DNA of 44,244 bases from positions 1 through 44,244 of IMG/VR virus record IMGVR_UViG_2896595138_000007. One strand, given 5' to 3'. The position numbers and the translations under genes are program-made. Shown here one piece after another: positions 1 through 44,244 of this stretch; within the stretch, counting starts at the first letter, position 1, and each line of letters starts with the position of its first letter. The stretch comes from a virus. Lineage: Duplodnaviria; Heunggongvirae; Uroviricota; Caudoviricetes. Below the pieces are notes generated by a model. The model was not told where the DNA came from and ran no database searches. It saw only the letters and a list, made by a program, of their open reading frames with translations.

Positions 1-13607: not shown

Positions 13608-16600
13608 CGTCCACCTCCAGAGAACAGACCACCATCACGGGACTGCTGTTGCATAAAGTCCGCTGCTGCTTTTTTCCCGAGGTCATAAACCACCTTCAGG
13701 GCAGCCGGACCTATCTGCCCGTTCGTGCCATCGTTATTGATCTCGATGTTGTACTGCGGGGCAAACATCGCCATACCTGAACCACCAATATCCGCCACAA
13801 CCCCCAGCTTACCGTCAGCACCACGACGCAGAGGCAGAATGGCTTCAGGCCCAGCTTCCCCCATCACACCTGCACCTTTTGCAAAAGCAAAAAACGTCGG
13901 ACGGTTAACCACCGTGCCACTGTAGCGACTCAAATCAGCAGACTGATAAACACCACCATCAGCATTGGGCGTCACACTGGCAGTTGCTGCACTCCCCCAG
14001 CCAAACGCCGAACCAATCCCCTTAACTGCCTGCATCATGGACATCTGAACCATGATTTTTGCCAGATCAGAAAGGAGCGAGGCGGTAAAAGATTTGAAGT
14101 TCAGTTTTCCGGTGGTACAGAATGTTGCCAGTGCATTACCTGCACTATTAAATGCCGCTGTAAGCATCTGCTCCGCAGTGCCTGCCGCATTATCCGCATC
14201 TGCCGTGAAATTCTGAAACGCCCGCATGGCACCGTTTTTCCAGTTACCCTGAGCAATTTCAAGCTGTTGCCAGTAACGGCGATTCTCATTCAGTTGCCTG
14301 TTCAGGCTCTCCGTCAGCGCCTGCTCGGCCTTTCTGTAGTCATCCGTGTTATATGTCCCTTTCTGCTCACTATCCCGCCTCAACTGCTCCAGCTGTTGCT
14401 GGTATTTCTGGCGAAGGCTCAGTTGTACCTGATATCGCTGCCGCTGCTGATCACCCATACCCACCGTGGCGATATCCAGGTCATGTTGCTGACGCTGAGC
14501 GCGCTCTTCTTCAGCCAGTTGACTGGTCAGCTGAATTGTTTTTTTCTTCAGATCGTTGAGTGCCGTCTGTTTCTGAAGCTCCTGCTGTTTTACATCCAGC
14601 AGCGTCAGTGCCTGAATCAGTTCATCTTTACGGGCCAGCACACTCTTTTCATCTGCCGTCAGTTTTTTCCCGTCCAGGTCGCTGATGCGCTGCTGCAGAG
14701 CCAGAAGCTGTTTATGCGCTTCTGTCATCCTGTCAGTGGCAATGCCTGCTGACTGTCTGGCAGCAGCAATCTGCCCTTCCACCTGTGCCTGTTGCTGGCT
14801 GTACTGCAGCAATAACCGGGTGGCCTCATCATTACGGGTTTCGCGTGTTTTTTTCTTACCGGATGCCAGGGCTTTCTCGTAACGTTCATTTTCACGTTGT
14901 ATCGCCGCATCCCTGACAGCCTGATCGGCGTACTGCATGGCATTAATACGCGCAATTTCACGCTGATGTCGTGCTGCTTCCGTTTCATTCATCCGGTTCA
15001 GTGCAGCATTTTCAGCATTACGGCGTTTCTGTTGCTCCTGATAATTCCGCTCTGCCTGCTCTTTTGCATCCTGCAAATCCTTCTGGCGTTTTTTCTCCTG
15101 AAGCTCGTTAAGACGCTGCTGATCGTATTCAACCTGAGAAGATGATGCCGTCCAGGGGAGTCTTTTCGCCCGCGATACTTTCTCCTGCAAAGTGGCAATC
15201 TGCGCATCCAGCGAATCTTCACGACCAATATTCATGGCCGCATCCCAGAACTGCTTCCACCAGTCAGACAAGGTTTGCAGCGTACTACCCAGCGCATTGA
15301 GGTTATTATCAATATCCGCAGTACGCCGACCGGTTTCCTCTGCCAGTGCAAACATGGCTATCCGTGCCGCATCACTGGAGCGCCCCTGCTCTCCAAGGAC
15401 GCGTATCTGCTCAAGCTGAGTGGCAGTAAGAAAATGCAGCTCATTGTCCAGAGCCTTCGCGGCATTTACAGGATCATCCTTCAGCCGCTTAAACTGATTT
15501 ATGGTATCGCTGATCGACTGGCCAACCGATCGCTCCATCTGTGCGGCAGCTCTCGCCACCATACCGATATCGTTTCCACGAAATGCACCACTCCCCACCA
15601 CCTGAGCCAGCGCACCGGCTGCAGCATGTTGCGTGATACCATTCCCGGAAATAGCACGACTGAGCGTCCACAGCTGCCCGGCAGTGACTCCGGCATAATG
15701 CCCGTCAGCGACAGCTGGCGGTTAAATTCTTCCCCCTCCTTCTGACCGTCATACCAGGCTTTACCCAGACCATAGACGGCCGCGGTAATACCGCCAATAA
15801 CCCCGCCCAGCATCATGCCTTTCGGTGACATCAGTGTGTCTATCCATCCGGCACGGTTAGCCAGCGTTATCCCGGATCCCCTCAGCGCCCCTAAATTGCC
15901 GCGGGCCAGTTCACCTATCAGAACGCCTATCTCCTGGCGGGCCGCTGCACTTTTCAGACCCAGCGAATGCGTGGCTTTTCCTGCCCGCTCCATTTTGCGG
16001 ATATACACTTCTGCAGCACTGCTTACCCCCAGCTGGGCAGCCCTGGCACGAAGCAACTCAGAAGAAGAAAGATTCTGGCGGGTTGCCTGCTCTTTAAGCT
16101 GACGGATAAACGCCACTTTCTGTCGGGTAGACTCTGCCTCAGCCTGCGTAAGAACACGGGTTTTCGCCGTAACCTCAGAAATCAGCGCCAGATAATCCTG
16201 CTGACCAATCCCGCCACTGTTTCTGGCCTGTCGGATCTGCTGCTGAATACGCTGTAACTCCTGCACCCCCGCACTGGCCTGTTTCACACTGTCAATCTGA
16301 CGATAAAACGCGGCAGCCGCTTTATCCTAAGCCTCCGCCAGAGCCATGGCCTGTGCCTGTTCCTCGCGCATTTTCTGGCTCAGTGCCTCCATACGCTGGC
16401 GGGTTTGCTCCACCTCGCGGGCCATGCGTTCATGAGCCTGTGCGCTCTTCTCCACCGTCTGCGCATGGACGGATGCGGCTGTTGCAGCCGAAGAAGCCGC
16501 CTGCATTGTCTGCCGGGCGGCCTGAGTCTGACGCTCCATAAAACGCTGCATACGGGCAGAAGACCGTTCTGCATCGCTGGCTGCACCATTCAGAAGGTTT

Positions 16601-16707
16601 TTGATACGGGGAATTTCATTTTTAAACTCTGCCGCATCAATCCCCAAATCAATGACCAGGTTGGCTATCTGGTCCATAACGCACACCTCCGGAAATACCT
16701 TCCCCAA
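13604..16707 (-). CDS. H: Tail tape measure protein H, with in-frame TAG at 16327-16329 and apparent 1-nt frame break near 15690
   Basis: Three collinear ORFs (16327..16707, 15499..16287, 13604..15601). The first two share a frame and are separated only by TAG. C-terminus ...NNDGTNGQIGPAALKVVYD...DGGLFSGGGR as in lambda H. Confidence 0.85.
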
Positions 16708-16978
16708 GATGCATCAGTTCTTCGTCCGTTCGCTCCGGTATCCCGTTCTCTTCCGGTAAAAGGCTGAAATCAGCCACCGCAGCATCACTGCTGCCGGACA
16801 CCATTCTCACGATCAATGCCTTCAGCGAGGCAAACTGCGCATCCATCCACACATCACTGAAGCTCTGCATCCGGAAATAATCGCCCCACTCACCAAGCTC
16901 AGTGGCCGACATTTCCGACAGCATCCGCCGCCAGTCTGCCCGCCGGAACTCCCGGGCAAGCCGCATGACAAACTGCAT
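16649..16978 (-). CDS. T: Tail assembly protein T (distal part of the G-T frameshift product)
   Basis: MRLAREF..WRRMLSEMS...GISGGVRYGPD resembles lambda T; in this assembly it sits in the +1 frame relative to G, which becomes the expected -1 if AAAA at about 16993-16996 is AAAAA. Confidence 0.75.
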   Translation of the reverse strand: MQFVMRLAREFRRADWRRMLSEMSATELGEWGDYFRMQSFSDVWMDAQFASLKALIVRMVSGSSDAAVADFSLLPEENGIPERTDEELMHLGEGISGGVRYGPDSQPGH

Positions 16979-17054
16979 TTCCCGCGTCAGGACTTTTCCG
17001 GCGTCAGCACCTCATGCTCCAAATCCCCGGCATTCTCAATGGCTCCCATACCGC

Positions 17055-17390
17055 TCAGCGACAGAACCATCTCCGCCCCGCTCCCAGGGCATCATACGAC
17101 CATGTTGTAATAACGGATGCGCAAAGCGTCTCAACATCCTGAGACTGTTCCGCATTCCACAGTGAGCGGGAAACCAGCCAGGCATTGATATCCATCCCCA
17201 TCCGCAGAAAAGCAATCTGTCGTTCAGCCTCCGGCAGTTCTCCCTCTTCGGCATCAAACTTTGCCGTTCGCTGCTGAACAAACGCCAGATATTCAATTCT
17301 CTGCAGCCCGGACAGCTCACTGAGCACCACGGACTGCTTTTCATAATTAAACGTGCCCTGTTTCAGAAACATCATGTTCTCCACCTGCAA
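17055..17390 (-). CDS. G: Tail assembly chaperone G
   Basis: MFLKQGTFNYEKQSVVLSELSGLQRIEYLAFVQQ resembles lambda G; lies between V and T. Confidence 0.8.
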   Translation of the reverse strand: MQVENMMFLKQGTFNYEKQSVVLSELSGLQRIEYLAFVQQRTAKFDAEEGELPEAERQIAFLRMGMDINAWLVSRSLWNAEQSQDVETLCASVITTWSYDALGAGRRWFCR

Positions 17391-17431
17391 AAAAGCCCCG
17401 GATAATCGGGCAAATGATGAGTATCGTCCTG

Positions 17432-18175
17432 TTAACCTGCGGCGCTGACGGCCACCGTAGCCACTGCCACAAAATCGCCGTCAGAAGTCATGCCCACAAT
17501 GCTGACACTGCCCTGCTTCACGCCTTTCACCGTGGCCACAAGCCCGTTCAGAGTCACCGTGGCAGTCTGTGGATCTGTCGAATGCACACTGATCGCTTTG
17601 TCACTGGCTCCGTCAGGTTTTACTGTAAAGGTCAGCGTGGTGGTTGCTCCCACTTTTACACTGGCAGATGCCGGTGCCACCGTCAGCCCGGTAACGCCCA
17701 CGGTTTCAGTGCCTTCTTCTGCCAGATACGGACGCCCCACACCGCTGATTTTCACTGTGCGGGTCATCACGTCTTTTGAGGCAATGGTTTTACCCAGTGA
17801 ACTCAGCCAGCCACGGAAAACATCAACAGTACCGTTGGGATATTTGATACGAAACGCGCAGACTTCACCGGAGTCGAACAACTGAACCAGTTTTTTCTGC
17901 CCGCTGTCACCCGGACGCCAGGCCAGCGTCGCCGAAGTATCACCGACGGATTTCTGCCCCTGGGTTGTCGTTTTCCAGTCTGCATCTTCATCATCGAGAT
18001 AAGTGTCATCTTCTGCATCAGCGGTCATTTCGCCAGGCTGCAGATCCTTCACCATCGCAAGACGCAGCCAGTCAGTGTCCGATAAAGGGTTCGCAAACGC
18101 ATCGCCCTTGCCGGTGTACATCCAGAACGTCGTTCCCGCACCTTTCGTTTTTGCCAGTGGATTTGGTGTGGTCAT
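17432..18175 (-). CDS. V: Major tail protein V with C-terminal Ig-like domain
   Basis: MTTPNPLAKTKGAGTTFWMY...YLDDEDADW...FRGWLSSLGK matches lambda V as recalled; the ORF track extends upstream to 18250. Confidence 0.9.
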   Translation of the reverse strand: MTTPNPLAKTKGAGTTFWMYTGKGDAFANPLSDTDWLRLAMVKDLQPGEMTADAEDDTYLDDEDADWKTTTQGQKSVGDTSATLAWRPGDSGQKKLVQLFDSGEVCAFRIKYPNGTVDVFRGWLSSLGKTIASKDVMTRTVKISGVGRPYLAEEGTETVGVTGLTVAPASASVKVGATTTLTFTVKPDGASDKAISVHSTDPQTATVTLNGLVATVKGVKQGSVSIVGMTSDGDFVAVATVAVSAAG

Positions 18176-18185
18176 TGCCACCTCC

Positions 18186-18587
18186 TTAATTCGTGTACGT
18201 GATCTGGTACGTGATTTCCGCCATCGCCCAGGTGGCCATCTCATTATCACGTTGATAGTTAAAACCGAGTGGGATCAGGGTGTCGATGAGTCCGGAAAGT
18301 GCCGGTACATCATTCAGGGCCGGGAAAATGGTGCTCTCCATCCACATATCCAGCTCTGAATCCGGTGCCTGTGCCCGGATGAAGACGGCAATATGCAGAA
18401 CAGCCTGCCAGTCATCTTCATCCGTCATTTTTCCGGTGTACTGAGCATCACTCAGCCACACCGCCACGGCAGGCAGTTCCTGCGCATCAATAAATGCCGG
18501 AAGCCCGTCAAAAAATGTGGCGCTGTCTCCACACTGTTCCCGAAGGCGTGCCAGTACGGCCTAGCGGATTTGTGTATGTCGGTTCAT
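18186..18587 (-). pseudogene. U: Tail terminator protein U with in-frame TAG (amber) at codon 9
   Basis: ATG at 18587-18585 overlaps the Z stop (ATGA). Reads MNRHTQIR-TAG-AVLARL...; downstream ...WMESTIFPALNDVPALSGLIDT...ITYQITY matches lambda U. Confidence 0.8.
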
Positions 18588-19162
18588 CGGGTCAGCCATA
18601 ACCTCAGTTGTTGTTTCAGTGCATACCCCAGCTGTTTCGGCATTTCCGCAGCAATGATGCGATCGCGGGCATCTTCAAATGCCTGTGTCAGCGGTCCGGA
18701 CAGCGGGATTTTCACCACATCAATGGGGTAACGATTTTTGCCATCAATACGCCGCATCACATGCCAGCGACCATTCGCCAGTTGCTGAATAAACGCATCC
18801 CGGAAAAGATATTTACCCACCTTCAGCACGCTGCCACGGTACTGCAGTTTTCCACCACGCCGGGCCAGTCTGACCCGGGCTGTCCCCAGCTTAATGGCGG
18901 GCAGATTGCCCCGGTTAACGCGGATCCTGGCCGTCATTTTTCCTGACGGACTGGCTTTAAACACCCGGACACGCTGACGTACCAGTTTCAGGGGGATCCC
19001 TTTCACCTGGTTATCTCCCGCAACGGTATTCCCGGCAACCTGCCGGGTGGCAACCGAGACCGCTTTCTGTGCCACACGGTTTATCGCCCATGCGCTGGCC
19101 TGTGGCACCATACGGGTATCAAGGCTGTTCAGATTGCGGATGGCATTCTCAAGCCCCTTCAT
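18584..19162 (-). CDS. Z: Minor tail protein Z
   Basis: 192 aa; ...NGRWHVMRRIDGKNRYPIDVVKIPLSGPL... matches lambda Z as recalled. Confidence 0.85.
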   Translation of the reverse strand: MKGLENAIRNLNSLDTRMVPQASAWAINRVAQKAVSVATRQVAGNTVAGDNQVKGIPLKLVRQRVRVFKASPSGKMTARIRVNRGNLPAIKLGTARVRLARRGGKLQYRGSVLKVGKYLFRDAFIQQLANGRWHVMRRIDGKNRYPIDVVKIPLSGPLTQAFEDARDRIIAAEMPKQLGYALKQQLRLWLTR

Positions 19163-19173
19163 CCCACACCTCT

Positions 19174-19449
19174 TTACTCAATAAAGATCATTGGCTTACC
19201 GTTAAAGCGTTCATGCCGTGTGACCGTCCATTGTTGTCCGTCATAAACAACGCGATCCCCGCGCCGTGGGCGGTATCCCGAAGAAAACACCACCAGAGAG
19301 ACCGCAGGTCCGGACAGAGCATTCAGCTCTGCCAGTGTTTCTCCCGGGATCACGGTCATATCGACATCATTAATCGAGGCTGTCTTTCCCATCTTTCTGA
19401 CCGTGATAGCATCCATACGCGCTGCCAGCCGGGAAAAGGGATCAGACAT
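19174..19449 (-). CDS. Head-tail joining protein (FII-like)
   Basis: 91-aa ORF immediately upstream of Z; RRGDRVVYDGQQWTV resembles the lambda FII C-terminal region. Assignment by position and weak similarity. Confidence 0.45.
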   Translation of the reverse strand: MSDPFSRLAARMDAITVRKMGKTASINDVDMTVIPGETLAELNALSGPAVSLVVFSSGYRPRRGDRVVYDGQQWTVTRHERFNGKPMIFIE

Positions 19450-19810
19450 TGAGTTTTACCGGCACTTCTTCTGCACTGGTTCCGGCATCTGCCCAGACAA
19501 CCCCGACCAGCGGATCAGAGCCGCTGTTAGTCAGCTGAACTTTTCCGGACTTCAGATAAACCTTCTTACCCGTTTTCATGTCATCCGTTTTCAGCTTAGG
19601 CAGCATAAACACACCTTCGGTCATACCGTCGCCTGTTTCACCTTGTGGAATATCGGTCAGCGCCACCGCAAAAACATCACCCACCTGCACCAGATCTCCG
19701 CTGCTGATGGCTGCACTGGCAACAATCGCCACCGTTTTTCCTTCTTCTACAAAATTCTTTGCCATAACTGTCTCCACACAGCCCCGTTCAGGGGCTGATT
19801 TCAGGTACAA
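19442..19810 (-). CDS. DUF2190-like head-module protein (possible decoration/cement protein)
   Basis: 122-aa ORF in the head module; family assignment from memory only. Confidence 0.4.
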   Translation of the reverse strand: MYLKSAPERGCVETVMAKNFVEEGKTVAIVASAAISSGDLVQVGDVFAVALTDIPQGETGDGMTEGVFMLPKLKTDDMKTGKKVYLKSGKVQLTNSGSDPLVGVVWADAGTSAEEVPVKLNV

Positions 19811-19851
19811 AAAAAGCCCTTACGGGCCATCAGAGTTGTTGTCTGCGATGT

Positions 19852-20169
19852 TTACGCCGTACATTTCACCAGACCGCGGTGATCAACTGGCGCGACACCG
19901 GCGTCAATACGCACTTTCGTTGTCACGCCATCCACACTGAAGCCCTCCATCTGATCAATATATGGCGTATCCACACCGTTGAGATAAGCCACTTCAATCG
20001 TATCGGAGCCTTTTGACGCAGCCAGGTAGAAGGTGGTCTGGCTGTTATCATCAAGACGAGGCTCTGCAATAACGGTCGCAAAATCTTTCACCGGGTTAAT
20101 AATACCGGCGTTAATGTCAGCCCCCTTGACACTTGAGGAGCGAATGACCTGGTTAGCAACAGACTCCAT
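19852..20169 (-). CDS. Hypothetical head-module protein
   Basis: 105-aa ORF between the capsid gene and the DUF2190-like gene; no recognisable motif. Confidence 0.3.
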   Translation of the reverse strand: MESVANQVIRSSSVKGADINAGIINPVKDFATVIAEPRLDDNSQTTFYLAASKGSDTIEVAYLNGVDTPYIDQMEGFSVDGVTTKVRIDAGVAPVDHRGLVKCTA

Positions 20170-20204
20170 CGCCGTCGGTACCAGTACGAACGCAGGACGA
20201 ATAT

Positions 20205-21809
20205 TCAGATGACGCTCCCCTCTTTCTGAACACGCATCAACTGGCGGGCTTTATCCAGCGATGCCACGTCCATTGCAGCGCCCTCCAGTACGTTTGCATG
20301 TTTCGCTTTATCGAACAGACTTACATTATCTGTGGAGATTTTCGGGTTAGACGTCAGAATGGCATAAACCAGATCGGCAATAGTGGATTTCGCCGCACGG
20401 CCCAGCTTCATCGGGACATCGGTCAGCATATTCAGATCATCATTGATAATGGCCTGACGGGTGATACTGAACAGCTCGCCATAGGTCGCCAGTGCAATAG
20501 TGGCCTGTTTATCTCCGGTGGTGACGTATTTATATTCCGCCCCTTCACGCACCTGACGCAGAGCACTGAAGCCCCCCATACCCACGCGATGGGCAATTTT
20601 AAAATCAGACAACTGACCTTTCCGTGTCCACTGTTCATAGGTTTCAGGGGCATCCTCCCAGCCCTGCAGAATGGCTTTGTTCGCAACATCCAGCAGAATA
20701 TTACCGAAGTCAGACGTACTGTGTGTGAACGCCGCACCGACCATCTGCATCGGGTTATAACCGGAAACCCCAATACCCCGTTCAGTCAGTGACATACGGG
20801 CATATTCACGCAGGGTCATCCCGTTGTAGACATTATCACGTTCGGTTTTTTCAAATCCGGCACGCGCCATCAGCGCCTGGCGGATCCCGTCCCCCACAAA
20901 ATTACCGTTACCGGCATAAATATGAGCCGGGGTATTTTTATTGGATGGCGTGGACTCGCGCCCCATCTCGTTCAACAGCTTTTCGCGGGCCTGCTCCAGC
21001 GAACATTCAGGATCGGCAAGACACTGAGCCTGCAGCGTCTGATAACGCCCGCCAAACATGGCAAACAGATCATTAATACCGTTTACACGCGCTTTTTGCT
21101 CTGCCAGTACCTGCGCACGGATACTGTTTTCATCCACTACAGGTGCTGCTGCCTGCACTGGCGTCCGGGAGGCTGCAGGTTCATTATCCTGTACGCGTGG
21201 AGCACTGTTGCGTGGCGGAGTAATCATGTTTCGAATGGATTCCGGCATCTTTTTAAATTCCTCTGTACGTTTTGACTGAATACATGCCATTGCCTTAACG
21301 GCTGGCGTCACCTGATCAGCAAATCCATGTGCCAGACATTCGGCACCGGACATCCAGGTCTCATCCGCCAGCATGGCAGCAATTTCATCGGTGGTTTTCC
21401 CGGTTTTCTGTGCATAAGCGGGTAACAGAACCGCCTCAACCTTATCGAGCAGGTCGGCATAGGTGCGCATGTCCTCCGCATCACCGCCCGTAAAGCTAAA
21501 TGGTTTATGAATCATCATGAAGGTGTTTTCCGGCATAATGACCGGGTTTCCCACCATCGCAATGACCGACGCCATTGACGCCGCCACACCGTCGACATAA
21601 ACGGTAATGGACGCACCATGTGTTTTCAGCGCATTAAAAATGGCGATGCCTTCAAAGACATCGCCACCCGGTGAATTGATATGGAGATTAATGTGGGTGA
21701 TATCGCCCAGTGCATTCAGATCACTGATAAACTGCTTCGCTGTAACACCCCAGAAACCAATCTCGTCATAAATATAAATATCCGCGTCACTCTGGTGACC
21801 AGCCTGCAT
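20205..21809 (-). CDS. Prohead protease (ClpP/S14-like) fused to major capsid protein
   Basis: N-terminal part YIYDEIGFWGVTAKQFISDL...INSPGGDVFEGIAIFNAL...ASMASVIAMVG is ClpP-like; C-terminal about 300 aa is capsid-like. The ORF track extends to 22070; the likely start MQAGH is at 21809. Confidence 0.7.
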   Translation of the reverse strand: MQAGHQSDADIYIYDEIGFWGVTAKQFISDLNALGDITHINLHINSPGGDVFEGIAIFNALKTHGASITVYVDGVAASMASVIAMVGNPVIMPENTFMMIHKPFSFTGGDAEDMRTYADLLDKVEAVLLPAYAQKTGKTTDEIAAMLADETWMSGAECLAHGFADQVTPAVKAMACIQSKRTEEFKKMPESIRNMITPPRNSAPRVQDNEPAASRTPVQAAAPVVDENSIRAQVLAEQKARVNGINDLFAMFGGRYQTLQAQCLADPECSLEQAREKLLNEMGRESTPSNKNTPAHIYAGNGNFVGDGIRQALMARAGFEKTERDNVYNGMTLREYARMSLTERGIGVSGYNPMQMVGAAFTHSTSDFGNILLDVANKAILQGWEDAPETYEQWTRKGQLSDFKIAHRVGMGGFSALRQVREGAEYKYVTTGDKQATIALATYGELFSITRQAIINDDLNMLTDVPMKLGRAAKSTIADLVYAILTSNPKISTDNVSLFDKAKHANVLEGAAMDVASLDKARQLMRVQKEGSVI

Positions 21810-21822
21810 CCTGAACCAGGAA

Positions 21823-23403
21823 TTATTCTTCGGACTGGTCGTCGGTGTGCTGCGGCTCCTGTCGTTTCGTTGCGGCACTGCTGCCTCCTTTATCACTGGC
21901 CGGATCGGTATCAAATACCAGATCCAGCTTGCGGTTTTCATCAATTTCGGCCTTGCGCCGACGTTTGACATCATCCGGATTACGACCACCTGCACGTACC
22001 CAGTCTGATTCTGTCGCTGCTCCACCACGAATCTGAATTTTCCAGGCCTCAGCCTCCTTAACAGGGTCAATCCACGGCATCACCGGTCCGGAATACACCG
22101 CGGTATACAGTGAAGAACGGTCAAGATCGCGGGGTAGCCTGATAACACCGGATGCCACAGCCTGTTTCAGCCAGGCACGATACATCGGGCGGGTGACAGC
22201 ACCAATAAACCAGTCCTGCAGGATCAGGTAGCCATCAGTGGATTCAACCAGCTCCTGACGCTGGGCGCTGTAAGTGCCGTTATAGTTGCGCGCTGTACTG
22301 GAAAAACTCAGACGACTGCCCGCCGCCACGGCACGCAACTGACCATTACGAAAAGTTTCAAGGTTAGGATTGGGGCGATCCGACTTCACCATTCCGATTT
22401 CTTCGCCGGGTTTCAGATCGTCGTAAATAATGCCTGGCTGAATGGTAAGCTCACGTTCATTCTCCTTGCTGTCATTACCATCCGTTTCATAGCTCTGTCC
22501 GTCGCCTTTGCGGATGTACATCCCCAGAGCAGCGGCGATCCTTGCTGCAGTCAGCTCAGAATCTTCATATTCTTTCAGGGCACTGAGGCGGATCAGCACA
22601 CCGGACAATAAAGACGTCCCGCGCATCTGGTGCAGACGGCGAACAAATTTAAGATGCAGCATTCGCTCTGCATCCACTTCTTTGGTTTCCATCTGCCGTC
22701 CGGATACGGGACGGCTTTTATACACCAGATATTTTTCGGGACGCCCCCAGTCATCAACAAACACGCCCTGATTCAGCCTGTTGCTCTCATCACTGGTCAT
22801 GGGAATAAAGTCCGGCTCGAGCGCCTCCAGCCAGAAATGAACACCGGCAGAAGGCGTCAGGCTGTTTATGCGCCCGGAAACCATCTGGGCAAACACCTCA
22901 CCATCGCGCAGCCAGGTACGCAGCATCAGACGTTCCAGCATCGGGCGGGTAAACTGCCCGGTGACTTCCGGACTGACAGACCATTCACTCCATCGGGTGC
23001 GTATCTCCGCTGCCAGATCACGGGCAATGGCCCCATTGCGTAATACCGGATGTGGCTCGACAATAATCCCGTTTTTCCCCACCACCCGTTCTTCCAGCTT
23101 GTCAAATACACCAATAACCAGATCGTGGTTGTTATCAAGGTAACGGGCCTGCTCACGTAACGACACGGCCCCGTACTGGCTTAACTGGTCGGCAGTTCGG
23201 TTTTCCCGCCGGGCTTTGTGTGTCCGCGTCGTTTTTACGGCCTCATAAGCCTGGATCACCGCACGGGAACGCAGCCTTGCCGCTTTCCATCCTGGTGAAA
23301 AAACGCCAATCACATCATCAAGAATTGCCATCAGAACCTCGCCAGCCGGTACCCGGGATGCCCCCGTCGTCGTGTAATCAGAGCCGCAAGGCGGCGCTCC
23401 CAC
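21823..23403 (-). CDS. Portal protein (lambda B-like)
   Basis: 526-aa ORF after terminase and the W-like gene; likely true start MAILDDVIGVF near 23332. Confidence 0.8.
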   Translation of the reverse strand: MGAPPCGSDYTTTGASRVPAGEVLMAILDDVIGVFSPGWKAARLRSRAVIQAYEAVKTTRTHKARRENRTADQLSQYGAVSLREQARYLDNNHDLVIGVFDKLEERVVGKNGIIVEPHPVLRNGAIARDLAAEIRTRWSEWSVSPEVTGQFTRPMLERLMLRTWLRDGEVFAQMVSGRINSLTPSAGVHFWLEALEPDFIPMTSDESNRLNQGVFVDDWGRPEKYLVYKSRPVSGRQMETKEVDAERMLHLKFVRRLHQMRGTSLLSGVLIRLSALKEYEDSELTAARIAAALGMYIRKGDGQSYETDGNDSKENERELTIQPGIIYDDLKPGEEIGMVKSDRPNPNLETFRNGQLRAVAAGSRLSFSSTARNYNGTYSAQRQELVESTDGYLILQDWFIGAVTRPMYRAWLKQAVASGVIRLPRDLDRSSLYTAVYSGPVMPWIDPVKEAEAWKIQIRGGAATESDWVRAGGRNPDDVKRRRKAEIDENRKLDLVFDTDPASDKGGSSAATKRQEPQHTDDQSEE

Positions 23404-23549
23404 TCCTGCCGTCCCTGCCGGATCTCAGATAAGTTTTCCATGGTCATCTGCTGACCATTAAAGGTGACGGATTTTCCGTCCAGCACCGCCATTTCAGCTT
23501 CCGTATAACGCTGAATCATGGCTTCGATATCATTCTGGTTCATAACCAT
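23331..23549 (-). CDS. W: Head-tail connector protein (gpW-like)
   Basis: 72 aa between terminase and portal; C-terminus RRRGHPGYRLARF resembles lambda W. Confidence 0.6.
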   Translation of the reverse strand: MVMNQNDIEAMIQRYTEAEMAVLDGKSVTFNGQQMTMENLSEIRQGRQEWERRLAALITRRRGHPGYRLARF

Positions 23550-25650
23550 CCTCCGGAAGTCAGCCAGGGGTTAACATCGTCAGTTACTGTTTTCTTCCGT
23601 TTTTGTTTTTTAACAGGCGTGGATACCGGTTCCGGTGTGGGTGACGGTTCGGTACTGTCCGGGACACACTCCAGCCAGGTTTCCCGGCTCGCCCACTCCG
23701 GTGCATCCGGCCAGCGGATCTTTTCGTATCCATGCAGAATGACCAGAGCCTCGGCATACACCATCAGGTCAAAAGCTTCGTTGGCACCGCGACCCGGCTT
23801 ACTCCATTTCCCGTCACTGCACCGCTCTTCATACGTCAGTTCGTCGTAAAACCAGCTCCCCAGCCAGTCAGGGAAATGCACATAGCCGGGACCTGGCGAG
23901 TCACGCCATAACGCGTTATTCACCCGGTCTTTCAGGGCATCCGTCTGAAGAAGCCAGAGCGGCACATCACCTGCGGCCTGCGCCCGTCGGCCCGTTCGTC
24001 CGGTGTTATCAGGGAATGTACGGGTGATCAGTTTTGCGCGCCGGATGCTGTCGCCCTTAAACAGGTAAATACGTTTACCAAGTCCATCACGACGGCAACG
24101 ACGCCAGAATTTATAGGCATTATCAGTGACCCCGTCCTCACCGCCGGAGTCCACCGCCATTGCCATCAGTCGCATTTGTTGAGAAGGATCGGAGGCCAGC
24201 GGCCAGCTTTTATGAAAAACATCCGTCAGCAGGACATCCCAGTCTTCCGGATAGCTGGCCGGATCAATTCGCTGGCTCTCCCCGTCGCTGTCACCGCGCA
24301 ATGACTGCGTGATGTTGTAACGATCAATAATCCAGCGTTCGCCACGGCTGCCATAGCCCGTTACCTGAACCACAAAACGGCGATGACGTCCCGCCTGCAC
24401 ATCCACTGTCGCCACAAGGAAATTAACGCCATCCGGCACACTGCGGGAAGGAACTGGCTCTGCCCGCTGCTCAAGCCGTTCACTTTTTCGTTGCTCCATG
24501 CTGGCACGGGGAAGATAAGGTAATCCCCAGTCGGTATTGATAACCGTCTTGAGTGTTTCTTCACTTCCGGTTGTCTCGTATTCCTGTTCTGCAGTAAGCA
24601 GTTTGTAAACGAGTTGCGAGAGTGTCTGGTAAGCAGCTGCCGGACCCTCCATCCAGAATGACGCAATACGTGAGCGTCGGGGATCACCATAACGACTGCC
24701 ATCCGCATTGATGGATTCACCATCCCGCAACCAGACCCCACGTCCGTTCAGCTCACGTTTTTGTTCAGGCATAATCCGTCCTGAACAGGAAGGACACTGA
24801 ATATAAGCCGCCTCACTTGCCAGCACGGGATCGGCAATATCACGGAAACCAGCAACCACATCGCCGCAGGGCTGAAAATACTCACCACAGTGTGGACAGG
24901 GCCAGTACCAGCGACGGCGATCGCCACGGTTATAGAGCGACAGTATCCCCGTGGTTGGTGGAGCCTCATGCGGTGAAGTCCGTCGCCATTTCACATCCTT
25001 CACATCCCTGCCGGGGGAACTCTCCACCAGCGTCATACCACTGGACATAAATGTGGTGGTACGTTTTGAGGCAAGAGAGAAGGCATCCCCTCGCCATCAA
25101 TATCTTCCGGAAAACGGTCATAATCCGTCAGCGCCACGCATTTATAATCTGATGAGGACATGATATTGACTGACGGCCAGCCGATTTTCAGGTAGTTGCC
25201 AGCAAGGAATGTTCTGTCATAAACGTTGTTGTCATTTTTGTTCGGACTCAGGCGACTGACCACTTCCGGGCTGACGCGAAACGTTCTGGCAAGTCGTTTT
25301 TTGGAGTGTTCGCGGGCTTTTTCCTCCGTCATCTGAATGATCAGCATATCCGCAGGATCGCAAATCACGTTGTAAATCACCCAGCCGTCAATCAGGCCAA
25401 TAGTCTTGCCGGTTCGTGCCGGACCAACAAATATCACTGCGTCGTATTCACGCGAGGCCAGGCAGTTCATCGGCTCAATAACATACGGTGCCACCAGCGG
25501 ATCCCACGGGACTGAGTTCCCTGCCCCATGGGCACCCGCATATACTGAGCAACGGCATCAGCAACCCGCATTCGTCTCGGTGCGCGAAGGATATAACCTG
25601 AATCGGTTCGTGCTGCCTTTGCGGTTTCCTGATTCAGCATTACTCCTCCT
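23540..25650 (-). CDS. terL: Terminase large subunit (GpA family), two apparent 1-nt frame breaks at C/G runs (about 25088 and 25505)
   Basis: ORFs 25033..25494 and 23540..25048. Walker A VGPARTGKT; WYWPCPHCGEYFQ zinc motif as in lambda A. ATG at 25650 follows AGGAGGAGTA and opens a third frame piece. Confidence 0.85.
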
Positions 25651-26133
25651 GCTGTAATTCCTCCTCATCATCCGCACCTGCTTCAGTCACCCGCAGGGCT
25701 ATCTGATCGCGCAGATCATCAATAATGGACTGAACACGGCTCACAGCGGCAGGCTGCAGACCGCAGTCACGTTCAAGAATATCCGGTAATGTCTCCAGCA
25801 CCTGCACGACCGCTTTTGCCCAGATGGCAAACTCCCGTCTGACATCACTGGCCGGAATGAGTTGTGCCGTTTCCTGTTCGAACTTAAGACGCTCACGTTC
25901 AGACTGATACCAGGCTTTGCGCTCATGCGCGTCCATTTCGCCTTCTGCAACCGGCGGTGGTAATGCCAGAAATGCTGACACAATATCAACCACCCGATAA
26001 AGCTTGAGGTTGCTTTCATGCCCCCTGCAACGGGTAGATTTTGCAGCCTTGCCGCAGCAGTCTGGCGATGTACACCTGACAGTGCCGCCAGTTGACTGAT
26101 ATTCAGCGTCAGATTTTTTAACTCTCGATCCAT
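25640..26133 (-). CDS. terS: Terminase small subunit (Nu1-like), apparent 1-nt frame break at a G-run near 26021
   Basis: MDRELKNLTLNISQLAALSGVHRQTAAARL (HTH) in one frame, continuing ESNLKLYRVVDIVSAF... in the other; they rejoin if GGGGG is GGGGGG. Confidence 0.75.
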
Positions 26134-26302
26134 ACCCGCTCCAGAATGTTTTAAACATGCATCTTGCGAACAACTTTAGGCAAACGGTGTTAGTGGTGAA
26201 CAAAAAACAATCAAAATCGACACCATAAAAATAAAATCACCGTAATATCAATACATTACAGTAGTGGTGATGACGAATGAAATTTCAAAAACTAGCCTTT
26301 TT

Positions 26303-26330
26303 CCGCGACGCTCCCGCCCCGTGGCAGCCC
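26303..26330. other. cos-like site (cosN region)
   Basis: Minus strand reads GGGGCGGGAGCGTCGCGG...TTTTTGAAATTT, resembling the lambda cos end GGGCGGCGACCTCGCGGG...ATGAAAATTTT; located just upstream of terS. Confidence 0.4.
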
Positions 26331-26750
26331 CCCCACCGGGAGGACCCGTCAGCCAGACAGATCTGACGAACGTCTGATACAGAGCCTTGCATGAATGACA
26401 TCGGGATAATCAAAAAAGGCATAGCATCGTGCCCACAAGAATCTGTGTGAGTGTCCTGTTTCTTCCACCCCCGCACAGGACTGGCGAACATGAGGGACAA
26501 ACCCGCGAATCATTAGCGCGGTAAAAACCCGGTGTGCATCGTTTTTGATTATTCCCGCACACTCGCACAGAAGGAGTTCCCCGTCGGGCTACGGTCATGG
26601 TTAATGCGGGAATACAGCGACGATACAGCGCATGATGTGTCAGGCTTGAATACCTTTATCCGTTAAAAGGGATATCAGTTAAGTTATCCTGCGTAGGGTA
26701 TAAGCCATTGTCAAAGACACTCGACATGGAATGGGCTTTGTAATAGCAAT

Positions 26751-26770
26751 AAAAAACCGCCCGGAGGCGG
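26751..26770 (-). terminator. Rho-independent terminator downstream of the 79-aa moron
   Basis: Minus strand has GCCGCC-tccg-GGCGG hairpin followed by TTTTTTATT. Confidence 0.55.
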
Positions 26771-26810
26771 CATTTCAAGTGTGACGTATGTTAGATCAAA
26801 AACTTAAATA

Positions 26811-27050
26811 CTAACTGTCGAATTTGTTTCGTAACTCCGGCGACAGTGACGACCACCAGTTTATCGCTTCAAGTGCTTCTTTCTCTATATATTTTTTTTT
26901 ATAGAATGCTTGCAATTGAGGTAGCACATTATCATGTGAGAATGCCTCTGAAATTTTGAAGTCTGCACCTAAGTGCATCGCTCCCATTTTCAATACCTTG
27001 AGATACCCATGGATTTCAGCATGTTTTTCAAAATCATCTAATATATTCAT
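26811..27050 (-). CDS. Hypothetical 79-aa moron protein between the lysis cassette and cos
   Basis: AT-rich ORF with AAGGA ribosome-binding site and its own downstream terminator; no recognisable domain. Confidence 0.5.
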   Translation of the reverse strand: MNILDDFEKHAEIHGYLKVLKMGAMHLGADFKISEAFSHDNVLPQLQAFYKKKYIEKEALEAINWWSSLSPELRNKFDS

Positions 27051-27076
27051 TTCTTCATCCTTTAGTGAGAACGCTC

Positions 27077-27111
27077 AACATACAACATACAACATACTAC
27101 ATACTACATAA
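27077..27111. repeat. Tandem heptamer repeat (AACATAC)x3 (TACATAC)x2
   Basis: Five consecutive 7-bp units read directly from the sequence, between the Rz stop and the start of the 79-aa ORF. Confidence 0.85.
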
Positions 27112-27595
27112 TGCACTGGGTGACGATATAGTTCTGCAGATAACTAATCTGTTTAGTCACTGTGACGATTCGCTCTCTAAGGGTGAAATAATCCCGTTCA
27201 GCGGAGTCATTAAGTCGGGGGCTGGTAACATCGCCCAAGCTGCCGGTGCTGGTCGCTCCATTCGCGGGACATCTGGCGTTGAAGTGCAGCCCACACTTGC
27301 CAGTGCGAACACAACGCTGCAAATCATCAAGCTGCTTTTTAGCATCAGCTAAGTCCTTCGTGTATTTGGCATCCAGAGCCGCTACATCACGCTGGCGGAT
27401 CTGCATGTCTTTGATGGTGGCGTTCGCCAGTTTCAGTTCTCTGGTGTTTTTGTCGCGCTGCTCTTTGTAAGTCATGGCGTTATCACGGTAATGATTAGCA
27501 GCCCATGACAGGCAGACGATGATGCAGATAACCAGAGCGGAGATAATCGCGGTTAATCTGCTCATTTCTGCCCCACAAACAGACTTCATGCTCAA
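27104..27595 (-). CDS. Rz: i-spanin Rz
   Basis: [30 protein letters not shown] is an N-terminal transmembrane anchor followed by a coiled-coil region; downstream of the endolysin. Confidence 0.85.
27157..27345 (-). CDS. Rz1: o-spanin Rz1 lipoprotein, embedded in Rz in another frame
   Basis: 62 aa, lipobox-like ...LASVGC, proline-rich, fully inside Rz. Confidence 0.7.
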
Positions 27596-27916
27596 TCTCC
27601 CGACGAGTCATCAGTCCTTTCCATTGCTTACCGCCAGCGTATGTCCAGCGACGTAGCTGATCACACGCACCTTTGATATCGTCCCGGTTGATTTTGCGAA
27701 GAAGCGTCGATGTTCTGAAATTTCCAGCACCCACGTTGTAAACGAACGAGTAAAGAGCGCCGCGCGTTGTTTCCGGTATATCGACTTTGATGTACGGGTT
27801 AATTTGTCTGGCGACCGTGGCAAGGTCTTTATTCAGGAGGGCTTTGCATTCTGCTTCAGTATACGTTTTACCTAGCATGATGTCTTTTCCGGTGTGTCCG
27901 TAACATACAGTCCATA
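27495..27916 (-). pseudogene. Endolysin (lysozyme, RrrD-like), 3' fragment separated from its 5' part by an IS3-family element
   Basis: ...[34 protein letters not shown]...; the 48-aa N-terminus lies on the other side of the IS. Confidence 0.85.
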
Positions 27917-27962
27917 CACTGAGGTATACTGGCAATAGCGGACACTACCATTTGTTCTTTTT

Positions 27963-28781
27963 TTAAGCAGCCATCTGATGATATTTTTCCCTGAAGGCTG
28001 CCGGGGAGATATTCCCCAGACGAGAGTGACGACGCTGACGATTGTAGAAAATCTCAATGTATTCCCGTATTACTGAGATGGCTTCATCCCGGTTATTAAA
28101 ACGATAGTGGCTCAGGCTCTCATTTTTCAGCGTTCCCCAGAAGCTTTCCATCGGAGCGTTGTCGTAACAGTTACCTTTACGCGACATTGATGTTTTCAGA
28201 CCAAACTGCTCCTGTATGACCCGGTAATCGTATGCGCAGTACTGTGAACCTCGATCAGAGTGGTGGATTAGCCCGGCAGGTGGGCGCTGGCTCCTGAGCG
28301 CCATAAACAGGGCTTTACCTGTCAGCTCTTTTGTCATGCGCTCTCCCATGGCGTAGCCGACAATTTCGCACGTATAAACATCTTTGATGCCAGCGAGGTA
28401 CAACCATCCCTCCTGTGTGGCAACATACGTCAGGTCCGCCACCCAGACCTGATTTGGTGCTGTAGGAGCGAACGTCTGGTTCAGCAGATTTGGCGCAACT
28501 GGCAGATTGTGGTTCGGGTTCGTAGTCGCTCTGAACTTGCGTTTCTGCTTACAGCGTAGCCTTAGCTCCTTACGAAGACGTGCCAGTCGGTCACGACCAA
28601 CGATGATGCCATTCTCTGCCAGCTCCGTCTGGAGCCGCCGGGTTCCATATGTTTCGCGAGTGCGGATATGTGCCACCTTAATCTCCAGTTTTAGCCGCTC
28701 ATCACTTTGTTTTCTGTCTGAGGGTTCATGCTGTACCCGGTTGTAATAACCGCTCCTGGATACACCAAATACCTGACACAT
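27963..28781 (-). CDS. IS3-family transposase OrfB (DDE integrase domain)
   Basis: 272 aa with HSDRGSQY and GNCYDNAPMESFW motifs. Confidence 0.9.
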   Translation of the reverse strand: MCQVFGVSRSGYYNRVQHEPSDRKQSDERLKLEIKVAHIRTRETYGTRRLQTELAENGIIVGRDRLARLRKELRLRCKQKRKFRATTNPNHNLPVAPNLLNQTFAPTAPNQVWVADLTYVATQEGWLYLAGIKDVYTCEIVGYAMGERMTKELTGKALFMALRSQRPPAGLIHHSDRGSQYCAYDYRVIQEQFGLKTSMSRKGNCYDNAPMESFWGTLKNESLSHYRFNNRDEAISVIREYIEIFYNRQRRHSRLGNISPAAFREKYHQMAA

Positions 28782-28816
28782 CGCTTCAATGGGAAATTGT
28801 TGTCGCCATTGTTCGA

Positions 28817-29119
28817 TTAACGCGTATTTTTCAGCGACTCCTGTGCAAAATACGCTGTTGCTTTTTTTAATATATCTCGCTCAAGGCGAGCTTCATTTAA
28901 CGCCTTACGCAGTTGCAGAATTTCAGATTCCAGTTCAGCCACCGTGCGGGAACCAGGAGTACCGAGCCCTTTTCTGGCGGCGGTAACCCATTGTCCTAAA
29001 GTGCCTTCAGGAAGGGATAATCGGGAAGCGCCTTCACTGATCGAAAGTTGATTTTCAGGAACCGTTCTGACAGCTTCGGCTTTGAACTCTTTAGAGTAAC
29101 GTTGGGTTTTTCTGCTCAT
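28817..29119 (-). CDS. IS3-family transposase OrfA (HTH)
   Basis: 100 aa, MSRKTQRYSKEFKAEAVR...; an A7 slippery run at 28848-28854 is the expected site for -1 frameshifting into OrfB. Confidence 0.9.
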   Translation of the reverse strand: MSRKTQRYSKEFKAEAVRTVPENQLSISEGASRLSLPEGTLGQWVTAARKGLGTPGSRTVAELESEILQLRKALNEARLERDILKKATAYFAQESLKNTR

Positions 29120-29176
29120 TATTAGCTCCTTCTGATGCCATTCTATTTCAGGAAGGAGTGTCCGTTAAACTCAGGC

Positions 29177-29321
29177 TACCTCACACCAACAATATCTTTG
29201 TATGGTATGTGGCTGACACCTTCCAGACCATCGTCACCACTTGGGCCAGTGATTAACACAGATGCTATAGCAATTGCCCCACCACCAATAGCAGCAGCAA
29301 CAGCCTTGCGTAATGATGGCG
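29177..29321 (-). pseudogene. Endolysin 5' fragment (signal-anchor N-terminus)
   Basis: ATG at 29321 gives [48 protein letters not shown], then runs into the IS terminus. Confidence 0.8.
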
Positions 29322-29324
29322 ACA

Positions 29325-29603
29325 TTATTCACCTCTCGCAGCCTTACGCTTATCTTCTTTAATCTTGAAATAAAGGTTTGTCAGATACGTCAGCAAGCCA
29401 AATACCAGACTACCCAGCACACCTATTGCCGCCCACTGTGAGGGCGTGACTTTATCGAGCAACTGTAAAAACCAGTACCCGGCACTACCTGCTGAGGTGC
29501 CATAGGCGACACTCGTTGTTAACTTATCCATGGATTTCATAACCCCACCTCGCAGATGCGGGTGCTGTGTAATGGAAATAAAAAGGCCACCTGACGTGGC
29601 CAC
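29325..29603 (-). CDS. Holin (class II, S21/EssD-like)
   Basis: [31 protein letters not shown]...[13 protein letters not shown]; likely true start at 29540. Confidence 0.8.
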
Positions 29604-29607
29604 CAGA

Positions 29608-30660
29608 TTATTTCCCCACCAGCTCGTTTATCTCTTTCACTGTCTGGTTAAACCGCTCTGACTCAAGCTCAACACCTAAGGCCCGACGCCCCAGCGCCAT
29701 TGCTGCTTTTATTGTGGAACCGGATCCCATAAAAAAATCAGCAACCAGATCACCAGGTCGACTACTGGCATTGATTATTTGCCGGAGCATATCCGCAGGT
29801 TTCTCACACGGATGTTTACCCGGGTAGAACTGAACGGGTTTATGCATCCAGACATCGGTATAAGGCACGGAGACTGATACGGAGAAATAGCGCCGGAGAG
29901 ATTTAAACTCATCCAGCAATTCAGAATATTTGCGATTCAGTGAATCATAAGATGCCACCAGCTGGTGGTGTGGTTGTTCCAGTTGTTGTTCCTGAAACTT
30001 CTCTGCCGCTATACGGGAAAACAGTGCCTGTAACTTCCGATAGTCAGCCTCATTCGGCAACTGCCACTGACTGGCACCAAACCAGTGGGAAACCATATTT
30101 TTCTTACCTGTGGCTTCGGCAATTTGTTTTGCCGTTATACCCAGTTCGGCACGAGCATCCCTGAAATACGATATCAGCGGTGCCATTATGTGCTGTTTGA
30201 GTTCCCTTTCTTTTGCCGCATAGCCGTCACTTTTGCCGCGATATGGCCCCTGGTAATGTTCAGCAAACAGAACGCGCTCTGTGGCAGGAAAATATGCGCG
30301 CAGACTTTCTTTATTACACCCATTCCAACGTCCGGACGGCTTCGCCCAGATGATATGGTTAAGCACGTTGAAACGTTCACGCATCATGATCTCAATATCA
30401 GATGCCAGGCGATGTCCACAGAACAGGTAAAGGCTTCCGGAAGGTTTCAACACCCGCCAGAACTGGGCCAGACAGTGGTCCAGCCACTTAATGTAATCTT
30501 CGTCCCCTTTCCACTGATTGTCCCAACCGTTGAGTTTCACCTTGAAGTACGGCGGATCGGTAACAATCAGGTCAATGGAATCATCAGGCAGGGACTGAAT
30601 AAAATGCAGGCAATCAGCGTTGATTAAATCAACACTGTTTATTTTTACAGTATTTTTCAT
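29608..30660 (-). CDS. DNA methyltransferase (N6-adenine/N4-cytosine class; orphan)
   Basis: DPPY motif (LIVTDPPYF) near the N-terminus and FFMGSGST near the C-terminus; no adjacent restriction endonuclease gene. Confidence 0.85.
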
Positions 30661-30810
30661 GGATCAGTAAGCGTAACTCTGGTAGGCTCACTCTGCTTTT
30701 GCGCTAAAGCAGTGGGCCGTGGTTCGCTTGTGACCAGTAAGCATGAGCGAATGGCTGGCAGGTGCTACCAACACCCACCAGCCGCCCATTTTCACAGCAG
30801 GAAACCGCCA

Positions 30811-31038
30811 TTACTGGCAGCGTCTGAATTTATTCCCGTACCCGCCGTTATCCTTCGCCAGACCCGCCATAACTAACTGAGTCAGTATTAACTGGCACCG
30901 GGCTTCGCTTACTCCGGTAGTTCTCGTCATCATGCGTGGCGTTACCCACTTGTCAGCAGGTAAGAAATGAAGGACTGCGGCGGCGGCTTCTGTCATATCT
31001 TGCTGTTTTAGCATGTCTTTTTCCCTTCTGGTTAACAT
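30811..31038 (-). CDS. Hypothetical protein
   Basis: 75-aa ORF between the tR'-like terminator and the methyltransferase. Confidence 0.3.
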   Translation of the reverse strand: MLTRREKDMLKQQDMTEAAAAVLHFLPADKWVTPRMMTRTTGVSEARCQLILTQLVMAGLAKDNGGYGNKFRRCQ

Positions 31039-31136
31039 GACATACCAATAACTCTTGTCTAAAAAGCCAGCAAGATAAAAAGTCAGTATTCACGAACACC
31101 AGCGTGTTTACTGTACTGCACCAAGTTTACAGGTAC

Positions 31137-31159
31137 AAAAAAACCCGCTCAGTGGCGGG
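31137..31159 (-). terminator. Rho-independent terminator downstream of Q (tR'-like)
   Basis: Minus strand has CCCGC-cactga-GCGGG hairpin followed by TTTTTTT; about 110 bp downstream of the Q stop. Confidence 0.5.
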
Positions 31160-31267
31160 TTCTTAAATCTTATCAACGGTAGACATACAAAGCCCATCGT
31201 TGTGAAAATCTTATCCATATTTTTTGAAAAACGCAAGCATCATGTCGTCATCTTCGGCGAAAACCAT

Positions 31268-32020
31268 TTATCTTGTCACCTTTCTCAATTGTATCTCTGC
31301 ATATGCTTCTTCCTGCCAGCACTTTGTAACCAGTTTATCAATGACATCTGCATATCCTTTGTACCACTGATAATCCGTCAGGTCTGGTACCAGCTTCTGG
31401 ACATGAAGCCGCGCCAGTGTGGTTGGTAAACGGCTAAACCGGTTTCCATTGCAACGCCCACAAACCTTATAAACAGGCGTGCCATGAAGCCGGGTTCTTT
31501 TTTCATCTAGGACAATACCTTTACCCTTACACCCTCTGCACGCTGTGCTGACTTCTCCCTTACCATGACAATGCTGACACAGTTCCTTCACCCACTCTTC
31601 CTTGATAACAGATTCCCCGCTTCTGGAGTGTTTCACCACTTCGCGCAATACATTATGAAATCCAGTACCAGCACAATGCTCACAGCGAGCCTTACTTGCC
31701 GCAGACCTGGAATAATCAGCAAAGGCAAAATTCACAAGGTAAGGGATGATCTGTAACCGGGTTTCTTCACTCAATTTGTTCAATGTCGGGTTATCCAGTG
31801 CCATCGCGTAATTGAGCAGACCTTCAATCGCAAACTGAGGATCCTGAACACCAACTTTTGCCAGGAATAAGGCAAACCCAAGCGGTGCTTTCGACTGCAC
31901 CATCCCCTGCGCAGCCATTACATCCGTAATTGTTAAACCACCAGAGCCTGTCGCCGGTGCGTCATCGCTCAATTTTGGAGATTTCGGGGAGTAATATTTC
32001 GGTAAGGCTTCAAGGTTCAT
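31268..32020 (-). CDS. Q: Late-gene antiterminator Q (Qin-prophage type)
   Basis: 250 aa with paired CxxC zinc motifs (CEHCAGTG, CQHCHGKG, CRGCKGKG, CGRCNG); upstream of the lysis cassette. Confidence 0.85.
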   Translation of the reverse strand: MNLEALPKYYSPKSPKLSDDAPATGSGGLTITDVMAAQGMVQSKAPLGFALFLAKVGVQDPQFAIEGLLNYAMALDNPTLNKLSEETRLQIIPYLVNFAFADYSRSAASKARCEHCAGTGFHNVLREVVKHSRSGESVIKEEWVKELCQHCHGKGEVSTACRGCKGKGIVLDEKRTRLHGTPVYKVCGRCNGNRFSRLPTTLARLHVQKLVPDLTDYQWYKGYADVIDKLVTKCWQEEAYAEIQLRKVTR

Positions 32021-32033
32021 GCTCGTTCTCCAC

Positions 32034-32987
32034 TTACGCCAGTACGCCTATTGCCAGCGCACGATCGATAAAACGAAATATCAGCTCCAGCTGGGAACCA
32101 TACTTCTCTTCAAATGCCACGGTATCCGCATGCAGCTCGTCGTGATGCTTTCTGCACAAAGGCAACACAAAGAGGTCATGCGCTTTTGTAGCCATTCCAC
32201 CCTGACCGTGGCCTATCAGGTGGTGGGGATCATCAGCAGGCTTTCCACAACATGCACACGGCTGTGTCTTAACCCAGCGTGTGTACTTTTCATTAACCCA
32301 GCGGCGACGTTTTGGGCGTAACATAAAAGACTCCGGCGACTCCGGATCCACTTTCAGCGCCAGCACCTTTTTCGCCTTATCCTGGATGATGCTGGTGGCA
32401 GGAACCGAAGGCACAAGGTCACTTTCCCGGGTGACAGACGGCACAACAGGCTTCGGTAATCTCAGTGCCTTACGGGCTGCACTTTCCGGTAAGGCATCCG
32501 CCAGGTCATTACGAATCAGCCACCAGCACAGTTCCGGCATTGTCACAACGTGACTATCATCAAAACCGAGATCCCGACGCACAACAGACAACACCCAGCG
32601 GGCACAGTTATCCGTTGCCATTGATTCCAGCCGTTCCGTGAACTGATCACGCAGCTGGTTATCGCAGTGCCAGCACAGACGGATTGCGCCCGGCGCGTGT
32701 CGCATTGTTGTCATGTTCTCGCTGTGCCAGTCGGAATGAGGCCACTGGCAGCCTTTTTCACGAAGTAACCAGCTTTCAAGACATTCCACGCCACCAGCAC
32801 GACGGATCACTGCCTCATTGCGGAACACGGCCCGAACGGCAGGATCATCCGCCAGCGGTTGTGATGCCGCCGGAACGGCACCACTGGCGAAAGATGAATA
32901 ACGTTCCGGCTCAGGCTCCAGCAGGACACGCCCCTGCATAAACAGGGGCATCAGCTCTGAACCTGGTCTGAACAATACGATCCCCAT
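32034..32987 (-). CDS. DUF968-like protein with C-terminal HNH-like zinc-finger motif
   Basis: C-terminus CACCGKPADDPHHLIGHGQGG...LPLCRKHHDELH. Confidence 0.55.
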   Translation of the reverse strand: MGIVLFRPGSELMPLFMQGRVLLEPEPERYSSFASGAVPAASQPLADDPAVRAVFRNEAVIRRAGGVECLESWLLREKGCQWPHSDWHSENMTTMRHAPGAIRLCWHCDNQLRDQFTERLESMATDNCARWVLSVVRRDLGFDDSHVVTMPELCWWLIRNDLADALPESAARKALRLPKPVVPSVTRESDLVPSVPATSIIQDKAKKVLALKVDPESPESFMLRPKRRRWVNEKYTRWVKTQPCACCGKPADDPHHLIGHGQGGMATKAHDLFVLPLCRKHHDELHADTVAFEEKYGSQLELIFRFIDRALAIGVLA

Positions 32988-33029
32988 ACGCGGGGCAATT
33001 TCAGGGTCAGTAGTGCTCTCACGGTCACC

Positions 33030-33872
33030 TCAATGTACGGTATCGAGCAGCTTTAACAGCTCAGGGAATCGGGATTCGAAGAAATGCGGCTGCGTCTCGC
33101 GCGGATTTGCGGGACTGGTGATGTTCTTGCCGAACATGCAGCCTTTCGCTGTCAGTGACCAGAATTTTTTGATGTTGTTAATCGCGGTACGGCTGTATCG
33201 TTCGCGCTGCTCGACGATCCCCAGCTTCACCATCTGGTGATATGCCTGATTAGCTGTCAGGCGGATACCATACTGCTTCAGCAATGCACTCAGTGACAGC
33301 GTGGGGCGGCTTGAGCCATCAGGCGCGTCAGCAGGAGCATCAATGGCATAGCGCGGTGCCAGATTCGGTAAGCCAACAGCCTCCTGGAGTTTCTGACAGG
33401 CCCCAAGCACTGAAGAGTTAGATAGGTTTAACTCCCTGCGCATAAAGTCCAGCAGAATCACTCCAGCCTGCATCTTGTCAGCAGCCTGCCCGGATAATTT
33501 TTCCGGTGCGCTGGTTACCATATCGAAAGTACGGATCACCTTCAGATGGAATGACGGGCTGATCCACATTGCATAGGCATACACCAGTTCCTTGCAGACA
33601 TAAGTTCCCCGTTCATTTCCCCCATGAATCACACTCACCGGGTCAACACCCAAATTCTGGGTGTTGGTCAATTCATGAACAAGTTCAACAGTTTGTTGGC
33701 TGGAAAGAAACTTTCCTGGCTCCTTGGTTCTGGCATTTGCACCAGATGCTACTGCTGCGCGATGCAGATCGTTCAGGCTGTAACGCCCATAAGCATCACG
33801 ACGAACTTCAATACCATCAATGACCATCAGATTATTCATACTTCGTTTCTCCTTTTGCTCAGGCGGCTGCAC
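33030..33872 (-). CDS. KilA-N domain protein (antirepressor-like)
   Basis: N-terminal IDGIEVRRDAYGRYSLNDLHRA...HGGNERGTYVCKELVYAYAMWISPSFHLKVIRTF is KilA-N-like. Confidence 0.7.
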   Translation of the reverse strand: MQPPEQKEKRSMNNLMVIDGIEVRRDAYGRYSLNDLHRAAVASGANARTKEPGKFLSSQQTVELVHELTNTQNLGVDPVSVIHGGNERGTYVCKELVYAYAMWISPSFHLKVIRTFDMVTSAPEKLSGQAADKMQAGVILLDFMRRELNLSNSSVLGACQKLQEAVGLPNLAPRYAIDAPADAPDGSSRPTLSLSALLKQYGIRLTANQAYHQMVKLGIVEQRERYSRTAINNIKKFWSLTAKGCMFGKNITSPANPRETQPHFFESRFPELLKLLDTVH

Positions 33873-43020: not shown

Positions 43021-44244
43021 TCAGTTTGAATCAGAGATAGTACAATTAACAATCGATTCAACCCTCTTCCACCATGCCAGGTAAGCTTTACGCTGTTCTT
43101 CTAGATAATCGCTCTTATCATAAACTTGCCATACCCCTGGCAGCTTATGACCAAGCATAATTTCTGCGATATGAGGCGCAGTAAGATCAGAAAAATTTGT
43201 TCGTGCTGTCCGTCTCAAGTCATGAAGAGACCAATGAGGGAATTGATATCCTAAACGCCGCCACGCGTACTGCATTAAATTGTAAGGCAGCGACTGTAAT
43301 GATGTCCTACCGACTGGCTCCCTGCTTCCTTCCTTAGTAAAAAGCATATCGGAACCGTTGTTCATAGAGATAACGTATTTTATAAGCTCTTCAACCGGTT
43401 CAATAATGGGCCGCTTTAGCGGTTCGCCTGTTATGTCCCCTGTCTTATGTCGTTCAGGTGGTACAGTCCATACCTTATTTATGAAATCAAAATCACCCAC
43501 CCTAGCAGTAATTAGCTCCGAACTACGGCAACCAAAATGCAGTAATAGTTTAATGAAGGCCCGGTATTTGGGAACCATTCTAGAGCCATCGATCGCAGCA
43601 TAAAGAATTTTAATTTCATCGTGTGTCAGAAACCGTTTCTTCTGACCTTTACGGATATCCATATCTTTACCCGTGATATCCGACAGCGGGCGAGTTTCAA
43701 TAAGCTTTCTCTTATACGCCCAGACATGGGCCTGCTTTGCGTTAATTAGCAATCGGTCTGCTATTGCTGGAGTCTTAGTGCTAAGAGGCTCCAGGACTTC
43801 TAACCAATCATGCAATGTAGCTGCATCGTGAGGGATATTCCCGATTTTAGAGAACAGGTGCAGCTCAAACGAGCGGAGTATCTGTTCAGAACCCTTTTTA
43901 TTTTTTACACAATATGCTTCATACCAGGCACGGATCACAGACTCTACCGTCATGGCTTCAGTAGCTTTTCGTTTTTCAGCCTGCTTGACCAATCGTGGAT
44001 TACGGTTTGACTCGAGTTCACCACGGAGACGGATAACTTCTTCTCTGGCCTCTTTTAATCCAGTTGCCGGGTAAGTTCCGATATCAAGACGCTCACCTTT
44101 CCCTGCCCATTGATAACGATATTGGAACACTACGCGACCTTTCGGTGATACTCTGACAGACAGACCATCACGATCGGATTTAACCAAAACCTTATCACGT
44201 TCCTTTCCAACGACTGAACGCAACCACGCATCAGACAGCGCCAT
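43021..44244 (-). CDS. int: Tyrosine integrase (P4-type, with N-terminal arm-binding domain)
   Basis: 407 aa; catalytic HDLRRT and LGH...Y motifs near the C-terminus; start codon is the last three bases of the window. Confidence 0.9.
   Translation of the reverse strand: MALSDAWLRSVVGKERDKVLVKSDRDGLSVRVSPKGRVVFQYRYQWAGKGERLDIGTYPATGLKEAREEVIRLRGELESNRNPRLVKQAEKRKATEAMTVESVIRAWYEAYCVKNKKGSEQILRSFELHLFSKIGNIPHDAATLHDWLEVLEPLSTKTPAIADRLLINAKQAHVWAYKRKLIETRPLSDITGKDMDIRKGQKKRFLTHDEIKILYAAIDGSRMVPKYRAFIKLLLHFGCRSSELITARVGDFDFINKVWTVPPERHKTGDITGEPLKRPIIEPVEELIKYVISMNNGSDMLFTKEGSREPVGRTSLQSLPYNLMQYAWRRLGYQFPHWSLHDLRRTARTNFSDLTAPHIAEIMLGHKLPGVWQVYDKSDYLEEQRKAYLAWWKRVESIVNCTISDSN

Follow-up and report, generated by a model that had tools for sequence, protein, structure and literature searches.

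Lambda and DLP12 carry bor in the slot between Rz and cos. This gene, which has its own promoter and lies on the strand opposite to Rz, is the classic moron of that slot. Short-unit VNTRs of Escherichia coli and Shigella are neutral and are used for MLVA typing; repeat-driven phase variation is rare in these organisms and, to our knowledge, has not been described for prophage cargo.

Bor is an outer-membrane lipoprotein that is expressed from the repressed prophage, and the features by which phage morons are recognized include being an obvious addition that is missing from related phage genomes, possession of their own promoter and their own terminator, and expression from a repressed prophage (PMC3594210). 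In Haemophilus influenzae, hmw1A and hmw2A carry an (ATCTTTC)n array of at least 11 units in the 5′ untranslated region, where it forms a long hairpin with a G-rich arm cleaved by RNase III and has a proven inverse effect on expression (PMC12721329). Runs of nine A or T are recognized as hypermutable sequences prone to transcriptional and replication slippage (Baranov et al. 2005, PMC1088944).

Here, we analyze ORF79, a small gene in a 44,244-nucleotide stretch of tailed-phage DNA (IMG/VR record IMGVR_UViG_2896595138_000007; hereafter, the window). It is a cargo gene of the lambdoid Rz–cos slot with a real microsatellite in its leader, and no new mechanism is demonstrated. Like lambda bor and DLP12 borD, it occupies the slot after Rz/Rz1, is present or absent among related phages, and deviates in composition; unlike them, it has no signal peptide or lipobox, lies on the Rz strand, and has no detectable promoter. 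Its leader resembles those of hmw1A and hmw2A in that a tandem 7-nt unit, probably transcribed, precedes the start codon and is polymorphic in copy number through slippage, but the array comprises only 2–5 units and has no predicted structure. As with MLVA VNTRs, the short-unit array outpaces point mutations and splits otherwise identical strains, although this one is tied to a rare prophage cassette. Finally, ORF79 shares with described A9/T9 slippage sites an in-frame A9 in coding sequence, and frameshifted A8 and A7 alleles occur naturally, but no longer alternative product is evident.

Results

ORF79 encodes 79 amino acids from an ATG start and lies on the minus strand at 26811–27050. Pfam assignments give the gene order P21-type holin, phage lysozyme, Rz, ORF79, DUF1441 TerS, and GpA-type TerL, which places the Rz i-spanin gene (PF03245, E = 1.6e-39; 27104–27595, minus strand) upstream of ORF79 and the terminase genes downstream; an integrase is found at the far end of the window (43021–44244). 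A Shine-Dalgarno sequence, AAGGA (27058–27062, minus strand), stands 7 nt 5′ of the ORF79 start codon, and the slot is closed by an intrinsic terminator (26750–26771, minus strand). A first-pass annotation had described this region as a self-contained, AT-rich moron comprising a 79-residue ORF with its own ribosome-binding site, a strong terminator, and five tandem heptamers immediately upstream. The ORF, ribosome-binding site, terminator, and heptamers are all present at the positions it gave; the strand was missing from that description, as was the overlap of the Rz stop codon with the first repeat unit.

The lambda-like prophage that carries ORF79 is now defective, as its packaging genes (23540–26203) are broken. 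TerL is split in two (23540–25048 and 25033–25494), and TerS undergoes a frame change between 25741–26133 and 25640–26203. Within the lysis cassette, an IS3-family insertion sequence occupies 27963–29119 (orfA, HTH_Tnp_1; orfB, rve) and the lysozyme ORF (27495–27935) begins only at position 16 of the Pfam profile; thus, the endolysin is disrupted. ORF79 is intact although the endolysin, TerS, and TerL of the same prophage are all broken. The window is identical to CP026845.1 (GCA_002950375.1) across 3240 nt, and its IS content, along with the name given to one cluster member, hints at a Shigella origin. Elsewhere in the window, the top Tandem Repeats Finder score belongs to a 15-nt tandem repeat (CAGATTTTGACGCGT; 4.3 copies at 35632–35695) that falls inside an HTH_36 ORF (35063–36004) and probably represents origin iterons within a replication-initiator gene.

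ORF79 is part of a swap-in cassette of ∼367 bp and 37% GC on the minus strand (26759–27125), the bounds of which mark where homology to cassette-free phages and prophages ends. This homology stops at ∼26758 and restarts only at 27125, so that the final 21 nt of Rz are cassette-specific. Megablast of window positions 26600–27300 against 5426 complete E. coli genomes recovered the cassette in 25 genomes and its flanks (query positions 1–159 and 526–701) in 2509. A BLAST search with the same interval found the whole cassette in none of 50,697 phage records, and a search of species-representative genomes gave no match. The cassette is an addition that related genomes lack, and its gene is AT-rich as first described, with 37% GC for ORF79 against 51% for the whole window. 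ORF79 is dispensable for lysis and packaging, given that over 99% of the prophages sharing its flanks lack it.

Other phages hold other cargo at the same position and on the same strand, namely a DUF2513 gene in E. coli ECCWS199 (L040), a 50-aa ORF in phage Ayreon, and KilA-N plus an HK620p39-like gene in Stx2 phage 1717. Like ORF79, each immediately follows Rz and precedes either the shared terminator or the conserved sequence flanking it; the encoded proteins are unrelated to ORF79. The heptamer array was not seen at the L040 junction, the only junction with non-ORF79 cargo that was read. The earlier proposal of an add-on cargo gene in a variable Rz–cos slot is thus upheld and, judging from these alignments, cargo is exchanged between the 3′ end of Rz and a resident terminator.

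This terminator lies 3′ of ORF79 and reads GCCGCC-TCCG-GGCGGT from 26771 to 26756 on the minus strand (stem GCCGCC/GGCGGT, loop TCCG), followed by T6 down to 26750. Nearly the same terminator plus TTTTTATTGC is found after unrelated cargo or distant homologues in L040, L022, L036, L013, and Ayreon. In L040, AACCGCCTACGGGCGGTTTTTTATTG is located 3′ of the DUF2513 gene (about 1024–1050), and in L022, AACCGCCTCCGGGCGGTTTTTTATTGCC is located 3′ of a different gene pair (5516–5543). The terminator stems in L036 (about 1519–1543) and L013 are the same as that of the window; the stem in Ayreon differs, and homology picks up again at TTTTTATTGCCATTAC. As the same terminator follows unrelated cargo genes, it is a resident feature of the slot: the strong terminator attributed to ORF79 does exist, but it is probably not the gene's own. 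The motif CCGCC-TNCG-GGCGG-T6-ATTG ends the post-Rz slot regardless of cargo and is ∼100% identical where the neighboring coding sequence has diverged to saturation, and it looks like a recombination joint between modules.

Every ORF79 homologue is located directly 3′ of one or more spanin genes, on the same strand, and 5′ of a terminase. The adjoining lysis modules are of four types in all, among them PF03245 Rz, DUF2570 with LysC, and DUF2514, and the terminases are DUF1441 with GpA, Terminase_2 with Terminase_3, or a third type. A conserved partner gene was rejected, since the neighbors differ in every context. The phages of L011 and L016 use spanins other than the lambda-type Rz, yet immediately upstream of their homologues the 3′ end of a lambda-type Rz survives as non-coding remnants of ∼150 nt (about 2120–2255) and ∼80 nt (about 4920–4975), respectively. 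ORF79 therefore arose at, and moved with, the Rz junction.

The ORF79 protein has a mass of 9.2 kDa, a pI of 6.0, and a net charge of about −2 by residue count. Its N-terminus (MNILDDFEKH) is acidic and without a hydrophobic leader, and inspection of the sequence revealed no signal peptide, lipobox, or membrane segment. AlphaFold2 models a five- to six-helix bundle (pLDDT of 80.5 with 4 sequences and 82.7 with 13 sequences), and a small, soluble, all-alpha protein is predicted. A HMMER scan of 1.84 billion representatives returned seven relatives of 77–86 aa, and a collection of 5.8 billion proteins contained 12 clusters at 90% identity. The family is represented in E. coli/Shigella, Citrobacter, Hafnia, and Serratia, with every member labeled 'hypothetical'. 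Residues Leu17, Leu20, Ser34, Ala62, Trp65, Trp66, and Leu69 are invariant. Pairwise dN/dS values among the homologues range from 0.12 to 0.49 (dS up to about 2), establishing ORF79 as a real gene under purifying selection. Among the 23 intact close alleles, all seven polymorphic sites (codons 2, 14, 15, 18, 18, 53, and 79) are non-synonymous and none is synonymous, although seven sites are too few for significance.

A short, AT-rich ORF without a known domain could be suspected of being spurious, and the differences in repeat copy number described below of being assembly errors. We give this reading practically no credence, as dN/dS is well below 1, full-length homologues of 77–86 aa occur in four genera, the AlphaFold2 fold is confident, and the common repeat alleles recur in independent assemblies; the homologue and allele comparisons refute it.

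ORF79 has no match in Pfam (E up to 10), NCBIfam, or PADLOC, and a Foldseek search of the model against PDB and BFVD returned nothing below E = 0.9. The best PDB sequence-profile match (E = 0.076) was discarded as noise. A single weak PHROGs match (phrog_8207, E = 0.0055) was not accepted as membership, as only 1 of 11 family members matched it. The protein therefore remains without a recognizable domain, as the first-pass annotation had it. Membership in the lambda Bor family was also rejected, given the empty Pfam search and the absence of a lipobox or hydrophobic leader. By these searches, the family is new to annotation and forms a small orphan prophage family of Enterobacterales. Our best guess is that ORF79 is an accessory factor that binds a partner and is produced late in infection, perhaps serving counter-defence or exclusion.

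The predicted fold bears a weak resemblance to the core-binding (SAM-like) domain of tyrosine recombinases. An hhalign comparison of the family with the integrase of the window paired ORF79 residues 33–69 with integrase residues 359–395 (I.E..H..LP...Y.K..Y.E..A..WW) at 22% identity and a probability of 1%. This short alignment over the WW motif falls in the catalytic C-terminus of the integrase, not in its core-binding domain, and was rejected; it is probably due to chance.

The Shine-Dalgarno sequence that the first-pass annotation assigned to ORF79 is retained in L011, L013, L016, and L036. No sigma-70 promoter matching at least 9 of 12 positions was found on either strand across 26300–27700, at a threshold that gives about two chance matches per 1.4 kb. 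Among the modeled alleles, the best match spanning the array is TCGTCA-N17-TATGTT (8/12), which occurs only in the two-unit allele, and each extra unit shifts the two halves a further 7 bp apart. With nothing above 8/12 in any allele, a promoter made or tuned by the repeat was rejected. The description of the locus as self-contained consequently does not hold: neither the window scan nor any repeat allele yields a sigma-70 promoter, and the terminator belongs to the slot. No terminator was found between Rz and ORF79. Because the gene has its own ribosome-binding site but no promoter was found, ORF79 is most likely transcribed by readthrough from S-R-Rz and would then be the final gene in the lysis segment of the late operon.

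The RNA of the leader shows nothing unusual in structure (z = −0.09), no hairpin is predicted, and Rfam gave no real match. The predicted unpaired probability of the region from the Shine-Dalgarno sequence to the AUG is 0.66 with two units and 0.45–0.54 with three to five, a small and non-monotonic change. A sequence TATGTT(G/C)A (27076–27082 in the window), located 26–30 nt 5′ of the ATG, is kept in L011, L013, L016, and L036, and it persists in the L036 homologue, which is 55% identical and saturated at synonymous sites. It could be a weak −10 element that consensus scans score poorly, or just reflect the ancestry of the junction.

If TATGTT, for example, did serve as a −10 element, then ORF79 might be a moron in the full sense, expressed by its own promoter from the repressed prophage and of benefit to the lysogen like bor. 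The gene is AT-rich, horizontally swapped, and followed by a terminator; it has stayed intact beside a broken endolysin and broken terminase genes, and TATGTT is retained among homologues. In L020 and L022, distant homologues also follow intergenic regions of 200–400 nt with promoter-like matches of 9–10/12. However, these counts are no higher than in shuffled sequence, and a consistent −35 element is absent from every homologue. ORF79 itself has no match of 9/12 or better (an atypical promoter could escape such consensus scans), and it lies on the Rz strand only 32–53 nt after Rz. We regard this interpretation as unlikely and favor transcription from the late operon.

Most of the spacer between the Rz stop codon and the ORF79 ribosome-binding site is filled by the heptamer array. 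Tandem Repeats Finder delimits it at 27076–27110 (period 7, 5.0 copies, score 56) on the minus strand. In the gene sense, it reads TATGTAG TATGTAG TATGTTG TATGTTG TATGTTG, or (TATGTAG)2(TATGTTG)3, with all five units perfect, in agreement with the five heptamers first reported. It is the sole array of at least three copies with a period of 5–9 in the 44-kb window, which places it far beyond chance. The last Met codon and the stop codon of Rz (ATG TAG, 27109–27104; TAG at 27104–27106) fall within the first unit. An in-frame TGA follows the array, which is therefore not translated as part of ORF79.

Comparison of copy number across related prophages, which the first-pass annotation had suggested, revealed recurrent variation. 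Across 28 loci drawn from complete genomes, NCBI drafts, IMG/VR, and metagenomes, the array takes the form (TATGTAG)a(TATGTTG)b, where a+b is 1+1, 2+1, 3+1, 2+2, or 2+3, corresponding to 2–5 units. The 1+1, 2+1, and 3+1 alleles each recur in several independent assemblies (complete genomes, IMG/VR contigs, metagenomes); the 2+2 and 2+3 alleles are each known from a single record. When haplotypes were defined by identity over 400 nt on each side of the array (800 nt in total), haplotypes 0 and 1 were each found with both 3+1 and 2+1 arrays, and haplotype 2 with 1+1, 2+2, and 2+3. This amounts to at least 5–6 independent array changes against 0 flanking substitutions, with both unit types expanding, and the alleles are well mixed in the population. 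By this comparison, the array is a true hypermutable microsatellite. A literature search turned up no paper that lists this repeat as a VNTR, and none that cites RefSeq accessions for the protein.

Diverged homologues carry a two-unit form (L013), a degenerate pair (L011 and L016), or a single TATGTT (L036), which indicates that a two-unit proto-repeat at the Rz stop codon is ancestral. The comparison supports growth of the array from an ancestral TATGTAG TATGTTG overlapping that codon, presumably by replication slippage. An iteron-like binding array for a regulator, possibly ORF79 itself in view of the faint likeness of its predicted fold to the DNA-binding core-binding domain of tyrosine recombinases, would account poorly for this history, as copy number is not conserved and the array dwindles to one unit in L036 and to degenerate pairs in L011 and L016. 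Moreover, a 7-bp period sets successive sites on different faces of the helix, ORF79 is slightly acidic, the Foldseek searches were empty, and the integrase profile comparison gave a 1% probability. We consider such a role very improbable.

A second slippery tract lies within ORF79. The in-frame A9 at 26892–26900 (minus strand; T9 on the plus strand), which covers codons 51–53 (KKK), is the only homopolymer run of at least nine in the window. At the 25 close loci, the A9 allele is found 15 times and an A8T allele (K53N, in frame) eight times. An A8 allele with a −1 frameshift and a 54-aa product (L003) and an A7 allele with a −2 frameshift (L007) are each found once. Truncated alleles occur in 2 of 25 complete genomes. 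Among public contigs, three truncated 54-aa cluster members in 14 contigs stand against more than 1000 contigs with intact forms (roughly 1%), and some truncated alleles may be homopolymer sequencing errors. The 54- and 59-aa forms look like simple loss of function, and the rarity of off alleles, together with possible sequencing errors, argues for ordinary decay.

The two tracts together invite an interpretation as a contingency locus, in which the heptamers tune ORF79 by altering the length or structure of the leader or the spacing of a promoter, and slippage at A9 switches the protein, generating heterogeneous lysogens. A hypervariable repeat does lie beside a gene, with five alleles at 28 loci on haplotypes identical over 800 nt, and the A9 run varies too. 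Copy number has changed recurrently on identical haplotypes, frameshifted A8 and A7 alleles and 54-aa forms exist, and the window has no A9 run or heptamer array other than those at ORF79. The weak TCGTCA-N17-TATGTT match is confined to the two-unit allele, with its spacing growing 7 bp per unit, and hmw1A sets a precedent in which a 7-nt repeat precedes the start codon and is transcribed (PMC12721329). Against these points, the arrays have only 2–5 units, whereas those of hmw have at least 11 (PMC12721329), the leader has no predicted hairpin, and the 8/12 promoter match lies under a threshold that already admits chance matches. In addition, truncated alleles are rare and in part perhaps erroneous, and an independent Shine-Dalgarno sequence is held at a fixed distance 3′ of the array. 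On balance, we doubt that the locus works in this way.

Discussion

We consider it probable that ORF79 is a late-operon cargo gene of a defective lambda-like prophage, and that the array in its untranslated leader arose by slippage and is nearly neutral. The slot terminator would halt polymerase that is not antiterminated before it enters cos and the terminase genes. The array would do no more than lengthen the untranslated spacer (32 to 53 nt) that separates the Rz stop codon from the ORF79 start; most likely it is neutral, with at most a weak influence on how ORF79 is translated. Near-neutrality is suggested by the lack of a promoter and of RNA structure, by the small and non-monotonic change in accessibility from the Shine-Dalgarno sequence to the AUG, and by the fact that the conditions of the hmw system do not apply.

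Some observations run counter to the late-cargo reading. Two of the tracts most prone to slippage in the 44 kb, the heptamers and the sole A9 run, are polymorphic and sit at one 240-nt gene, which gives it the look of a contingency locus; TATGTT(G/C)A is conserved; and the polymorphic sites are non-synonymous without exception. The strongest version of this alternative would make ORF79 a true contingency gene of E. coli/Shigella prophages, in which the array would set the amount of protein and A9 would turn it on or off, yielding mixed lysogen populations for a new small protein that acts in phage–host or phage–phage conflict. We judge this version to be distinctly improbable.

Even if both tracts are neutral, the heptamer array evolves fast enough to serve as a marker for telling apart prophages that are otherwise identical, and the precise swap-in slot between the 3′ end of Rz and the conserved terminator could be searched for further accessory genes. 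The orphan family founded by ORF79 is small and clean (77–86 aa, with an invariant WW motif) and is open to experiment. Should either tract prove to control ORF79, it would represent a new way for prophages to diversify lysogens, and ORF79, if a contingency gene, would be the first phage cargo gene of Enterobacteriaceae described as varying in phase through a repeat.

Follow-up and report, generated by a model that had tools for sequence, protein, structure and literature searches.

IS600 belongs to the IS3 family of insertion sequences, was first described in Shigella and is common in Shigella, EIEC and STEC O121. Elements of this family transpose by a copy-out-paste-in pathway with an OrfAB transposase that is produced through a −1 frameshift, and some members of the family enter hairpin loops. 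In Shigella-like and STEC lineages, the disruption of prophage genes by insertion sequences is routine. The closest described lysis system is that of phage 21, whose pinholin forms small holes that only depolarise the membrane and is no substitute for an endolysin. The catalytic motif of the lysozymes that serve as endolysins in such systems is E-X8-D-X5-T (PMC9239132). Disruption of a gene by IS600 followed by loss of the element has been described for lacZ of STEC O121:H19, from which IS600 is excised via the IS-excision enhancer, IEE (PMC9397093).

We analysed a window of 44,244 nucleotides, positions 1–44,244 of the virus record IMGVR_UViG_2896595138_000007, and arrived at a probability of about 93% that a full-length IS600 has been inserted into the SAR endolysin gene of a lambdoid prophage, with loss of lysis as the presumed consequence. 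The original prediction had recognised an IS3-family element at this locus, and the comparison with RefSeq bears this out. The element occupies 27920–29183 (1264 bp) and, in the direction of its transposase, lies on the minus strand, as do the lysis genes; it is 99.8% identical across 1264/1264 bp to copies listed in RefSeq under the name 'IS3-like element IS600'. On the strength of this match the element is IS600 of the IS3 family, a name that rests on the RefSeq annotation of near-identical copies and not on the ISfinder reference. IS600 of the RefSeq type occurs in 3,487 of 5,426 complete Escherichia coli genomes, and the copy in one comparison locus (L001) differs from the copy in the window at only 6 nt. 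The traits of the IS3 family are all found here, namely a length of 1.2–1.55 kb, repeats of the form TG...CA, a 3-bp duplication, a layout of two ORFs, and DDE and helix-turn-helix domains.

The left end of the element is at 27920, where a reading of the sequence together with a script check gave TGAGGTATACTGG. From this position the element opens with TGAGGTATACTGGCAATAGCGGACAC... and it closes with ...GTGTCCGTTAAACTCAGGCTACCTCA at 29183. The original prediction had the start right but placed the end at 29173 and the length at 1254 bp, both of which fall short by 10 bp. Read as its reverse complement, the right end is TGAGGTAGCCTGAG...GGACAC, which is an imperfect inverted copy of the left end. 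The transposase-proximal repeat, IRL (29155–29183), reads TGAGGTAGCCTGAGTTTAACGGACACTCC on the minus strand, and the distal repeat, IRR (27920–27948), reads TGAGGTATACTGGCAATAGCGGACACTAC; 21 of the first 29 positions are identical, including all of the terminal 7/7, and the termini are of the TG...CA type (TGAGGTA...TACCTCA). The inverted repeats beginning with TGAGGTA that had been proposed are thus present, in imperfect form, and so is the proposed 3-bp target-site duplication. The trinucleotide CAC stands at 29184–29186 (GTG on the coding strand) and again at 27917–27919; the odds of such a duplication by chance are 1 in 64. For comparison, we collected IS600 copies from other genomes through an exact 26-mer of the IRL end, which gave 68 loci, mostly from Shigella flexneri and E. 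coli. Among the 32 full copies in this collection, 27 measure 1264 bp and 14 have kept a 3-bp duplication, with no consensus among the duplications.

The coding content of the element is that of a complete IS600. The gene orfA (28817–29119, minus strand) encodes 100 aa with a helix-turn-helix domain (PF01527, HTH_Tnp_1, E 2.2e-19), and orfB (27963–28781, minus strand; 272 aa from its ATG) encodes the DDE/integrase core, matched over its full length by PF00665 (rve, E 3.1e-26) and accompanied by HTH_21 (PF13276). A slippery heptamer, A AAA AAA, for the −1 programmed frameshift from OrfA to OrfB is located at 28862–28868 on the same strand. A −1 slip at this A7 run yields a predicted OrfAB fusion of 385 aa, equal in length to the RefSeq 'programmed frameshift' CDS, and this fusion scores 409.6 bits against the IS3 family transposase model NF033516, for which the cut-off is 160. 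Compared with WP_085948186.1, it carries three substitutions (P21/L, R128/W and P202/S), and we found no other difference from known IS600, with which the element shares its 1264 bp, imperfect TG...CA repeats, 3-bp duplication, orfA/orfB pair and A7 site at 99.5–99.8% nucleotide identity. This copy therefore appears, from its ends and reading frames, to be full-length and transposition-competent. There is no second copy of IS600 within the 44-kb window. A composite transposon was considered and rejected, there being neither a second IS600 nor any other repeat of at least 16 bp in the window.

The interrupted gene can be restored by computation. When the element and one CAC are removed, the flanks rejoin in frame as ...YKDIVGVWTVC..., as the original prediction had read them; among junction offsets of 0–6 bp, the frame is open at 0, 3 and 6 only. 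The protein encoded by the rejoined gene is a phage lysozyme (PF00959, E 1e-45) whose residues 1–164 match the phage-21-type lysozyme structures 3HDE and 3HDF and the RrrD structure 4ZPU at E of about 1e-104 or better. A Gly/Ala-rich, weakly hydrophobic SAR segment spans residues of about 8–27, and residues 4–30 are identical to those of 3HDE_A and 4ZPU_A, in agreement with the lysozyme endolysin with an N-terminal signal-anchor that had been suggested. Against the 569 bp of the restored gene region, more than 3,800 E. coli records carry an uninterrupted rrrD that aligns end to end and without a gap at the junction, the best match to this empty site being E. coli ETEC1730 at 99.8% identity. 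Because the empty site in intact rrrD is free of gaps, the event is a simple insertion, and we regard this as the decisive evidence.

By homology, then, the lambdoid prophage has been hit in a SAR endolysin gene of the phage 21 type (R / rrrD). The restored protein shares with phage 21 R and E. coli RrrD an alignment over residues 1–164 with few substitutions, the Gly/Ala-rich N-terminal segment and the motif E35-X8-D44-X5-T50. Unlike these genes, the gene in the window is split after nucleotide 142, and its last codons are frameshifted as sequenced. The frameshift results from a missing C in the run at 27571–27574, which has four C in the window and five in every intact relative examined, the listed matches being 570 bp long against a query of 569 bp. 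The absence of this C shifts the final two endolysin codons and lengthens the reading by 22 codons. As sequenced, the restored endolysin has 187 aa and stops at 27495, the left limit that had been given for the finding; that limit has to be abandoned, since it is the stop of the frameshifted reading, and intact relatives stop at the equivalent of 27562–27564. With the C added, the gene has 498 bp and a TGA at 27562–27564, and its product of 165 aa is identical at 165/165 positions to E. coli RrrD WP_089615614.1.

Counted along the gene, the insertion point comes after nucleotide 142 and between codons 47 and 48, both of which are spanned by the duplication. The 5′ fragment (29184–29325, minus strand) comprises nucleotides 1–142, that is, codons 1–47 plus 1 nt, and its residues 1–47 are identical to WP_089615614.1. 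Its reading enters IS600 by 8 nt and terminates as ...GVR* at 29176, giving a peptide of 49 aa. The 3′ fragment (27562–27919, minus strand) runs from W49 to the stop used by intact relatives, which overlaps the ATG of Rz, and lacks a separate start signal. The catalytic motif of the restored protein (residues 35–50) consists of E35, D44 and T50, and the break sits inside it. E35 and D44 remain with the Gly/Ala-rich SAR segment on the 5′ fragment, and T50 lies with the remaining 115 residues and the rest of the fold on the 3′ fragment. The original prediction, in which the anchor was separated from the catalytic domain, came near to this but was inexact, as the break leaves two catalytic residues on the anchor side. 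Going by what is known of the family, the event would have begun with a −1 slip on the A7 run that supplied the OrfAB transposase. Strand transfer into cuts staggered by 3 bp would then have produced the CAC/CAC duplication and cut the endolysin into the 49-aa peptide with anchor, E35 and D44 and a 3′ part lacking a start.

With both the catalytic triad and the fold divided between two fragments, the interrupted cassette should yield no active muramidase, and we infer, reasonably in our opinion, that lysis from this cassette is abolished in cis. An endolysin gene elsewhere in the genome, for instance in another prophage, could complement or mask the defect. The gene order of the cassette (pinholin, endolysin, Rz/Rz1) is the same as in phage 21 with its S21 pinholin. 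The class II holin of the phage 21 type (pinholin, S21 family; 71 aa; 29325–29540, minus strand; PF04971, E 1.7e-34) is intact, and its stop overlaps the start of the endolysin gene. An endolysin of the SAR type would be released from the membrane on depolarisation by such a pinholin. Because the pinholin is intact but only depolarises, induction would depolarise and kill the cell without lysis, unless endolysin comes from another prophage.

Downstream of the insertion, the inner-membrane spanin Rz is intact (153 aa; 27104–27565, minus strand; PF03245, E 1.6e-39) and equal in length to the 'lysis protein' gene of the comparison locus L004. It contains, in another frame, the outer-membrane lipoprotein spanin Rz1 (27157–27345, minus strand; PF06085, E 1.5e-13). 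Because no terminator-like site was found on the minus strand inside IS600, Rz and Rz1 are probably still transcribed by read-through, and they would be useless in the absence of wall degradation. Further upstream of the holin lies a DNA methyltransferase gene (29608–30660).

Both junctions were read from one finished assembly with systematic homopolymer errors, which raises the question of whether IS600 was wrongly placed in the endolysin gene during the resolution of repeats. Compared with two intact relatives, the window has at least 14 one-base deletions, nearly all of them in C/G runs and all in the same direction, and they break the tail, capsid, terminase and small-terminase genes, so the polishing of the assembly was imperfect. 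Because this bias towards C/G runs and the single direction are typical of homopolymer miscounting, these deletions, including that at 27571–27574, are probably sequencing or assembly errors, and for the same reason we rejected the reading that they are multiple real frameshifts and a sign of prophage decay. The exact junction of IS600 and endolysin is, moreover, absent from the 5,426 complete E. coli genomes, the GTDB species representatives and the JGI metagenome contigs, and in a large gene-position collection the 49-aa junction peptide occurs on one contig, which is CP026845.1 itself. However, a miscounted homopolymer is an error of another kind than a structural misjoin, and a misjoin would not give a perfect 3-bp duplication, two IS termini without a single base missing and a flank that joins up in frame; comparable real insertions of IS600 are also found in other genomes. 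We therefore give an assembly artefact next to no chance. Given a genuine insertion, its site might be a hot spot for IS600 or under selection, such that the lysis genes of resident prophages are recurrently knocked out by this element. The target is bracketed by a 7-bp inverted repeat, and E. coli 88_1577 and 95_0274 have a second IS600 insertion at a distance of 9 bp from this site, in an rrrD that is 95% identical. Because of this distance, its duplication ATC instead of CAC and the divergence of the gene, it is an independent event; in 88_1577 the same element thus sits in the same gene family and again inside the catalytic motif, at D44/I45. Further STEC lysis cassettes, in other strains, carry IS600 at places different from that in the window: upstream of the holin, at a later point of the lysozyme gene, which is truncated and has a deletion, or within Rz. 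These cases hint at recurrence. Yet the probability that two events fall within 9 bp of a 498-bp gene by chance is about 0.04, and the search for neighbouring insertions favours collinear matches on the same strand. Likewise, the co-orientation of IS600 with the lysis genes in 5/5 cases comes from a biased sample, as the search joins same-strand pieces only. A bracketing inverted repeat was present at 0/12 other IS600 sites with a kept duplication, compared with approximately 25% of random positions, on which ground palindrome targeting was rejected as a general rule, and the lack of a consensus among the duplications at other sites also speaks against a preferred target. Because these genomes are rich in prophages and contain thousands of IS600 copies, some matches in lysis genes are to be expected. 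A hot spot or selection at this site is consequently unlikely in our view.

A reversible switch is the other way in which the insertion could be more than simple damage. The copy in the window is complete at both ends, its transposase is intact and its duplication is clean. If it were simply excised, the endolysin gene would be whole again, such that lysis could be turned off and on again in a host that carries the IS-excision enhancer (iee). The insertion in lacZ of O121:H19 is a parallel in that the same element inactivated a gene by simple insertion, but reversibility there depends on iee (PMC9397093), and nothing resembling iee is present in the 44-kb window. Precise IS excision without IEE is rare (PMC9397093). 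Furthermore, because IEE has been described for IS3-family members (PMC9397093) and an IS4 element interrupts tail gene J of the same prophage, excision of IS600 would be insufficient for a viable phage; lysis alone would be restored. We hold such a switch to be most improbable. An extended version, in which excision of IS600 lifts a block on lysis in a subpopulation of an iee host, or in which the stretch of 20 bp that encodes the catalytic motif is a preferred target, hit independently in at least two lineages, would likewise be very unlikely; its support consists of the lacZ analogy in O121:H19 and the one independent insertion nearby. A simple insertion of IS600 with consequent loss of lysis thus stays the preferred reading. 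IS600, the endolysin family and the kind of event are all already known, and the event is an ordinary one; no paper in the literature collection that we searched mentions both IS600 and endolysin genes.

The IS4 element is located at 6855–8279, where it splits the tail-tip gene J, and is flanked by a 13-bp duplication, CTCCAGTCTGCTG. Because both the endolysin gene and gene J have been hit, at least two late functions are damaged by IS elements alone, and the prophage, which is lambdoid, decaying and riddled with IS elements, is marked as lysis-defective and tail-defective. This fits the well-documented decay of prophages through IS elements in Shigella-like and STEC genomes. From the load of IS600 and IS4, one might guess at Shigella or EIEC as the host. 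The importance of the finding hardly extends beyond annotation: the endolysin is best entered as a single pseudogene with IS600 inside it, and anyone counting pseudogenes in the record should first discount its many apparent frameshifts as probable homopolymer errors. What the re-analysis has gained is a corrected set of coordinates, the exact placement of the insertion within the catalytic motif, a caution about homopolymers and the IS4 in gene J as a second insertion sequence. The window derives from NCBI CP026845.1, to which it is byte-identical over 20,150 bp, a chromosome of 4.93 Mb (assembly GCA_002950375.1). The 24-kb half that was queried (20000–44244) is covered to about 82%, at 97–98% identity, by prophages that lie beside yjjG in several E. 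coli strains.

IS600 also interrupts rrrD, a SAR endolysin gene of the same family as the split endolysin gene in the window, in E. coli 88_1577 (NZ_CP074804.1), where the element occupies positions 3594-4857 of the retrieved locus (L001). The rrrD gene in this locus is 95% identical to that of the window, the insertion lies 9 bp from the window's IS600 site, and the target duplication is ATC, located at D44/I45. The insertion in 88_1577 is independent of that in the window. Strain 95_0274 showed the same IS600/rrrD arrangement as 88_1577.

In the window, the IS600 target is flanked by a 7-bp inverted repeat, CCATACA-N13-TGTATGG, the arms of which (27912-27918 and 29200-29206) become neighbours once the element is removed. 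The arms in 88_1577 read CCATACG/CGTATGG, that is, both are changed relative to the window and the changes are complementary. Because a comparable bracketing inverted repeat was present at none of 12 other IS600 sites, the repeat around the window's target is probably a coincidence.

IS600 was further found in other lysis cassettes, namely upstream of the holin in O121:H19 strain 16-9255, in 2013C-3492 at a point 348 nt into a lysozyme gene that is truncated, and within Rz in EH2252. The common orientation of the element in these three loci is an artefact of hit joining. Directly downstream of the window's Rz, five copies of a CAACATA tandem repeat (27076-27110) were observed, two units more than in the relative ETEC1730. 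Exact IS600 ends also occurred on tiny contigs in two unrelated Gram-positive assemblies, one of 547 bp assigned to Streptococcus sanguinis and one of 1380 bp, with a coverage of 1.3, assigned to Streptomyces sp.; there they look like contaminating DNA from E. coli or Shigella.

The tail-tip attachment gene J of the window is interrupted as well, by a 1425-bp IS4 (6855-8279; 6842-8292 including the duplications) with inverted repeats TAATGCCAGTCAGTTAAG... at one end and ...CTTAACTGATCGGCATTA at the other, a transposase ORF at 6868-8094 (-), and a 13-bp target duplication, CTCCAGTCTGCTG, at 6842-6854 and 8280-8292.

Compared with intact E. coli relatives, single bases are missing from C/G homopolymers at 11577, 12282, 15701, 17076, 17408, 20217, 25087, 25524, 26021, 26328-26331, 27571, 33004 and 41908, and a few further one-base deletions affect T runs. 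The broken genes encode tail proteins, a capsid-protease fusion, the large and small terminase, and the endolysin at its 3′ end. Because all of these changes run in one direction, we consider them probable assembly errors in CP026845.1, not real pseudogenes.

At the edge of the window lies an ORF with a TIR domain (1-423, +). Other ORFs comprise a Lom/Ail outer-membrane protein gene (5316-5915, -) and, between the tail-fibre and tail-fibre-assembly genes, two neighbouring ORFs with macro-domain matches (1461-2365, -), which may be a single gene split by an indel.
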